Source of the DNA: Clostridia bacterium
Lineage (GTDB): Bacteria > Bacillota > Clostridia > Oscillospirales > CAG-272
DNA length: 64,000 bases
Direction of reading: 5' to 3'
Assembly (NCBI GenBank): GCA_017455185.1
Contig: JAFTBN010000075.1
Span: forward strand, 11,545 to 75,544
This document shows positions 1 through 64,000 of the stretch, piece after piece. A program made the position numbers and the translations under genes. Positions within the stretch are counted from its first letter, which is position 1. Each line of letters begins with the position of its first letter. The notes under the pieces were generated by a model. It saw only the letters and a program-made list of their open reading frames with translations, did no database searches and was not told the DNA's origin.

Positions 1-2
1 TG

Positions 3-581
3 AAAGACGAATTCGCCCATCTTCTTCTCGACCAATTCAATTCCGCACTCCTTGTTGCAGGGATTACGGTCACGAACACAGGTGAGACAGACCTGTATCT
101 GCCTTCCGGCACAATCGATGTCGAGGATGAAAACGGCAAGCTGTTCGGAACGGTGAGCAGTGTTACCGCCTATCCGCAAATCATAAAGCCCGGGGAAAGC
201 GGCTATTATTACGGATACACGCTGTACGACGGCCCCCTGGAGGAAAATCTCCGGCCTGTGCCCCACGTTCAGCCGGAAAAAGCCCGCAAGTCCGGAATCA
301 GTTTGCCCGTGATTGAACCGGAAATCAAAGTTAGCTTCGGACGGTATCACTTTACGGGCCGTGTCCGCAACGATTCAGGTCAGGACCAGAGCATGGTTTA
401 TGTAGTGGTCAATCTGTTTGACTCGAAGGACCGTTTCATCGGACGGGACCGCACAATCCTGCACAATACGCTGGCGGCGGGAGACACGGTCGGGTTCGAT
501 CTTGCCCTGTATCCCCCGGCGTCCCTTCATCCGTTCTGGAAGTATGAGATCATCGCATTCCCATACACCTTCCAGTTCTGA
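3..581 (+). CDS. Host-flank protein, 5'-truncated by the window edge; beta-rich repeat protein with an FxLYD-like motif
   Basis: The frame is open from base 3 to the TGA at 579-581 (the track shows it only from GTG 153). Two similar beta-rich segments are present (ITVTNTGETDLYL... and FTGRVRNDSG...VVNLFDSKDRFIG). The family call is pattern-level only. Confidence 0.45.
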   Translation, partial: KDEFAHLLLDQFNSALLVAGITVTNTGETDLYLPSGTIDVEDENGKLFGTVSSVTAYPQIIKPGESGYYYGYTLYDGPLEENLRPVPHVQPEKARKSGISLPVIEPEIKVSFGRYHFTGRVRNDSGQDQSMVYVVVNLFDSKDRFIGRDRTILHNTLAAGDTVGFDLALYPPASLHPFWKYEIIAFPYTFQF

Positions 582-671
582 ATTTAGGAGTGGTAATATA
601 TTACTCATTTCGGTTCACATTTTACCATTTTTGTAAAATGTTTATATTTTTTTGTACAATTTGTTAAAAAG

Positions 672-693
672 TCTGTACCCACTTTGTACCCAC
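672..693 (+). repeat. attL core candidate (TCTGTACCCACTTTGTACCCAC)
   Basis: Matches 46698-46719 at 21 of 22 positions. It lies 100 bp outside the integrase stop codon and contains an internal TGTACCCAC x2 direct repeat. Confidence 0.65.
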
Positions 694-794
694 TTAACGC
701 AAGGGAGCCGTGTTCCCTCGGCCCTCTCAAGTACACATCCGCGAATATGTACCCCCATTGGTTTTATTATACCATAAGGACAAAAAAATTCAAG

Positions 795-1835
795 TCAAAA
801 TGAAATCTTTGAGACAAGGCGCGTAATCATCTCATCGTCCTGCGGTAAGAGATGACTGTAAACGTTAAGCGTCATAGCCACATTGGCATGTCCCAGCCGC
901 TTTGATACTGCCGGAATTGGGACCCCGTTGGAAATCAGCCAGGAAGCGTGACTGTGACGCAGGCCGTGTATCGTGATCTTGGGCAAATCCAATTTTGCCG
1001 TGACCTGCCGCCATGCTCCTTGCAAAGTGTAATACGCCAACGGATAATCCTTTCCCGGTCCCGGAAAAACAAACCGGGATCCGGGCACACGGGCCGCGTG
1101 AATCTCTGCAATGATCCGAGGATCTACCGAAATCGTCCTGTTGGATGACATAGTCTTCGGAGGGCCTATCACAAATGCTCCAGGCGCGCGTGACATCGTC
1201 TTATTGATACGGATGCTGTTGCCCCGTATATCATTCCACGTGAGCGCCAACGCCTCGCCCACGCGCATGCCGGTTGCGTAGAGCAAATCAAAAACAGCCT
1301 TGTATTTAACCGGCACAGCTGCCGAAAAAACCGCGTACTGCTCCGGCGTCCATACCACCAAGTCCTCTTTGATTTGCTGCGACCGAAGCACCTTGTAATC
1401 CAGAACGGCGTCCACGTGTAGCCCGTACGCCTTGCGGCCATACCTGCACATGGTTTTTAGTTTGGCGATGATCTGGGCCCGCGTGGCGTCTGTGTACCGT
1501 TTCATAAGCTTGCGATCCAGCTCTCGGAGGACGTCCTCGGAGATGTCCTCCACCACGTAATCACCCAGCTTTTCAAGCAGCATGTCAATGAGCTGTCGAG
1601 CCGACACCTGCGTGCTGCGTTTGACGGTTCCTTCCCTGTATGCAAAAAACTTATCTGTCAGCTCTGATACCTTCATCCGGGCCGGCCGTTCCGGCTCTGT
1701 TTCTTTACGGTTGATATATTCAATGTATGCGGCCTCTGCCGCTTTTTTTGTTGCAAAGCCGGACAGGCGTTTGTTTTCCCCACCTGCCCGGAACCGGACG
1801 CACCACTTGGCGCCGCGTTTCTCGTATGAAGCCAT
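795..1835 (-). CDS. int: Tyrosine-type site-specific integrase
   Basis: 346 aa. The C-terminal catalytic region has HGLRHSHASWL and LGHANVAMTLNVYSHLL (R..HxxR..Y signature), with an N-terminal SAM-like arm domain. The ATG overlaps the stop of the upstream repressor gene (TAATG). Confidence 0.93.
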   Translation of the reverse strand: MASYEKRGAKWCVRFRAGGENKRLSGFATKKAAEAAYIEYINRKETEPERPARMKVSELTDKFFAYREGTVKRSTQVSARQLIDMLLEKLGDYVVEDISEDVLRELDRKLMKRYTDATRAQIIAKLKTMCRYGRKAYGLHVDAVLDYKVLRSQQIKEDLVVWTPEQYAVFSAAVPVKYKAVFDLLYATGMRVGEALALTWNDIRGNSIRINKTMSRAPGAFVIGPPKTMSSNRTISVDPRIIAEIHAARVPGSRFVFPGPGKDYPLAYYTLQGAWRQVTAKLDLPKITIHGLRHSHASWLISNGVPIPAVSKRLGHANVAMTLNVYSHLLPQDDEMITRLVSKISF

Positions 1836-2485
1836 TATTTGAATCTCCGGACTACCCCGACCAGCCTACCGAGGACCCGAACCTCGGCCATCTGCGCCCC
1901 CTGAAAGACCAGAGGCTTATACTTACCGTTGCACGGCGTCAGGATCATCTTGGACCCGTCGTAGGTATACCGCTTAAGCGTCGCCTCGTCTCCGATCCGG
2001 ACTGCCACCAGGCTGTTGTTATCCACAACCGGCTGCAAATGGATGTACGCGATGTCGCCATCATAGATTCCAGCCTCTATCATAGAGTCCCCGACGCACC
2101 GCAGAGCCATGTCGGCCTGCACGCCCGGCAGTTCCGGGAGCATTTCCTCGATGTTCTCCTCTGCCAGGATGGGAGATCCGCACGCGATCGCACCAACCAA
2201 CGGCACCGTGTACGCCGGATGATCTGATATGGGCAGCGCGTTCCGTGGCTCGTCGTCGGGCTGCTTATCGATTGTCATCAGCTCAACAGGAGATACCCCA
2301 AGAGCTGCGGCAAGGAGCTTGGCTTGCTTTACCCTGACGTCTCGCAGGCCACTCTCAATTTTACTCATGGTTGACCGCGCGGATGCAGACGTATAACCTA
2401 TCATGTTGGCAAGCTGTTCCTGACTTAATCCTCTTTCTTCTCTTAATCTTCTTATTTTACGTCCTATTAATTCTTTATCCGTCAT
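1835..2485 (-). CDS. CI/LexA-like repressor: XRE-type HTH plus S24 peptidase domain
   Basis: N-terminal HTH (IRRLREERGLSQEQLANMIGYTSAS..ESG). C-terminal S24 motifs (PLVGAIACGSP, VGDSMIEAGIYDGDIAYI, ATLKRY). ATG at 2485 has AGGAGG 8 nt upstream; the track start at GTG 2494 overlaps that SD. Confidence 0.9.
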   Translation of the reverse strand: MTDKELIGRKIRRLREERGLSQEQLANMIGYTSASARSTMSKIESGLRDVRVKQAKLLAAALGVSPVELMTIDKQPDDEPRNALPISDHPAYTVPLVGAIACGSPILAEENIEEMLPELPGVQADMALRCVGDSMIEAGIYDGDIAYIHLQPVVDNNSLVAVRIGDEATLKRYTYDGSKMILTPCNGKYKPLVFQGAQMAEVRVLGRLVGVVRRFK

Positions 2486-2509
2486 GATCAACACCTCCTT
2501 GACATGCTC

Positions 2510-2538
2510 ATTGTACCACGGTTTTGACTGCTTGGCAA
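2510..2538 (-). promoter_or_regulatory. Leftward (repressor/integrase) sigma-70-type promoter
   Basis: Minus strand reads TTGCCA, a 17-nt spacer ending in TGG, then TACAAT (extended -10), about 20 nt upstream of the repressor SD. Confidence 0.6.
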
Positions 2539-2577
2539 CAATTTTTTGATTTTTTTAAAAAAATTTTTGAAAATGTG

Positions 2578-2606
2578 TTGACAAGACGAAAACATGGTGG
2601 TACAAT
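2578..2606 (+). promoter_or_regulatory. Rightward early promoter (PR analogue)
   Basis: TTGACA (2578-2583), a 17-nt spacer ending in TGG, then TACAAT (2601-2606). This gives a consensus -35 plus an extended -10, pointing into the plus-strand early operon. Confidence 0.7.
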
Positions 2607-2653
2607 GTGGACAGTGGGGCAACAAGGCGCCTCACGGAAAGGAACTGCAAACC

Positions 2654-2968
2654 ATGACGATGAGCGATTTGTGCCGGATGTCCGCCGGCGAATTAGACGA
2701 GCTGCGCAACTACATGGCAGCTCGCGAGAATCTTAACGTGTGCCAGCGAATCGACGAGGTTGAACGATTTTACGGCAAAACGATCAAGGTGGTCAAGGGG
2801 CGCAAGGTCCCGCTCGGGACTATTGGCGAGTGCTTCTGGATGGGGTCGTTTGACAATAGCAAATACGGAGACCCATGGGGCATATACACCACAGTCCGCG
2901 TCGGGTTAAAGACCACCGAAGGTCAAGTATACTGGACGGCGCTCAACAACGTTGAGGTCGTTGATTAA
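2654..2968 (+). CDS. Hypothetical early protein (first gene after the early promoter)
   Basis: ORF 2594-2968. The ATG at 2594 lies inside the promoter -10 region, so the in-frame ATG at 2654 (MTMSDLCRM...) is preferred. No recognisable family. Confidence 0.6.
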   Translation: MTMSDLCRMSAGELDELRNYMAARENLNVCQRIDEVERFYGKTIKVVKGRKVPLGTIGECFWMGSFDNSKYGDPWGIYTTVRVGLKTTEGQVYWTALNNVEVVD

Positions 2969-2984
2969 TAAGGAGGATAGAGAA

Positions 2985-3239
2985 ATGAAAAAAGCCATTG
3001 CTTACTACGTGATCGGCGGACAGTACGAGCACATCTGCTACGGCGGAACCCCTACCCTGATCGGAGCGAAACGGCTCGCGACGAAGAACAAGGAGTATTG
3101 GGATAACTGGCAAGGCTGGCATAAGCCCCGGATCTATAAGGCCGAGGATACCGTGGAAATTACAAGCCGTGGCGCCATCACAGTTCCGGACGGCTGGAAG
3201 ATCCGGGTGCCGAAAGCCGGAGCGGAGCCCATCCAATAA
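2985..3239 (+). CDS. Hypothetical protein
   Basis: ATG at 2985 follows AAGGAGG (2970-2976). 84 aa (MKKAIAYYVIGGQYEH...). Confidence 0.65.
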   Translation: MKKAIAYYVIGGQYEHICYGGTPTLIGAKRLATKNKEYWDNWQGWHKPRIYKAEDTVEITSRGAITVPDGWKIRVPKAGAEPIQ

Positions 3240-3260
3240 AGGAGGAGAGGAGGTGTAAAA

Positions 3261-3518
3261 ATGACCATTGAAAAGGCTAAACTGGACGAGGCGATCCGCC
3301 TCAATAAAAAATATTACAGGACCGGGGACAAGGACTTACTTCCCGTCCTCCGGGCAGCCGAAGACGCCGCATTTGGCGATCAAAAACGCGGGATCTACTC
3401 GCTTTTGTCCGCAATCACCCTCACGCGTCGCGACTACAACACGCCCAATTGCACCTACTACGAGGTGCTTCAGGTCCTCGGATTTGAAATTGTCGACGGA
3501 GAGGAGGTGAGCACATGA
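3261..3518 (+). CDS. Hypothetical protein
   Basis: 85-aa ORF preceded by AGGAGGAGAGGAGG. Its stop overlaps the next start (ATGA). Confidence 0.65.
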   Translation: MTIEKAKLDEAIRLNKKYYRTGDKDLLPVLRAAEDAAFGDQKRGIYSLLSAITLTRRDYNTPNCTYYEVLQVLGFEIVDGEEVST

Positions 3519-3715
3519 ACGGAAACATGCTACGCGGCCTGATCATAGCCGCAGGTTACACCCTGCAGGAATTCGCGCAAGCGATGGGAATCAACAACAC
3601 ATCCCTGTCGCATAAAATCAACAGCAAGCGCGATTTTACGCTGAAGGAGGTCCAGAAGATCTCCCGAATCCTGCGCCTGACCGATGACCAGATCTACACT
3701 ATTTTTTTTGCTTGA
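3515..3715 (+). CDS. Small XRE/Cro-like HTH DNA-binding protein
   Basis: 66 aa; GYTLQEFAQAMGINNTSLSHKINSKRDFTLKEVQKI is a typical XRE helix-turn-helix. Confidence 0.75.
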   Translation: MNGNMLRGLIIAAGYTLQEFAQAMGINNTSLSHKINSKRDFTLKEVQKISRILRLTDDQIYTIFFA

Positions 3716-3747
3716 AGTGTTGACGAAACGTAAACAGGAGGAAACAC

Positions 3748-3915
3748 ATGGAAACCATTATTACCGACTTAAAGTCCCGGCTTAACGCCATTGACACAAC
3801 CCTCGAGTACGAGTACCTCAACGACCGCGACGACACACGCGAGTATGGCCGGCTGCTCAAGGAGCGGTCCATCCTGCTCAATACCCTGCGCAAGCTCGAG
3901 AGGCTGTACCGATGA
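3748..3915 (+). CDS. Small coiled-coil hypothetical protein (55 aa, below the ORF-track cutoff)
   Basis: ATG at 3748 follows AGGAGGAAACAC. Translates as METIITDLKSRLNAIDTTLEYEYLNDRDDTREYGRLLKERSILLNTLRKLERLYR. Its stop overlaps the next ATG (ATGA). Confidence 0.5.
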   Translation: METIITDLKSRLNAIDTTLEYEYLNDRDDTREYGRLLKERSILLNTLRKLERLYR

Positions 3916-4181
3916 TTGACGAGGACAAGCTCCTGATCCCGTTGGACCCGGATGAGGAGATACGGATCCCCAGGCACTACCGCCGCCTGCGAGGACTCAT
4001 TCACGCACGGTCCGAGACGCTCGCATCCGTTGCGGACTATCTGATGATCAGCCGCAGCGCCATGAACAAGAAGATGAATGGCCACAAGGACTTCACGATA
4101 AGCGAGGTCAAACGGATGGCCGAATTTTTGGAGGTTAAGCCCTCCAAGATCTGCACCTACATATGTGAGGACGATTACTAA
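3912..4181 (+). CDS. HTH-like DNA-binding protein
   Basis: 89 aa; LASVADYLMISRSAMNKKMNGHKDFTISEVKRMAEFL parallels the HTH of the 3515 gene. Confidence 0.6.
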   Translation: MIDEDKLLIPLDPDEEIRIPRHYRRLRGLIHARSETLASVADYLMISRSAMNKKMNGHKDFTISEVKRMAEFLEVKPSKICTYICEDDY

Positions 4182-4279
4182 AATGGACTATTTAGACTTG
4201 ATTTCCGTCCGTGAAGAACCGGACGTTACTGAACCACAAACCCACCACAAAAAGAACAATGAAGAAGAAGGAGAAACCC

Positions 4280-4762
4280 ATGAAACTGTACGAAATTAAC
4301 GATGCCCTTGAGGCCGCATTGAACCAGGTCATTGTAGACAATGAAACCGGCGAGATCATCTCTGCGCCGGACATGGAAAAAATCGCAGAGCTGCAGATGC
4401 AGAAAGAAGAAAAGATCGAAAACGTGGTGCTCTACGTGAAAAACGCAGAGTCTGACGCCGCCCAAATTGCGGAGGAAATCAAGAGACTGCAGGACCGCAA
4501 GCGGATCCTGGAAAACCGAATCGAATCGGCTCGCGGATGGGTCCAGCAGGCCCTGGAAGGTGAGAAATTCCAGACGCCAAAATGCCAGGTCACCTACCGG
4601 ACCACAAAGTCCGTCGCCATTGACGACATGTCCGCCATCCCGGCCGAGTACCTGCGCGTCAAGACAGACGCAGACAAGGCCCTGATCCGCAAGGCCATCG
4701 CCGCCGGCGAGACCGTCTCCGGCGCCCACATCGAAACTGCAACATCAATGTCCATTAAGTAA
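4280..4762 (+). CDS. Siphovirus Gp157-family protein
   Basis: MKLYEINDALEAAL...KRLQDRKRILENRIE...IPAEYLRVK..DKALIRKAIAAGETVSGAHI matches the Gp157 architecture. Its position next to the annealase and SSB fits. ATG at 4280 follows GAAGGAG. Confidence 0.75.
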   Translation: MKLYEINDALEAALNQVIVDNETGEIISAPDMEKIAELQMQKEEKIENVVLYVKNAESDAAQIAEEIKRLQDRKRILENRIESARGWVQQALEGEKFQTPKCQVTYRTTKSVAIDDMSAIPAEYLRVKTDADKALIRKAIAAGETVSGAHIETATSMSIK

Positions 4763-4774
4763 GGAGTAACTACC

Positions 4775-5488
4775 ATGAACGACAACCTGAAGTTTTACGA
4801 GATGGGACGCAAAGTCCCCCAGGAAGCACAGAGACCCATCAGCGCCGGAAGGCTCAAGGGCATGACCGATATCAATCCCATGTGGAGAATCAAGATGCTG
4901 ACCGAAATGTTCGGGCCCTGCGGAATCGGATGGTATACCGAGATCGTCGATATCTGGAGAACCGAATCCACAGCCGGCACCGAGACCGGATGCGAGATGA
5001 TCGTAGAGTGCAAGATCAACCTGTACATCAAGGTAGACGGCGAATGGTCCAAGCCGATCGTAGGCATCGGAGGAGCCACAACGGTCGCAAACGAGCGGAA
5101 CGGTTACTACACGGACGACGAATCCAGCAAGAAGGCCTACACGGACGCCATCTCGGTCGCCTGCAAGGCGCTTGGCATTGGCGCCGACATCTACTACGCA
5201 AAAGACACCACCAAGTACACCCCACGCGAAACGGCCTCAAAAACCGCGCAGGACGCACGGAAAGACTCCGGGGCACCTGTTACCCCACCCACACCCGTTA
5301 ACGCGCAGGCGAACCCCTGGCTTGCTCAAATGGAGCAGATGATTGCAGGCTCCACGCTGACCATGCAGATGCTCGACGGAATCGCCAGACGCGACTACAA
5401 CACCACCCTTGACCAGCTTAACGAGCTGCAGCAAATGGAACTCGAAATGAAAACCAAAGGATACCTCGAAAGGAGCAAAGCACAATGA
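4775..5488 (+). CDS. Putative single-strand annealing protein (Rad52/Sak-like)
   Basis: 237 aa. The N-terminal core (GMTDINPMWRIKMLTEMFGPCGIGW...GGATTVANERNGYY..AYTDAISVACKALGIGADIY) resembles Rad52/Sak-type SSAPs. It sits between Gp157 and SSB. Confidence 0.55.
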   Translation: MNDNLKFYEMGRKVPQEAQRPISAGRLKGMTDINPMWRIKMLTEMFGPCGIGWYTEIVDIWRTESTAGTETGCEMIVECKINLYIKVDGEWSKPIVGIGGATTVANERNGYYTDDESSKKAYTDAISVACKALGIGADIYYAKDTTKYTPRETASKTAQDARKDSGAPVTPPTPVNAQANPWLAQMEQMIAGSTLTMQMLDGIARRDYNTTLDQLNELQQMELEMKTKGYLERSKAQ

Positions 5489-5880
5489 ACATGATCATCC
5501 TGAAGGGTCGGCTCACGGCCGACCCGGAACTCAAGCAGACCACCTCCGGCGTAAGCGTCGTCGACTTCACTCTGGCCGTCCCTCGCCGGTTCGACAAGGA
5601 CAAGACCGACTTTCTCCGCTGCATCGCCTGGAGACAGACCGCCGACTTTATCGCCCAGCATTTCGTTAAGGGCTCTCAGATCCTGGTGACCGGCGCCATG
5701 CAAAACGAGCAGTGGACGGACAAAAACGGCAACAAGCGCGACAGCTGGATCGTAAACATCGACGCTGTCGAATTCACCGAACGCAAAGAGGACAAGCCTC
5801 AAACCACAACCTACACCCCGGTCAACAAGGCCAGCGATGATTTCGTCAACGTGACCGATGACGTTGATTTCCCGTTCTGA
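5485..5880 (+). CDS. ssb: Single-stranded DNA-binding protein
   Basis: OB-fold N-terminus (MNMIILKGRLTADPELKQT..GVSVVDFTLAV) and an acidic C-terminal tail ending in DDVDFPF. Confidence 0.92.
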   Translation: MNMIILKGRLTADPELKQTTSGVSVVDFTLAVPRRFDKDKTDFLRCIAWRQTADFIAQHFVKGSQILVTGAMQNEQWTDKNGNKRDSWIVNIDAVEFTERKEDKPQTTTYTPVNKASDDFVNVTDDVDFPF

Positions 5881-5895
5881 AAGGAGGACAAAAAA

Positions 5896-6288
5896 GTGAA
5901 TGTTGATTTTCTGACCGTCAGACAGCGGTTCTTAATCCAGTACCTGCAGCTCCACCCCGGCCTGCATAAGCAGCGCGAGATCCTGGAGGCTATGCGCCCC
6001 TACTACGTCACCGAGAAAGACGAGGATCTTTCCCATGAAGGAACGGCCCGGCGCCGGCTGACCGCCGACATTGCCGCCATCCGGAACAACGGCGTGGCCG
6101 CCGTCATCTCAACCTCTCGCGGAATCATGCTGACCACCGCGGAAGGATTCGCCCACTACCACCACGGCAGAATCACCCAGATGAAACGAGCCATTGCCCG
6201 TGAGTACCAGGCCATAAAGGAATTCGGCCTGATCGACCAGATCGACATGGACGGCCGGATCCGTGCGTTTATCTCGGAGGATGAATGA
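5896..6288 (+). CDS. Hypothetical protein (possible winged-helix)
   Basis: GTG start follows AAGGAGGA. 130 aa with no clear family. Confidence 0.55.
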   Translation: MNVDFLTVRQRFLIQYLQLHPGLHKQREILEAMRPYYVTEKDEDLSHEGTARRRLTADIAAIRNNGVAAVISTSRGIMLTTAEGFAHYHHGRITQMKRAIAREYQAIKEFGLIDQIDMDGRIRAFISEDE

Positions 6289-7109
6289 TGGGAGATGTGC
6301 AGTGGATCCGAATAGCCACCGGCATCTTCGACAACCGCAAGATCAGGCAGATTGAGTACATGCCCGAAGGCGATGCAATCATCGTCATCTGGCTCAAGCT
6401 CCTGATCCTTGCGGCCGAAACCAACGACGACGGTCTGATCTACCTGACGCGCCAGATCCCGTACACGGAAAACCTGCTGGCCAACCGCTTCGGAAAGCCG
6501 GCAGCTCTGGTCCATCTTGCTATGTCCACCTTCGTCAGTTTCGAGATGATCGAGATCGAGAACGATATCATCCGGATCCTGAACTGGGAGAAGTACCAGA
6601 ACATCGACGGCCTTGACCGGGTCCGGGAGCAAACGCGCATCCGGACACGAGCCTGGAGGGAACGAAAAGCACTGTGTGACGTCACCGTAGCGTCACCTGT
6701 GACGGAGTGTGACAGCGATGTGACGGAACAGAATAAGAATAAGAATAAGAATATATCTTCTCTTTCCCCCGACGAGGAGCCGAAAAAGCCCCCTCTGGAG
6801 CCTCAATTGAGGAAGCGGTTCGATGCCTTCTGGGAGGCTTACCCGAAAAAAGTAAGCAAGCCGGATGCCGAACGCGCCTGGAAGAAGCTCAAGCCTGACG
6901 GAGATCTGACAGACGAGATCCTCAAGGGATTGGAAAGAGCAAAGCACCTGGACAGGCGCTTCCGGGAAAGTCAGTACATCCCCTACCCTGCCACATGGCT
7001 GAACAGCCGGGGCTGGGAGGACGAATTCACGGAGGACGTCCCGACCAGGAAAGAATCAAGTTTTGAGGAGGACGAGTTTTTCAATGCGGCCTGTAAGCGT
7101 ACAAAATGA
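6285..7109 (+). CDS. Phage replisome organizer (N-terminal domain family) / DnaD-like
   Basis: WIRIATGIFDNRKIRQIEYMPEGDAIIVIWLKLLILAAETNDDGLIYL matches the replisome-organizer N-domain. The C-terminus carries FDAFWEAYPKKVSKPDAERAWKKL. Confidence 0.8.
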   Translation: MMGDVQWIRIATGIFDNRKIRQIEYMPEGDAIIVIWLKLLILAAETNDDGLIYLTRQIPYTENLLANRFGKPAALVHLAMSTFVSFEMIEIENDIIRILNWEKYQNIDGLDRVREQTRIRTRAWRERKALCDVTVASPVTECDSDVTEQNKNKNKNISSLSPDEEPKKPPLEPQLRKRFDAFWEAYPKKVSKPDAERAWKKLKPDGDLTDEILKGLERAKHLDRRFRESQYIPYPATWLNSRGWEDEFTEDVPTRKESSFEEDEFFNAACKRTK

Positions 7110-7449
7110 GGAAGGTGAGCAGATCGCCGTCTGCGACTGGCTGCGCTGGCACCAGTTGGTGTTCCTGCACGTACCAAACGAGGCGAAGAGATCCCAAGCT
7201 GCAGGCCATCGGGAAAAGCTGATGGGCCTGCAGAAGGGCTTCCCGGACTTGCTGGTGCTGGAGCCGCGCGGACGGTATCACGGGCTCGCGATCGAGATGA
7301 AAGCCATAGGCGGCAGGGTCCGCCCGGAACAAAAAGAATGGATCGAGATGCTTAAGGCGAAAGGCTATGCAGCTTCGGTAGCCTACGGAGCCGACCATGC
7401 GATAGCATTGATTCAGGAGTATCTCAAGGTAGGTGAACAGGATGAGTGA
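7084..7449 (+). CDS. VRR-NUC domain nuclease
   Basis: PD-(D/E)xK core: GFPDLLVLEPRGRYHGLAIEMKA..GRVRPEQKEWIEMLKAKGY. The start is uncertain (ATG 7063 or 7084). Confidence 0.8.
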   Translation: MRPVSVQNEEGEQIAVCDWLRWHQLVFLHVPNEAKRSQAAGHREKLMGLQKGFPDLLVLEPRGRYHGLAIEMKAIGGRVRPEQKEWIEMLKAKGYAASVAYGADHAIALIQEYLKVGEQDE

Positions 7450-7822
7450 ATTTGATAAGGACACAAATGTCCCTACCAACGATTGTATCAGCAGACAGGC
7501 ATTAAAGAATGCGCTTATCAATTGGCAGATGGAGTATTCGGAAAAGGACAAAGATGTCGAACGCTTCGATACGATTGGCAAGGTGATTGACCTTGTGGAA
7601 CAGATGCCAACTGCCGAACCGAAGACAGGGAGGTGGATTAAGAACGAGGATAGGTGTGGATGGCAGTGTTCGGAGTGTATGACGGACAACATTTTTGCGT
7701 ATGATTGGGATAGTGAAACGGGAGAATACAAATTTCAAGATTTCTACTGCCCGCATTGTGGAGTGAAGATGGAGAAAGATGAAGACATTCCAATGGAGTA
7801 TTTCGAGAACGGAGGAAAATAA
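7442..7822 (+). CDS. Hypothetical protein with a C-terminal zinc-ribbon
   Basis: CGWQCSEC...YCPHCG. ATG at 7442 follows AAGGTAGGTG and overlaps the VRR-NUC stop. Confidence 0.6.
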   Translation: MSEFDKDTNVPTNDCISRQALKNALINWQMEYSEKDKDVERFDTIGKVIDLVEQMPTAEPKTGRWIKNEDRCGWQCSECMTDNIFAYDWDSETGEYKFQDFYCPHCGVKMEKDEDIPMEYFENGGK

Positions 7823-8151
7823 TGAATGAGAAAAAATACGATTTGCCGAACGGTAAGACAGCGGTCTTTTGCTATGACGATAACGGAGTGGGTAGAGTTA
7901 CACTGGAAGCCATGGATGCGCTGATGGAAATGCTACGTTGTCAGTGGATTCCTGTGACAGAGAGATTGCCGGAGGAAGATGGCGGTTTGTATTTAGTGAC
8001 AGACTATGCGGAAAGCATTAATCGAAGAAGGATACATCTATCATGGTGTTACGTGAACAAAGACGGTTTCTGGAGTGATGTTCCGAAAGGCTATAAGGTT
8101 ATAGCATGGATGCCATTACCCGAACCGTATAAGGAGAAAACCGATGAGTGA
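7822..8151 (+). CDS. DUF551-like protein
   Basis: WIPVTERLPEEDGGLYLVTD...W...VIAWMPLPEPY is the typical DUF551 pattern. Confidence 0.65.
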   Translation: MNEKKYDLPNGKTAVFCYDDNGVGRVTLEAMDALMEMLRCQWIPVTERLPEEDGGLYLVTDYAESINRRRIHLSWCYVNKDGFWSDVPKGYKVIAWMPLPEPYKEKTDE

Positions 8152-8347
8152 CTTAAAACCTTGCCCATTTTGCGGCGGAGAAGCATGGATTGTGCATACA
8201 AACGATAACCAAAGAAGGCCATATGTACAATGCAAATTCGGATGCTTCAAAAATCCACCATGTCCAGTTACACATCTTGTCACATGGGTTTATAAAACGG
8301 AAGAAGAAGCAATTGAAGCATGGAATAGGAGGGCAGACAATGGATAA
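8144..8347 (+). CDS. Lar-family restriction alleviation protein
   Basis: 67 aa; LKPCPFCGGEA...C...EEAIEAWNRRA is the Lar-family signature. Confidence 0.8.
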   Translation: MSDLKPCPFCGGEAWIVHTNDNQRRPYVQCKFGCFKNPPCPVTHLVTWVYKTEEEAIEAWNRRADNG

Positions 8348-8660
8348 GTTGAAGCCTTGCCCAAAGTGCGGAGATGCGTGGATATATGCGGTAGTTGGAG
8401 ATTGGCCATCTGGATACGAATTACATGGGTATCGATTAAATTGCAAATGCGGATGGGCTTGGCAAACACTTGTTGAATGGTTCCCGAGCAAAGAACAAGC
8501 AAAAGAAGCCTGGAACAGGCGAGCGGACACACCACACAAATGCGGAGACTGTGAAGATTTCCACATTTGCGAGGACTATGTAGAGCCGAGCGAAACATTC
8601 CCCGAGGTTGGGGGATGCCCGGCATTTAAAACGAAGGAGGAAAGCAATGATAAACCCTGA
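8340..8660 (+). CDS. Second Lar-like zinc-ribbon protein with a Cys-rich C-terminal extension
   Basis: ATG at 8340 follows AGGAGGG. Carries MDKLKPCPKCGDA...KCGWAW...KEQAKEAWNRRAD followed by HKCGDCEDFHIC. Confidence 0.7.
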   Translation: MDKLKPCPKCGDAWIYAVVGDWPSGYELHGYRLNCKCGWAWQTLVEWFPSKEQAKEAWNRRADTPHKCGDCEDFHICEDYVEPSETFPEVGGCPAFKTKEESNDKP

Positions 8661-9075
8661 AAAACTGAAAACAAAAAGCGCCTATGAAAAGGCGCTGGCG
8701 GATTACCTGGTCGAGAACGCGTCAGAAACGCTCCAGGAGCGCATCAACGCCTCGGACAAGACCATTGCCGGGTGCGGACGCTACATCATCGAGGAAGCGC
8801 GGAAACGGGCCAAAGGAGCATCCGCCCTTGCCATGACAGATGCCGAAGTGTTCGGCCTGGTACTGCACTACTTTGAGGAGGACAGCATCAAGGAGAGCGA
8901 AGTCGGCAAAGTGACCGCCAAAGTCAAGACGTCCAAGGCTGTTCAGGAGGAGACGAAGCCCGAGCCCGAGCCGGCGCCCAAACCGGAACCGGAGCCCAAA
9001 CCGGAACCGAAGCCTCGGAAAGGCATCCTGGAGAATCAGATCTCCATCTTCGACCTGGCAGGTGCAGAAGCATGA
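8647..9075 (+). CDS. PcfK-like protein (the family that includes AcrIIA9-type Cas9 inhibitors)
   Basis: ATG at 8647 follows AAGGAGGAAAGCA. AYEKALADYLVENA...IAGCGRYIIEEARKRA...MTDAEVFGLVLHYFEEDSI matches the PcfK pattern as I remember it. The tail is PEPKPE-rich. Confidence 0.6.
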   Translation: MINPEKLKTKSAYEKALADYLVENASETLQERINASDKTIAGCGRYIIEEARKRAKGASALAMTDAEVFGLVLHYFEEDSIKESEVGKVTAKVKTSKAVQEETKPEPEPAPKPEPEPKPEPKPRKGILENQISIFDLAGAEA

Positions 9076-10337
9076 AAGAACAGAGACTGAAAGCCCCGGA
9101 CAAAAGGCTCCTCACAAAGGAGGAGCCCATCCCGGAGGAAGTACGGAACGCATACGTGCGATTCTATGACGAATGGACAAACACCAGCACCGTATGGAAA
9201 GACTACATCAGTCTGGAAGGCGGAAAAGTCGTCATCCGGACCTTCGCCGGGAAGAACACCAAGCGGCACGGCCTGCAGATCCTCGAAGTCATCCGGCGGA
9301 TTCCGGGCATCGAGCACTACGGCGCCAGGTGTCTCTGGTACAACTACCTCGGAGGTTGGATCCCGAACTTCGACCCGGAGCAAACGTACTACGGGACCTA
9401 CCTCGATAAGCAGCTCCGAATGGAGGCGACGGTCATCAACGAGGAGATTCTGCAGACGGTACCGGAATTCCGCTATTGCGGAGAGATTCACGGCAACACC
9501 TGGGTCTATCTGACACGGTACCTGGAGCACCCGGAAGTGGAGCTGTTCGGGAAGATGGGGCTCCGGCCTTACGCTTCCCTTCTGTCCAAATGCAAAAAGG
9601 ACCATCAATTCAGGCGCTGGCTGTTTGAGCACCGGGAAGAATGCAAGTACGCAGGACCTGCCGCAGCCATCCGGGCCTACACCGATCACTGCACCGTCAC
9701 CGAGGCGCAGAACCGGATCTACGAAGAGAAACGGTTTATCTACGAGCTGAGCGACTGGGCATCCTGCCATAAATGGTGGGACGGAGTCGACACCAAGCGT
9801 CTGAAGGGTTACTTCGACACAAAAAAGGTCGGACTTCGGTCCTACAAGGATTATCTCTCCGCCTGCCGGGAACTCGGACTTCCGCTCACGGACAACATCC
9901 TGTTCCCAAGCAACTTCGAGACCGCGCACGACCTGCGAATCAATCAGCTCAATGCCAAGAAAGTCAAGGACAAGGAAGCCATGTGCGAGAACTTCGCCAA
10001 AATCTGCGAATCCTACAAACCCCTGGAGACGACCTTCGGCCCGTACTGCATCCTGATTCCGGTCCAGGTCAGCGACCTCGTCCGGGAAGGAGAGACCCTG
10101 CACCACTGCGTCGGCAAGATGGGCTATGACCTCAAGGTGACAGAAGGCAAAAGCATCATCGCCTTTATGCGGAGCACACAGGCGCCGGACAAGCCCCTGT
10201 ACACCATCGAGTACGGAGTCGCCGCCGGGAAGATCCTGCAGTCGCACGGAGATCACAACATTTCCCTGCCGGAGGACGCAAAGCAGGTGGTGGAGCAATG
10301 GGCAAAGCAAGTCAAGCAGCAGTTGAAAGGAGGCTGA
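9072..10337 (+). CDS. PcfJ-like protein
   Basis: 421 aa. The C-terminal LHHCVGKMGYDLKVTEGKSIIAFMRS...PLYTIEY...ILQSHGDHN matches the PcfJ-like domain. It is translationally coupled to the PcfK-like gene (ATGA). Confidence 0.65.
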   Translation: MKEQRLKAPDKRLLTKEEPIPEEVRNAYVRFYDEWTNTSTVWKDYISLEGGKVVIRTFAGKNTKRHGLQILEVIRRIPGIEHYGARCLWYNYLGGWIPNFDPEQTYYGTYLDKQLRMEATVINEEILQTVPEFRYCGEIHGNTWVYLTRYLEHPEVELFGKMGLRPYASLLSKCKKDHQFRRWLFEHREECKYAGPAAAIRAYTDHCTVTEAQNRIYEEKRFIYELSDWASCHKWWDGVDTKRLKGYFDTKKVGLRSYKDYLSACRELGLPLTDNILFPSNFETAHDLRINQLNAKKVKDKEAMCENFAKICESYKPLETTFGPYCILIPVQVSDLVREGETLHHCVGKMGYDLKVTEGKSIIAFMRSTQAPDKPLYTIEYGVAAGKILQSHGDHNISLPEDAKQVVEQWAKQVKQQLKGG

Positions 10338-10338
10338 T

Positions 10339-10500
10339 ATGGTCTGCATTATCATCAAAGATGGTTCAAAAAACGTCATCCTCGGAGACCAGTTACGGTT
10401 TGGAGAGGACGGCAATCTGTACGTTATGCAGGGGGAGACCTGCACCGGATTCTTCCGGATGGAAGACGTCAACCAAGCGTATGTCACGCAAAGGAAGTAA
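10339..10500 (+). CDS. Small hypothetical protein (53 aa, below the track cutoff)
   Basis: ATG at 10339 lies 5 nt after GAAAGGAGG. Translates as MVCIIIKDGSKNVILGDQLRFGEDGNLYVMQGETCTGFFRMEDVNQAYVTQRK. Confidence 0.5.
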   Translation: MVCIIIKDGSKNVILGDQLRFGEDGNLYVMQGETCTGFFRMEDVNQAYVTQRK

Positions 10501-10509
10501 GGAGAAGAA

Positions 10510-10989
10510 ATGATTTACTGCAACAACTGCAACAAAAAGTTTAAAGAGCCACTCGAAAGACATGTGGCCTACGGAGACGGGCAGCTCGACCTGGAGCTCG
10601 TCTGCCCGAACTGTGAATCAATGGACTGGTGCTGGACCATAGATATACCGGAAGAAGAAAGGAGAAAAAATATGAAACCAACAAAGAAAACAACCATCGC
10701 ACTGATTGCCCTGATCATCGGGCTGATCTTCCTCGCCGCCATCGGACCTCTGGTCAATGCCATCCAGGGGAACGTCGAGAAGAGCCGGGTCAAGGAGGCG
10801 GTCCTTGACAAGATGCTGGATGACTACGACAACGAGGACTACCTGCTCCGGATGGAGAAACTGGACGTCCGCAGCTCGGAGCATCCGGACGCACACTTCT
10901 GGCTCGTATACATCTACACCGAAGAGGACGGGTCCTGGTACGTGCACGCCCGGTACGAGAACGGGAAGGCGGAAGTCTTCCCGGCCTGA
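10510..10989 (+). CDS. Membrane-anchored zinc-ribbon protein, hypothetical
   Basis: N-terminal CNNC...CPNC, one TM helix (TTIALIALIIGLIFLAAIGPLV), then a soluble C-terminal domain. Confidence 0.6.
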   Translation: MIYCNNCNKKFKEPLERHVAYGDGQLDLELVCPNCESMDWCWTIDIPEEERRKNMKPTKKTTIALIALIIGLIFLAAIGPLVNAIQGNVEKSRVKEAVLDKMLDDYDNEDYLLRMEKLDVRSSEHPDAHFWLVYIYTEEDGSWYVHARYENGKAEVFPA

Positions 10990-11119
10990 ACCGCAACGGC
11001 TATACACCGTACAGCAGGAACGGCGACGGCAAGGAGCAGTCTTGCTATGATCGGTAAAGGATATGTGCGGCACACATTGGCAGAGCAAGGGCACTGTGTT
11101 GAGGGGCACGGCGGAGCTT

Positions 11120-11540
11120 CGCAAAGGCAAGGCAAGGCCATGAATCGCTCTGAAACGTAATGGCATAGCTAAGCGCGGCAAGGCAATGGAAAGGCAAGGC
11201 GAAGATTCGCGTTGTTATGGAAAGGCAAAGCATGGAACCGCATAGTTGTGGAAAGGCAAAGAAACGATCAGAAGTGTTGAGCCAAGGAAAAGATGGGTAA
11301 AGATCAGCAGTGTTGAGCCATGGCAAAGTGGGGCCGAGTATTGCAAAGCAATGGCATAGCATAGCATAGCTGAGAATGGCGACTGCAAAGTGGGGCCGGG
11401 CGGCGTATCCGAACGCAGAGAAATGGAAAAGCAACGAGACGGACTGACCAGCTTGAACATGCAAGGGCAAAGCGAGGCGTTGATTCGCCATGGAAAAGTA
11501 AAGAGAGAGCGGTCTCTATAAACCGCAGAAAGGAAAAAGC
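11120..11540 (+). repeat. Intergenic array of degenerate ATGGAAAGGCAARG boxes (iteron-like)
   Basis: All plus-strand frames have stops. Boxes start at 11186, 11217, 11248 (exactly 31 bp apart) and at 11459/11490 (31 bp apart). Related boxes start at 11160, 11320, 11351, 11376 and 11423. Sub-repeats: GATCAGnAGTGTTGAGCCA x2 and GCAAAGTGGGGCCG x2. Confidence 0.7.
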
Positions 11541-12164
11541 ATGAAAGAACTGAAAGAACTGAAAGTCAAGATCACATTTACGGAGCCGCTGCTCGGCACG
11601 GCTTCCGGCAATCCGGAAATTCACAGCACATTTATCGCGAGCAAGGCGCCTGACGCGCCTTCCCGCGAGGAAGAGGTGGAAGCGCTTGGTATCGACGAAG
11701 TCGAGAAGAAGGAAATGACCGTGTTCGCACGGACGGCAACCGGCAGGCCCTGCCTCTGGGACTACCAGATCAAAGGATTCTTCAAAAATGCCTGCTATAG
11801 CCTCAAGACCATTCCGCACACGGAGAGTGAGAAAATCAAGGCGTACAAGAAGGTCATAGACGGTCTGATCTTCGTTAAGGAACGGCAGATTCCCATCTAC
11901 TTCGAAGGGCAGATCGGGAACCTGCAGAGACCGCTCCGGGCACAGACCATGCAAGGCGAGCGCGTGGCACTGGCGAACAGCGAGATGATTCCGGCCGGGG
12001 CAACCATCACCGTCACGATTCAGCTCTTCAACGAGGCCCAGGAAGCCCTCGTCAAGGAATGGCTGGATTACGGCGCCTTCAACGGCATTGGCCAGTGGCA
12101 CAACGGATCTTACGGCCGGTTCAAGTGGGAAGAAATCAAATGCGAATCCGAGAAATCGTCCTGA
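11541..12164 (+). CDS. Hypothetical protein with a C-terminal glycine-rich loop (GIGQWHNGSYGRF)
   Basis: 207-aa ORF with ATG following GAAAGGAAAAAGC. No family recognised. Confidence 0.6.
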   Translation: MKELKELKVKITFTEPLLGTASGNPEIHSTFIASKAPDAPSREEEVEALGIDEVEKKEMTVFARTATGRPCLWDYQIKGFFKNACYSLKTIPHTESEKIKAYKKVIDGLIFVKERQIPIYFEGQIGNLQRPLRAQTMQGERVALANSEMIPAGATITVTIQLFNEAQEALVKEWLDYGAFNGIGQWHNGSYGRFKWEEIKCESEKSS

Positions 12165-12322
12165 TCTGTGTCGGCTTCGCGGTCATCAATCTGGCTATGT
12201 GCGTCGCAGGTATCCTGTCCGCCTGCGATGCGCTGGCCGTAACCGGAGCCGTGCTCGCCATTGAGACCGCCATCTTGGGCGCAATCCTTTGTCTCGTCCT
12301 CGGATTCGGAGGCATGGATTGA
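12140..12322 (+). CDS. Small two-TM membrane protein, hypothetical
   Basis: MRIREIVLICVGFAVINLAMCVAGILSACDALAVTGAVLAIETAILGAILCLVLGFGG. The SD is weak and it overlaps the previous gene by 25 nt. Confidence 0.35.
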   Translation: MRIREIVLICVGFAVINLAMCVAGILSACDALAVTGAVLAIETAILGAILCLVLGFGGMD

Positions 12323-12333
12323 CCGAACGGGAA

Positions 12334-12807
12334 ATGTTACTGGAATTAATGGACAGGGTCGCAGAACTGAAGGAAGAGGTGGAAACGCTTAGATGCTATT
12401 CGGAATTGAATGGTGGCGATGGGCCGCCGCAGCAGCCGTGTGTATTGCTGTTTGCGCCTTCGTCATCTGGGCAACAAAAGGAAAGGGAGAATGAGATGAA
12501 TACCTTCGAGGTGCAGAAAAAGAACGAAGAGAAGATTCTGAAGAGCGCCGGAAAATGCAAATTCTGCGGAACGCCGCTGACGGTCACGCCAAACAAGATG
12601 CTCTTCACGTCGGTCATGTTCAAATACGGCGAAGCAAAGGTCAAAATCGGGTGCTTCCGCTGCGGAATCTACCTGGAAGTCAAGTCATGGGACACAAAGG
12701 CAAACACCTACGCAGACGCCTGCAATACAGCCATACAGAAATGGCACAGCATTTTTAAGAAGGAGGAACAACAACATGAGAACGATCAACAAAAAGATAT
12801 GGCCTAA
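12334..12807 (+). CDS. Hypothetical protein; the C-terminal half is a Lar-like zinc ribbon
   Basis: Continuous ORF 12289-12807. The robust core is 12496-12807 (ATG follows AAAGGAAAGGGAG; CKFCGTPL...CFRCG...NTAIQKWHS). The N-terminal start is uncertain (TTG 12289, ATG 12334 or ATG 12496). Confidence 0.5.
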   Translation: MLLELMDRVAELKEEVETLRCYSELNGGDGPPQQPCVLLFAPSSSGQQKERENEMNTFEVQKKNEEKILKSAGKCKFCGTPLTVTPNKMLFTSVMFKYGEAKVKIGCFRCGIYLEVKSWDTKANTYADACNTAIQKWHSIFKKEEQQHENDQQKDMA

Positions 12808-13033
12808 ATTCTTCAACGACGTGCTGTTTAATAACAAGCGGTTCGAATTGCGCGAGGATGAAGACGACGCAAGGCCCGGAGACGTGCTCGTCCTGCACGA
12901 ATGGGATCCGCAGACATGCTCGTACACAGGCAGGAGCATGAGCTGTACCATCACGTACGTGCTCCGCCCGGAAGATGCACCGGGAGGCCTGGAGGAAGGA
13001 TACTGCATCATCGGCTTTGCGAGGTGGGACTGA
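12776..13033 (+). CDS. DUF3850 / ASCH-like domain protein
   Basis: KIWPKFFNDVLFNNKRFELREDEDDARPGDVLVLHEWD...TGRSMSCTITYVL matches the DUF3850 pattern. Confidence 0.7.
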   Translation: MRTINKKIWPKFFNDVLFNNKRFELREDEDDARPGDVLVLHEWDPQTCSYTGRSMSCTITYVLRPEDAPGGLEEGYCIIGFARWD

Positions 13034-13509
13034 TGTACGAGATGCAGCAGAGATATCTCAACGAGGAGTACCCATGCCACGAATGCAAGCATGAAGGCTC
13101 GATTATGTGCCAGTATTGCGGAACGGTCGTCACGCCTTCCGGCGTCATTCACAAGCCTTCCCGGTTTGAATCCCGGTACGGGCGCAAGAAGTACGACAAC
13201 GTATCTGTTCCAAAAGCCCTGCGCCGTGTGGTGATTGCCATCATTGCGGATACGGAACGGCGCCAGCGAGTCATCAATCTCAAGGCGAACAAAGAGGACG
13301 TGTGTACGATGTACGAGCTGCTGAACCGGGCCGTAGACAAAGCATTCCAGGGCATTGAGGCAAACCTGCGGTCTATGCTGATGGACGACTTCTGCAACGG
13401 ATCCGGCTATGACCGCTCCCTTTCCTCGTCTGTCATCAGCCAGCGCGCTTACTACAGGCGCAAGCGGAAGATCATTGCGGACGTTGCGGTCCTTCTCTGC
13501 CTCATATGA
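13033..13509 (+). CDS. Putative late-gene transcriptional activator (ArpU/RinA-like C-terminus)
   Basis: ATG at 13033 overlaps the previous stop (TGATG) and follows GAGGTGGG. The N-terminus has a Cys cluster (CHECKHEGSIMCQYCG). The C-terminus has ISQRAYYRRKRKIIADVAVLL, like ArpU-family HTH tails. It is the last gene of the early arm. Confidence 0.45.
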   Translation: MYEMQQRYLNEEYPCHECKHEGSIMCQYCGTVVTPSGVIHKPSRFESRYGRKKYDNVSVPKALRRVVIAIIADTERRQRVINLKANKEDVCTMYELLNRAVDKAFQGIEANLRSMLMDDFCNGSGYDRSLSSSVISQRAYYRRKRKIIADVAVLLCLI

Positions 13510-13518
13510 AAAGAAACA

Positions 13519-13542
13519 GCCGGCCAGGTTTCCCTGACCGGC
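13519..13542. terminator. Bidirectional rho-independent terminator between the convergent early and late arms
   Basis: GCCGGCCAGG-TTTC-CCTGACCGGC forms a 10-bp stem with one mismatch. An A-rich run lies upstream and a T-containing run downstream. Confidence 0.6.
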
Positions 13543-13580
13543 CATCTTTCACATGGATTTATATAGGATTTGATATCGAA

Positions 13581-13802
13581 TCAGATATGTAAAAACAATT
13601 GCTTTCGGGCTCGGGATAACCGCACCTGCGTCTGCACAACGGACAGCCCGACTTTATCGGCTACCTGCTCGATGGTCAGCGCGTCAAGGAGGTAAAGTAC
13701 CAGCATGTTCTGGTCCCGTACGTTGTGAACCCACTGATGGATCAGCCGGAGCCAGTCGTCCCGGCTCTTGCTGTTGATCACTTCCGTGTACCGCTGGCTC
13801 AT
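13581..13802 (-). CDS. Small sigma-70 region-4-like HTH protein
   Basis: 73 aa; LLDALTIEQVADKVGLSVVQTQVRLSRARKQLF is a region-4 type HTH. ATG follows GGAGAGGAGCAGA. Confidence 0.65.
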   Translation of the reverse strand: MSQRYTEVINSKSRDDWLRLIHQWVHNVRDQNMLVLYLLDALTIEQVADKVGLSVVQTQVRLSRARKQLFLHI

Positions 13803-14745
13803 TCTGCTCCTCTCCTGCTAACCGTTCGCTGTATTGAATCAATTGCTGAATCAGGTCTGCCTGGTCGGTTGCATACTCCGTTGAAGAAATGGCAATCAGG
13901 TCATACCCGTATTTATACCCAAGAAAGCCCTGTGCGATGATGACGCCGGCCTTGATGATGGCTTCCGCGAAGGTCGCCCAGGTCGGTTCCATAATCATCT
14001 CAAACATCAGAAAGGCCATGATACCCGAGACAATCGTAATCCGCGTGATGGAAATCATCGTATGGATTCTGCGCTTAACTTCGGGCGCCGTTCCCAAAAG
14101 GCCCCTGTGGTTTCCTCTTGTGGATTTCCGGAGGAGCATCTCCGGCCGCAGGTTCAGCCTTTTGGTGGCGTTGGCCCGTGCGATGCATTTCAGCTGCAGC
14201 TTGGACAGGTTCGGATATTTCTGTTGCAGAGTCTTGGTGTCCTTGCCCTCGTACAGAGAGACAAAGGAATTGTACGAGATACCATAATTGGCAAGGATAG
14301 CCGTTCTCTGCATCTTCAATTCTTCCGTACACAGTTCCTCACAGTAACTGTATGCATAGCCGTGGAGGTTGTGGTCCACCACATACTGCCGCAGATTCGC
14401 ATACCGTTCCTGCGAGCTGACGTAGGAGGCAAGCTCCTTTGCTGCCCGCATTCCGGAGTCCGAGCAGGAGATATACGTAACCGACGCGCAAATGACATAG
14501 AGAAGCCATGTCATCACGATATCGGACGCATACTCCCAGAAGTCCTCCGGCGGTATGGATTGTATGTGCGTCGTCATGGCGATGATGAACGCCGCCACAA
14601 CGAACATGGAAAGGATCAATCCTCCATAACTGATCAGGGAGCGCATGGCGCGCTTCGTCTTTTGGTTGACCACCTTGATGGCGGAATCAACACGTTCCTG
14701 CAATCCGGCATCTTCCGTCCGGGACACTGTCGGTATTTTATCCAT
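13684..14745 (-). CDS. Multi-pass membrane protein, hypothetical
   Basis: 353 aa with several TM helices (GGLILSMFVVAAFIIAM, IVMTWLLYVICASVTYI, ITIVSGIMAFLMFEMI, AIIKAGVIIAQGFLGY). SD is AAGGAG. The last 119 nt overlap the next gene. Confidence 0.65.
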   Translation of the reverse strand: MDKIPTVSRTEDAGLQERVDSAIKVVNQKTKRAMRSLISYGGLILSMFVVAAFIIAMTTHIQSIPPEDFWEYASDIVMTWLLYVICASVTYISCSDSGMRAAKELASYVSSQERYANLRQYVVDHNLHGYAYSYCEELCTEELKMQRTAILANYGISYNSFVSLYEGKDTKTLQQKYPNLSKLQLKCIARANATKRLNLRPEMLLRKSTRGNHRGLLGTAPEVKRRIHTMISITRITIVSGIMAFLMFEMIMEPTWATFAEAIIKAGVIIAQGFLGYKYGYDLIAISSTEYATDQADLIQQLIQYSERLAGEEQNEPAVHGSDQQQEPGRLAPADPSVGSQRTGPEHAGTLPP

Positions 14746-14761
14746 ACCCTACTCCTTGTGT

Positions 14762-15154
14762 TCAATCTTCTGCGCCCGTCTCCGGTTTCGGCTTGTCTTC
14801 CCTTTCCTCGACTATGGCTCCGTACTTATAGATGAATTCGCCCACCGTGTTGCAGATCAGGCCGACCAGGCAAACGGGAATCATTTCATCGATAATGTTC
14901 TTGAGCACAATCAGCACGACAAAGGCAATCGTCCACATCAGCCAGGCGGCAGGGCTCTTGAAGAGCTGCCGGAGCTGCCTGTAGAACGGAACGCATGCAA
15001 GCACCATCATAAAGCAGAACAAACCGGAAATGGTGGAATTGGAATCCCTGTGCACCCAGATTGGGAACATGCACAGGATGGCAATGGCAACCGGGACAAC
15101 GTCAATGCCGACCGCAGTCGCCTTAATCAGTTTTCCCTTTTTCTTGTTCGTCAT
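14762..15154 (-). CDS. Four-TM small membrane protein (holin-like topology)
   Basis: ATG at 15154 follows GGAAGGAG. 130 aa starting MTNKKKGKLIKATAVGIDVVPVAIAILCMFPIW..., with an acidic C-terminal tail. Confidence 0.6.
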   Translation of the reverse strand: MTNKKKGKLIKATAVGIDVVPVAIAILCMFPIWVHRDSNSTISGLFCFMMVLACVPFYRQLRQLFKSPAAWLMWTIAFVVLIVLKNIIDEMIPVCLVGLICNTVGEFIYKYGAIVEEREDKPKPETGAED

Positions 15155-16187
15155 CGCTTGCTCCTTCCACGCTCTTCTTGACCAGCTCCGCAATCGCCTT
15201 CAGCTCCTCGTCGTTCTCCAACGTGGTCAGGCACTTTGCGTATTTGTAATTGATCAAGTCCTTCGTTCCTTGCGGAATGTTGCGGTTGTTCGCGTAGACG
15301 GTCTGAAGGATCCCGAGAATCGCAAGGTTCGTCTCAAGCACAGAGGATACGACTTTGTTCCGTTCGTCCTCCAGATGCTGCTGGGCCTTGTAACTCGCGT
15401 TCATATCGTTGTAGCCATCGATCAGGCCGTTTACCGCGGCCGTCACGTTCGTATCCGTTGCGGATGTATTCGTAGATGCAGCGGATGCGTCGGACTTGAT
15501 GTCCACAAGCTGGGAAACGATCTTGTCGTCCATCTTGCTCTTGGTGCGCTTGACAAGATAGAGAATCCCGATGATGATGCCGTCCAGCACCACGGAGACG
15601 ATCATCAGTTTGTTGTCCACAAACCACTGATACAGCCGGGTGAAGAAATTGGCAAGCATCTCGCCTTCTGTCTCTCCTGGATCCGGCGCAGGCGTCACGA
15701 CCGCGTCCGTTTCCTTCTCGGTTTCCTTTTCGGATTCGGCGCCGGACGTGTTCGTTTCCTCGTTTGTTTCGGCACCGGTCGTTTCCGTCTCCTCGATTAC
15801 ATGTTCCGATACGATCACGTTGTCCAGAGTGACGACGACGTCCTCGTTCCCTGCTCCGGAAAAGGTGAGCCTAAGGTCGGAGACGTCCGAACTCCGGGTC
15901 GTGTAATCCACGTGATAGTTTCCGTCCTCGACGGCAATCAACGCCACGTAGCCTTGCCCGGCAGAGCCATGCAGCTCGCTCACATAGACGGCGACACGGG
16001 TTTGAATCCCTTCGAAAGACACGTCGAAAGACACGTCATATTTCGCGCCGTCGTGGTACTCGAACGGCAGTTCATAGGCGTTCTCTTTCAACTCGCTGAC
16101 TGTCCCTGTATACGCTTCCGCGTACACACAGACCGAGGTCATGACCAGAAGGGCCAAGACCAGGCAAATTGTGTAGATTTTTTTCAC
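15123..16187 (-). CDS. Secreted/membrane protein: signal peptide, beta-rich CBM-like domain, acidic linker, TM helix, coiled-coil tail
   Basis: GTG start follows AGGGAGG. Begins MKKIYTICLVLALLVMTSVCVYA. Has a T/E-rich linker and the TM helix LMIVSVVLDGIIIGILYLV. Confidence 0.65.
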   Translation of the reverse strand: MKKIYTICLVLALLVMTSVCVYAEAYTGTVSELKENAYELPFEYHDGAKYDVSFDVSFEGIQTRVAVYVSELHGSAGQGYVALIAVEDGNYHVDYTTRSSDVSDLRLTFSGAGNEDVVVTLDNVIVSEHVIEETETTGAETNEETNTSGAESEKETEKETDAVVTPAPDPGETEGEMLANFFTRLYQWFVDNKLMIVSVVLDGIIIGILYLVKRTKSKMDDKIVSQLVDIKSDASAASTNTSATDTNVTAAVNGLIDGYNDMNASYKAQQHLEDERNKVVSSVLETNLAILGILQTVYANNRNIPQGTKDLINYKYAKCLTTLENDEELKAIAELVKKSVEGASDDEQEKGKTD

Positions 16188-16198
16188 TTTCTACCTCC

Positions 16199-16642
16199 CT
16201 AAATTATGTTGTACCCTTCAAGCAAGGTAGCAATTTTGCCTTTGATTACGGTAATTTCGTCCTGCATGGACTGAATATAACTTTGGAGGTTGTTCAATTG
16301 TTCTTTCAAGCCGTTGATTTCGTCCGTAATACCGGTCAGATTCGGCCGGATCATAACCACGTCATCCGTTACGATGACGTCGACCGGCGGACACTGCCAG
16401 GTGTTTGCCAGGTCCCCGTACTGTTCCACATAGGTTACGTTCAGAAGGGTGGATTCACGCGGAACCGGGATGCTGACTTTTCCGTCGACAATCTGCCGGT
16501 ACCGCTTTGATCTCTTGGTATTGATGACCGCGTAGGACCCTTCGGCCGCTCCGTCGAATTCAATCGTGAGCTCGGATGCCTTGTTCAGATCCTCCCGGCA
16601 ATGCAGCTCGCTGGTTCCGTTGCGGTATAGTTTATATTGCAT
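16199..16642 (-). CDS. Hypothetical protein with a C-terminal coiled coil
   Basis: 147 aa; SD is GAGGAGG; the C-terminus reads ITDEINGLKEQLNNLQSYIQSMQDEITVIKGKIATLLEG. Confidence 0.65.
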   Translation of the reverse strand: MQYKLYRNGTSELHCREDLNKASELTIEFDGAAEGSYAVINTKRSKRYRQIVDGKVSIPVPRESTLLNVTYVEQYGDLANTWQCPPVDVIVTDDVVMIRPNLTGITDEINGLKEQLNNLQSYIQSMQDEITVIKGKIATLLEGYNII

Positions 16643-16651
16643 GTTGCCTCC

Positions 16652-16813
16652 TCAATTGTTCATCGCTTCGCGGCTGCGAATCTCGTCTTTCAATTCATTG
16701 TACAGGTGGCCGGCGGTGTCGTCCGAGATTTCTTTCCCGATGAAATACATCTCGAACAGCTTCAGTAAAACCTCAATTTCGTGGTTGTCAAGGGATAAAT
16801 ATTTCGGCTTCAA
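16652..16813 (-). CDS. Small hypothetical protein
   Basis: The track ORF is 16652-16834 (TTG start). TTG at 16813, 6 nt after GGAGG, fits better with the promoter at 16852-16890. The start remains uncertain. Confidence 0.45.
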   Translation of the reverse strand: MKPKYLSLDNHEIEVLLKLFEMYFIGKEISDDTAGHLYNELKDEIRSREAMNN

Positions 16814-16851
16814 GGTCCACCTCCGAGTACACAATTTTTCTTGTCACCTAT

Positions 16852-16890
16852 ATTATAAACTACAAAAAAGCGGTTTTGGTATCCCATTTC
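16852..16890 (-). promoter_or_regulatory. Late promoter copy 1 (conserved box + 12 nt + TATAAT)
   Basis: Minus strand reads GAAATGGGATACCAAAACCGC (16890-16870), 12 nt, then TATAAT (16857-16852). A-tracts lie upstream and the SD lies ~25 nt downstream. Confidence 0.7.
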
Positions 16891-16932
16891 GCGGTTTTCG
16901 AAGATTTTTTGAGAAAATTTTGAGTAATTTTT

Positions 16933-17685
16933 TTACCAGTCAACGATGGTGGCCAGAGCTTTGAGTGTATTCGCATATACAGCAGGCAAAGACCCTTGGT
17001 TGTCAGAAAATTTAAAATACAAATTTTGAAGTTGGGTATAAGAAAAAGATCCGTAATTTTGAACTCCCATAATATTGAGAACATTGTTAATAGATCTATA
17101 CCCAATTCTCCAGGTACCGCCGTAAGCCGTATAAGGAGACCCAATATAAGGCGTTACGTTCCAGCTGTACCGTGAATAATTTCCATCTGCATAGGCTCCA
17201 CTTAAAGGAGTAACGCCATCCGTGTCATAGAGTGTGCCTGATACAGCCACGTTGGTTGAAGAATAAGGAAAGCTGCTCCAAGGAATATTGTAAGAGGCTA
17301 CGCTGGCGCTGGGTTTAAACTTCCATTTCGTTCCTGCGTACGTTACGCCGTCCCACACTTTTGTCTTGCACCGGGCTGAAACCACAACGTCCTCAGTCGG
17401 GTTGGAAAGCGTAAGCGTATTGGTCGCGCTATCAAAGGTATATTCCGCTCCGGTCACCGAAAGGATCTGTGCCAGCTCGTACGGAGCCGTCGGGACAATG
17501 GTAATCTCCACTGTTTCCTTTTCCTGGATCACGCCCGGACCAGTATACGTTCCATTCTGGATTTCGCATGTTATGGGAAAGGTAGCGGTTAGTAGCGAGG
17601 CACCTGCGAGGAAAGCCTGCGTCGCCTTTCCGCCATTGAAGAAAAACGCGGTCGGCTTTCCCCCGATAAGAAAGAAATCAGCCAT
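16933..17685 (-). CDS. Tail-fibre-associated protein sharing an Ig-like module with the 802-aa fibre
   Basis: 250 aa. Residues ~30-105 (ATFPITCEIQNG...LSVTGAEYTFDSATNTLTLSNPTEDVVVSARC) parallel the fibre segment ATFIITNGSHNG...AVSGADYTYNNETGVVTISNPTGNVTVSATC. Confidence 0.6.
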   Translation of the reverse strand: MADFFLIGGKPTAFFFNGGKATQAFLAGASLLTATFPITCEIQNGTYTGPGVIQEKETVEITIVPTAPYELAQILSVTGAEYTFDSATNTLTLSNPTEDVVVSARCKTKVWDGVTYAGTKWKFKPSASVASYNIPWSSFPYSSTNVAVSGTLYDTDGVTPLSGAYADGNYSRYSWNVTPYIGSPYTAYGGTWRIGYRSINNVLNIMGVQNYGSFSYTQLQNLYFKFSDNQGSLPAVYANTLKALATIVDW

Positions 17686-17706
17686 ATTCTGAACTCCTCT
17701 ATAAAG

Positions 17707-17745
17707 ATTATATTACATAAGAAAGCGGTTTTGGTATCCCATTTC
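17707..17745 (-). promoter_or_regulatory. Late promoter copy 2
   Basis: The same 21-nt box (17745-17725), 12 nt, then TATAAT (17712-17707). The SD (AGAGGAG) and ATG of the 16933-17685 gene follow directly. Confidence 0.7.
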
Positions 17746-17857
17746 AATTTTAGTTAAACAGATACTATTCAATTTAAGTTACTGAATTTAATATAGTATT
17801 TGCTATGCTAAAAAATGTGTACTATTGCGTTTGTAGAAAAAACGAAAATATCTTTCT

Positions 17858-18523
17858 TTACTCCTTGACAACCGGATGCCGATGGCACCAATCCGACCAG
17901 GCGCGCCGTTTGAATTTGGCTTTCATGAGAGCAGAATCTTCATCCGTTCCGTTCTCACATCCGTGGGCCTGCAGATACGCATCCAGCCTCATGTCCGGTT
18001 CTTCCTTAAGGAATTGCAACAGAACAGGCAGATAGCTGTCCCGGAAAATGAAATCGCCTTCCGTGTTAATCGGCTCGGAGTAATCGAAATACTTGTACGT
18101 TCCGTCTTTGGCAATTCCGATCTGGAAGCGGTCCTTCGGCTTCCATTCCAGGATCTCCGCGATATTATACGGGATATTGTTCGCCAGCACGTTGTGGATG
18201 CACTGCTCGCACATACCGTCGCAGGAGCACGGCACCCTGGTCAACTCTGCGTGGTCATACAAGTCGCAATAGATGCCGTCTCTTGCATAGTCGATGAAAA
18301 ACTCGGATTTATCCTCTACATACTCCATATAGAGGAAATCGTTGCTCTCGTCATAACGGACAATATCCGCAAGATATTTAAATTTGCCGGAATTGTAACG
18401 GTCTCTTTCCGAACGGCTTTGCAAGATTCCATTTCGGTTCACCGGAATTTTCAGCACCGTTCCGTCTTCCATCAGGCAGGAGACTCTTCCTCTGCCATGC
18501 CCCAGATATTTCTTTATCTTCAT
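17858..18523 (-). CDS. Hypothetical protein with a protein-kinase-like motif arrangement
   Basis: 221 aa: LGHGRGRV (Gly-rich loop), VLKIP (VAIK-like Lys), FLYMEYVED (hinge), KDRFQIGIAKDGTYKYFDYS (catalytic-loop/DFG-like). A Cys-rich insert is present. Pattern-level call only. Confidence 0.35.
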   Translation of the reverse strand: MKIKKYLGHGRGRVSCLMEDGTVLKIPVNRNGILQSRSERDRYNSGKFKYLADIVRYDESNDFLYMEYVEDKSEFFIDYARDGIYCDLYDHAELTRVPCSCDGMCEQCIHNVLANNIPYNIAEILEWKPKDRFQIGIAKDGTYKYFDYSEPINTEGDFIFRDSYLPVLLQFLKEEPDMRLDAYLQAHGCENGTDEDSALMKAKFKRRAWSDWCHRHPVVKE

Positions 18524-18535
18524 ATTTGCCTCCCA

Positions 18536-20944
18536 TTATGAGCCCTGATAATTGGTGGTTATGCTAATATCTGTGGTATAACCATCTATATAGATATTGT
18601 TTGTCGGGGTGATGTCATAAGGATAATCACCGCCTGCTGCCCACTCGCTAACGACAGTTACTCCATCAACCACAATGGTAACGTCAACAGAAGCGCCGGA
18701 CACTGAAACGGTAACTACATCGCCATCATTTATGTTTATAACTTCGTTTTGTGAAACAGATCTCCACACACCATTTATAGAAATACCCTGAGGAGGAGCA
18801 TTAGTACCAATCGTAATTGTATACCCGGTCTGTACCACTACGCAGGTAGCAGAAACTGTAACATTTCCGGTCGGATTGGAAATGGTAACGACGCCGGTTT
18901 CGTTGTTGTACGTGTAGTCTGCACCGGAAACCGCAATGGTTTCAGGGAGCCCGTATCCTTCCTGCGGCGTAATCGTGAAGGTCTGGCTTCCGCCTTCCTT
19001 GATAACGGGCACGCCGTTATGGGAACCATTCGTGATAATGAAGGTTGCCGTGTATTCCGGAATGATGATATACAAATAACCATCGTACTTGGTAGCCGGC
19101 TCGGTCGGAAGAATTACAATCTTAATTCCGTTCGGATTCGCAGCGGACGGCGCGGATGTGCGGTACCAGAGCGTATCGATCTGGTAATTGTCTTCGCCAA
19201 TCGTAATGGACCGCAAAGACGGATCTGACGCGGTTCTCGTGGGATTCGCCGCAACGGCAGAGCCTCCCCCTTCGGGCATCTTGTACTTGGTACCGTTCAC
19301 TTCCAGGCCTTCCAGCTCGGTCTCGGTCCCGGCAAGGGTCGGATTGGCGGAAACAGTCGGCATTTTGTATTTCGTGCCGTTGAGTTCAAGGCCCGTCATA
19401 GCGGCTTCCGTTCCGGCCAGGGTCGGGTTGACTGCGATGGAGGGAACCGTCGGATGCGTAATCTTAAACTTCGCGCTGTTGATCTGCAGGCGTTCAAGCT
19501 CGGTCTCGGAGCCTGTCTGCGTCGGGTTGGCCGCAATCGTCGGGACGTCCGGCATCTTGTACTTGGTTCCGTCTACCTGAATGCCAGCCAGTTGCGTCTC
19601 GGTTCCGGCCAGGGTCGGATTTGCTACGACTTCACTGCCCTCCGGCATCTTGTATTTCGTGTCGCCGACTTGAAGGCCGGTCAGCTCCGCCTCGTTCCCG
19701 GAAAGCGTGGGATTGGCTGTGACGCCCGTCTGCAATGCTTCAATCTGCGCAATCAGGTCTCCCAAAGGAATGTCGACGTGCGATCCGTTCGCAAGCACCA
19801 GCACCAGCTTATCGTTGCTCTCGTCATAATACGAGCCGTTCCCGATTACCAGTTCGGTCGGCAGGTCCAGGGTTGAGGTTGTGCCGTCTGCATGCGTGAA
19901 CGTAATCACGCCGGTTGACGCATTGTAGGAATGACTGACGACAGCCCCGTTGATTTTGGCCGTCAGCGCACTTGCCAGTTTGGCTTCCGCTACCGCTCCT
20001 GCGGCAATCTTCTCTGTCGTGACAGCCGATACCGCAAGCTTTGCCGCAGTGATAGCCGAATCCTTCACGTGGGCCGTCTCTACGGCCGTCGGAGCAATCT
20101 GGTCGGCTGTTACCGCCTCGTCCGCAATCTTTTCGGTTGTGACCGCTTCTGACGCGATTTTCGGGGTTGTTACAGACCCGTCTGCCAGTTTGGCTGTGGT
20201 GACCGCTCCGTTTGCCAGTTTCGGCTCGGTTACGGCGCCTGCCGCAATCTTGGGGGTTGTCATCATTCCGTCTGCCAGCTGAGATGCGTCAATGGCACCG
20301 GGCGCCAGCTTCTCCGCGGTTACGGATGCGTTCGCGAGCTTGGCCGTGGTGACTGCTCCGTCCGCAATCTTCGGGGTTGTAACCGCTGCGTCCGCCAGCC
20401 GGCCCGTTCCGGTCGTAAGGTCCAGGTTATAGGCCGCCACGTTGTCCAGGGAACCTTCCTGATTCCGCAGAGCAATGGTGAAGACGTTGCCCGACAGGCT
20501 CAACACCACGTGCCGCAGGTCTACCGCATTGGTCTGCAGTTCCTCGATGTCCTCTGCGTGGTCCGCAAGGGACTGCGAGAACGAATTCAGGATGGCCTGT
20601 ACGGACTGCGTTGTGGACGAATCCACGGAAGGCATCGCATACAGGATGCTTGCAAGATCGCCGTCGACGATGGCGTCAATCAGTTCCTGCAGGTTGGTGA
20701 TGCCTTCCTCGTCCAGGTCTATGCGGATGTGCTCCGCTGCGTTGTCGCCTCCGAGTACGTCCACAATTTCGTTGATTTTCGCCATCATAATGGCCGGGAA
20801 TCTATCAAACCACGCCTTCAGAGAAGCCGCGTTCTGCGTCTGTTGACCGAAGTTCAGGTCCGAGTTCGGTCTGTCTGCCAAAGCCTGTACGCCGTTCGCC
20901 TGCAGCTGCTGAAGTGTCAGTTTATCAATCTGTGTTACCGCCAC
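18536..20944 (-). CDS. Tail fibre / receptor-binding protein with two internal repeat arrays
   Basis: 802 aa; GTG start follows GGAGGAACAGAAC. About 12 copies of an 11-aa AVTTxKIAxxx repeat and 6 copies of a ~30-aa ANPTLAGTETELxGLxVxGTKYKMP repeat. The C-terminal domains are beta-rich. Confidence 0.8.
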   Translation of the reverse strand: MAVTQIDKLTLQQLQANGVQALADRPNSDLNFGQQTQNAASLKAWFDRFPAIMMAKINEIVDVLGGDNAAEHIRIDLDEEGITNLQELIDAIVDGDLASILYAMPSVDSSTTQSVQAILNSFSQSLADHAEDIEELQTNAVDLRHVVLSLSGNVFTIALRNQEGSLDNVAAYNLDLTTGTGRLADAAVTTPKIADGAVTTAKLANASVTAEKLAPGAIDASQLADGMMTTPKIAAGAVTEPKLANGAVTTAKLADGSVTTPKIASEAVTTEKIADEAVTADQIAPTAVETAHVKDSAITAAKLAVSAVTTEKIAAGAVAEAKLASALTAKINGAVVSHSYNASTGVITFTHADGTTSTLDLPTELVIGNGSYYDESNDKLVLVLANGSHVDIPLGDLIAQIEALQTGVTANPTLSGNEAELTGLQVGDTKYKMPEGSEVVANPTLAGTETQLAGIQVDGTKYKMPDVPTIAANPTQTGSETELERLQINSAKFKITHPTVPSIAVNPTLAGTEAAMTGLELNGTKYKMPTVSANPTLAGTETELEGLEVNGTKYKMPEGGGSAVAANPTRTASDPSLRSITIGEDNYQIDTLWYRTSAPSAANPNGIKIVILPTEPATKYDGYLYIIIPEYTATFIITNGSHNGVPVIKEGGSQTFTITPQEGYGLPETIAVSGADYTYNNETGVVTISNPTGNVTVSATCVVVQTGYTITIGTNAPPQGISINGVWRSVSQNEVININDGDVVTVSVSGASVDVTIVVDGVTVVSEWAAGGDYPYDITPTNNIYIDGYTTDISITTNYQGS

Positions 20945-20956
20945 GTTCTGTTCCTC

Positions 20957-23900
20957 CTATCTGTTCTTGTAACGGCCGAGTATGTAGTACCGATATGCCA
21001 GGTAGTACAAGGCAAACGGCTTCCGGTACTCGTCGGAATAAATGTAGTATTGCTTTTCGACCCACCGGCGTTCCTTCTCCTTGATCATGAACAGGTCCTT
21101 GTCGGAAGCCGAGAAGGAGAAGTCCGAGAAATCCAGCGTTTCAAAATCCATGGTCATGCTGTTGATCCGCGCCACCTGGTTAAATACGTTCCGGTTGGTA
21201 CGCACCTTGATCTTGGCTGCCGAGGCGTCAAACCGCTTGGTCTTGAGCACAATGGATTTCTTTACGGTCGTTTTGGTGAATTGCGGAATACCGCAGTTGT
21301 CCATCTTGGTCGCGCATCCGCACAGGATGGTGCGCCCGTTGAAGGTATACCACTGGGAATCAATGGTCCCGTCCGCGTTCCGCATATCGGTATTGAAGCA
21401 GAAGATCTTCCCTTCGCTCGTCCCGAACAGGAGCCGGTCTCCGACCGCCTTGACGAGCTGGGCCGGATGGAAAACACCGCCGATTTTCGCACCGCTGGCT
21501 TCCACCAGGAATGCGTGCAGGGTTGTGGTACCTCCGGTCATGTCTCCGGGATACGTGGGCTGTTCCGTCTCGTACACGACGAAATGGACCGTTCTGGCTT
21601 CCGCGACTCCGTACACGGTATACACCTGCACGTCCGTGGAATAGATCTCCACGGAAGATGTCCCGTCCTCTTCGGGCGGATTGGCCACCTGTCCGCTCAG
21701 GTCTCTTGTCTCGTACAAGGCCGGGAAGTACACCTGGGTTGCGTCTTCCAGGGTCAGGTTCACCAGTCCGTCATCGTTTCCGCACGTGCAGTCCTCTTCC
21801 AGGTTCTTGCACACCCGGCAGAAACGGATGGTCTTCGGCTCTGTCGTCGCAACGTGCTCTTCCCACTGAAGCCTGGAAGCATAGCGGTATTCGTCGTACT
21901 GGCCCTTGTAGGAGCCGATGTCCTCCAGGTAGTACCATTCGTATTCCTTGACGCCTTGCGCGCCCTCGTAGGCCTGCCGGCTGTCTGCCAGGAAGATGTG
22001 CCCCTCGATGGCAAGCACCAGGTAACTGCCCCAGACGGTCATCTGCGCTTTGGTCAGGTCCAGATTGAGCAGTTTCGCGTCAATCAGGGTTGACCGATGC
22101 TCCAGCGCCCTCTCCAACCTTACGGACAATTGCCCGATGGCATCCAGGCCGTGCTTGGATACGAAGACGGGATCGTCGCGGAAATTGGAAGCCGCGCCGA
22201 GGCACCCGATCCAGGCAAGCCCCTGCTTGGAAGGATAGGTCACCGGGAGCAGGTCCTCACCGGTCTCATAGGCCGTATGGTAGAAGATGCTTCCGTCCTG
22301 CGTGGTGTCGCCCTTGAAGACGGCCAGCGTATCCGCCACAGGAAGCATGGCCGTTATCGGCACATTCTCCACGCCGTCGGTCACATAGTTCAGCAGACCC
22401 CAGTAAGACGGATCCACAAGGCCCGTTTCGACGTCCCTGCCGCACCAGAAGATATTGTTCGGATACTTGGGATTCCCGGACAGGAACACCCGTCCGTCGT
22501 ACATGCACACCATCGTGCAGTTCTTGATCAGGTTCTCGATCTCGGCGGTCTCGTTGACGATGCCGTTGACCGAGGTCACCTGCTTCTCCGCAATGATTTC
22601 GATGCCGGCGTATCCGGTCGGGTAGTACCGCACCGTCGCGTTCTGCGAGAATTCCATAATGGCATTTTCAGGCGCTGCCGGAGGAGCCGTAAACGTAACA
22701 AGGCCCGTATCGAGATTAAACGAGACTTTGTCCGAATCGGTCTGCATAAGGATCTCGGGCACGCCGTCGGTCGTGAGGATGTCGAATTCCACTTCGGTAA
22801 AGCCGACGCCTCTGGTGATGACGATCCGGTTCCGGTCTCCGTCTTCCTGCAGAGCGCTGAACCAGTCATGTGCGGAATCGGGATAGTATACGCCGTAATC
22901 CTCGCGAAGGTTATAGGTCGCAGCGGTCTGGTCTCCCTGCAGGTACCAGGTATCCGGGCTCCCGGAAAACAGGAACACGGTATCGCCTTCGTTATCTCCG
23001 AATGCGGTTTCGGCCCACACTTCGGGATCCACGTACACGAAACCGGGAGTGGCATACACCGATTCTTCCGGAAGGTCAAGCCCGATTTCATCGGCGCCGT
23101 ATCCGTTCGGCCCCTGCACCCAGGTTCTTGCGGTCTCCCGGCTGTCCCAGTAATCGATACGCCAGGAATCAAAGCCGGCGGCCTGGAGCACAATCCGGAA
23201 GGTTCCGTTGACAGGGCCGGCTCCGAATCGGGAAGGAAAGCTCTCCCGGATCTTGGCCACAATGGTAGCAGCGTCCTGCAGGCGGTCGACCATGTACTCT
23301 CTGCCGTACACTTTGATGGAGGAGATCCGGTCCAGGTTTGGAACAGCGACCTGAAACTCGGTTGCTTCCCCGTTTCCGACGTAGGTCTGCCGGAATTTCG
23401 GAGTGAGCATGTTCCGCTGCTCGTATTCCTTGCCGATGGTGGCATTGACGCCGGATGCGATCCCGTTGATGTAGATGGTGGGAACATAGGCGTCCTCCTC
23501 AATTGACTTGACGTTTGCGCCGTTGAGCACGAGGAAATTGGTTCCGTCCAGGATGTACAGATTGTTGTTGAACGAGAAGGATTCGCTCCTGTGGTCGGCC
23601 ATGTTGGACGCAAGCACGGACATAGGCGCGTTGCGGTACACGTTCAGGATGACCTGGTAGGACATATAGACTTCCTCCGTGGTCGTCCACGTAAAGGAAA
23701 ACACCCACCGGTTGTTCACAAAGGAACGGCTCTCGTTGACCCAGCCGGCGGCCGGGCGGACGGTTGTTTTCTTCGCTTCTCCCAAAGGCTGGTAGACAAT
23801 GGAATTGACGCGCCAGCAGTCGTTGACGGTCAGGGTGAATACTCTCTGTCCGTTCAGCTCCTCGTAATTTTCCAGCGTATAGGTCTCCTGCTCGGTCACG

Positions 23901-24226
23901 CCCTGCGACTTCGGGAAATTCAGCCAGGCGTGCAGGTTGGTGCCTACGTGGACGTACAGGTCGGACCGCTGTTCTCCGTTGACGATATAGCGCCGTTCGT
24001 GGATGCCGTTCACGTTTCCGTCGGGCAGGTCCACCAGCTCCCGGAAGCCGGGAACGGTTTCGATGCAGTTTCCCTGCGCGGACTGGTAATCTTTGTACAT
24101 ATTGCACAAATACGCCAGCCGCCGGTCATGGACGTGCGTATGGTCGGAGGAAAAGTCCACGCCGCGCAATTCGTCGTACACCTTCGTATAAATGGTGCCT
24201 TCTGTGATCAGACTGTTCTTCGGCAT
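20957..24226 (-). CDS. Large tail structural protein (1,089 aa)
   Basis: Long ORF between the adaptor-like gene and the fibre. ATG at 24226 lies 2 nt after the previous stop (alternative start GTG 24235). No family recognised; the call rests on position. Confidence 0.6.
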   Translation of the reverse strand: MPKNSLITEGTIYTKVYDELRGVDFSSDHTHVHDRRLAYLCNMYKDYQSAQGNCIETVPGFRELVDLPDGNVNGIHERRYIVNGEQRSDLYVHVGTNLHAWLNFPKSQGVTEQETYTLENYEELNGQRVFTLTVNDCWRVNSIVYQPLGEAKKTTVRPAAGWVNESRSFVNNRWVFSFTWTTTEEVYMSYQVILNVYRNAPMSVLASNMADHRSESFSFNNNLYILDGTNFLVLNGANVKSIEEDAYVPTIYINGIASGVNATIGKEYEQRNMLTPKFRQTYVGNGEATEFQVAVPNLDRISSIKVYGREYMVDRLQDAATIVAKIRESFPSRFGAGPVNGTFRIVLQAAGFDSWRIDYWDSRETARTWVQGPNGYGADEIGLDLPEESVYATPGFVYVDPEVWAETAFGDNEGDTVFLFSGSPDTWYLQGDQTAATYNLREDYGVYYPDSAHDWFSALQEDGDRNRIVITRGVGFTEVEFDILTTDGVPEILMQTDSDKVSFNLDTGLVTFTAPPAAPENAIMEFSQNATVRYYPTGYAGIEIIAEKQVTSVNGIVNETAEIENLIKNCTMVCMYDGRVFLSGNPKYPNNIFWCGRDVETGLVDPSYWGLLNYVTDGVENVPITAMLPVADTLAVFKGDTTQDGSIFYHTAYETGEDLLPVTYPSKQGLAWIGCLGAASNFRDDPVFVSKHGLDAIGQLSVRLERALEHRSTLIDAKLLNLDLTKAQMTVWGSYLVLAIEGHIFLADSRQAYEGAQGVKEYEWYYLEDIGSYKGQYDEYRYASRLQWEEHVATTEPKTIRFCRVCKNLEEDCTCGNDDGLVNLTLEDATQVYFPALYETRDLSGQVANPPEEDGTSSVEIYSTDVQVYTVYGVAEARTVHFVVYETEQPTYPGDMTGGTTTLHAFLVEASGAKIGGVFHPAQLVKAVGDRLLFGTSEGKIFCFNTDMRNADGTIDSQWYTFNGRTILCGCATKMDNCGIPQFTKTTVKKSIVLKTKRFDASAAKIKVRTNRNVFNQVARINSMTMDFETLDFSDFSFSASDKDLFMIKEKERRWVEKQYYIYSDEYRKPFALYYLAYRYYILGRYKNR

Positions 24227-24228
24227 GC

Positions 24229-25158
24229 TTACCACCCGTACGTACTCCGGTACTGCACCGGTTCGCTCTTTGCTTCGGTCGCCCGGATCAGGGCAGCCTG
24301 CTGTTGATACTGGGAAAGATAATACTGCGCTTTCGCGTCCTCATCATCTGCCCACACATACGCGGCGATGAGCAAAGGAAGCAGCTGGCACAGGTCTTCG
24401 TCCAAGTCGATTACGTCCTGCGAGGTTGCCGGGCTCTCGCTGTCCGCGATGGCCTCCGGCTTTCGGATATATCTTACTTTGTAAACGCCGGGTTTGTCGT
24501 ACGGCAGGAGAATGGCTTTCCCGTTCTCGATGTCGTACTCGGAGCCTCTCAGGTAGGCGTGCGTTCCGTCGTCCACGATGGGCGGTTTGTACAGGCGGAG
24601 GAAATCATCCGCCATCATCGGCACGTCATACGAAGTAAAAGGCTCAAACGCGGGGATATCCGAAACGTTGGGCCCGAGGAGCTCCTCGTACAGAGCCGCG
24701 TTCCGGACGTAGAATGAATAATCGCCCGTGAAGCGCAGCCTCACCTCGCCGTTTACAAAATTGCTGTCAACCGTAATAAAATTGCGGAAAGGCATGTACG
24801 TTCCGGGGGACGAGATGGCAATGGGGGCATAGCAATCCTCCCACACCCATACGTTATCTACCTCCCGGCAGCGCTCCACGTGGCAATAGCCGTATCCGCA
24901 AGCCTCAAAATAAAAAGCCTTTGCGCCATCCGCCGTATAGACGATGTCGCTCATCTTCTTGACTGGTGCAAAGGAATAGTTTTTTATCATATTCTCCATG
25001 GGTTCATGATGGATAAGAACGTGGCTCGTCTGAGGCCGCAATGAAGCGACCTCAAACAGAGCGCGGTTCGCTGACAGTATGAAGTGTCTGTCATACTCCA
25101 GCAGAGTATCCTCAAAACCTAACTGAGCAACATGATCGTACAGTTCACATACTTTCAT
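24229..25158 (-). CDS. Putative head-tail adaptor / head completion protein
   Basis: 309 aa, immediately downstream of the capsid gene. The functional call rests on position only. Confidence 0.4.
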   Translation of the reverse strand: MKVCELYDHVAQLGFEDTLLEYDRHFILSANRALFEVASLRPQTSHVLIHHEPMENMIKNYSFAPVKKMSDIVYTADGAKAFYFEACGYGYCHVERCREVDNVWVWEDCYAPIAISSPGTYMPFRNFITVDSNFVNGEVRLRFTGDYSFYVRNAALYEELLGPNVSDIPAFEPFTSYDVPMMADDFLRLYKPPIVDDGTHAYLRGSEYDIENGKAILLPYDKPGVYKVRYIRKPEAIADSESPATSQDVIDLDEDLCQLLPLLIAAYVWADDEDAKAQYYLSQYQQQAALIRATEAKSEPVQYRSTYGW

Positions 25159-25182
25159 GGCTGAAGTCCTTTTGTTTGTGGA

Positions 25183-26226
25183 TTAGGAGTTAATGGCCTC
25201 CGCTGCCGAGTTGGATGCTGCGTCGTCAAACAACGCGATGTGCTTCCAGTTGGTGAAGCCTACGCCGAAGCGGCAGTAGCCGTTCCAGATGTAGTTCCGG
25301 GTGTGGTCGTCGATCCAGGACCGGATATCCAGGTTGACGCGGTTGTAGAACATGTTTGCCTGCAGGTTCTCGTTCGCTTCTCTGGACATGACCATGATCT
25401 TGTCGGAGGTGGTTTCCCAGCCATCCAGGACCACGATGGACCACTGGCCGTACTGGACGTTGATGTCGTTGTTGCCCGAACCGATGGTTCTCTCGGATCC
25501 GACGACTTTCTTGACCAGGGATTCCAGGGCGGGACGGTTTGCCGGGATGATGATGACATCCGGGACATAGCCCATGTTGTTGCCGCCTTCATCCTTGAAG
25601 TTCCGCATGCGGTTGGCAAGCAGAGCCAGGGTGGATTCGATGGTGGTAGCCGAAAGCATGGACGTTGCCGAGCCGTTGACGAAATAGTTAGCCTGGGTGC
25701 CGGAGCGGTTGGCAAAGGTGTGCGCCTTGTGGAACAGAGCCTTGCCGTCGCCTACAGTCAGGTCTACCTTGCCCTTGTTGTAGGTGAAGCCGGTCGAGGT
25801 GGCGTTGATCAGCGCCTGCTCCGCGATCTGCTTCTGGGTCAGGTAGTAAGAACGGACGAATTTCTTCGGCTTGTTCTTGATGTCGGCAGAGATACCGATC
25901 TTGGAATCATCAGCCATTTCGCGCGTGATGGTGAATTCCTTCATGAACGCGATGTGCTCGATGGTCTTCTGATAACCGGGATCGATGCTGTCGTTTTCAG
26001 CGCCCTGGCCTTCCTTGGTGGCCTGGAACGGACGGAAGTCGCCCTCACTGATGACGGTTTCCGCATAGCGGTTGGATTTCTCCACGTTGAACAGGAAGCT
26101 CAGAACGTTCTTCTGCTTCTCCATGTAATTGGATTCAGACTCGATCAGAGCCTTGATCGGATGCTCGAATTTCCCGAACATCGGGTCATTCTTGCCTTCC
26201 AGTTTGGAATAGATAATACTTGCCAT
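25183..26226 (-). CDS. Major capsid protein (HK97-fold type)
   Basis: 347 aa with a strong SD (AAGGAGG). It follows the scaffold and decoration-like genes. Length and composition are typical of HK97-like capsid proteins. The call rests mainly on position. Confidence 0.75.
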   Translation of the reverse strand: MASIIYSKLEGKNDPMFGKFEHPIKALIESESNYMEKQKNVLSFLFNVEKSNRYAETVISEGDFRPFQATKEGQGAENDSIDPGYQKTIEHIAFMKEFTITREMADDSKIGISADIKNKPKKFVRSYYLTQKQIAEQALINATSTGFTYNKGKVDLTVGDGKALFHKAHTFANRSGTQANYFVNGSATSMLSATTIESTLALLANRMRNFKDEGGNNMGYVPDVIIIPANRPALESLVKKVVGSERTIGSGNNDINVQYGQWSIVVLDGWETTSDKIMVMSREANENLQANMFYNRVNLDIRSWIDDHTRNYIWNGYCRFGVGFTNWKHIALFDDAASNSAAEAINS

Positions 26227-26240
26227 TTCGCGTTACCTCC

Positions 26241-26621
26241 TTACTCAAACTTGACAAGCGCGAGCTTGTCAGCCACAACGGACAGCAAGGTCGCAACGCC
26301 ATCGGATGTGGTGGCGGTTATGGCGTCGCCGGTAGCGGTCAGGGTCACCTTGGTGCCGACCACGGCGGAAGCCAGCGAAACAGACGCGTCTGCTTCATAG
26401 ATTTGCTCCGGGGTTACCGGGATAACCGGAACGGATTCAGCATTGGCGGCAGCTGCGGCCAATGCAACGAACGTGGGTTTGGTGGTTGCACCGCATACCA
26501 CCAGATTGCCGGAAGACAGTTTCAAGCCTTCACCCTGCGTGATGGCAGCAGCGCCGGCAGGATAATATTCAGGCTCGCCTACGTTGATCCTTCCGTTTTC
26601 AACTTTGGTCAGTTTGAACAT
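26241..26621 (-). CDS. Small Ala/Gly/Val-rich head protein (DUF2190 / decoration-like)
   Basis: 126 aa between scaffold and capsid. ITQGEGLKLSSGNLVVCGA...FVALAAAAANAESVPVIPV resembles DUF2190-type head proteins. Confidence 0.4.
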   Translation of the reverse strand: MFKLTKVENGRINVGEPEYYPAGAAAITQGEGLKLSSGNLVVCGATTKPTFVALAAAAANAESVPVIPVTPEQIYEADASVSLASAVVGTKVTLTATGDAITATTSDGVATLLSVVADKLALVKFE

Positions 26622-26642
26622 AGTCTTTCTCCTTATCAGATT

Positions 26643-27440
26643 TTATAGTGTGTCCCGGAACAGGCGTACGATTTCTTTGTCGCTCTTTCCAGGGAACATA
26701 TCTCTCCACGCGGCAAGTTCTGCCCGTGTCATCTTGGCTCCTGTGTCCTTTGAGCCTTTGGGAACGGCGGATTTCAGATGCGCTTTGCTCTCTTCCAGCG
26801 TTTTCTTCTTCGCAGATTCCGCGGCCTGTGTACGAATCCGGTCCGGGTTCGCCGCAACATATGCCTCTTTTGCGGTCAGGCCTTTGTCTCTCAGTTCCCC
26901 GAACCGCTTGAAATTCGGGATATCCTGTATGACCTTCACGTCGTCAAGACCGGCAAATGCCGCTTTGATCTCGGCCAGATCTCGGGCCGCCATCTGCTGA
27001 AACCGTTGCGCTTTCACGATTCGCAATGCTTCTTCCGATTCCTGTTCCGAAGCGCGTTTGCGCAGGTAATCGTCCACCGAGAGACCTTCCTCGTCTGCGG
27101 CCAGCTTCGCAAGGCCTCTCTTCGCGTCCGTTTCCTTTACGCCAAGGCGCTTCAACGTATCCTGAACCTGGGCCTGGAGATCTCTGTACTGCTTTTCCAG
27201 CGTTGCAAATTTCTCGTCCGGCTCGGATTCTTCGCTCGCTTCGCTCTTGTTGGCAGAGCTTTCGTCGGATTCGTCTTCTTCCTCGTCATCGGGAATAATG
27301 ACGTTTCCGTCGTCGTCAAATTCAATGTCCCCGTCGTCTTCTTCTTCGGTAGAGACTTCCTCTTCCTCGGTTTCCTCTTCGGGCTCTTCGGCCTGTTCTT
27401 CCTCGACGTCTACATCAAACAGTTCTTTCTCGTTTGGCAT
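26643..27440 (-). CDS. Scaffolding protein
   Basis: Very acidic N-terminus (E/D runs), long coiled-coil middle, basic C-terminus, directly upstream of the capsid genes. ATG at 27440 lies 9 nt after AAGGAG. Confidence 0.7.
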   Translation of the reverse strand: MPNEKELFDVDVEEEQAEEPEEETEEEEVSTEEEDDGDIEFDDDGNVIIPDDEEEDESDESSANKSEASEESEPDEKFATLEKQYRDLQAQVQDTLKRLGVKETDAKRGLAKLAADEEGLSVDDYLRKRASEQESEEALRIVKAQRFQQMAARDLAEIKAAFAGLDDVKVIQDIPNFKRFGELRDKGLTAKEAYVAANPDRIRTQAAESAKKKTLEESKAHLKSAVPKGSKDTGAKMTRAELAAWRDMFPGKSDKEIVRLFRDTL

Positions 27441-27475
27441 CGTGTGCATCTCCTTTTCGTTTTTTGGTGGTCGCC

Positions 27476-27607
27476 TTATTTACCGGTTCTCAAATCGTTC
27501 CCACGTTTGACATCGGCCTTCGGCTGCTCTGTGGTTCTCGGAGCCTTAATGATTCCGCCGGCGTTCGTCTGAAAGCGCTGTCCGCTCTTGCTTACGTTCT
27601 TGCTCAT
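27476..27607 (-). CDS. Small basic protein (43 aa, below the track cutoff)
   Basis: ATG at 27607 follows AAGGAGGTAAGAAG. Translates as MSKNVSKSGQRFQTNAGGIIKAPRTTEQPKADVKRGNDLRTGK. Confidence 0.5.
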   Translation of the reverse strand: MSKNVSKSGQRFQTNAGGIIKAPRTTEQPKADVKRGNDLRTGK

Positions 27608-27635
27608 CTTCTTACCTCCTTGTTCCTAATAAAAT

Positions 27636-27670
27636 AGAGCCACTACTCCCGTTTCCGGTTTTGTGGCTCT
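27636..27670 (-). terminator. Hairpin followed by a U-rich run (partial terminator or processing site)
   Basis: Minus strand reads AGAGCCAC, a 19-nt loop, GTGGCTCT, then AUUUUAUU. It sits between the Zn-ribbon gene and the 43-aa ORF. Confidence 0.4.
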
Positions 27671-27706
27671 TCCTCAATGGGCAAATGGCCTGTGATTCTC
27701 AGATAT

Positions 27707-27883
27707 TCATTTAACGGTTTGCACGGACCATAGTTTGCCGCATCGTTTGCATTTGAAGGTCAGACCCTTGACTTCGGAATCCCGGAGCAGCCCAACAAAC
27801 CGCACCTTTTCTCCGCACCTCGGGCAGGCCAAACGGGTAATGTCTCCCCGTTCTGTTTCTAAAATTCGCAAAGCCATTTTCAT
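27707..27883 (-). CDS. Small zinc-ribbon protein
   Basis: CPRCGEKV...CKRCGKLW. The track start (27931) lies inside the promoter; ATG 27883 or 27877 next to GAGGTG is preferred. Confidence 0.6.
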   Translation of the reverse strand: MKMALRILETERGDITRLACPRCGEKVRFVGLLRDSEVKGLTFKCKRCGKLWSVQTVK

Positions 27884-27895
27884 CACCTCGTCTAT

Positions 27896-27934
27896 ATTAT
27901 AAACTACAAAAAAGCGGTTTTGGTATCCCATTTC
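27896..27934 (-). promoter_or_regulatory. Late promoter copy 3 (head-gene unit)
   Basis: The same 21-nt box (27934-27914), 12 nt, then TATAAT (27901-27896). A ~47-bp stretch is identical to copy 1. Confidence 0.7.
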
Positions 27935-27952
27935 GCGGCTTTTTGAACTTTT

Positions 27953-30900
27953 TTACGATTTTTTTCGCAAAATTCTGTTGCCCTTGACCGTGAATCCGCA
28001 CCGCTCCGCGATGGCTGCTTTCTCTGCCTGCGTGACCGGCAGAGACATGATGTATTTCAGCAGCATGGTCGTCGCGCTTTCCTCGCTGACCGGGAGCCCG
28101 GAGAGCGTGTAACCCTTGACGGCCATCACGTACACCGCCTCCTGTTTGCTCAGTCCGCTGGTGGTCAGATACTTGTACACATTCTTTTTCTTGGTGCCCG
28201 AAATGGCATTGCCCTTCTTGTCCTTGTCCGTCCCGATCTCGTTCAGCCCGGCCAGGACGGTCGCAAACTTTCCGATGTCTTTCCGGAAGAAGGTCAGAAG
28301 CGTGTTGTTGGTGGTCTTTGTCTTCGTCACCTCGTCCTTTGCCATCATAAAATACGCCGTGTTGACCGACTTGATGGCTTTGGCCTGGTCTTCCTCACTC
28401 AGCTTCTTGAATACACGGTCGTTCAGCATGCTCTCGATCACCGGGTTCGCCTTGGAATAGAGATACTTGAACTGCTTCTTCTGGTTGGCCGTGAGCTTGT
28501 AGGATTCTGTCTTCGTCTCTCCGTTCGCGTCCGTGTACGTGTACGACAGCGTGTTTCCGACCGCCTTGGGAAGGACGTCATAGCCCTGCGTGTAGAGATT
28601 CAGCAGGACGTCGCGCGCTTCCTTGCTCATCGTTCCCGTGTTGTCTTTCGTATACAGCTTGAGCAGATACTCGGCCATATCCGTGTTTCCGTGATTCATA
28701 TACTCCGAAAGGTCGGTCCGGTAGTCCGTCGCATAGAAGAACGAGTCCACCGCATAGCCGGCTTCGGGCGCGAACCGCCTCATCATGCCGGTTACCGTGT
28801 TCATGATGTTCCGCACCGGGATTCCGGTCAGCTCTCCGGCCGTGTAGACCGAGCGCCGCAGAACGGATCCGAATTCGTACCGCTCCACCGGCTGGCCGGA
28901 TGCGGCCTTGCCGATCAGCGACACTATGTTCTTGGAATCCATGAGGAAGTCGTTCACGGTATCGTACACAAATCCGGATACGCCGTAGCCCTTGGTGAAG
29001 TAACTGGCGATCTGGTTCATGCCGGGCATCATTCCGATGGTCGTTACGGCAATGTCGGTCAGGTAATCCTCGGCAAAGGAAATCTCGTTCCCTTCCTCGT
29101 CTTCCCTGCGCTTCTTCTTGAACAACCAGGAAATGAATTGCCCGATCATACAGTACATGGCGTTCGCAATCAGGATGGCCGAAATGGCCCTTCCCAGCTT
29201 CTTGGCGGCGTCTGCCTTCGCTTTAGCATTCTTGGTCTGCACCGCATACGAAAGCTCGCCTGCGGCTTCCACAAGCCGGGAATACTGCTTCAGCGGCGCC
29301 GACGTGAACATGGAGAACACCTTGGCCGCTTCGTGCGTGGAGCGCATCATCGCGGACCGTTCCGTGTTGGAATAGTTCGGCTGTGTCTGCCGGATCACCT
29401 GCTCGAGCAGTTTTCCTGCTTCCTTCATGTTTTCTTCGGTTCCGAACACATAGCCCTTCTCTTCCTGCACCTGCGCCTGGCTGGCATTCCACAGGACGCC
29501 GATGGTCAGACGGTCTGTCCATTGAATCGGCTTGGTTGTCGCGTCCCCGATCTTGCCCACTTTGTCAATCACGCCTTCCGCCTTCACCACCACCTGGTCA
29601 TGGTTCCGGGTGAATGCATACGGGCAGTATTTGTCCATTGCCTTGAAATCGATCTTGCGGAAGAATCCGCGAAGCATAGCCTTCGGGCTCAGAACAATGG
29701 CAGCGGTCGGGAAGGATGCGGTCTGCGACAGAATCACCTTCAGGTTGGCGCCCAGCTGATACTTGGCATATCCTCCGCGGAGCGCCCCGAAGAGGTTGAA
29801 ATCCTCGTTCGGCATGACGACGCCCTGGATGTCGGAGAACAGTTTCTGCAGGTAGGCCGAAGCGCCTTTCCAGATGTTTTCGTCCACAAACTTGCGCACC
29901 GTCCGGACGTCGGTCTTTTCCCCGATGTTCTTGTTGTACACCCGGTCGAAGGTCTGCATAGGCTGTGCCAGGTTCGCGTAGACGGACATCTGCTTTGCAT
30001 GCGTCTGCACCATATCGTACACGTTCCCAATGTGCAGCTCGGTAGCCGCCTTCGGCTTCGTATCCTTGTTGAAGGAGAAGTTATTCAGTGCGGCCACATC
30101 CTTCAGGAAGGAGCGCACGTCCATGGTGGACCGTGCGATCGTCGTCCGGTCGCGGACAATCGGGAAATAGAATTCATCCAGAACGTTGGTGTATCCGAGG
30201 AAATTCAGATCGGCTTCGGTCTTCGCGTTTTTGGACTCCACGTTGAAGAAATTCTCCACCAGTTTGATGAATTCCTTGTCTTCCTTGGTCAGGCTCGATT
30301 CAATCGTCTTCCGGAACCATACGGCGTTGTCCTCATAATCCTCGTCCGTCAGGTTGGTCTCCATCGTGCCTTTTACGTGGTGCGTGTTGCCGTCCTTGTC
30401 CTCGTAGGAGAATCCGGAGCAGGCAAGGCCCTTCTGCGCCTGTGCGCGCTTGGTGGTCTCATACAGGGCAATGGCCTGATTCAGCGTCAGGGTCTCGCCA
30501 TGGAAGTCAATGGTCGCGCTTGCAAGCCGCTTCTGATACCCTTTGTTCTTCTTGAAGAATTCCTCGAACGGAAGCATGAACTGCACGCGCTGGTATTCCG
30601 CCGCGGTTTCGCCCTGCAGGATTTCGTTGTACATCCTGGTCAGGAACCCTTTCGGGTCATAACGTTCCAGCATCCGGATGACCACGCGAGGCTCTACCGT
30701 GTAATTGAACCACTTCTGGATAGTTTGCGTGAGCTTGACGAAATGCTTGATCTTCTTGAATTCCTTGGACATCAGGAATTTCATCTCGTCCTCGGCCAGC
30801 TGCCTGGTTGTGTAGCGCTTCCCTTCCAGGAAGGCCGCGTCGTAGTTACGGAACAGCGCTTCCGCGGAACCGAGAATCACCTCCGCCGCCTTCAGCTCCT

Positions 30901-33900
30901 CGTAGGACAGAGGAAGCGGAACGCCGCTTGCGGTTTCCTTTTTGGCGTTTTTGATGACCTCAAACGCGCCCAGCACGTTCGGGTCCAGCTCGCCCTTTCC
31001 GTCCTCGCTCGTCTCTGCCAGCCAGTCCATCAGAGGCTGGTTCTTGGCATTGTAGAACTTTTCATAAGTCAGCAGGATGTTCCGGGAATTGGCCTTACGG
31101 AGATTTCCGCGAAGCACCAGCTTGCCCAATTCCTTTTCCCACTTTTCCAGGATCGGATTGGAAAGAACGGTAGAGGAAACGTATTTCCGGATGGCTCCGT
31201 CCTTCAGTTTCCGCGCCAGGTCAACGACCCGGTTTTCCACCTGGTTCTTCTTGTAGGAATTCTTCAGTTTGTCCAGAAGCTTCTGCTTTTGCTCCTCGAA
31301 TACGCCTTTGAGCGCATCGATCCGCTTTTCATAGCCTTTCCTCTGCTCTCCGAGTTTGCGCTCATACTGACCGCGCACACGTTCGACCGCCTTGCCTTCC
31401 TTGGAGATGGTCCCGAATTCATCGTAGGCGCGAAGCAGGTCTTTGGCAATACCCTGGCGGTAGTCCTTCAGAGCCTGCTCGCTTCCGAATTCGCGGAGCT
31501 TGATCTTCGCCGCCTTTTCATCCAGCATGCTTTTGCAATGGTCATAATGCTGGAGCAGCTGATGAAAGATTTGCTGCGCAGGCGCGTCCACATCCACGTC
31601 TCCCAGGTAGATACCCTGCGACCGCATTTCCATAGCGATGACGTCCGGGTCCATGCCTCGGGTGCCTTTGGGTGCCGCCCACTGCATCCAGATTTCGTTG
31701 GCCTTGTCGTCGAAAACATACTTGGCTTCGCTCTTGATCTGGTCCGTGATATGGATCCCGTGGCGGTATTGATTCATTGCGTCAATGAATTGGGCCGCCA
31801 CAGCGGACGCGTCGGTTCCCACGACGATTTCGTGCATGATCACGTTGTCGATCAGGTAATCCGCGATTCGCAGAGCCGGGTTGAATCTCTCGCCTGCCGG
31901 CGCGCTGTTCAGCATCTCAAAGATCTGGTTGATGGCCTGCTTTCTGCTCTTGCCTATGAGCTTTGGCTTGAAGATGTTGCTGTCCCATTCGTCTTCGAAA
32001 TACGAGCGCTCGCTTTCGGTATACTCGATGTTCTCCATAATCCGGTTGACGATTTCTTCGGCTTCCTTTTTAGTGTAGCGCTTGAATTCGTAGCCGTCAG
32101 AAAGAGAATTTCTGCCTTCCTCGGATGAAGAATTTTCATTTTTTTCTTCAATGGGGGTTGACAAGTCATCGTTCTGTGCTATACTGTTACCAGAATTAGT
32201 GCGTGGCACAGCGATTTTAACCACCGTTGGGTGAGTGTTGTGCTGCGCACTATTTTTGTTCTCCTGTAATGAAAACGTGTATACGTATCCATCTTTGTCA
32301 TTATACTTTTTCTCAACATTTGCCAAAACATCAAAAAGCTTGTTATCTATCCAAACTTGTTTAACAAAGTAATCAAAATAATCTGCAGGTGTATGTTTTT
32401 TGTGGTTTGGAGAACTGCTTTGATACTTGGAATTTTCAATCAGTTCAAAGATATTTCCGTCTGCGCCTACTTTGACCAGCGCTTTTTTTCCTGCCTTTGA
32501 ACTATTATCATCGCCAAATACAGGCTTCCTAATACTGGTTTTATCCATTGTTGCATAATAGGTATGCCCATTTCTAACAAACTTTGCCGTTCTTCCAACA
32601 TAGTCATTTTTTAGATAATCCAAATATTTCGCAATTCTCTGCTTTTGTGGCAAATTTAAGATAGTTTGGCTTGTTTCATAAACCTCAATATCATCCGCAT
32701 CATAGCCAATAAGGCTATACCTTCCCTCTTCATGGAACATAGCCACATCAGACAGCTGCTTTCCATTCGACCGATAGTAATTGCGGATGTCATCCAGCAC
32801 GGAATCGAAGTTCCCGTCATAGCGGTAGTTTGTCCGGCTGTCATCGTCAAACGCAATAGTCAGTTTCCCGGAGATCTGGCTTAAAGCATCGCGGATTGTC
32901 TCCATCTGGTCATCGGTTAAACTATCCACCGCTTCGAAGGAAGGCATGTCTATAATGCTCGGCATATTCTTTGAACCGTTGAAATTTACACGGATATTGC
33001 CCTGGTTAATGTACGCATGCGTTGCGTCAGATCTTTCGGTAAAGCTCGGCTTGTCCTTTACTGCCAAAATGATGCTGTCATGCCACATATCCGGGCGATT
33101 CGGATTCATGCCCTTCGTCATAACAGAAGAAAAATCAAGCATTTTGCCGTCCTTTATAATGTAGGCGGCTTTTTTGATGTCATCTGTTGTGCCGAATTTT
33201 TTTACGGCCAGATCGTCAATATAATCAGGCAAAGAATAGCGAATGTCATCGTTTGCGGATTTTGTGACAACAGCACTGGTTTTACCAAAGAATGTAACGG
33301 CCTCAACGTCATACCCTTCGCCAAGCGCGTCCTTCAGATACGCGACAAGCTCGCTCTTTTTAAAGCCTTTTTGGTAAGAGCCACTACCTGAAATAAACAC
33401 CTCAAGGTTATCCTTATCCAGAATGACTTTGGAAGACGCATTCATTACATCTTCGCCGCGCACATTGACAAAAATTCTTCCACCGGGTGCGAGAAGTTCT
33501 CCCATTCTTGCAACAAGCGAGTCCCGGAGATCCTGTGGAAGAACATTCAATACGGCATTGCTGATTATGACGTCGTACTGGCCGGAGATTTTGGTGTAAT
33601 CTCTGTAATCCGGTTCATGCCTTTCGCCAGGATACGGCTCGACGTCTTCCACATCAAACCCGTATTTGTCTTTCCCAAGCTCGGTTCCATATCCAAGACC
33701 GGAAGATGCGTCAAGGATTTTTCCTTCAAACCCTTCGTCTTTCAAGAACGAGTAAATCTTATCGTACGATGCAACCGTCACCTTTACGGACGTCGGATTC
33801 TTCTCGGAAGATTCATCTGCAGACACATCCCACAGATCCGGATGCTGCTCTTTTACCTCTTCGAATGTCTGGCTTCTCTTCCATCCGCCGGTCGGCACAA

Positions 33901-36900
33901 CAGGATCTACCGGAGCCAAAGAATACCTTCCGTCTTCTGCAACAATAGGAGTCTTTGGCATTTCATCCCGAATATGATTGATTGCGTCCACCATCTCAGC
34001 AAGCATGCCGGTCGAAGAATCATCCGCCAGGTCGGCCGAAAGATTATCCAGCGTTTCCAACTCCTTGCGCATCATCCGCTCAATGTATGTCCCTGTGTCC
34101 ACCTGCTCGACTTGACCATCCTGCCCAATAACCGGAACCGTTTCTGGGATCACCAGCTGCACCTTTTTGTGCGGAGCATAGTGCCCTTCGCTGTCATAGA
34201 GCGAGAAATCGGCAAGCAGTTTGTAATAATTCGGATGGTTTGAGAAAGCCGCGTAAGCAACAGTCCAGCCTTTTTCCGCGAGCTCTGCCTTGTACATATC
34301 TGCGGCAAGCTTGGGGATGTCATCATACTTATAGGTCTTCCCGTTGAATTCGGTTGTTTCCTTTTTGTGTGTCTCCGTGCTTGCATTGTACCCGAATTTC
34401 TTTTCCGCGGAAGCAAGATACTTTCCGAAGGTAATGTGCTTTGTTTCTCCGCTTGCATCTTTCGCCTCGTTTAATCCACGGTAATTCTTCGCAAATCTCG
34501 CGCCCGGATACCGCTTCTCCGGATTCTCCGTATTATCATGGAATCCGATGATCAACTGCACCCGCGGATCATCCAGCAGTTTTTCGATATGCTTATCCGA
34601 GTACCCGATGCAGATGGTCCCCACGCTCTTGGAATACAGTTTGTCCATGGCAATCATGAACGCCTCGTCCGGGTTGATTCCTTCCACCGTATCAAACAGA
34701 AGTTCGCCGTTCTCCCCGAGCCCGGCATTTTCCAACGTCCTGGCATAATCAATCTCCCCGTCCGCCGTGCGGTATACATGCACCTTCGGGATCAGGGATG
34801 CATTGATTTTTGCACCGCTCAGACCGAGGATCTTCAGCTCCGCCGGAACCTTGGTGTAGGCGTGAATGTAGTAACCTTTAGCCGCCGCGTCCGCATACAT
34901 CTGGACCATATCCATAAGCAGATACATCTGCAGGTCACTGTTGGACTGGTTCCGGATACCTCCGGCATTCCGCACGGTTCCGGCTTTGAATCCTTTGGTC
35001 AGAATGTCTCCCAGATAGATTACAGGTCTTTGCTTGCTCTTGTACCCACTGACGCCTCCCTGACGATTGAACAGCGAGTACAGCATAGGATGTACACCGG
35101 CAACGTTCTGTGTCACATAGGACGAATACAGCATGTCGCTGTCAATGTATTTGCGCGATTTCGGCTCAAAGGCAAGCGCTTTCAAAAGGGCCAGATTGGT
35201 CGGAACGTTTCCTTTCAGGGATGCGGAAAAGGCCTGCGGCGTTGCCTCCTTGATCAAAGGACGCACCGTCTTGCTGCTCTTGTTGCTTTTCTCAATCTCC
35301 CGGTTTGTGATTTCCATCAGGGCTTCATAGAATGCATTTGACTGCTCTGCGCTCATCTCTACCGGTTTCAGATTGTATTTGTCGGTAGTGATATCCCGGC
35401 CGAATTTGCCGAACGTCATCTCTACGCCCTTCTCTGCCATCTTCCGGGAAATCTCGTCCAATGTGGAATTCCATCCGATTTTGGCGCCGTCTCCGTTCAG
35501 GAATTTTTTAATGATAGCTCCTTCCCGTTGCCGCGCCTGCTCTACATAGCAAATGGCGCAAGGAATTTCATACCCGTGCGTTTTCAGAATCCTGTACAGT
35601 GCTTCCTTTTCCTGCTTCCCGATGACGTCGGTCTTCATCTGCGTTTTGAGTTCTTTGCGTACGATTGCGTCAATGGCCTCAAACAGCGGAACACCCTTTT
35701 TGCACATGGTGGAAAGCTCGATGTTGTACTTGTATCCGCTTTGTTCCTTAAAGACCGAGAAGTTCCCGTCCCGGCCTTTTTTCTCGTTCCATTCCTTGAG
35801 GAATTTGGAATCCATAATCGCCGTTACATCCCGCCAGATCTTCGTAAACCGATCCAGCGCGGCATTAATGCCTTCCTTGCTCTGCATGGCGGACTTTTCG
35901 TCATAATTCTTGTCGATATCCTGACGATGCTTTTGGTCATATTGAAAATTGTTCCGCCCCGTTTCTCCGTACATCGCTTGTCTGCGATTCAATGCCATCT
36001 CAAAGGCATTGCTTCCCTGATTGTACGCAGACAGCCGCTGGAACGCCTGCTTGAATGCATACGCATAGGCTTCTGCAGCAGTTTTCGCCTGAGTAAAACC
36101 GAGCTTGTTGCCAAGTCTGCGCAAGAATGACAGGATCCTCGACTTCAGCGTCGCATCCTCCTGCAGGATTTCCGTCCATAGATCGTCATTCATCCCGAGT
36201 TCGCCGGCATACGCTGCCTGAATCTCGTCTTGAATGATGGCCTCGAGTTCATCGCCACTCTTTTTTGAGTCTTTATAATAGTCCGTATACAGCTCACGGA
36301 TTGCGTTTACGCGTTCTTCCCCGAGCGCCTTCTCCGCGAGCTCTACCATCATAGACTTGCCTTTGGAGGAAAGATGGTTGTATACCCAGTGCCCCGTTTC
36401 ATGCGCAAGCGTAGTGAGCAATCCTTCAGAAACACTTGCGGAAGGATTAACGTACACCGTATTGTGCATGTTGTACCGCCCGGTCGAAATGATTATGTGG
36501 CCGTCCTTGTCTCTTTTATTTGCCGTCAGAATCTTGCGACTGAATACAATGTTCAAACCGGTTTTAGCCGAAACCTTTGCAAAAATGGCAGTCTTGTCCG
36601 GGCTGACATTGTTTTCCAATGCCTGCATAACGGTCCTACGCACGCTGCGCTTGACCGATTCGCTGAGTTTGTCATAATTCGGAACGTATTCCCTGGCCTT
36701 CTGTTCTGCCTCTTCCCGAACCGTGTTCTGCCTCTGCTCTTCTGCGCGGAGGCTTTCGTTCGTCTTTTCCCGAAGCAGCTGATTGACTTCCTTCGACGTC
36801 ATGACGCGCGTAACGGACCCAGATTCCTTGTTCACGATGCGGTACTGGTTGCCCTGTTTTACGACAATGTACCCGTCCCCGATGTCATAAGCGCCGTCTT

Positions 36901-38488
36901 TGTTGGTTCCGAATGCCTTGGGTGCCGGCTTGACTTCGCCCTGCGCGGCCTGCTTTGCGCTCTGTGCGCTCTGCATAGCGGACATGACTTTGTCATGATT
37001 CCGGGCAAACGCTTCGCTGACTTCCACCGAGGATGCTTTCTTCCAGTTATCCACGCCGATCAGTCTGCCGATTTCCTCTTTTTGCTGTTCGGATGCGGTT
37101 TCAACAAACTGCTGCAGTTCGTCCGCCGTGATATCGCCGGGATGCTCAGCGGCAAACTGCACCCATGCGTCCGTCTGCATGGTGAGTTTCCCGGTAAAGG
37201 ACAAAATCGCCAGGCCCTGGAGGACGTGGTTATGCATGAGAGCGCTGCGGACCTGCTGGACGTACGGCTTGCCGGAGTCGGCCATAGCCGTTACGCCTTT
37301 GCGGATATCGTCTGCCGTAATCGTGATCTTGTTTCCCTTGTCATCCGTCAGGAAGGAGGAAATCTGCTGTGCAATCGCTTCCGGATTCTGCAGAATGTTG
37401 ATGGCCTCGCGCTGAAGCAGCGGATTGACCAGCGCTCCCACGTTAATCTGCATCAGATTTCCAAGAAGCATCTTCTGCCTGGGAGTCGTAACCACGTTCC
37501 CATTCTTCGCAATGGATTCCTTCAGCTGGTTATAAGTGTCCTGCAGAGTGTCAACGACTTCCTTGCTGACGCCGACCTGCTCTTGATTCTCCAGGATGCT
37601 CCGGGCGGTCTCAAGAATCGAGTTTACACTTCCGTTCTTGACGGCCTGGCTTCCAAAATACACGCTTCGCGCGGAAGAAATCTGGCTTCCTGTCGCGCCC
37701 ATCATGACACCGGAAAGACCGCCTACCAGCGCCTGATAGCCTACGTCCTTCCAGTCAACCTTCGCTTCGGGATCTACGCCTGTCAGCCTTCCCCACGCAG
37801 GTTCCAGAAGAGCGGATACGCCCTCTTCGAATGCTTCTCCCAAAAAGTCTCCGCCAAGGCGCTTAACCACTGCCCATGCGGTAGACTTGGAGATGGCCTT
37901 TGTTGCGTCATTTGCAAACTGCTTGGATACAGTGGACAAAACCCGACCGGAACCCCAGCCGGCAAAATCGCCCAGCATTTCCGTCCCGGCTTCCGTCAGA
38001 CCGGACAGATAACCATAGCCCATTTCTTTCCAGCCCAGTTCTCCGGTTTTCTTCACTGCCTCGCTTACGCCGGAGCCATATGCGGAGACCCCGAGTGCGG
38101 TCAGGGAGGCGGCCTGAATAGCCGCCTGTGACACTCCGCCTACCGCGTTTCCGATTCCGCCGGTCGCCCAAGCAACCACGAGAGAAGGCAAAGAGTTTCC
38201 AATGCCTGACGCCACATCTCCGGCAATCTTCCAGCCTTTGGAAGGGTTGAATTCCCTTGTGGCCTTCTCGTAATCGAACCAGTCGGTCGTGAATTTACGT
38301 TCTGCGTAATTCAGCGCATCCTCGTTATTGAAGATCTTTCCGGCCAGGAAAGCAGGAAGGCCGGTAACAGCATCGGCCGCTCCTTCTATGGCACGGATAA
38401 AGCCGTTACCCAGCTGCTGGCCGAGATAATCGAGCCCGTACCCTACGTTATGTTCCCCTTCTTCAAGAGTGATATCTGTAAATTTCAT
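27953..38488 (-). CDS. Giant multidomain (polyvalent-type) virion protein, 3,511 aa
   Basis: Single uninterrupted ORF. Gly/Ala-rich hydrophobic N-terminus. HExxH metallopeptidase motif LAHETGHWVYNH (codons at 36389-36403). Class I SAM-methyltransferase motif I ILDASSGLGYG (33685-33717) with DVIISNAVLNVL and GGRIFVNV. Remaining regions are unassigned. It occupies the MuF/minor-head-protein slot after the portal. Confidence 0.85.
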   Translation of the reverse strand: MKFTDITLEEGEHNVGYGLDYLGQQLGNGFIRAIEGAADAVTGLPAFLAGKIFNNEDALNYAERKFTTDWFDYEKATREFNPSKGWKIAGDVASGIGNSLPSLVVAWATGGIGNAVGGVSQAAIQAASLTALGVSAYGSGVSEAVKKTGELGWKEMGYGYLSGLTEAGTEMLGDFAGWGSGRVLSTVSKQFANDATKAISKSTAWAVVKRLGGDFLGEAFEEGVSALLEPAWGRLTGVDPEAKVDWKDVGYQALVGGLSGVMMGATGSQISSARSVYFGSQAVKNGSVNSILETARSILENQEQVGVSKEVVDTLQDTYNQLKESIAKNGNVVTTPRQKMLLGNLMQINVGALVNPLLQREAINILQNPEAIAQQISSFLTDDKGNKITITADDIRKGVTAMADSGKPYVQQVRSALMHNHVLQGLAILSFTGKLTMQTDAWVQFAAEHPGDITADELQQFVETASEQQKEEIGRLIGVDNWKKASSVEVSEAFARNHDKVMSAMQSAQSAKQAAQGEVKPAPKAFGTNKDGAYDIGDGYIVVKQGNQYRIVNKESGSVTRVMTSKEVNQLLREKTNESLRAEEQRQNTVREEAEQKAREYVPNYDKLSESVKRSVRRTVMQALENNVSPDKTAIFAKVSAKTGLNIVFSRKILTANKRDKDGHIIISTGRYNMHNTVYVNPSASVSEGLLTTLAHETGHWVYNHLSSKGKSMMVELAEKALGEERVNAIRELYTDYYKDSKKSGDELEAIIQDEIQAAYAGELGMNDDLWTEILQEDATLKSRILSFLRRLGNKLGFTQAKTAAEAYAYAFKQAFQRLSAYNQGSNAFEMALNRRQAMYGETGRNNFQYDQKHRQDIDKNYDEKSAMQSKEGINAALDRFTKIWRDVTAIMDSKFLKEWNEKKGRDGNFSVFKEQSGYKYNIELSTMCKKGVPLFEAIDAIVRKELKTQMKTDVIGKQEKEALYRILKTHGYEIPCAICYVEQARQREGAIIKKFLNGDGAKIGWNSTLDEISRKMAEKGVEMTFGKFGRDITTDKYNLKPVEMSAEQSNAFYEALMEITNREIEKSNKSSKTVRPLIKEATPQAFSASLKGNVPTNLALLKALAFEPKSRKYIDSDMLYSSYVTQNVAGVHPMLYSLFNRQGGVSGYKSKQRPVIYLGDILTKGFKAGTVRNAGGIRNQSNSDLQMYLLMDMVQMYADAAAKGYYIHAYTKVPAELKILGLSGAKINASLIPKVHVYRTADGEIDYARTLENAGLGENGELLFDTVEGINPDEAFMIAMDKLYSKSVGTICIGYSDKHIEKLLDDPRVQLIIGFHDNTENPEKRYPGARFAKNYRGLNEAKDASGETKHITFGKYLASAEKKFGYNASTETHKKETTEFNGKTYKYDDIPKLAADMYKAELAEKGWTVAYAAFSNHPNYYKLLADFSLYDSEGHYAPHKKVQLVIPETVPVIGQDGQVEQVDTGTYIERMMRKELETLDNLSADLADDSSTGMLAEMVDAINHIRDEMPKTPIVAEDGRYSLAPVDPVVPTGGWKRSQTFEEVKEQHPDLWDVSADESSEKNPTSVKVTVASYDKIYSFLKDEGFEGKILDASSGLGYGTELGKDKYGFDVEDVEPYPGERHEPDYRDYTKISGQYDVIISNAVLNVLPQDLRDSLVARMGELLAPGGRIFVNVRGEDVMNASSKVILDKDNLEVFISGSGSYQKGFKKSELVAYLKDALGEGYDVEAVTFFGKTSAVVTKSANDDIRYSLPDYIDDLAVKKFGTTDDIKKAAYIIKDGKMLDFSSVMTKGMNPNRPDMWHDSIILAVKDKPSFTERSDATHAYINQGNIRVNFNGSKNMPSIIDMPSFEAVDSLTDDQMETIRDALSQISGKLTIAFDDDSRTNYRYDGNFDSVLDDIRNYYRSNGKQLSDVAMFHEEGRYSLIGYDADDIEVYETSQTILNLPQKQRIAKYLDYLKNDYVGRTAKFVRNGHTYYATMDKTSIRKPVFGDDNSSKAGKKALVKVGADGNIFELIENSKYQSSSPNHKKHTPADYFDYFVKQVWIDNKLFDVLANVEKKYNDKDGYVYTFSLQENKNSAQHNTHPTVVKIAVPRTNSGNSIAQNDDLSTPIEEKNENSSSEEGRNSLSDGYEFKRYTKKEAEEIVNRIMENIEYTESERSYFEDEWDSNIFKPKLIGKSRKQAINQIFEMLNSAPAGERFNPALRIADYLIDNVIMHEIVVGTDASAVAAQFIDAMNQYRHGIHITDQIKSEAKYVFDDKANEIWMQWAAPKGTRGMDPDVIAMEMRSQGIYLGDVDVDAPAQQIFHQLLQHYDHCKSMLDEKAAKIKLREFGSEQALKDYRQGIAKDLLRAYDEFGTISKEGKAVERVRGQYERKLGEQRKGYEKRIDALKGVFEEQKQKLLDKLKNSYKKNQVENRVVDLARKLKDGAIRKYVSSTVLSNPILEKWEKELGKLVLRGNLRKANSRNILLTYEKFYNAKNQPLMDWLAETSEDGKGELDPNVLGAFEVIKNAKKETASGVPLPLSYEELKAAEVILGSAEALFRNYDAAFLEGKRYTTRQLAEDEMKFLMSKEFKKIKHFVKLTQTIQKWFNYTVEPRVVIRMLERYDPKGFLTRMYNEILQGETAAEYQRVQFMLPFEEFFKKNKGYQKRLASATIDFHGETLTLNQAIALYETTKRAQAQKGLACSGFSYEDKDGNTHHVKGTMETNLTDEDYEDNAVWFRKTIESSLTKEDKEFIKLVENFFNVESKNAKTEADLNFLGYTNVLDEFYFPIVRDRTTIARSTMDVRSFLKDVAALNNFSFNKDTKPKAATELHIGNVYDMVQTHAKQMSVYANLAQPMQTFDRVYNKNIGEKTDVRTVRKFVDENIWKGASAYLQKLFSDIQGVVMPNEDFNLFGALRGGYAKYQLGANLKVILSQTASFPTAAIVLSPKAMLRGFFRKIDFKAMDKYCPYAFTRNHDQVVVKAEGVIDKVGKIGDATTKPIQWTDRLTIGVLWNASQAQVQEEKGYVFGTEENMKEAGKLLEQVIRQTQPNYSNTERSAMMRSTHEAAKVFSMFTSAPLKQYSRLVEAAGELSYAVQTKNAKAKADAAKKLGRAISAILIANAMYCMIGQFISWLFKKKRREDEEGNEISFAEDYLTDIAVTTIGMMPGMNQIASYFTKGYGVSGFVYDTVNDFLMDSKNIVSLIGKAASGQPVERYEFGSVLRRSVYTAGELTGIPVRNIMNTVTGMMRRFAPEAGYAVDSFFYATDYRTDLSEYMNHGNTDMAEYLLKLYTKDNTGTMSKEARDVLLNLYTQGYDVLPKAVGNTLSYTYTDANGETKTESYKLTANQKKQFKYLYSKANPVIESMLNDRVFKKLSEEDQAKAIKSVNTAYFMMAKDEVTKTKTTNNTLLTFFRKDIGKFATVLAGLNEIGTDKDKKGNAISGTKKKNVYKYLTTSGLSKQEAVYVMAVKGYTLSGLPVSEESATTMLLKYIMSLPVTQAEKAAIAERCGFTVKGNRILRKKS

Positions 38489-38502
38489 ATGCACCTCTTT
38501 TT

Positions 38503-38546
38503 AACTTGCTTGTAACTTGCTTGCAACTTGATTGTAACTTGTCACG
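38503..38546 (-). repeat. 11-bp tandem repeat (about 3.5 copies) just upstream of the giant-gene SD
   Basis: Plus strand reads AACTTGCTTGT AACTTGCTTGC AACTTGATTGT AACTTGTCACG. It fills the short spacer between the 752-aa gene stop and the giant gene. Confidence 0.75.
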
Positions 38547-40800
38547 TCAGTATCCCGCCGCGTTTTTCGACCAGCATCCACATGTCACCGTCACAATAAT
38601 ACATGTACCCATCTCTTTCTACCAGGAGATTCTCCCTGAGCCCCAAAATATCCGTGAGCATTTCTTTCATGTTTTTGTTCAAAGTCTTCAGGTTATAATC
38701 AATACCGTCAACCTTCAGCCCATAATTGGATCCCGTATTGTTATACCCAGTCACCAGCTCAATGCTATGCCGTCTCGGGCTCGTAACCTTATACACAGAC
38801 TTCATGTCTGCTATCGCCTGATGGTATTGGGTTGCTGACAGTTTTCCTTCCGTCAGCATATCTTTCAGGGTCTGCTGAATATCCTTGTAATTCGTGCTTG
38901 TGTATTGCGTTGCATACACGTGGGCCACTTTCCCGTTCACTGCACGGTATGTTTCCAGATTGATGGAACCGTTGTTGTAATCGGAGTCAAGGGTTGCAAT
39001 GATATCAAGCAGCGGCTGGTTGATATCTCCGTACTGATCGATGCTGGCAAGGACTGTATCGTAATTGCTGACATACGTATTCATAGCTTCCTGGTACTGC
39101 TTGTTATACTGCTTGAGAGAATTGCCCTGTTCCTGGGTAATCTGTCCGCCTGTCACAAGCGCGTCAATCTCAGAATCTGTCAACATTTCACCGTCTTGGT
39201 ATCCGGCTACCACATCCTTGTAATATTCGTTCTGCGCGTTCAGTGTCTCCTGATCGTATTTCAGCTTTTGCGCCTCAAGGTCAGCTGCATACTTGGCCTG
39301 CGCTTCTTCTTGCGCCTGCTGATATGCGGCCATACCCTGCTTGTAAGAGATGCCGGCGGATGCAATGCCCTGTTCCTTCGCAAGCTCTGCGTTCGCGTTT
39401 GCCGCGCTCTTCTGCAGGTCTGCCTGAAGCATGCTGTCCCGGTAGGTCATATCCGCGTTCTGTTCAGCCGCAAAGCGGTTCGCTCCTGCCGAGTACATTT
39501 CGCCCCGGCTGGCTGCATATGCCGCCTGATCCGCATAGTCGGAATACCCGGACATAGCCAGCCCATTCCGGCCCAGTGATTCGCCACGGCTTCCATACCC
39601 TGCACGATTGAGCGCATACGCATTCTGCGCGTCGTTGACAGCTCGCTCGTATTCGGATGCGGCCGCCTGCCTGGATGCGTCAGCCTGTGCCTGTGCGGCA
39701 TCTTTTGCAATGCCGTACTGCTCCTGCGCTGCCTTCTGGGAGATTTCATACTCACGGTTTGCGTACTCTTCCTGCTGGCGCCGGATATCCGCCAGCCAGT
39801 CCTCATACGTCATAACCGGAGGCGTGCCATCTGTGGTTCCTTCCGTGGTTCCGGTTCCGGTATCTGTACCTGTGCCTGTATCGCCCTGGTCGCTTCCGCC
39901 TGTTTCGCCCGTGCCCATGGGGGGCTGGTCATCCGGCGTTACCATCACGTAATCCCCCTCACCGTCCGGTACGAATTCTTTGCCGGAATCGCCCGTTGAC
40001 ACCTTTACCACCGGCTCGTTCTGTCGGCTGTAAACTGTGGGCGCTTTGAGTTGCGTGCCCATAGTGATCTTGTCCTTCGGCGGTTCCATCACGTAATCAC
40101 CGTTACCGTCCGGAATGAATTCTTTGCTGGTGTCGCCTCCGGTCTGGTCGCTTCCGCCGGTCTCGCCCGTGCCAATGGGGGGCTTCTTCAGGTTGCGGAC
40201 ATAGTCGCCTTCCCCGTCCGGATCAAACGCTCTTTCCTGTACTTCCTTTACCACCGGCGCGCCCTGCCGGCTGTAAACCGTGGGCGTTTTGGGTTGCGTG
40301 CCCAAAGTGATCTGCGTATAACCGCCTGTGTTGCTTTCGCCTCCGGTCTGGTCGCTTCCGCCGGTCTCGCCTTCGGTCTGGCCTTGATAGGTTGGCGGTA
40401 AAATACGCGTCGGATCTGCCGCTTCCGTTTCGGTCAGCCCCTGTTCCAAGGCCTGTCCTGCATAGCTGGTCGTTTGTTCAGGAGGAGAATCTGTCACAGG
40501 CGGAACATCCGTCAGAGGAGGATAGCCAGGAGGTGGTTCAATTTCGGTCTGCTCGGGCCCGTAGACCTCTCCGTCAAGATATTTGGATGCCTCTGCGTAA
40601 TTCCAGTCCGGCGTAGGCGTCCAGGTGGATTTGTTCGAAGGCGGCGCGTTCTTCTTTCTCTCTTCTTCCTCTTTCCTCTTTCTCTCTTGTTCCTCTTTTT
40701 TCTTTCTCTCTTCTTCTGCAATGATGTCCAGATACTCCTCCGCGTCGCTCAGAATCTGGCTCTCTTTGGTCTTCTTGGTATCTAAAGGTTTCTTAGGCAT
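38542..40800 (-). CDS. Repeat-rich virion-associated protein (752 aa)
   Basis: Lys/Glu-rich N-terminus. Three ~65-aa tandem repeats (GTGETGGSDQTGG...PDGEGDYV...PTVYSRQ). Q/A-rich coiled-coil middle. It overlaps the portal stop by 8 nt. Confidence 0.7.
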   Translation of the reverse strand: MPKKPLDTKKTKESQILSDAEEYLDIIAEEERKKKEEQERKRKEEEERKKNAPPSNKSTWTPTPDWNYAEASKYLDGEVYGPEQTEIEPPPGYPPLTDVPPVTDSPPEQTTSYAGQALEQGLTETEAADPTRILPPTYQGQTEGETGGSDQTGGESNTGGYTQITLGTQPKTPTVYSRQGAPVVKEVQERAFDPDGEGDYVRNLKKPPIGTGETGGSDQTGGDTSKEFIPDGNGDYVMEPPKDKITMGTQLKAPTVYSRQNEPVVKVSTGDSGKEFVPDGEGDYVMVTPDDQPPMGTGETGGSDQGDTGTGTDTGTGTTEGTTDGTPPVMTYEDWLADIRRQQEEYANREYEISQKAAQEQYGIAKDAAQAQADASRQAAASEYERAVNDAQNAYALNRAGYGSRGESLGRNGLAMSGYSDYADQAAYAASRGEMYSAGANRFAAEQNADMTYRDSMLQADLQKSAANANAELAKEQGIASAGISYKQGMAAYQQAQEEAQAKYAADLEAQKLKYDQETLNAQNEYYKDVVAGYQDGEMLTDSEIDALVTGGQITQEQGNSLKQYNKQYQEAMNTYVSNYDTVLASIDQYGDINQPLLDIIATLDSDYNNGSINLETYRAVNGKVAHVYATQYTSTNYKDIQQTLKDMLTEGKLSATQYHQAIADMKSVYKVTSPRRHSIELVTGYNNTGSNYGLKVDGIDYNLKTLNKNMKEMLTDILGLRENLLVERDGYMYYCDGDMWMLVEKRGGILT

Positions 40801-42745
40801 TTGCGTTTCCTCCTCTCAAGGTATCCTGCACGTACTGCTCGTAAGCCTTGCGGCTGTTGACCTCGTCCTGCAGGCCTGCGATCTGATTCTGCAGCTGCGC
40901 CATCTCGTTCAGGCGTGCGATCTCGGTCCGGATGCGCTCCACGTTGTCGCGTGCGTACGGATAGTGCGCTTTTTCCATATTTTGCCAGTATATGAGCTTT
41001 GTCTGCGGCAGAGCCGGGTCTCCGTAAGCACCAGCCTGGAAGTTTTCCTTGTTCTGCTGCCAGAGCCATGCACGGTCCAGTTCTTCCTCGGGGTTGCTGG
41101 AGCACGAGAACGTGTAGTCGTCCGCATAGTAATACTCGCCGTTTTCGTCTCGCTCGATGAAATCGTAGCGGTTGAAGATGCAGTTTTGCAGATTGCCTTC
41201 CGCGTCCCGGTAGGCCGCCGGTCTCGGTTCGTCAGCGTAAGCGAGATAATACTGAAAGATGATGCGGTCTATCTCCGAATACGCGAAATTCTTCATGACG
41301 CGCTTGGACTGCAAACGCCCGGAAGACTGCTGAACCTGGACCTGCTTGGCAACACCGGACTGCGCCGTGCTGTCCGAGAGGCCTCTGTAGCTGTCCGTGA
41401 TGCCGAGGATCCGCTTTGCGTGCTCATACACGCGCTCGGACTGCTCCACGTCCTGCCCGATCTGGGCCTGCAGGTCCAGCTTGGCAAACAGGTTGAAATT
41501 GTTTGGCCGTGCCCGGAAGACCCTCTCATACAGGCTGTCATCCAGCTGGTCGACGAAATCGTCCGGCACGATTGGGAACACGCCCGATTTGAGAATCTTT
41601 TCCAGGATCCTGGACTCGATCTTGTTGATCTCCTGCTGCTGGTCCCGGATGTATTCGCAGTCACTCTGCCCCAGCAAGGACTCTTCCTGGCTGGTGTTCT
41701 TGCGGATGACGACCGGGAACGCGGTAATCTGATACCACGGAATGCGCGTCGGCTCGGTCTTGGGAACCTCGACGTCTACCATCATAGGCAGGGCTACGCC
41801 GTTGATCAGGTCAATGGCGGTAGAACCGTCCGGATTGGTCACCGGCGCCTGCTGGGTCTCCATCACCACCTGCCCGTTCTCAATCACCGGAGACAGGCGA
41901 GGCAGCACGGACCCGTCCGCCCGGACGATATCGTGGTCCAGCTCCTCGAATTCTTCATCTTGCACCTCGAAATAAGGCATTTCGCACGTGCACAGGCGCT
42001 CCGGCCTTCCACATTTGACGCACACCTTCTTTTTGCGGTTGTAATAGTCTTCTATCCACTGGATTTCCTGATCGCCGGACCAGATGTACTGGCAGACCTT
42101 GTCCTTGTCGTCCTTGTAATAGCACACGTACAGGGTCGCGGTCTTGTCGTCCGTGCTGTCTTCGCTCTCCAGATCGTCCAGGATGGACACGTCCACGTCA
42201 TACTTGCGCAGGATGTCTTCCTTCGTGGTCTCGAAGAGGATAAACAGGTACTCCATGTCTTCGATGGCGTAGATGTTCGGCTGGCCAACGAACCGATGCG
42301 GCGGCAGGCAGCTGACGCGCACGTCTCCGCTGGTGTTGTGCGTCGTGATGGTCTCATCCCATTCCACAAGCCAAACGGACCCTCCGTAGATCGGGTTGTA
42401 CCGCTCGTCTATATCGTTGAGCGATTCAAACGGCAACCGGTCCCGGTTGGTGTTGAGCATGGTCTCAATGGCCTTGGCGTTGCGCAGATTGCGTTCTGAC
42501 ACCATCTTGGGCTCTACCTTAGGCGACGGGATATACGTTGAGATCTGCGCCTCCACGAACTCGTACGTGATGTTGCGGACCACTTTTGCATCCACAGACG
42601 ACCCGTCTATCTGCTTGGAGCCCTTGTACTGCTCCATCCACTTCTGCAGGGCCAGCCGTGAATTTTCAGACTGCCCCAATGCTTCCTGGTACAGGTCCTG
42701 AAAAAACCGTACCCGTTCTTCCTTGCCGTTTCCTTCTATCTTCAT
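40793..42745 (-). CDS. Portal protein
   Basis: 650 aa, directly downstream of TerL (ATGA overlap). The N-terminal region is typical of portals (QKWMEQYKG...RNITYEFVEAQISTYIP). A CxxC...CxC insert is present. Confidence 0.8.
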   Translation of the reverse strand: MKIEGNGKEERVRFFQDLYQEALGQSENSRLALQKWMEQYKGSKQIDGSSVDAKVVRNITYEFVEAQISTYIPSPKVEPKMVSERNLRNAKAIETMLNTNRDRLPFESLNDIDERYNPIYGGSVWLVEWDETITTHNTSGDVRVSCLPPHRFVGQPNIYAIEDMEYLFILFETTKEDILRKYDVDVSILDDLESEDSTDDKTATLYVCYYKDDKDKVCQYIWSGDQEIQWIEDYYNRKKKVCVKCGRPERLCTCEMPYFEVQDEEFEELDHDIVRADGSVLPRLSPVIENGQVVMETQQAPVTNPDGSTAIDLINGVALPMMVDVEVPKTEPTRIPWYQITAFPVVIRKNTSQEESLLGQSDCEYIRDQQQEINKIESRILEKILKSGVFPIVPDDFVDQLDDSLYERVFRARPNNFNLFAKLDLQAQIGQDVEQSERVYEHAKRILGITDSYRGLSDSTAQSGVAKQVQVQQSSGRLQSKRVMKNFAYSEIDRIIFQYYLAYADEPRPAAYRDAEGNLQNCIFNRYDFIERDENGEYYYADDYTFSCSSNPEEELDRAWLWQQNKENFQAGAYGDPALPQTKLIYWQNMEKAHYPYARDNVERIRTEIARLNEMAQLQNQIAGLQDEVNSRKAYEQYVQDTLRGGNANA

Positions 42746-43011
42746 GCCGGCAATCCTCCCATTATCTTGATAATTGCCTCTCGCTCTGTGTTACTCCGCG
42801 CGTTGCGGTAGTCCTCCAGGCGATCCGGGCTGTAATGTACATATTTAACGGTCTGCTCTTTGGCAGGCGTTATCCAGTAAATGCAGAAATACCGTAAACT
42901 ATCACAATTATGGACAATCACTCCACTATTTACAGAAAAACAGTGCGTGCTATCCACATATAAGTCATATACTTTCTGCTTGTTCCCTCTCCTTATATGG
43001 GTGATATGCAC
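42742..43011 (-). CDS. terL: TerL fragment 4: split-intein C-half (35 aa) fused to the TerL C-terminal 54 aa
   Basis: GTG at 43011 lies 8 nt after AAGGAGG. The piece ends ...VYDLYVDSTHCFSVNSGVIVHN, then Cys+1 (42906-42904), then DSLRYFCIYW (nuclease Asp motif). It ends in an ATGA overlap with the portal start. Confidence 0.8.
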   Translation of the reverse strand: MHITHIRRGNKQKVYDLYVDSTHCFSVNSGVIVHNCDSLRYFCIYWITPAKEQTVKYVHYSPDRLEDYRNARSNTEREAIIKIMGGLPA

Positions 43012-43546
43012 AAGACCTACCTCCTTTTTGTCTGCTTCTGAATGCGCCTTTACAATTATTGCTACAGAATTTGCTCCTTAAAGCACACATTTTTGGCGTT
43101 TCGTACTCTCTTCCACACATAAGACACACCTTTTTGACTTTTGTCTCTATCGACGGAAGAATTGACGAATTCCAGTGTTCTTTATGCCACACTCTGCCTT
43201 TTGTGCCTTTATGCCATTCAATTGCTTTTGGTCTTGCTTTCTCATTCATGTTTTTTCTTGCTCTTTCTTTTGCGACTTGCGATGAAGAATGAAGTGATAA
43301 ATGACCATAACCGTTTATCATTTGCAGATTGTCTATGCTATTGTTTGCTTTATTTCCATCCTTGTGATGAATGTGATATCCTTTCGGCACGACACCATTG
43401 TGCTTTTCCCACACATAAATATGCAATCGCTTGATTTTCTTTTTCCCAACACTTCCTGCATAGTAACCTTGCTTAGTTGGATAAAAACGAAACCCATCCA
43501 CTATGATTGCCTTTGAGTCTTTACTTGGTTTCCTTCCGCCTGGCAT
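42965..43546 (-). CDS. Free-standing HNH homing endonuclease between the split-intein halves
   Basis: ATG at 43546 lies 7 nt after GAGGAGG. HNH motif HIHHKDGNKANNSIDNLQMI plus a C-terminal CxxC..CxxxC cluster. It is in a different frame from both TerL halves and overlaps each by ~46 nt. Confidence 0.85.
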   Translation of the reverse strand: MPGGRKPSKDSKAIIVDGFRFYPTKQGYYAGSVGKKKIKRLHIYVWEKHNGVVPKGYHIHHKDGNKANNSIDNLQMINGYGHLSLHSSSQVAKERARKNMNEKARPKAIEWHKGTKGRVWHKEHWNSSILPSIETKVKKVCLMCGREYETPKMCALRSKFCSNNCKGAFRSRQKGGRSCAYHPYKEREQAESI

Positions 43547-44661
43547 ATATCGTCCTCCTCTGTAAGTATTCCTGCGGGTATCCATCCCCTGTTGCTTGTT
43601 AGTACAAGATGATCTGGCGTGCATTCCAACTCGGTTCCATCATCGAATGTAAGGATAATCGTCTCCTTTTCTCCCATACAAACGCAAGCCTGGTAATCTT
43701 GCTCTTCACCAAGCAAAGATATCAATTTGCCACTTGTGCCTTCCAAGTCTTCTATCCTTGCCTGCGTGCCATCGGCCATGTTGACGAGCGTATTACCCGC
43801 GAGACACGCATGCGTTATCTCATGCGGATCCAGCGAGCAGTCGTTCGGCCGTTTCGGGTCCCGTAGGATCTCGATCATGCATTTGATAAGCTCTTTGCAG
43901 GTGTTGAATATCCGCAGCTTCGGGATCCCGTGCTCATCCGGCCGGAGCATCTCCTTGATGGCAAGCCATCCGGCCTCCCGGTCGTTGCTCGCTTTGGTCA
44001 GCTCCAGGCCTGCCTCATAAAAAAGCTCGGCCTTGCTCTTGCCGGTCTCCTGGCTTCTGCTCCACAGATCCGGCGGAGCGAGCACAGCGTATATATCATC
44101 GCCGGCAGACCACTCGTTGATTTTCTCGGCCGCTTTGCTGATAATTAGGTTACTTTCGCAATACTCCTTGTAGCAGTACACGTACCCTTCCCGGTCTATC
44201 GCGTACCAGTAAGCAGCGAGCCGGTCGAGGCCGTAGTCAATCGAGATATACCGCCTCCAGGACGAATCAAGCGGGCAAGGCTGGATGACATGCACCCGGC
44301 GGTCAAAATCGTCAAACATCTGACCCTCGGCCACATCCCACGAGCCATAGCGCCATCTCTTGCGCATGTCCTCCGGCAATGAATCCAGCTGCGCCACGTA
44401 GTCCGGGTTTGCCTCCATCAGAACCTGGTTATCCGTAACCAAAGACTGGATAAACAGGTAATCGTCCGGGTTCTCTCCGTCTGTGTAGTCCCGAGAGACA
44501 AACAGGCGCTTGACCCAAGCGAAGCCCACGCCGTCCGGGTTGCATGTCAGATAGATCCGTTTCGGGCGATTGTTCGCGCCACGAAGGCAGGCCTTGAGGA
44601 CGTTGAAAACGCTCTCCATAAATTGCGTCGCTTCTTCCAAAAAAATTACATCGTACTCTTG
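43501..44661 (-). CDS. terL: TerL exon 3: Walker B and nuclease domain (285 aa) fused to the split-intein N-half (101 aa)
   Basis: QEYDVIFLEEATQF (Walker B), ISIDYG, DPHEITHA, then CLAGNTLVNMADG...TPDHLVL (Hint blocks A/B) from codon 43806. The frame stops at 43503-43501. Confidence 0.85.
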   Translation of the reverse strand, partial: QEYDVIFLEEATQFMESVFNVLKACLRGANNRPKRIYLTCNPDGVGFAWVKRLFVSRDYTDGENPDDYLFIQSLVTDNQVLMEANPDYVAQLDSLPEDMRKRWRYGSWDVAEGQMFDDFDRRVHVIQPCPLDSSWRRYISIDYGLDRLAAYWYAIDREGYVYCYKEYCESNLIISKAAEKINEWSAGDDIYAVLAPPDLWSRSQETGKSKAELFYEAGLELTKASNDREAGWLAIKEMLRPDEHGIPKLRIFNTCKELIKCMIEILRDPKRPNDCSLDPHEITHACLAGNTLVNMADGTQARIEDLEGTSGKLISLLGEEQDYQACVCMGEKETIILTFDDGTELECTPDHLVLTSNRGWIPAGILTEEDDICQAEGNQVKTQRQS

Positions 44662-45428
44662 CAATCGTGTTATCCGGCAGGCTTTTTATCTTGCCGTTCT
44701 TGCGATTTCTCGCAAGTTCAGCATATCTTTTCATCCCTTACGGGAGCCGTGGCCTCGTGGACGGGTTATATCTTTTCACCGTCTATGCGTTGCGGCTGGC
44801 AACAGTAACTGCTGCCTTCACCTCTGATTGCCTTGCTTTTTGCATATAAGAGACGTTTTCGCGTAACGGGATCCACCTGCAATTGTCCGGCGAATAGTCC
44901 AGATCCGGGTTAATCCTGTCAATTGACATGCAATCACCTTTTGTTTGCCCGTTTTGGGGCTCTACATATCCGTGACTGTACGACCATTCCCGGAAGGCCT
45001 CGTAATCCTGCCATTCCTGGCAAAGCTTGACGCCTTTTCCGCCGTAATACTTGTATGTATGCACATTTGGGTTGTTGCATCTCTGCTTTATTCCAATCCA
45101 AATGTTGTAAAGCCTTTCCTTGTCGGAATGCCCGTGCGTCAGATGGCTGTTTACGCCTGCTTCACGCCGAAAGCATCCGCAAGACTTGGTCACACCCTTT
45201 CTCAGGTTTCCGGCTTCTGCGACCGTGACACAGCCGCAATCGCATGCACATCTGTAATACAAGTGTGATTTTCGCGTGTGATCATACGCAATAACAGTCA
45301 GTCTTCCGTATTTTTTCCCGATTTCGTCTCTCATATGTACCCTCCTTTGGGTATTTTGCAAAAAGTTTAGGTTTCCAGGTTTTTTCCACGGTTTTCGATG
45401 GCCGTTACCGGCCAAAGGGGCAAGATTC
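44662..45428 (-). mobile_element. Group I intron 2 in terL (767 nt) carrying a homing-endonuclease-like ORF
   Basis: Exon 2 ends ..CAGGGU. The intron ends ..ACGAUUG (terminal G). It has a GCCCC guide-like element and shares conserved blocks and a 3' hairpin with intron 1. Confidence 0.75.
44783..45334 (-). CDS. Intron-encoded homing-endonuclease-like protein
   Basis: ATG at 45334 follows AAGGAGGG. KKYGRLTVIAY...CACDCG...SCGC, WQDYEAFREW and SIDRINPDLDYSPDNCRWI are typical of phage intron/free-standing endonuclease-like proteins. Confidence 0.65.
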   Translation of the reverse strand: MRDEIGKKYGRLTVIAYDHTRKSHLYYRCACDCGCVTVAEAGNLRKGVTKSCGCFRREAGVNSHLTHGHSDKERLYNIWIGIKQRCNNPNVHTYKYYGGKGVKLCQEWQDYEAFREWSYSHGYVEPQNGQTKGDCMSIDRINPDLDYSPDNCRWIPLRENVSYMQKARQSEVKAAVTVASRNA

Positions 45429-45677
45429 ACCCTGGTACTGTAGCGCGTCCGCGTCTGATTGGAAGTACGAGCACTTTAGCGTTGACCCATTCACGAACTG
45501 AAACGTGCGGTCCATCTCTTTCCATCGCGCGATCTCCGGCGGAATTTCGGCCCGGAGCGGCATGATATGGTTGTCTTTTAAATCGACGAAGGTCTTCCGA
45601 ATGATCAGCATCTTGATTCCGGGCCACTTGATGGCCAGCCTTTTTGCCTTTTCCCGGACTGCCCAGCTCTTTCCACC
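45429..45677 (-). CDS. terL: TerL exon 2 (83 aa)
   Basis: GGKSWAVREKAKRLAIKWPGIKMLIIRKT...SDADALQYQG. It supplies the GKS of Walker A and ends at the conserved YQG. Confidence 0.8.
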
Positions 45678-45975
45678 CATTATTGTTACCGCAGAGGCTT
45701 TTTATCCTCTGCTTCACGGCCTTTCGCGCCGTGGTCAGCGTACATTTTCCGCATTCGCGGTCGGGCACTCTTGGCAGGGTTATATTTATTCACCTGCTAC
45801 GCGTTACGGAGATCAGCAGCCTTTCGCAATCTGCTGATTTTCCTCGGTGTTGCCATGATATCGATTCAGATTCGCTCTCGTCGAATTCGTCTTTTACTTC
45901 CATCTCCATGCCTCCTTGCACGTTTCGATATTTTAGGTTTTCACCGATTTTGCCCGATTAAGAGGCAGTGTGTTT
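45678..45975 (-). mobile_element. Group I intron 1 in terL (298 nt, ORF-less), inserted inside the Walker A loop
   Basis: Exon 1 ends AGAGGU. The intron begins AAACACACUGCCUCU, where GCCUCU can pair with AGAGGU (P1 with a G.U pair at the splice site). The intron ends AAUAAUG. It is homologous to intron 2. Confidence 0.75.
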
Positions 45976-46071
45976 ACCTCTCGCGCCGCCAAAGGCCACA
46001 TATTTAGCGGTCGCCGTCATAAACTCCCTTTGTTTGGGCTGTGGCCGGCCCAGCTTAAACGTAACCGTCAT
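45976..46071 (-). CDS. terL: TerL exon 1 (32 aa)
   Basis: ATG at 46071 overlaps the terS stop (ATGA) and follows GAGGAG. MTVTFKLGRPQPKQREFMTATAKYVAFGGARG supplies the first half of Walker A. Confidence 0.7.
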
Positions 46072-46580
46072 ACTGACTCCTCGTCCACCTCGGCCTGATT
46101 CTCGGTCTCGATCCGGACAGTCAGCACGTTGTCATCCGGCGCCTTTTCCCGGAGCCCGTACTTGGCCGAAAGCAGAAACTTCCCAAAATTGGCGTTGTGG
46201 ACGCCGTCGTTCGAAGCGTCAATCAGGTTCTGCTGATCATACCGGTCTACTATGTCCCAGACAGCCTTCCATTCCGGATAGCGCAGCTTTCCGTCCGGAT
46301 CCACGGCACAGGCCCAGTATTCCAAAGTGCTGATCACCACGCCAATTCTCCGGGCAAAGCCCACCTTGGATGGCAGAGGCCGGGTCATCCGGTACTTCTT
46401 CCCGGACGCGTCCTCATATTCGTCATACATGGGCTCGTTGTAGTAATCGAGGAGCATTCTGGCATACTCGGGCTGATACTTGCTCTCGTGCAAATACACG
46501 CTGTATTTGTGGCCATCTGCGAACGTTCCGTTCGGATTTTTCCCGTCCCATTTCTCTTTTGGGCTGTATTTTTTTGCCAT
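46068..46580 (-). CDS. terS: Terminase small subunit
   Basis: 170 aa, first gene of the late arm, translationally coupled to terL. The motif FGKFLLSAKYGLREK is typical of TerS C-terminal parts. The call rests on position plus this pattern. Confidence 0.65.
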   Translation of the reverse strand: MAKKYSPKEKWDGKNPNGTFADGHKYSVYLHESKYQPEYARMLLDYYNEPMYDEYEDASGKKYRMTRPLPSKVGFARRIGVVISTLEYWACAVDPDGKLRYPEWKAVWDIVDRYDQQNLIDASNDGVHNANFGKFLLSAKYGLREKAPDDNVLTVRIETENQAEVDEESV

Positions 46581-46602
46581 TATTTTTCACCTCCTTGCCT
46601 CA

Positions 46603-46641
46603 ATTATACAGAATAAAAAAGCGGTTTTGGTATCCCATTTC
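46603..46641 (-). promoter_or_regulatory. Late promoter copy 4 (packaging unit)
   Basis: The same 21-nt box (46641-46621), 12 nt, then TATAAT (46608-46603), immediately upstream of the terS SD. Confidence 0.7.
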
Positions 46642-46674
46642 ATTTTTGCCCTCGGCTTAGAACCCAATAAAAAA

Positions 46675-46694
46675 AGGCAGAAAAAATTCTGCCT
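46675..46694 (-). terminator. Rho-independent terminator just inside attR, insulating the late promoter from host read-through
   Basis: Minus strand reads AGGCAGAA-UUUU-UUCUGCCU followed by UUUUUUUAUU. Confidence 0.6.
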
Positions 46695-46697
46695 AAA

Positions 46698-46719
46698 TCT
46701 GTACCCACTCTGTACCCAC
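46698..46719 (+). repeat. attR core candidate (TCTGTACCCACTCTGTACCCAC)
   Basis: Direct repeat of 672-693 with one mismatch. Confidence 0.65.
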
Positions 46720-46896
46720 ATATACAGTATATGTGTAACATGTTATATACTTACTGTAACAATCAACCTTCCAGTTCTGAACGTGCGGTCATGTTCCAAA
46801 ACCCAAAAAACTTTTGCCAATACGCCCTTTTGGCACTGAAATGTGATACAATGTTTCTGCCGCGGAATTGTCTTTCTGCGGCAGAAAGGAAGCGCC

Positions 46897-48477
46897 ATGA
46901 TGAAAAAACTGTTGGCTATTCTTATGGTTCTGATGCTTTTTACTCCGGTTCTGCTTGCCGCTTGCGGCCAAAATGCCGAACCCGCAGAGTCAGACACGAA
47001 AAAACCGGCCGCAGACGAAACAGCCGCCGGCGAAAGCGACACCGATGCCGGGCCGAACGCGGAAACTGAACCCGGGCATGAAACCGAAAACACGACGGAC
47101 AATTACAAAGATATGCAGCTGCTTCTGGTCACCGACGTTCATCTGTGTCATCTGAACTGGTACGGGATGACGTCCGAGGACCGCATGGCCAAAATGGTCC
47201 GGGACCTCAACGATTACTATCGCAAAAGCCCCTACGAGGCGATTCTCTTTTTGGGGGATTATTCGCTGGATTTCTGGGAAACCGGTATTTTGGGGTCCTG
47301 GAGACACCAGAATCTGTCCAATACGGACATTCTCCTGCACGATTATCTGCCCGATCTTGATTGCCGGAACCGGTATATCATCCCGGGGAATCACGAACAG
47401 TACGGATACGATTTATGGAAGGAAATCACCGGATTCGAGCGGCAATACTACATCAAACTCGGCGGGTATCTGATCTTCATGCTGGATAATTTCCACGGAG
47501 ACCTGGATCCCGACACGGACAATCACGGAGTCTACACCCCGACGGATCTGGAATTTATCCGGGACGTGATGGACGAAAACCCCGACATGCCGGTTCTCCT
47601 TTGCGCCCACTATTTCGACCTGGCGCAGGAAGCTGCGGCAGGAGACGGATTCCGCCGGCTGGTCTGCGACGACCGGGTGGTTGCGCTCTTCTGCGGACAC
47701 GATCACGTGCGTACCGTCCAGAACCTGGGAGCAGACTATGCAAACAAGATCATCTTCCACTGCGGGCAGTTCTCCTATACGAAAGCGACCATCACGCAGT
47801 GTCCCTGGGGATGGAGGAGCATGGATCTGAGCCGGGACGGCATTACCGTGACCTATTTCGCTCCTGAAAGCACCCTGACCGACGGAGGAAAAACCATCCA
47901 CATAGACGAAGGTTATCTGGAAGAAATCTTTGTTCCCAACCTTCTGACCAACCCCCAACCTCAATCCGGAAAAGAAACCGACGCCCGTCCGGAGACGCCC
48001 GACCTTTCCGGGTTGGAGAACCTGTGCCGAAACGCGACCATCGTGTCCGCCTCCCCCGGAAACAAGGAAAAGAACGGGCCTGCCTCCCTGATTGACGGCG
48101 ATACGGCCCTGACCAAATGGTGCGTCACCTCGGACCCGAACCTTCCGGCCGATCTTAGCGGAAAGGCTCTTTACTATGCCACGCTGGATCTGGGAGAGAC
48201 CCGCCCCCTGAAAGCCTACCGGCTCTTCAATGCCTCGGGAAGTTCCTACGCCGGAGATTCAGGCAACGCCGGCATGGACACAAAAGCATGGAAACTGCAA
48301 AGTTCAGCCGACGGCGTCACCTGGACCGACCTGGACAGCGTCAGCCAGAACACCGCCCCGCTCTACGCAAGCGCCCTTGAAGGGCAGGCCCGATACGTCC
48401 GGCTTCTGATTCTCCCCGGCGGGGCCAATCAGAACGATGACGTCGTCCGCATTTACGAGCTGGAGATATACGGATAA
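46897..48477 (+). CDS. Lipoprotein: calcineurin-like metallophosphoesterase with a C-terminal F5/8 type C (discoidin) domain
   Basis: Lipobox LLAAC. Motifs DVHLCH, GDYSLD, GNHE and GHDH. The C-terminus reads LIDGDTALTKWC...ARYVRLLI...IYELEIYG. Confidence 0.8.
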   Translation: MMKKLLAILMVLMLFTPVLLAACGQNAEPAESDTKKPAADETAAGESDTDAGPNAETEPGHETENTTDNYKDMQLLLVTDVHLCHLNWYGMTSEDRMAKMVRDLNDYYRKSPYEAILFLGDYSLDFWETGILGSWRHQNLSNTDILLHDYLPDLDCRNRYIIPGNHEQYGYDLWKEITGFERQYYIKLGGYLIFMLDNFHGDLDPDTDNHGVYTPTDLEFIRDVMDENPDMPVLLCAHYFDLAQEAAAGDGFRRLVCDDRVVALFCGHDHVRTVQNLGADYANKIIFHCGQFSYTKATITQCPWGWRSMDLSRDGITVTYFAPESTLTDGGKTIHIDEGYLEEIFVPNLLTNPQPQSGKETDARPETPDLSGLENLCRNATIVSASPGNKEKNGPASLIDGDTALTKWCVTSDPNLPADLSGKALYYATLDLGETRPLKAYRLFNASGSSYAGDSGNAGMDTKAWKLQSSADGVTWTDLDSVSQNTAPLYASALEGQARYVRLLILPGGANQNDDVVRIYELEIYG

Positions 48478-48497
48478 GTCCCCCGCGGCATTTATAA

Positions 48498-48533
48498 AAG
48501 GAACGGCCTTCCCCTGTGGGAGGCCGTTCCTTT
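48498..48533. terminator. Bidirectional terminator
   Basis: AAAGGAACGGCCT pairs with AGGCCGTTCCTTT around an 11-nt loop, between convergent genes. Confidence 0.7.
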
Positions 48534-48562
48534 TCCGTGCCCGACTCTCTGTTCGTCAAGGC

Positions 48563-49780
48563 TTACTTGTTTTCTTCCTTTTTCCCCCGACGGCAAACAA
48601 GCGTTCCGCATGCGGCGCTCAGGAAAAGCACCGGCAGTCCAGCGCCCAGAACCGATCCGCATCCGCCGGATGAGCCCGGATTCTCCTTTTGCCCCTCGGA
48701 CTGCTTTCCGTCCTGATCCGGAGCGGGTCCGTTCGTTCCCTTCTCCGTTTCATCCCCACTGCCTGTGGTTGCCGCCTCTTTTTCGGTCTGACTTTCGGTC
48801 TGCATCTCAGTCTGACTTTCGGTCTGTATCTCAGTCTGACGTTCCGTCTGTTTCTCCGTCTGACTCTCGGTCTGACGCTCCGTCTGACTCTCAGTCGTTT
48901 TTTCGGTTTGCGCTTCGGTCTCGGTGTACGGCTGCAGCGGTTTGTCTGTCTGCCGTTCCACGGGATACAGCGGAGTCTGCTCCACGACTTTCTCCCCCTG
49001 CGCCGCAAAAGTCAGAGGCGCATAGCATTGAGTGGATTCATAAGGATAATCGTCGTAAACGGAGTTGTCGTCGTTGCTCACCGTATCGCAGTTCCACCGG
49101 AACGCGCTCTGAAACGCGCCGGTTTCCCCGTTGGTATCGTTGTACATGAATTCCAGCCCCCATGTACCGGATTGCGGAATGGAGGTCAGGGGCTTCATTT
49201 TGATTTCCAATTGATAGATGGTATAGACTCCCTGGGAGTCCTTGTTGCCCGGGATGGATTTGCATTTCGCATCCACCACGACCGACTTATATGTCTGGTC
49301 TTCGTTCAGGCTCTTCGCTCCCTTGGCGCCGTAGGAAGGATCGTACCCGCTCATCCCCGAAACGGGAACGCCGAGCTGATACGCATAATCCGGCAGTTTG
49401 CCGCTTCCGTATTTCTCGGCTGTCTGCTCCTTGGACAGAAGCGTGTATTCCTCGTCCAGATAGATTTCCAGCTTATCAGACGCCGAAGGAGAATAATCGT
49501 GCACAACCGCCAGGACGTAAAGATAGGTTCCGTCGTGCATCACAAAGGCGTGGCATCTGGACAAAGGTTTGGAAGTATTCGGGGAATTTCTCCAGTTCCA
49601 CTTCAGATAGGCATCCTGCGCCCCGTTCCAGATTTCGTCTATCTCCCCGTCAATGACCGGTGTTCCGTATAAAGCTTTATAGGAATAGCCCCGCTTGGCG
49701 AAGGCGCTGCCGCTCAACGCTCCAACCAGCACGGCTACCGTCACAACCGCAATCAGAATTCTTGCTGTCAACCGATTCAT
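48563..49780 (-). CDS. Secreted cell-surface protein with a CBM9/DOMON-like domain, QTEx repeats and a C-terminal TM anchor
   Basis: Signal peptide present. DGEIDEIWNGAQ motif. About 12 copies of a 12-nt repeat (48781-48924) encode (T/S)E(S/R/K)Q units. The C-terminus is hydrophobic then ends RRGKKEENK. Confidence 0.6.
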   Translation of the reverse strand: MNRLTARILIAVVTVAVLVGALSGSAFAKRGYSYKALYGTPVIDGEIDEIWNGAQDAYLKWNWRNSPNTSKPLSRCHAFVMHDGTYLYVLAVVHDYSPSASDKLEIYLDEEYTLLSKEQTAEKYGSGKLPDYAYQLGVPVSGMSGYDPSYGAKGAKSLNEDQTYKSVVVDAKCKSIPGNKDSQGVYTIYQLEIKMKPLTSIPQSGTWGLEFMYNDTNGETGAFQSAFRWNCDTVSNDDNSVYDDYPYESTQCYAPLTFAAQGEKVVEQTPLYPVERQTDKPLQPYTETEAQTEKTTESQTERQTESQTEKQTERQTEIQTESQTEMQTESQTEKEAATTGSGDETEKGTNGPAPDQDGKQSEGQKENPGSSGGCGSVLGAGLPVLFLSAACGTLVCRRGKKEENK

Positions 49781-49956
49781 CTTGTCCTCCTGTGCATTTG
49801 TCCCTGTGACATCTGCCTGTTTTCATCATTATACCGCATCTGACTGCTTTTTGCAATTCTTTTCTTCCGCTCCCGGGCGCAGCGGCCCGTCCTTATCTTG
49901 ACACCCCCGTTCCGCGTTGCTATAATGGGGGGCAGAAACCATTCAGGAGGAAACAC

Positions 49957-51798
49957 ATGAAACAGACCCCGAACTTTTTCAAATCTTCTTTATCCGTCAG
50001 GCTCATCGGCGTATTGCTTTTGCTCTGTATGCTGTTGGCATCTTTTGCCGGATGCGGAAAAGCCGGATCCGACAACCCCGGCGGCAAGGACTCAACCCCT
50101 GTCAGGGATGAATCCGCCACCGTACCGGGAAACGAAACCGACCCCGGGGCAGACAGCGAAACCGAACCGGAAAGCACCCCGTCCGGAACGAAAGAAACCT
50201 CGTCCGAGCCCGCGGATCCGAACGCTCTGCGCATTGACGCCTCCTTTGTCATTCTGCGGAGTGAATCCTCCAAGATTTATGCCCAGGCAGCCAATTACGT
50301 CAAAAACGCATGCTACAGTCTGTTCGGGGCGGAACTGACCATCTCCACCGACAAAATACCCGAAGGCGGAAGCATCCCGGAAGACGAACACGTCATTCTA
50401 ATTGGGGAAACCAACCGGAGTGCCTCGGCCCAATACGCAGAAAAACTGCGGGCCAACGACTACGCTTACGCCGTCCCCACGAACCACACCGTTGTCATTT
50501 CCGGTTTTACCTCGGGCGCCCTGACATCCGCCGTACAGGCCTTCTTCCTGGATCTGTTCGATTACACCGAACAAAACGGCGGAACGGCCCGTTCCGTTCC
50601 GACCGGAACCGAGAAAATCTTCCAGGCGGATTATCCCGTACAGTCCCTGAAACTGGAAGGAATCGATGCCTCCGAACTCAGAATCCTGACTGCGGGCTCG
50701 ACGACGGAATACACCAACGCGGCCAAGAAGATTACAACCGTCCTGTCCAACTGGACGGGCTACAGCATACCGGTTGAAACCGAAAAAGGAAAGGACGCCC
50801 TGCATGCCATCCGGCTGCGCTCGGGTCAGGGGGACATTTACTACTCCATATCCAAGCAGGACGGAAGCATCGTCATTTCGGCCCCGACCGGCCAGCTGAC
50901 TACAGCGGTCAACAAGTTTGTCTCCCTCTATCTGAGCGGCACCCCCTCGAAGACCATGAACATCAAGGTCTCCGACAAGCCCACTTACGTCTATTCCGGT
51001 CTGAGTGAATCCGAATATTCCGGCATTGTACCGGTTTCCGAAAGCCGCACGACGATTCGCCCCGGCATCGAATACGTGGAACTGCATTATACGAACCGAA
51101 ACGGGAAGCCGGTTGTCGCCCATGCCGTCATCGTGAAAAAAGGCGCGGGAGAATTCGTCCTCGGAACACCGGACGCTCTTTACGATCAGTCCTCGCTGGC
51201 AGCGCCGCTGGAAATGGCGCACGCAACCGAAAAACGGTTTGAGGATCTGGATGTCGTAGCGGTCGTCAACGGCGACCAGTTCGGCAACTATTATCCGCTG
51301 GGTCCCACCTATATGAACGGCGTCAAACTGGCCGACCCGTCCGGCCTGACCCCGCACTGCTTTGCCATGATGATGGACGGCACCTATTACGCAGGCACGC
51401 CGAGCGGCATCCGGGACAAGAGCAAGATCTGGCAGATGGTGGGAGCAAACGGTATGATTCTCTCCGGAGGAAAAGCCGTACGGAACGGAACGGCGGACTG
51501 GTTCACGACCACACATCCCCGTACCGCCTTGGGCTATGACGACAGCGGCGCTTTGTATCTGCTCGAAGTCGACGGCAGACAATCCAGTATTTCCAACGGT
51601 GCCACCTTCATCGACATGGCCGTCATGTTCCAGTACCTGGGCGCGACAAACGCAGTCAACGTCGACGGCGGCGGATCGAGCATTATGTACATCGAAAAGG
51701 ACGGAGCGGATCTGACTTTGGTCACTTCCCCCTCCGACGGACGTCCCCGCCTTGTCGTCAACTCGGTTCTGGTGGTTACAAAGAAAGAAGCAAACTGA
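49957..51798 (+). CDS. Lipoprotein, phosphodiester glycosidase (DUF2233/NAGPA-like) family
   Basis: Lipobox FAGC. The C-terminal domain carries HPRTALGYDDSG...AVNVDGGGSS. Confidence 0.7.
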   Translation: MKQTPNFFKSSLSVRLIGVLLLLCMLLASFAGCGKAGSDNPGGKDSTPVRDESATVPGNETDPGADSETEPESTPSGTKETSSEPADPNALRIDASFVILRSESSKIYAQAANYVKNACYSLFGAELTISTDKIPEGGSIPEDEHVILIGETNRSASAQYAEKLRANDYAYAVPTNHTVVISGFTSGALTSAVQAFFLDLFDYTEQNGGTARSVPTGTEKIFQADYPVQSLKLEGIDASELRILTAGSTTEYTNAAKKITTVLSNWTGYSIPVETEKGKDALHAIRLRSGQGDIYYSISKQDGSIVISAPTGQLTTAVNKFVSLYLSGTPSKTMNIKVSDKPTYVYSGLSESEYSGIVPVSESRTTIRPGIEYVELHYTNRNGKPVVAHAVIVKKGAGEFVLGTPDALYDQSSLAAPLEMAHATEKRFEDLDVVAVVNGDQFGNYYPLGPTYMNGVKLADPSGLTPHCFAMMMDGTYYAGTPSGIRDKSKIWQMVGANGMILSGGKAVRNGTADWFTTTHPRTALGYDDSGALYLLEVDGRQSSISNGATFIDMAVMFQYLGATNAVNVDGGGSSIMYIEKDGADLTLVTSPSDGRPRLVVNSVLVVTKKEAN

Positions 51799-51834
51799 TC
51801 TCCTCTCGGGAGATTGAACCCGGGATATCTGAAA

Positions 51835-51870
51835 AAACGGCATGGTTCAACGGTTTAAACCATGCCGTTT
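51835..51870. terminator. Bidirectional terminator
   Basis: AAACGGCATGGTT pairs with AACCATGCCGTTT around a 10-nt loop, between convergent genes. Confidence 0.7.
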
Positions 51871-51954
51871 CTCTTTGCTCCCTGAAGCCACCCTGTCCGG
51901 ATTCTTTCCGTGCAGGATGCAAACCGATTTGCCGCTCTGCCCCGCAGGCCGGCC

Positions 51955-52386
51955 TTACCTGCCCTGCGGGGTGTTCTTCTCCATTCCGGACAAACTCCGC
52001 GCGATGGTGCGAATCAGCCCCCGGTCTGCGGGAAGCCATGGCACACTTTCCAATTCGTTTGCGCCAAGCCAGCGGGCGTCCAGAGCCTCCCGGAGTTCCA
52101 GGCTGCCCCTGAGCGGCACGCACCAGAAGCACTCCATGGACAGGTGAAAGTCCGGATAATCGTACTCCACGACCTCCATTCTCACCAGCACCTCAATCTC
52201 GGTGTCGAGTTCTTCCAAAATTTCACGGCGCAGAGCCTGCTCGGGCGTTTCGCCCGGCTCCACCTTACCCCCGGGAAACTCCCATCCGCCCCGAAGGGGA
52301 CCTTTGCCCCTTTCGGTTGCGAAAACACGGTCTCCCCGGCGGATCACCGCCGCGACGACGTGCACTACGTTTCGTTTTTCTTCCAA
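51955..52386 (-). CDS. Nudix hydrolase (MutT-like nucleoside triphosphate pyrophosphohydrolase)
   Basis: Nudix box GGWEFPGGKVEPGETPEQALRREILEELD. Confidence 0.85.
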   Translation of the reverse strand: MEEKRNVVHVVAAVIRRGDRVFATERGKGPLRGGWEFPGGKVEPGETPEQALRREILEELDTEIEVLVRMEVVEYDYPDFHLSMECFWCVPLRGSLELREALDARWLGANELESVPWLPADRGLIRTIARSLSGMEKNTPQGR

Positions 52387-52397
52387 AGCCGGATTCC

Positions 52398-55193
52398 TCA
52401 GGCAAAGACCAGTCTGATCACGCGCAGCTCACCCGGAGCGAAATCGAGCTCCACCCGGTTTTCCGTCGTTTCCAGAGCACAAATCTCTTTCTCGGTCACT
52501 TCGGTCAGCCCGGCGCACGCGATGGGCTTTTTGCAAACAATCTGTCCCTTTTCGGCTTTGTCCGTCACATTGAATACATGCAGAATCAGGCCGTTTCCGT
52601 CCTCGGCAATCTTAAGGCCGGAGAGTTCAAGGAAGGGGCTGATTTCCAGCAAGGAATCCGCCGCGGGCAAAGAGCCCCTGTGCGAATCGGTTCCGACGTA
52701 AAAACAGGTGTTGGAGAACGCGTCGTTCAATTCGGACAAATCGACCGGATCGACCGAACACGGGGCAATCCCCAGTTTCCACTGTCTGAATCCGAGTTCG
52801 GGACAGTTGTCCGGATTGTTGGAATTGCGCAAAAGCGAGGTGCTCAGCGCCCCGTCCTTGACCCGGAAGCCGTATGTCGCGTCACTCAGAAGCGCAAGGC
52901 CTCCCGACGCGGTTTGAACCGCCGCGCATCCGACAGCCGGCACGTCGTGCTGCTCGGGTTTGCGGGACAGATATCCGCCCGGCACACGGGATACGAAATC
53001 TTCGATTTCTCCTTCGACAGGCAGAATGAACCGCAAGGCGGGAATGCCCTTCTTTTCCGCGAATGCTTCGCGCCATTCGGCTCCGACCTGGAGCGTCAGG
53101 AACCGGTCGCCCTGGCCCAGGCCCACCGTCACACGGATTTCACTCTGGTTGTACAGAATCCGGTAGCCGTAACAGGGATACAGAGTCCCTTCGGGCTTTG
53201 CGGTTGTAAAGACCGGGCAGGTGCGGTTCAGGTTCTGCTCCATCACGGGATAGCATTCGCTCCAGGCGTTTCCGGGCATACCGGAACCCGAATCGATGTA
53301 AGGATCCTGATAGACCAGAGAGAAATATCCGGCACCGCTCTTCAGCAGTTCCCTGCCGCTCTGCTTGTCCACAAAGGATACAATCTCCATCTGGTCGTTG
53401 AAGCAGACCCGGATGTACTCGTTTTCAAGCTTCCAATCGGGATAATTCTCGGTGCGGTCCCGGGTGGAATACACCGGCGGAATCGTCCGCCCGCCGTGCT
53501 CGACCGCAACGGTGGTATATCCGAGGGGCGGAATTTTGACCCGGGTCTGGATGTTCCGATACTGATGCAGCCACCAGGTTCCGTTGTCCAACAGTTCCAC
53601 GGGCAGCTCTTCCCCGTCTGCCGTCCGGACGCACAGCGTGCTGTCGTCGCCCGGAAAATCCCAGAGCGTCAGCTTGAAGCGCTCGTTCCGCTCGCGCATG
53701 GTCGGGTTGAACAGAACGAAGATTCTCTTGGTGCCTCCGCAGGCCACCGCCCGGATATCCGGGTCGCCTCCGTACGCGCTGGTCCATTGTGCGTCTCCCC
53801 GGTATCCGACTCCGGCCCCTTCGGCATACGAAGCGGGGTCGTCAATCGGACCAAAGACAGAAGTGTCGACCGCGGAGGCGATTTCATTGAGCGCGCGGGA
53901 ACGGCCCGCGTATGCGTATCCCATCCCCTCCTGGTAGCGGCCCATGGCAAAATGGCGGGTATCCGCCACGCCCGACCCGGTCAGGATGTCATGGAACTGA
54001 TTGAAAAGCGTATGGGTCCAGGCCGTACGGTAATCATAGGGATGTGCGTTGACGAGCACCTTGCCAAGGGCGGATGCGGCTTCGGACGCATAAAGTGCCC
54101 GCTCGATTCTCCGGTTTCCTCCCTTGATGGCCGCCTGGGACGTATAGCAGCCCGTAAAGACGTAGTTCTGTTCCTCGTTGAGAACCGGGAACGTCTGCCC
54201 TTCTGCCTCTACCGCGGCAAAATACTCCCGGTAGGTGCTCAGTCTGGCCTGAGGCGCGATCGGCCACTTGCCAAGGTCCAGGATCCGCTCGATGTCGCGC
54301 CGGGTCGGTCCGCCGCCGTGGTCGCCCACGCCGTACAGTTTCAGTCTCTGATGAATGCCGTTTCGGTCACACTCTTCGGGCACACGGGAAAGGAACCCGT
54401 ATTCAACCGGTCCGCCGTATCCCTCGATTTCCCGATGCATCAGCACGGTCTTGCCGGAGGGAGACTGCCACAGATGCAGGTCCTTTCCGTCTTTAGGCAT
54501 ATTTCCGCGCATGTGATAATAATACTTCACGCCGCCCAGGGCCAGCACTTCGGGAACAAACCGGCTGTGCCCGAAGGTGTCGGGTTCAAAATCAATCTGT
54601 ACGTCCTTTTCATCCAGACCGAACTTTTCCTTCATATAGGCCCTGGTATAGAGCAGATGACGGATCATACTGGAATAGTCCATCATGTTCTTGTCCGCTT
54701 CCACCCAGGTGGACGCAGACACTTCCCAGCGGCCCTCCCGGATTTTTTCCTTGATCTGCTCAAACAGAACGGGATCAAACTTTTCCACGATTTCATAGGT
54801 GGAGGTCTGCGACTGGGAGAACTTGAATTCCGGGAATTGGTTCATCAGTTTGATGACGGTACGGAACGTATCCAGAGCCACAGCGACCGTTTCGTTATAT
54901 CCCCACATCCAGTTCATGTCGATGTGCGCATGGCCTGCAAAATGAACCGTATAGGCTTTGGCGTCTTTCTGCATAGGCAAAAGGGTTTCTTCGCATTTCT
55001 GAGCCGCCTGTACCGTAATGCAGCCCTGCTCATCCAGACTGCGGCAGAGAGCATCCAACGCCTCTTCAATCAGGGCATCATATAAGCCATTCCGAGAACG
55101 GCTGATGGCTTGCGCATACGGAAGTTCATACTTGATCCTCTCCATTGCGGGAGCGCATGGAGCCGCGGCAATCCGATTCATTTTAGCATTCAT
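52398..55193 (-). CDS. GH38 alpha-mannosidase
   Basis: ATG at 55193 follows AAGGAGGAAAACAGA. Carries HAHIDMNWMWGYNETV and GVGDHGGGPTRRDIE. About 930 aa. Confidence 0.8.
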   Translation of the reverse strand: MNAKMNRIAAAPCAPAMERIKYELPYAQAISRSRNGLYDALIEEALDALCRSLDEQGCITVQAAQKCEETLLPMQKDAKAYTVHFAGHAHIDMNWMWGYNETVAVALDTFRTVIKLMNQFPEFKFSQSQTSTYEIVEKFDPVLFEQIKEKIREGRWEVSASTWVEADKNMMDYSSMIRHLLYTRAYMKEKFGLDEKDVQIDFEPDTFGHSRFVPEVLALGGVKYYYHMRGNMPKDGKDLHLWQSPSGKTVLMHREIEGYGGPVEYGFLSRVPEECDRNGIHQRLKLYGVGDHGGGPTRRDIERILDLGKWPIAPQARLSTYREYFAAVEAEGQTFPVLNEEQNYVFTGCYTSQAAIKGGNRRIERALYASEAASALGKVLVNAHPYDYRTAWTHTLFNQFHDILTGSGVADTRHFAMGRYQEGMGYAYAGRSRALNEIASAVDTSVFGPIDDPASYAEGAGVGYRGDAQWTSAYGGDPDIRAVACGGTKRIFVLFNPTMRERNERFKLTLWDFPGDDSTLCVRTADGEELPVELLDNGTWWLHQYRNIQTRVKIPPLGYTTVAVEHGGRTIPPVYSTRDRTENYPDWKLENEYIRVCFNDQMEIVSFVDKQSGRELLKSGAGYFSLVYQDPYIDSGSGMPGNAWSECYPVMEQNLNRTCPVFTTAKPEGTLYPCYGYRILYNQSEIRVTVGLGQGDRFLTLQVGAEWREAFAEKKGIPALRFILPVEGEIEDFVSRVPGGYLSRKPEQHDVPAVGCAAVQTASGGLALLSDATYGFRVKDGALSTSLLRNSNNPDNCPELGFRQWKLGIAPCSVDPVDLSELNDAFSNTCFYVGTDSHRGSLPAADSLLEISPFLELSGLKIAEDGNGLILHVFNVTDKAEKGQIVCKKPIACAGLTEVTEKEICALETTENRVELDFAPGELRVIRLVFA

Positions 55194-55381
55194 TCTGTTT
55201 TCCTCCTTATGGATCCGGGACCTGATCGGTCCACCCCCAGTATAGCAAAACAAAAAGGGAAAAACAACCCTCAAATCGAATCGATTCGGATTGATTCTTC
55301 CCTTTTATCATCTTTTGAACGGAGCTGCCCAAAGGACCTGTTCCCTTGCGCGTCTGTTCACTCTTTTTAGTGAAATTCTAA

Positions 55382-56395
55382 TTATCCGCTTGTCAGATCA
55401 AAACGTATAAAAGCAACATCCTTATCCCATCCGGAAAGAAGGTCCCTAAAAATCAGCAGGTCGCTCAAAACCTTTTTGTCGGAAGCATCGTAATGGAAAA
55501 GCAGAACGTCCTCATTCAGAAAATCAAATGATAAAACAATCTTCGTGGGATCAACTCCGTCTTTCTCCGAGTAATCCGGCCAAACGGATTCGCAATGAAG
55601 CGTGAGATGATTGTTATCATCCAGACTGTAAGTTCCGGAAACAGTCGTTTTATAACTGCTTAACAGACTTCTGAATGCAAAGGTTTGATCGTCGTATAGC
55701 TGAATAAACGGCATGGGGGTCAAGGGGCACCTGAATGACCCGACGCATTTTTCAGACGTCACGGGCTGTCCGCTTTGCTTTAAGGCGGCGTCATTTTTCT
55801 CTTTTCCCTTTATTTCCTCGCGCTCAAATGCCAAATCCTGATCGCCGCCTTCCCAAGGAACGGAAATAGACAGATCATTTAAAACGTCCTCGCTGGACTG
55901 CCCGTAATGCAGCACAAGTACGTCCTCATTCAAAAAATCAAACGATAATTTGATATTTGCAATATCTATGTTTATGTTGTCAGATTCTTTAAATATGTTG
56001 TCAGAGTCTTTAAAAGGCGACGAAACCTTCTCGCATGTTAAACCCACATGATTGTTTTCCGTTAGCCGCCAGGTGCCTCGGATCACATGCCCAAAGCCGA
56101 GCGTACTATTCAGCCAAAAGGTCTGATCGGGGAGCAACGCCATTCTGACATTAGAAGATATCGTACAGGCGTATAATCCGACAGCCGAATCCGTATCTAC
56201 TGCCGAGTATTCCTGCTTCAAAGCCCTGTCATTGTTCTCTTTTGCTTCGTTCGATACGTTCCCGGAATCCTCCTCCTTTGTCTCCAAACTACGGCTCTCG
56301 GTTTCATCTGACGAAACGATATTTCCGCAAGCCGGAATGAAAAGCAAAGCAAAAATCAAAAAGATAATCACTATCATTCTTTTTCGGGCATTCAT
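55382..56395 (-). CDS. Lipoprotein of unknown function with an internal duplication
   Basis: Lipobox FIPACG. Two homologous halves each end in LSFDFLNEDVL(V/L)(L/F)HY. The gene is AT-richer than its neighbours. Confidence 0.65.
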   Translation of the reverse strand: MNARKRMIVIIFLIFALLFIPACGNIVSSDETESRSLETKEEDSGNVSNEAKENNDRALKQEYSAVDTDSAVGLYACTISSNVRMALLPDQTFWLNSTLGFGHVIRGTWRLTENNHVGLTCEKVSSPFKDSDNIFKESDNINIDIANIKLSFDFLNEDVLVLHYGQSSEDVLNDLSISVPWEGGDQDLAFEREEIKGKEKNDAALKQSGQPVTSEKCVGSFRCPLTPMPFIQLYDDQTFAFRSLLSSYKTTVSGTYSLDDNNHLTLHCESVWPDYSEKDGVDPTKIVLSFDFLNEDVLLFHYDASDKKVLSDLLIFRDLLSGWDKDVAFIRFDLTSG

Positions 56396-56481
56396 GACAT
56401 TCTTTTCCTTTCAGAAAGATTCATTAACAGTCAAACAAGTGCAAAAAAAAGCAACCGACTGTCAATGTCTAATTCATAATA

Positions 56482-56838
56482 TCATATTTTTTTCTGAAGT
56501 AAAGTACCAAATTGAAAAAAATTGTTCACCTTTAACAGCTGAAGTGTAAAGATTTCAGTATTTCTTGCGAACGACAAAATACGGTTGAGGCATTTTCTGC
56601 GTTCCGTGATGGAAAGGTTCTGATAATCTTCCTCGCGGCGAATGATGGGACCTGCGTGAAAGCAATGCTTCACGTCAAACGCAACGTCTGTAAGCCCGCG
56701 CTCCAAGTGATGGATCTGATCCTCGATAGAATTACTTTGGTCGTGGAATACGAGTGTAAACAGATAGAACGGCGTGTGAGGCTCGTATGAACCGAAACCG
56801 CCCGACTCATCGACGAATATACTTAGCTCGTTCATCAC
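56482..56838 (-). CDS. DUF3800-like protein, probably truncated
   Basis: The N-terminus LSIFVDESGGFG is the DUF3800 signature. At 118 aa, with a degenerate-looking tail, it is shorter than I would expect for this family. Confidence 0.45.
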   Translation of the reverse strand: MMNELSIFVDESGGFGSYEPHTPFYLFTLVFHDQSNSIEDQIHHLERGLTDVAFDVKHCFHAGPIIRREEDYQNLSITERRKCLNRILSFARNTEIFTLQLLKVNNFFQFGTLLQKKI

Positions 56839-57147
56839 TCACACTCCTTCCAAAAGAAAATGGCGGGGAACATCCCCGCCGCAGGTGGACCCGGGTCCGA
56901 AGACCAGCCCGTTTCCCTTGTCTGTATTATGCCATACTTTTAAGCAAAATGCAACACATTTTATCGAAAAATGGTTCAATGCAAAAGTTTGTTAAGTTGA
57001 TTTCCAGGCATAAATGCAAACACAAAAAACGGGAAGAGTCAAAAAAGAACTTCCTATCCAATCCTTATGAGGATGGCATACGCCTTGACGAAAGAATGAG
57101 AAAAGAATAAAATAAGAGTCGCAACAACAAGAAAAAAGAGGTTTATT

Positions 57148-58146
57148 ATGCAACTCAACATCGGACAATACCCGCACGGAACCCGCAACCAGATCTCCGA
57201 CGTTCCGGGTGTCAGGGTCGGACACACAACCGTTGACAGGGACCAGGTCCATACCGGCGTCACCGTCGTTCTACCGCCTGTGCACAACCCGTTCACCCAA
57301 AAGCTGACGGCCGCTTCAGCCGTTTTCAACGGATTCGGCAAGACCCTTGGACTTGTTCAGGTTGACGAACTCGGCACCCTGGAAACCCCGATTGCCCTGA
57401 CCAACACCCTCAACGTCGGCAAAGTGCACGACGCCCTGGTATCCTATATGATCGATCTTTGCGCCAAAGACGGATTCCGTCTGACTTCGGTCAATCCGGT
57501 TGTTTGCGAATGCAACGACAGCGGTCTGTCGGATATCGCGCAGCGCCCCATTGGGGAAAAAGAAGTCCTTTCTGCCATTGCCTCGGCCTCGGACACCTTC
57601 GAAGAAGGTGCGGTAGGAGCCGGCCGCGGCACCACCTGCTACGGTATGAAGGGCGGCATCGGTTCCTCCTCCCGGGTCATGCGCATCGATGAGACCGATT
57701 ATACCATCGGCATCCTGGTCCAAAGCAATTACGGCTCGGCCAAGGATTTCCGCGACGCGACGCTCCCCGATGACCTTGCTCCCTGCGACAAAGGAAGCAT
57801 CATCCTGGTCTGCGCGACCGATTTGCCCCTTTCCGCCCGCCAGCTCAGACGGGTCCTGCGCCGCGCCTCGGTCGGGATGGCCAGACTCGGTTCGTACATC
57901 GGGCACGGAAGCGGCGAGATTGCCGTCGGTTTCACGACCGCGCCCCGGACCGAAGAAGGCAGTTTCTACCATCTCCGGGCCCTTCGCGAGGACCGAATGG
58001 ACATTCCCTTCCGCGCCATCGGCGAATGCGCCGAGGAGGCCATTCTCAAATCCATGCTCAACGCAGAACCCGACGTGACCCTGAGCGGGAAGAAAGTACC
58101 CTCGCTTGGCGAATATCTGGCCCGCCGTCCGGGCGAGGAAGCCTGA
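57148..58146 (+). CDS. P1/S58 family peptidase (DmpA-like aminopeptidase)
   Basis: ISDVPGVRVGHTTV, TGVTVVLPP, and GRGTTCYGMKGGIGSSS (autoprocessing Gly-Ser region). Confidence 0.75.
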   Translation: MQLNIGQYPHGTRNQISDVPGVRVGHTTVDRDQVHTGVTVVLPPVHNPFTQKLTAASAVFNGFGKTLGLVQVDELGTLETPIALTNTLNVGKVHDALVSYMIDLCAKDGFRLTSVNPVVCECNDSGLSDIAQRPIGEKEVLSAIASASDTFEEGAVGAGRGTTCYGMKGGIGSSSRVMRIDETDYTIGILVQSNYGSAKDFRDATLPDDLAPCDKGSIILVCATDLPLSARQLRRVLRRASVGMARLGSYIGHGSGEIAVGFTTAPRTEEGSFYHLRALREDRMDIPFRAIGECAEEAILKSMLNAEPDVTLSGKKVPSLGEYLARRPGEEA

Positions 58147-58294
58147 AGGCACAGCCCAAAGCCCTGTACCCGGCAAACCACGAAGCCTTCCCCCTGAACA
58201 GGGATTTGATGCGGATAGAGCGTATTCGGACAAACAAAAAAGACCCGGTTCATGATCCTGGACACGGAAAAACGAAAGAACCGAAAAAGGCCCG

Positions 58295-58328
58295 TACCCG
58301 AAAGGGATATCTCCATATCCCCCGGGTA
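58295..58328. terminator. Candidate bidirectional terminator
   Basis: TACCCG-AAA-GGGATAT-CTCC-ATATCCC-C-CGGGTA, followed by a T-rich run and preceded by an A-rich run. Confidence 0.45.
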
Positions 58329-58390
58329 AGGGTCTTTCTTTTGTTCGGAATCACTTCCTTGGAAAAGGCCGGAAGTTTCCTTCGCTTTTC

Positions 58391-59431
58391 TTATGGCTCG
58401 GCGGGAACCGAGGACGGAACCTGAGTCGGAACCGTTGCGCTCGATGAGGTTTTGTCTCCGCCCAGTCCGATGATGGTGCTGACGTTGTCCGAACCGAGGT
58501 AGGTCTGCGGAAGAACGCCGTTCCACTGCTGGACATAATAGTATTGCAATAGTTCTTCGGTCAGGGCTTCGGAAATCGCACGGTTCTTTGCCGCTTCCTT
58601 CTGGCCTGCGTATTCGGCCGCATCCGCCTGAATCTTGGTTACTTCAAGGTCTGCCTCGGCCTGAATCTTGGCCACTTCTGCCTCCGCGTTCGCCTTGATG
58701 ACGTCACGCTCGGATGTGGCGCGCTGCTCAATGGTCTTCTGCTGCTGCTCGATTTCGGCTTTCAGCTTGTTCTGCGCGGCGACCTGCTTTTCCTCCACCG
58801 CGTTGGTAAACGCGTCGGTGAAATCCATGTCCTCAATCGCCGTAGAAACCACCTCAATGTTGTATCGGCGCAGCTGCGTGGTCAGAAGAGTCTCTATTTC
58901 GGAAGCAAGCTTGTCCCGCGATCCGATCAGTTCCTCGGCGGTATATCGGGCCATGATGGTCTTCACGGCTTCTGCCACATTGGGCGTGATGACCGTATCG
59001 TAATAGGAAATACCGACCGTGCTGTAAATCTCCTGCGCGTTGTTCTTGTTGATCTGGTAGTTCAGCGTGTACACCGTCTGCACTTCCTGAATATCCGAGG
59101 AGAAGCAGGACAGATTGACCGAAGCCTTCTGCACACGGTTGTCCATGGTAATGACCTTGGACCAGGGTGCCTTGGCATGCATACCGGCATCCAGCGTGTA
59201 ATTCTCCACCCGTCCGAAAACCGTCACCACTCCCGTGTGACCGGTCGGGACGCTGATCATCATGGAAGATACAATCAACACCACACATACGACGCCGGCC
59301 GCTGCCAGCGTCCCGATTCCCGCCATCTTATAACCGGGTTTTGCCCCGTATGCCTTGCTCTTCTTGAGCAAATAAAAACCGACAAAAAGCCCTACGGCCA
59401 AAATCAATATACCCACAATCAGATTGAACAT
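58391..59431 (-). CDS. SPFH/band-7 (prohibitin-family) membrane protein
   Basis: N-terminal TM helices, the SPFH core (PTGHTGVVTVFGRV...LNYQI) and an A/E/Q-rich coiled coil. Confidence 0.8.
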   Translation of the reverse strand: MFNLIVGILILAVGLFVGFYLLKKSKAYGAKPGYKMAGIGTLAAAGVVCVVLIVSSMMISVPTGHTGVVTVFGRVENYTLDAGMHAKAPWSKVITMDNRVQKASVNLSCFSSDIQEVQTVYTLNYQINKNNAQEIYSTVGISYYDTVITPNVAEAVKTIMARYTAEELIGSRDKLASEIETLLTTQLRRYNIEVVSTAIEDMDFTDAFTNAVEEKQVAAQNKLKAEIEQQQKTIEQRATSERDVIKANAEAEVAKIQAEADLEVTKIQADAAEYAGQKEAAKNRAISEALTEELLQYYYVQQWNGVLPQTYLGSDNVSTIIGLGGDKTSSSATVPTQVPSSVPAEP

Positions 59432-59510
59432 AAGTCCTCCTTTTCGCAGAAGTCCTTCCGCCCAAAGGACCGAAGGACTTCACGCTTTACTTTTTTATAC
59501 TACGCTCTTT

Positions 59511-62327
59511 TCATTTCAGTGCGACGCGGATGGTCCGGATGGCATATCCTTCCATCTTTCCGGAAACCGCATTGCCTTTTACGGTCAGTTTTCCTTTTTC
59601 CTTCGTCTCGTGCTCGGTCAGGTCGACATAGCAGGCCTCCGCCACCGGCACGTGGAAATTCAGGGCAAACGCTCCGCCCTGTCCGTCGGTGTCCGCCAGA
59701 CGGATTATCAGGCCCTCTCCCTCTTCCGGAGATTTGACTGCATGCACCTGCACATTGCCCTTGACCTCAAACAGCCGGCCACACAAAGGCAATGTCGCGT
59801 CCTTCTTCGCCCGGGCCGTCTGTGCAGAACACATCATCACACCGTGCTGGAATGCCGCGTTGATGGCAAACAGATGATCCTGTCCGCAATCGGACGCCAC
59901 ACCCACGCCGATGCGGATGACGTGCACGCCGTATTCCGGATACGGATCCGGCGCATTGGAGCCCCGGATGAGGTCCACCGAAACCGCACCGTCCCAGGCT
60001 CTGTATCCGTAACGGGTATCCGTGGTCAGCATCAAAGCCGGCGCGCCTTCCTCAACCGGAACGGGCGCCACAAACGAGTTGGCCGGCACATCGTGCGCAA
60101 TGGCAGGACGATCGATGGTGCTGAACGGAATGTCGTAGCGGAACCGATTCGCTTCATACCCGAAAGGCAGGCAGAAGTTCACCTGAGGCGTCATCTCGTC
60201 GTTGGTGATTTCATGGAAATCAATGCTGGTCTGATAATCCAGAACCCGCGCGTTTTCTCCCAGCACAACCGAGCAGGTCATTTTGGAACGCTCGCCGAAT
60301 TTCAGCGTATACGTAACCCACTGTTTTACGCCTCCCAGATTGATCTGGGAAACCACAACGTTGGATGCACGGTTGAGATTGGTCACACGCATCCGGTCGC
60401 CGACGCGCCAGGCGGACATGCCGTGAATCTTGTTCTCCTCAATCAGGCGGAAGAATCCGGCGCGTTCCCGAAGCATTTCGCGTCCGCTTTCCAGATCGAC
60501 CAGCGATTTCAGTTCCATCGTCGCATGATCGAAGACGGCGCGGATTTTTCCGTTCGCCATCACGATGTCCTCATCGCTGTAATCGTCCCGCCTGTCGTGA
60601 TTCTCCATCGTGGTCGGGACGGAAGTGATGGATCGCTCCGAAAGAACATAGGTCGCATAACCGAATGCGGGCACCTTGACGTGAACCGCGAATTCCTTGA
60701 CGTCATGCCCCCAGTAATGGGAACCGCCGTTGATGCACTTGCAGCCGGTTTCCTTCCCTTCGGCGTCGGAAAAGAGCGCGCGATGCGATTCCACCGGCCA
60801 GTCGAAGACCGAAATCTCGGTGATGCCGTCGTAATCGTATTGAGTTGTATTGAACAGATGAATGATTCTCTTGCGGCCCATTCCCCGCTCCGCACGGGGC
60901 ATGGTATAGAAGTTGTTCGGTCCGACGCGGAATCCGACTCCGCCGCCTTCCGAAATGCTGTTCAGATCCTTCTCGGTCTGAATGGAAGACGTATCCACTT
61001 TGGACGCCAGATACCGCATGGCGCGGTTGGCGTTGATGTTCACCGCCGTCATGGAACGCTGGAACATCCCCATCGCGTACTCCCGGGTCTCAATGATGCC
61101 CGAGCCGGTCAGAATGTCGTGGAAATGATTGAACAGGATGTTGTGCCAGCTCTGCTCAAACGAGCCGACCTGGCTCGGAGCGCCCAGGGCTCCGGCCGCC
61201 GCGCAGAGCGCTTCGCTCTCCTGCGAACGGGTTTCTGCAATCCGGTTGGCTGTCTTGATTCTGGATTCGGACGTATAGCAGCCGGTAAAGATGTAGTTCT
61301 GCTCCCCTTCGACCACAGGCAGTACATCGCGGAATTTCTCAAGTTCGTGGAAGTACGCATGCATGGTGCTGAACTTGATGTTCGCCATAACCGGCCATTT
61401 CTGCATGTCCATCAAACGCTCAATGTCGCGCCGGGTCGGTCCGCCGCCGTGATCCCCCACTCCGTACAGTTCCATCATGCAGTTGACCTTATACTGGCTG
61501 CAGAACAGCGGAACGCGGTTGACGTATTCGGGATGAACCGAGCCGTTGTATCCTGTGGTGGAAGGATCTCTGTAAACCAGCACCGAAGCTCCGTTGCGCC
61601 CCTTCCAGACCACCGGATGCACGCCCTCATAGGCACGGGTGTGATAGTAGTACTTGACTCCGCCCGCCGAAAGAATCTCGGGCAGCATCACGTTGTGTCC
61701 GAACGTATCCGGCTCGAAATCCAGTTCCATGCTCTCTTCCGGAATGTCCAGCAGCTTTGACAGATACCGTTTCGTATACAGAATGTGACGGGCCATGGAT
61801 TCCCCGTTGGGCATATTCTTGTCGTTTTCGACCCAGGAGGAAGCGGTCACTTCCCAACGTCCCTCGTGCACACGGCGTTTGACTTCCCGCAGCACATCCG
61901 GCGCAAAATCCGCCAGCACCTGATAGATGGAAGCCTGGGACTGCGAGAACTTGAACTGGGGATATTCCTTCATCAGGTCCAGCATGGTCCTGGCGGTATC
62001 CACCACCACAGACGCAGTCTCGTTGTATCCCCACATCCAGTTCATATCGATGTGGGCGTGCGCAATCATATGCACGGTATTCTTTTTGCACAGTTCTGAC
62101 ATGACGGCGATTTTGCTTTCCGCCTCAAGCGCCTGACGTTTGGTAATGACGCTCTGCGCGTCCACGGCGGCAAGCAGAATGTCTGCCGCTTCATTGATTT
62201 CCCGGTCAAATCTGTGTCCGTTGACCTCGTTGGTATTGACCGCATATCCAAGTTCCGCCACAATACGGTCCGACCAGTACCCGTAACGGGAATGGCGAAG
62301 TCTGTCCAATTTATCGTAAAAAGTCAT
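59511..62327 (-). CDS. GH38 alpha-mannosidase (paralogue of 52398-55193)
   Basis: ATG at 62327 follows AAGGAGGATACC. Carries HAHIDMNWMWGYNETA and GVGDHGGGPTRRDIE. Confidence 0.8.
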   Translation of the reverse strand: MTFYDKLDRLRHSRYGYWSDRIVAELGYAVNTNEVNGHRFDREINEAADILLAAVDAQSVITKRQALEAESKIAVMSELCKKNTVHMIAHAHIDMNWMWGYNETASVVVDTARTMLDLMKEYPQFKFSQSQASIYQVLADFAPDVLREVKRRVHEGRWEVTASSWVENDKNMPNGESMARHILYTKRYLSKLLDIPEESMELDFEPDTFGHNVMLPEILSAGGVKYYYHTRAYEGVHPVVWKGRNGASVLVYRDPSTTGYNGSVHPEYVNRVPLFCSQYKVNCMMELYGVGDHGGGPTRRDIERLMDMQKWPVMANIKFSTMHAYFHELEKFRDVLPVVEGEQNYIFTGCYTSESRIKTANRIAETRSQESEALCAAAGALGAPSQVGSFEQSWHNILFNHFHDILTGSGIIETREYAMGMFQRSMTAVNINANRAMRYLASKVDTSSIQTEKDLNSISEGGGVGFRVGPNNFYTMPRAERGMGRKRIIHLFNTTQYDYDGITEISVFDWPVESHRALFSDAEGKETGCKCINGGSHYWGHDVKEFAVHVKVPAFGYATYVLSERSITSVPTTMENHDRRDDYSDEDIVMANGKIRAVFDHATMELKSLVDLESGREMLRERAGFFRLIEENKIHGMSAWRVGDRMRVTNLNRASNVVVSQINLGGVKQWVTYTLKFGERSKMTCSVVLGENARVLDYQTSIDFHEITNDEMTPQVNFCLPFGYEANRFRYDIPFSTIDRPAIAHDVPANSFVAPVPVEEGAPALMLTTDTRYGYRAWDGAVSVDLIRGSNAPDPYPEYGVHVIRIGVGVASDCGQDHLFAINAAFQHGVMMCSAQTARAKKDATLPLCGRLFEVKGNVQVHAVKSPEEGEGLIIRLADTDGQGGAFALNFHVPVAEACYVDLTEHETKEKGKLTVKGNAVSGKMEGYAIRTIRVALK

Positions 62328-62389
62328 GGTATCCTCCTTAAATAAGGGAAAGGCGGCGCCTTTCCCTTTTTTCTTTTTAGAGATTGATG

Positions 62390-63922
62390 TCATTCAACGC
62401 CGAACGCTTTCAGAATGTCATCCAGTTTGGATTGAATGGGTCCTTCCTGCGAAGACCACTCGCCCGCCAGATCTGTCTTGCACGAGTCAACCAGTTTCTT
62501 CATCATCTCGGCGATACCGATGTCCGCCTGAATGCCGATGTCGTAGTTGATGGTGTTGATGACAATGTCCAGGGTCTCACGGGATTCCTCGTCCCGGGTT
62601 ACACGGCCCATCAGGACCTTTTCATAATACGCTTCGGTCAGATAATCGCGGGAAGCCGCGCCCAGTGCGTCCATAATCAGGCCGGTGCGCTCGCTGTCCT
62701 CGTTGGTAACGGGCACCACATAGAAGGCTGCCACGTCCGGGTTGACCGTATGATGATAGGATTCCTGTGCATCGTCAAACAGAGGCATCGGAAGAATTCC
62801 GAAATTGGAAACCATGGAACGCATGGTCGCAACCGCGTGCAGCTCTCCGTAATAGAACAGTCCCTGATCCTGCTGGAACATCTTGAAAGCCGTATCCTCG
62901 TTCTTTCCGTTTGCGTTCCAGGACCAAGCCAGCGTCTTTTCATACAGCAGCTCGGAAAGTTCATACAGAATGTCCACGGTGGTTTCATCGTAGAATGTCA
63001 GTTCCGGAATGCCGTCTGAATTTTTGGTCGTATATTTCACGCCTGCGCCGATCATGGCGGAGGACGCGATGTTGCAGAAGTAAATCAGGCCGTACCGGTC
63101 GTTCTCATCGTACTGGTCGTCGCTGTTCATATCTTCGGAAACAAGCTGTCCCAGCTCGACCATTTTTTCAATGGTCCACAGTCTGTTGTGACGCAATGCG
63201 TACGGATTGCCGATTTCCGAATAATCCACGGTCTCAAGCAATTCCTTGTTGAACATGATGACCGCGATGGACTTCTTGTACATGGTTCCGATATCGCCCG
63301 TCAGGACGAAGCAGGTGTCGCCGATGCTCAGATCGCGGATGATGTTCTGATCCCACCACTCGGAATCGAGTTTAATGCCCTCGTACTGGTTGAAATTCTG
63401 AAGCAGTTCCTGCTGCGCCAGGATCAATGCATTTTTGGAAGGCAGATTGATCAGGTCCGCAGAGGACAGTCCGCTCTGAATCTCACGCTGCAAGCCGGTA
63501 TAGGAAGCGTAATCCTCGCGGGGTTCCGCAACCACCGTGATTCCGTACAGTTCCTCCACCATGCTGTTCCGTGTGTATACCGCGTCGCCGATGACGTCGC
63601 CCGTCATATCGGTTCCGACCCAGTCCACATCGCCCCAGATCTGTTCGTCATCCGGGTAGGTGGAAACGACAAAATCCTCATCCTTGTATTTGTCGCTCAG
63701 CGTCTCGCTCTTGTGCTGATCCTGAAACACCTCCCAGGCCGATTTCGGCGCTTCGGTCTCGGTCTCCTTGACTGAGCCCGGCGTTGTTTCGTTGTTGCCC
63801 TGACCCTGTTTGGTTGTCTCCTCATTCACCGGCGTTTCCGTCTTTGCACCGCAAGCGGCAAAAGCCAGAACCAGCATCAGAAGAGCCAGCGTCAAAGCCA
63901 AAATGCGCATTGTATTTTTCAT
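62390..63922 (-). CDS. ABC transporter extracellular solute-binding lipoprotein (sugar-type)
   Basis: Lipobox FAACG. 510 aa with length and composition typical of family-1 SBPs. It sits next to glycoside hydrolase genes. Confidence 0.7.
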   Translation of the reverse strand: MKNTMRILALTLALLMLVLAFAACGAKTETPVNEETTKQGQGNNETTPGSVKETETEAPKSAWEVFQDQHKSETLSDKYKDEDFVVSTYPDDEQIWGDVDWVGTDMTGDVIGDAVYTRNSMVEELYGITVVAEPREDYASYTGLQREIQSGLSSADLINLPSKNALILAQQELLQNFNQYEGIKLDSEWWDQNIIRDLSIGDTCFVLTGDIGTMYKKSIAVIMFNKELLETVDYSEIGNPYALRHNRLWTIEKMVELGQLVSEDMNSDDQYDENDRYGLIYFCNIASSAMIGAGVKYTTKNSDGIPELTFYDETTVDILYELSELLYEKTLAWSWNANGKNEDTAFKMFQQDQGLFYYGELHAVATMRSMVSNFGILPMPLFDDAQESYHHTVNPDVAAFYVVPVTNEDSERTGLIMDALGAASRDYLTEAYYEKVLMGRVTRDEESRETLDIVINTINYDIGIQADIGIAEMMKKLVDSCKTDLAGEWSSQEGPIQSKLDDILKAFGVE

Positions 63923-64000
63923 TTCAAGCCTCCCTGCCCCAATCGGGGATCGCTAGGATCTGCTTACACAAATCCATTCCAATTTTACTATAATCCGAAA

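Follow-up and report, generated by a model that had tools for sequence, protein, structure and literature searches.

Two group I introns and a downstream split intein interrupt the TerL gene of a phage in a Clostridia contig

The introns of Staphylococcus phage Twort orf142 and of T4 td belong to subgroup IA2, their self-splicing has been shown experimentally, and a crystal structure of the Twort ribozyme is available; introns of this subgroup typically carry a pair of hairpins, P7.1 and P7.2, between P7 and the 3' strand of P3. A group I intron is also known in the terL gene of Lactobacillus phage LL-H. Terminase introns of Bacillus cereus prophages, with BLASTN matches to JCL1032 and ROSA, were classed as group I, IA1 or IA2 (Tourasse and Kolsto 2008, PMC2504315). 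In 'fractured genes', an intein is divided into an N-half of 88-105 aa and a C-half of 33-54 aa; one such locus is a terminase, the endonucleases are GIY-YIG or Vsr-like, and an HNH enzyme was only predicted as a possibility (Dassa et al. 2009). Core genes of gut phages, including TerL, have been found broken by several selfish elements (2021, PMC7886860).

In the window analysed here (the whole 64-kb stretch of DNA), the gene for TerL, the phage DNA-packaging motor, is interrupted by two group I introns and, further downstream, by a split intein. The locus is an elaborate case of an already known selfish-element invasion, and all its element types are known.

TerL exons and their junctions

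The part of TerL that precedes the intein is encoded in three pieces, downstream of a small-subunit-like gene:

46068-46580, minus strand: 170-aa ORF upstream of TerL, terminase small-subunit-like protein (PHROG 3064 'terminase', E 5e-10)
45976-46071, minus strand: TerL exon 1, 32 codons, ending ...AFGGARG, the first half of Walker A (sequence, homologue alignment)
45429-45677, minus strand: TerL exon 2, 83 codons, GGKSWAVREK...DALQYQG, from the second half of Walker A to the YQG motif (sequence, homologue alignment)
43807-44661, minus strand: N-extein part of TerL exon 3, 285 codons, QEYDVIFLEEATQF...PHEITHA (homologue alignment, sequence)

The stop codon of the 170-aa ORF overlaps the TerL start codon (ATGA), and the listed part of exon 3 encodes Walker B, the remaining ATPase domain and most of the nuclease domain. 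In a tblastn comparison with the unspliced DNA, the uninterrupted TerL homologue MT836592.1 (55% identity) was aligned as three colinear pieces, residues 5-34, 35-116 and 118-400, with a gap at neither junction and with its residue 117 (N) opposite the window Q at the start of exon 3. No residue is gained or lost across GGARG/GGKS and YQG/QEYD relative to the uninterrupted homologue, Pfam Terminase_3 covers one continuous stretch of the joined TerL (residues 27-220), and colinearity with uninterrupted homologues is exact at all TerL junctions; as these homologues align across them, the junctions were regarded as settled. At the intron 2 site, the intron-less TerL sequence is ...CAGUACCAGGGU/CAAGAGUACGAU....

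An earlier, sequence-only reading of this DNA had proposed that joining the three exons restores Walker A (G-ARGG-GKS) and the usual YQG-x-EYD..(D/E)E context of Walker B, which reads YQG-QEYD...LEEA in the joined sequence, and had suggested an alignment with an intron-less homologue. Its exon and intron coordinates and sequences were reproduced on rechecking, and the suggested alignment runs continuously across both junctions. In public gene calls, TerL is broken into fragments of 37, 387 and 89 aa, and exon 2 is not called. The closest TerL relatives are found in unclassified gut phage contigs and in Bacillus phage PK1, and the phage is not crAss-like. The phage genes on the contig are flanked by bacterial-looking genes.

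A group I core in both inserts

A covariance model, R1, was built only from 36 unrelated viral contigs, without window sequences. In the 64-kb window (128 kb over both strands), it matches the two TerL inserts only, on the coding strand: intron 1 at 45960-45732 (143.3 bits, E 8e-33, within the range of 72-181 bits of other family members) and the 3' half of intron 2 at 44866-44715 (55.4 bits, E 1.6e-11). Since R1 was built without these inserts and matches just these two places, their pattern is far beyond chance. In the family alignment (n=36), 94.7% of the cells are paired, versus 32-44% with the partners slid; compensatory changes were found in 29 of 41 pairs, and none of 500 shuffles gave values this high. 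The helix order is P3-P4-P5-P6-P7-P7.1-P3'-P8-P7', and P3 and P7 therefore form the group I pseudoknot. Compensatory pairs make up 5/6 of P3, 8/8 of P6 and 5/5 of P7.1 (100% paired); for P7 they number 2/6, with pairing in 36/36 sequences, a bulged base, and a pair across the bulge that is G-C in 24 and A-U in 12 sequences. P4 and most of P7 are invariant, and covariation is silent on those pairs. The 14 nt of the P7.1 loop, UGAAUAAAUAUAAY, are conserved, and so is the single-stranded CAAGAG that comes after the hairpin; a second hairpin between P7 and the 3' strand of P3 (P7.2) was not seen in the family. P9 and P9.x are present. Of 183 non-redundant members, 166 have a P9.x hairpin that is fully paired, with 87 different stem sequences. 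The architecture of both inserts is IA2-like, a label that rests partly on comparison with the td and Twort structures and that here goes with one P7.x hairpin. R1 also matches an element of Staphylococcus phage ROSA and a Clostridium phage terL element, and family members occur in the crAss-like genomes cr6_1, cr131_1, cr118_1 and cr7_1.

Rfam searches yielded no group I match in the whole window at the gathering threshold (50 bits for RF00028, Intron_gpI), none at E <= 10 on 42500-46300 (3.8 kb), and nothing on the 3' half of intron 2 alone. On intron 1 alone, RF00028 gave a sub-threshold partial match (25.5 bits, E 1e-4, model positions 48-158), which assigns the same P3, P4 and P5 as listed below. 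As controls, the three Twort introns were found with 64-101 bits, compared with 25.5 bits for intron 1, and 0 of 20 other family loci were found. Because all 20 were missed and Twort was found, the Rfam miss is a property of the whole family rather than of these two copies; on the strength of the Twort control, the 20 loci and the partial match, it was dropped as evidence against introns. The covariance-model check suggested beforehand was thus empty at the Rfam gathering threshold and positive for both introns with R1, with RF00028 sub-threshold on intron 1.

The elements of intron 1 are as follows:

45678-45975, minus strand: intron 1, 298-nt group I intron, IA2-like, phase 0 (R1 match, MFE fold, partial RF00028)
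45961-45970, minus strand: internal guide CACU-GCCUCU (sequence; P1 recovered by MFE fold)
45761-45957, minus strand: P3-P6 domain (all pairs verified; family covariation in P3 and P6; P3, P4 and P5 as in the partial Rfam match)
45737-45804, minus strand: P7 and enclosed elements (pairs verified; family covariation)
45678-45733, minus strand: 3' domain (MFE fold, verified pairs, family hairpin survey)
45790-45909, minus strand: short ORF in the P5a loop, 39 codons from the first AUG at 45909 (sequence)

Intron 1 is preceded by an exon-terminal U and ends ...AAUAAUG, with the terminal G at 45678 (junction fixed by homologue alignment) and an in-frame UAA 5 codons past the 5' splice site. P1 consists of 6 bp between GCCUCU (45966-45961, intron positions 10-15) and AGAGGU, the last six bases of exon 1 (45981-45976), with U.G at the splice site; CACU (45970-45967) could form P10 with GGUG of exon 2 (45677-45674). 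The exon-terminal U, the terminal G and this P1 had been read from the sequence before and hold, P1 being recovered in the MFE fold. The core comprises P3 (UCGGGC 45957-45952 / GCCCGA 45766-45761), P4 (45947-45942 / 45849-45844), P5 (45937-45936 / 45854-45853), P5a (45931-45925 / 45864-45858) and P6 (45838-45831 / 45819-45812, tip C-GAAA-G). P7 is formed by A45804 (C45803 bulged) and GCGUA 45802-45798 with UACGC-U 45742-45737, and encloses P7.1 (45797-45793 / 45778-45774, loop UGAAUAAAUAUAAC), the 3' strand of P3 and P8 (45760-45757 / 45752-45749), in a P3/P7 pseudoknot. P9 (45733-45728 / 45720-45715) is followed by the P9.x hairpin GCAGAGG-AUAAAAAG-CCUCUGC (45712-45691) and the tail GGUAACAAUAAUG, which resembles Twort GUAACAUAAUUG. 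The MFE fold recovers P1, P3-P6, P7.1, P8, P9 and P9.x (z = -4.3).

Neither P2 nor an endonuclease gene is present in intron 1, which has a 74-nt insertion in P5 relative to the family model. The short ORF continues through the ribozyme core and has no family match in Pfam and PHROGs. The previously described 39 codons with a Shine-Dalgarno (SD) motif are indeed counted from the first AUG, but a single nucleotide separates the SD-like AAGGAGG (45917-45911) from that AUG, and 7 nt separate it from the second AUG. On this motif and a very short similarity to intron 2, the ORF may plausibly be a relic of an endonuclease gene.

For intron 2, the elements are:

44662-45428, minus strand: intron 2, 767-nt group I intron, second subfamily, phase 0 (R1 match, MFE fold, orthologues)
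45358-45425, minus strand: 5' half (sequence, MFE fold, verified pairs)
44662-44843, minus strand: 3' half (R1 match, MFE fold, verified pairs)
44783-45334, minus strand: ORF in the P5a loop, 183 aa, HNH-type homing endonuclease, SD AAGGAGG (PHROG 374 'HNH endonuclease', E 2.7e-50)

Here too, an exon-terminal U precedes the intron and a terminal G (44662, in ...ACGAUUG) closes it, as read earlier and now with homologue-fixed junctions; an in-frame UAA lies 7 codons past the 5' splice site. The guide consists of UCUU (45425-45422) and GCCC (45421-45418). GCCC forms with exon GGGU a P1 of 4 bp only, the fifth pair implied by the earlier GCCCC/AGGGU being an A.C mismatch; UCUU could form P10 with AAGA of exon 3, which requires a bulged first exon base. 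P2 is GGCCG-GUAA-CGGCC (45413-45400). P3 (45391-45386 / 44752-44747), P4 (45378-45375 / 44827-44824), P5 (45371-45370 / 44832-44831) and P5a (45365-45358 / 44843-44836) join the two halves, and the 3' half further contains P6 (44816-44798), P7 (A44790, C44789 bulged, and GCAUA 44788-44784 / 44725-44720), P7.1 (44783-44760), P8 (44745-44734), P9 (44716-44699), P9.x (44696-44675) and the tail GAUAACACGAUUG. The full-length MFE fold recovers P2-P6, P7.1, P8 and P9 (z = -6.2); in it, the guide pairs with GGCAAGAU in P9.x in preference to P1.

The endonuclease-like ORF expected in these 767 nt was assigned by PHROGs only, with no Pfam match and no meaningful PDB sequence match. Over its final 21 codons the ORF overlaps P5a' through P7; the UAG stop takes its U and A from the end of the P7 5' strand and its G from the start of P7.1. 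Orthologues of intron 2 occupy the same TerL site in phages L219 and L195, with the same endonuclease (68-70% identical, the host TerL being only 35-50% identical) and with the guide/exon pairing present. Of the two introns, only intron 2 shows the traits of a mobile one, with its endonuclease ORF lodged in a peripheral loop and its orthologues at the same position of diverged host genes.

All core helices are intact in both introns (pair check), including the foldable P3-P7 core whose absence had been named as refuting, and both P7 helices, where guanosine would bind, have a bulged nucleotide in the 5' strand. The inserts could be former introns that no longer splice, in a TerL pseudogene of a decaying prophage. 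Consistent with such decay, intron 1 lacks an endonuclease gene, the short P1 of intron 2 has to compete with another pairing, TerL carries three selfish insertions, and bacterial-looking genes adjoin the phage genes. Yet all TerL exons are open, in frame and conserved at the catalytic motifs, every core helix is in place with intron 1 scoring like an ordinary family member (143 bits), and no damage is seen in the endonuclease ORFs, the two intein halves or their ribosome-binding sites; we therefore consider decay very improbable.

That the three TerL pieces are separate genes, whose products assemble non-covalently without RNA splicing, would resemble Aeh1 nrdA, a gene split by a free-standing HNH gene. 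Split phage genes with assembly at the protein level are known (cited in PMC2677866), and in both inserts the last three bases could serve as a start codon and are in frame with the following exon (AUG at 45680, UUG at 44664). Against it, the first break lies inside the Walker A loop, which two chains would not plausibly form, no ribosome-binding site precedes exon 2 or exon 3 in the sequence, the terminal AUG and UUG are part of an intron tail conserved across the family, and a covariation-supported ribozyme structure is not expected of a plain intergenic spacer. Separate genes are accordingly an extremely remote prospect.

The exon colinearity, the splice-site features, the covariation-backed core and the membership in a phage family annotated or published as group I together support the group I reading. 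The inserts are very probably bona fide IA2-like group I introns, most likely acquired independently, from two subfamilies of a single large intron family that occurs in gut phages and in phages of Firmicutes, and we infer their splicing from the anatomy. The central claim of the sequence-only reading, two homologous group I introns in the TerL ATPase domain with one inside Walker A, is thereby upheld.

Relationship of the two introns and the downstream split intein

Each intron subfamily is represented in at least 120 viral stretches, and the whole family in at least 240 stretches of IMG/VR. The sequence-only reading had derived the two introns from one another, as copies spread within TerL by duplication or ectopic homing, one of which then lost its endonuclease gene. 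The two indeed share the architecture, several sequence blocks and the hairpin loop AUAAAAAG; the SD-like motif and short ORF of intron 1 lie in the P5a loop, where intron 2 has its endonuclease gene, and 9 of 10 nt match near the ORF starts (GACGAAUUCG vs GACGAAAUCG). Of the blocks described as shared, AAACCUAAA is common to both and GAAAACCUAAA is exact in intron 1 only; the 3' hairpins have the same loop, but the stem in intron 2 contains one A.C mismatch. However, the blocks are family-wide and not specific to this pair. The aligned cores of intron 1 and intron 2 are 60.6% identical, whereas introns in unrelated viral contigs reach identities of 71% (median) to 79% with intron 1, and intron 2 ranks 104th of 105 among the neighbours of intron 1. 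Intron 2 is closest to the L219 intron at the same TerL site (83% identity over the 3' half, endonuclease 70% identical) and also closer to its own subfamily (median 74%). L195 and L219, which have the intron 2 orthologue, align unbroken over TerL residues 2-116 and 7-116, respectively, with no second intron at Walker A. Intragenic duplication was rejected on the identity ranking and appears quite unlikely; the introns are members of different subfamilies, each with closer relatives elsewhere. For orthologues of intron 1 at the Walker A site, a search of IMG/VR with the pattern GGNGGNGCNMRNGGTAAACA returned 46 stretches, 0 of them with a downstream intron core, which is weak evidence of their absence because the pattern is narrow.

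Downstream of these introns, the TerL reading frame is interrupted once more:

43501-43806, minus strand: split-intein N-half of 101 aa, CLAGNTLV...TPDH..., then a stop codon (Pfam Intein_splicing, weak; fused-half alignment)
42965-43546, minus strand: free-standing HNH endonuclease gene, 193 aa, own SD GAGGAGG, in another reading frame (Pfam HNH_3 E 3e-14, PHROG 15471)
42742-43011, minus strand: intein C-half fused to the TerL C-extein (sequence, fused-half alignment)

The C-half comprises 35 aa (43011-42907), with its own SD AAAGGAGG, a GTG start and the end ...GVIVHN, and continues into a C-extein of 54 aa (CDSLRYF..., 42906-42742), whose stop overlaps the start of the portal gene; homologues read TH(A/I)CDALRYF uninterrupted at this site. 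When fused, the halves match the RecA mini-intein and other mini-inteins over their whole length (1-138), and with CLAGN..., TPDH and ...VIVHN/C they make up a complete HINT domain, divided at the endonuclease insertion point. The element is a naturally split intein in a fractured gene, for which trans-splicing is predicted from sequence. A third group I intron at 42965-43546, inside the intein, was also considered and discarded: the HNH gene extends into the two intein halves, so that a ribozyme core would have no space, R1 gives no match in this region, and every piece is equipped with a start codon and a ribosome-binding site of its own.

Proposed splicing and comparison with known systems

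In the proposed mechanism, one RNA would be transcribed from the TerS-TerL operon, and each intron would fold its P3-P9 core. An external guanosine bound in P7 would attack the phosphate that follows the exon-terminal U, a base kept in P1 through its U.G pair with the guide; the terminal G would then take its place in the binding site and the exons would be ligated, restoring Walker A and the Walker B context. The spliced mRNA would end in the intein N-half, to which the separately translated C-half with the last 54 residues would be joined by protein trans-splicing, giving a TerL of 454 aa. Intron 2 would be the mobile unit, its HNH endonuclease in the P5a loop cutting or nicking intron-less TerL alleles during co-infection and so driving homing into the conserved TerL site, and intron 1, having no endonuclease, would persist as a passenger.

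It is about as likely as not that one functional TerL from this locus would need three splicings of two chemistries: two group I RNA splicings, one of them in the Walker A codons, where no orthologue has been found so far, and trans-splicing by an intein fractured by a free-standing HNH gene, a type predicted but not observed in Dassa et al. (2009), with both introns from a family of at least 240 IMG/VR stretches that falls below the Rfam threshold.

For annotation, the locus is a case in which gene callers fragment TerL and miss exon 2, with no alert from Rfam at the default threshold; many phage core genes now left in fragments would be recovered with a covariance model specific to the family, such as R1. 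Two intron subfamilies, a split intein and two different HNH endonucleases are stacked here in a single essential gene, a compact natural example useful for studying how selfish elements coexist and how they target catalytic motifs (Walker A, the YQG/Walker B region and the nuclease Asp motif). Candidate tools are the compact 298-nt ribozyme and the split intein pair of 101 + 35 aa. The current understanding of these element classes is unchanged.

Of the experimentally characterized introns, those of Twort and td resemble the introns here in helix order, with one more hairpin placed after P7 and ahead of the 3' strand of P3, in the J6/7-P7 motif (Y)AACG followed by P7, and in UGA(A/C)C after P7'; Twort also has the terminal hairpin followed by G(U/A)UAACA..AUNG, and td shares this terminal hairpin and tail. 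Intron 1 of Twort orf142 is matched by R1 with E 0.0018, in the region that RF00028 calls Intron_gpI. In contrast to Twort and td, the present family has a single P7.1 and the CAAGAG linker instead of the P7.1/P7.2 pair, and intron 1 has no P2.

The terL introns of Lactobacillus phages JCL1032 and LL-H, of the B. cereus prophage (term-IVS1/2) and of Bastillevirinae are the same type of element in the same host gene; the JCL1032 intron scores 135 bits with R1, and its CDS was deposited as a two-piece join. They differ from those described here in their insertion sites, and here the same gene also holds a split intein. The layout of the latter, a 101-aa N-half, an endonuclease gene and a 35-aa C-half, is that of the fractured genes, from which it differs in its HNH_3 endonuclease and in the two group I introns of the same gene. 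The crAss TerL cases (PMC7886860) have contiguous Hint-Hop inteins, whereas the intein here is split and resides in a phage that is not crAss-like.

The interrupted TerL gene and its predicted splice sites

The gene for the terminase large subunit (TerL) begins in three pieces, separated by two inserts (insert 1, intron 1; insert 2, intron 2):

46580-46068, minus strand: terminase-small-subunit-like ORF, 170 aa (PHROG 3064)
46071-45976, minus strand: TerL exon 1, 32 codons, ending ...AFGGARG
45975-45678, minus strand: insert 1, 298 nt
45677-45429, minus strand: TerL exon 2, 83 codons, GGKSW...LQYQG
45428-44662, minus strand: insert 2, 767 nt
45334-44783, minus strand: ORF of insert 2, 183 aa, with Shine-Dalgarno sequence (SD) AAGGAGG; PHROG 374 'HNH endonuclease', E 2.7e-50
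from 44661, minus strand: TerL exon 3, starting QEYDVIFLEEATQF

The end of the small-subunit-like ORF overlaps the TerL start in ATGA. An uninterrupted TerL homologue of the gut phage contig MT836592.1 (55% identity) was searched with tblastn against the unspliced DNA, yielding three colinear pieces that correspond to its residues 5-34, 35-116 and 118-400. Joining the exons gains or loses 0 residues relative to this homologue at either junction, with near-identical junction sequences (YGGARG/GGKSWAVR and LQYQG/NEYDVIFLDEATQF; slash, junction), and Pfam Terminase_3 matches the joined protein without a break over residues 27-220. The exon split and its coordinates, proposed in a sequence-only reading, thus stand, and the alignment to the intron-less homologue is exact at both junctions. 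The predicted mature TerL has 454 aa (32 + 83 + 285 + 54).

ORF finders list starts at exons 2 and 3 ('MGGKSW...' and 'MQEYD...') because the introns end in an in-frame AUG (45680-45678) and UUG (44664-44662), respectively. No ribosome-binding site precedes either triplet, and their bases are part of an intron tail whose GRUAACA start is kept across the intron family. The locus is also present in a 70 kb metagenome scaffold (ENA ERZ28653955, scaffold_734), which forms with Logan contig SRR12529385 the pair of public assemblies L297/L298. Public gene calls there are fragments of 37, 37, 183, 387, 193 and 89 aa, with exon 2 uncalled; one flank of the phage genes carries a CBM9 gene and a metallophosphatase / F5-F8 type C gene.

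Both inserts interrupt the frame between two codons (phase 0). As had been noticed from the sequence, the exon base before each of them is a U and their last base a G. Each shows an in-frame UAA within 8 codons, a habit of prophage group I introns according to Tourasse and Kolsto (PMC2504315). In insert 1, GCCUCU (positions 10-15) pairs with exon AGAGGU as claimed, with U.G at the splice site (P1), and the four bases directly upstream, CACU, can pair with the exon 2 start GGUG (P10), a predicted guide of the classical P1/P10 arrangement. For insert 2 the reading had given AGGGU/GCCCC; P1 there is shorter than claimed and than that of insert 1 (GGGU/GCCC), and P10 (UCUU/AAGA) requires a bulged first exon base. 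The guide region of intron 2, AUCUUGCC (45425-45418), is perfectly complementary to GGCAAGAU (44695-44688), the 5' strand and loop of its P9.x hairpin, and the MFE fold favours this 8-bp pairing over P1. The complementarity could be due to chance, or to an alternative conformation competing with 5' splice-site recognition.

The covarying core and its relation to group I introns

A conserved-block pattern scan of IMG/VR returned at least 120 stretches. For the alignment A1, 36 non-redundant copies were chosen for cores free of ORF interruption; the structure was derived by eye and then tested on A1. It runs P3, J3/4 (AAAA), P4, P5, P4', P6 (C-GNRA-G cap), J6/7 and P7, followed by P7.1 (14-nt loop UGAAUAAAUAUAAY), CAAGAG, P3', P8, J8/7 and P7'. 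Standard pairs fill 94.7% of cells over the 36 sequences, compared to 32-44% after displacing the partners by 1-3 columns; both-sided changes occur in 29 of 41 pairs, and none of 500 shuffles attained any observed measure. P3 pair types include UCGAGC/GCUCGA, CCCAGC/GCUGGG and GAACGG/CCGUUC. In P7, two positions show perfect covariation: one is GC 21 / AU 15, the other, spanning a bulged base, GC 24 / AU 12. Together P3 and P7 make a pseudoknot, the topology that marks group I introns. The 3' hairpin with a common loop, seen earlier in the two inserts, proved family-wide: 166 of 183 non-redundant members pair it completely around the loop AUAAAAAG, and 87 distinct stem sequences occur.

A foldable P3-P7 core is present in both inserts, with all helices verified base by base. 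Plain thermodynamic folding, using no family information, recovered P1, P3, P4, P5, P5a, P6, P7.1, P8, P9 and P9.x in insert 1 (z = -4.3), and P2, P3, P4, P5, P5a, P6, P7.1, P8 and P9 in full-length insert 2 (z = -6.2), where P3, P4, P5 and P5a span the 552-nt ORF. The covariance model R1, built from A1 alone with the window sequences left out, gave exactly two matches when both strands of the 64 kb window were searched:

45960-45732, minus strand: whole core of insert 1, 143.3 bits, E 8e-33, its P5 loop enlarged by a 74-nt insertion
44866-44715, minus strand: 3' half of insert 2, 55.4 bits, E 1.6e-11

Rfam gave no group I match in the whole window at the gathering threshold, nor in 42500-46300 at E <= 10. 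The sole match in the window at a curated threshold was the DUF3800-XI RNA RF02975 (56865-56911, minus strand; 51.4 bits, gathering 37.8). As a positive control, RF00028 found the three Twort orf142 introns with 64-101 bits. None of 20 other intron-family loci was found by Rfam. With laxer filters, insert 1 alone gave a local match (25.5 bits, E 1e-4, model 48-158) pairing the same bases as the P3, P4 and P5 assigned by eye; the 3' half of insert 2 alone gave none. The silence on 20 of 20 family loci, together with this partial match, points to a divergent group I lineage below the Rfam threshold, and the negative does not weigh against these two introns in particular.

With blastn, the central part of insert 1 matches short segments, at 75-80% identity, in Staphylococcus phages (ROSA and others), Clostridium and Clostridioides phages and crAss-like phages. 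Where annotated records were inspected, an endonuclease-type ORF that interrupts a phage gene lies immediately 5' of the matching segment. The terL intron of Lactobacillus phage JCL1032, whose CDS is deposited as a two-piece join, reaches 135 bits with R1. BLASTN links the terminase introns of B. cereus prophages to JCL1032 and phage ROSA, and the prophage introns are classed as group I IA1 or IA2 (PMC2504315). R1 matches Twort orf142 intron 1 (E 0.0018 in 50 kb), the same region that RF00028 calls Intron_gpI. Motifs common to Twort and both inserts are (Y)AACG ahead of P7, UGA(A/C)C behind P7', and GUAACAUAAUUG following a terminal hairpin. Given the splice features, the covarying core, the R1 matches and the link to JCL1032 and Twort, both inserts are very probably group I introns, as first read, and we infer catalysis.

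Several viral contigs hold two family members: L034 (29-238 and 538-759), L029, L067, L099, L093 and L131. The L034 pair, only ~300 nt apart, may lie in one gene. In seven loci (L011, L015, L022, L050, L062, L082, L115), a terminase of another type is interrupted by family introns after ...ASRGVG, on the 5' side of a LIFDEAAF Walker B motif. Their P1 loop is near-identical to that of intron 1 (AAACAACACU vs AAACACACU), whereas the guide differs (GCCGAC with exon GUCGGU); they look like the intron 1 scaffold retargeted by guide changes.

Endonuclease cargo and origin of the two introns

The 183-aa ORF of intron 2, earlier called endonuclease-like, is assigned by PHROG to HNH endonucleases; Pfam and PDB sequence searches gave nothing useful. 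It sits in the P5a loop and continues through P5a', P4' and P6 to a UAG stop in P7. The same loop of insert 1 carries an SD-like AAGGAGG and a 39-codon ORF of no recognisable family, which may be an endonuclease relic. Its start (45909-45880; M-E-V-K-D-E-F; GACGAAUUCG) weakly resembles that of the intron 2 endonuclease (45334-45310; M-R-D-E-I; GACGAAAUCG), the sole, weak hint of a relic and too short to judge.

The sequence-only reading had the introns spread within TerL by duplication or homing, which would make them copies of each other. This is not supported: although they belong to one family, their aligned cores are 60.6% identical, and intron 2 ranks 104th of 105 among the neighbours of intron 1, whose core is 71% (median) to 79% identical to members on unrelated contigs among the matches listed. 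Intron 2 falls into another subfamily, marked by P7.1 loop UGAAAAGAUAUAA and P4' AAUCAGAGGUGAAGG and present in at least 120 IMG/VR stretches. Its best relative among the matches listed, in the viral stretch L219 (83% identity over the 3' half), interrupts TerL at the identical position (...EYQG/...QEYDWIFIDEATQ), and so does the copy in L195. The endonucleases of these two introns are 68-70% identical to that of the window, the host TerL only 35-50%, a pattern expected of a site-specific element homing from phage to phage. The data fit two separate acquisitions of family members better than duplication within the gene.

A narrow pattern search of IMG/VR gave no orthologue of the intron at the Walker A site. 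An interruption at a third site, at or just after the TCNP/NPGG motif, occurs in the TerL homologues of L173, L236 and L181 (gap about 870-910 nt) and L208 (about 680 nt). In this clade, insertions appear to have hit TerL repeatedly, at several catalytic motifs, with candidate introns at the third site.

A split intein downstream and comparison with known systems

Exon 3 is not the end of TerL: after ...PHEITHA, the frame continues as CLAGNTLV...TPDH... for 101 residues to a stop (43501).

42742-43806, minus strand: TerL split-intein region, N-half 101 aa, C-half 35 aa
43546-42965, minus strand: free-standing HNH_3 endonuclease gene, 193 aa, with its own SD, in another reading frame and overlapping both neighbours
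43011-42742, minus strand: 89-aa ORF starting at GTG behind an SD of its own; 35 residues ending ...GVIVHN, then CDSLRYF...

A separate ribosome-binding site precedes each piece. At the intein point, homologues that lack the interruption show a continuous TH(A/I)CDALRYF, and the two halves, when joined in silico, align over their whole length with the RecA, DnaX, NrdJ-1 and DnaE mini-inteins. The layout is that of a 'fractured gene' with a naturally split intein of the type described by Dassa et al. (2009), whose loci, one of them a terminase, have N- and C-halves of 88-105 and 33-54 aa, respectively (PMC2677866). The endonucleases there are GIY-YIG or Vsr-like, HNH being only predicted (PMC2677866). 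The endonuclease of the window, in contrast, is HNH.

Terminase genes were recognised as hosts of group I introns in the 1990s (LL-H), and SPbeta carries introns and an intein within one operon. In Bastillevirinae, TerL was recently described as carrying two or three group I introns (PMC11878797), and TerL inteins and intron-rich core genes are described for crAss-like phages (PMC7886860). Each element type found here is therefore already known; what stands out is the insertion within Walker A, the combination in a single gene of two introns with a split intein fractured by an HNH endonuclease gene, and how large an intron family standard Rfam annotation misses.
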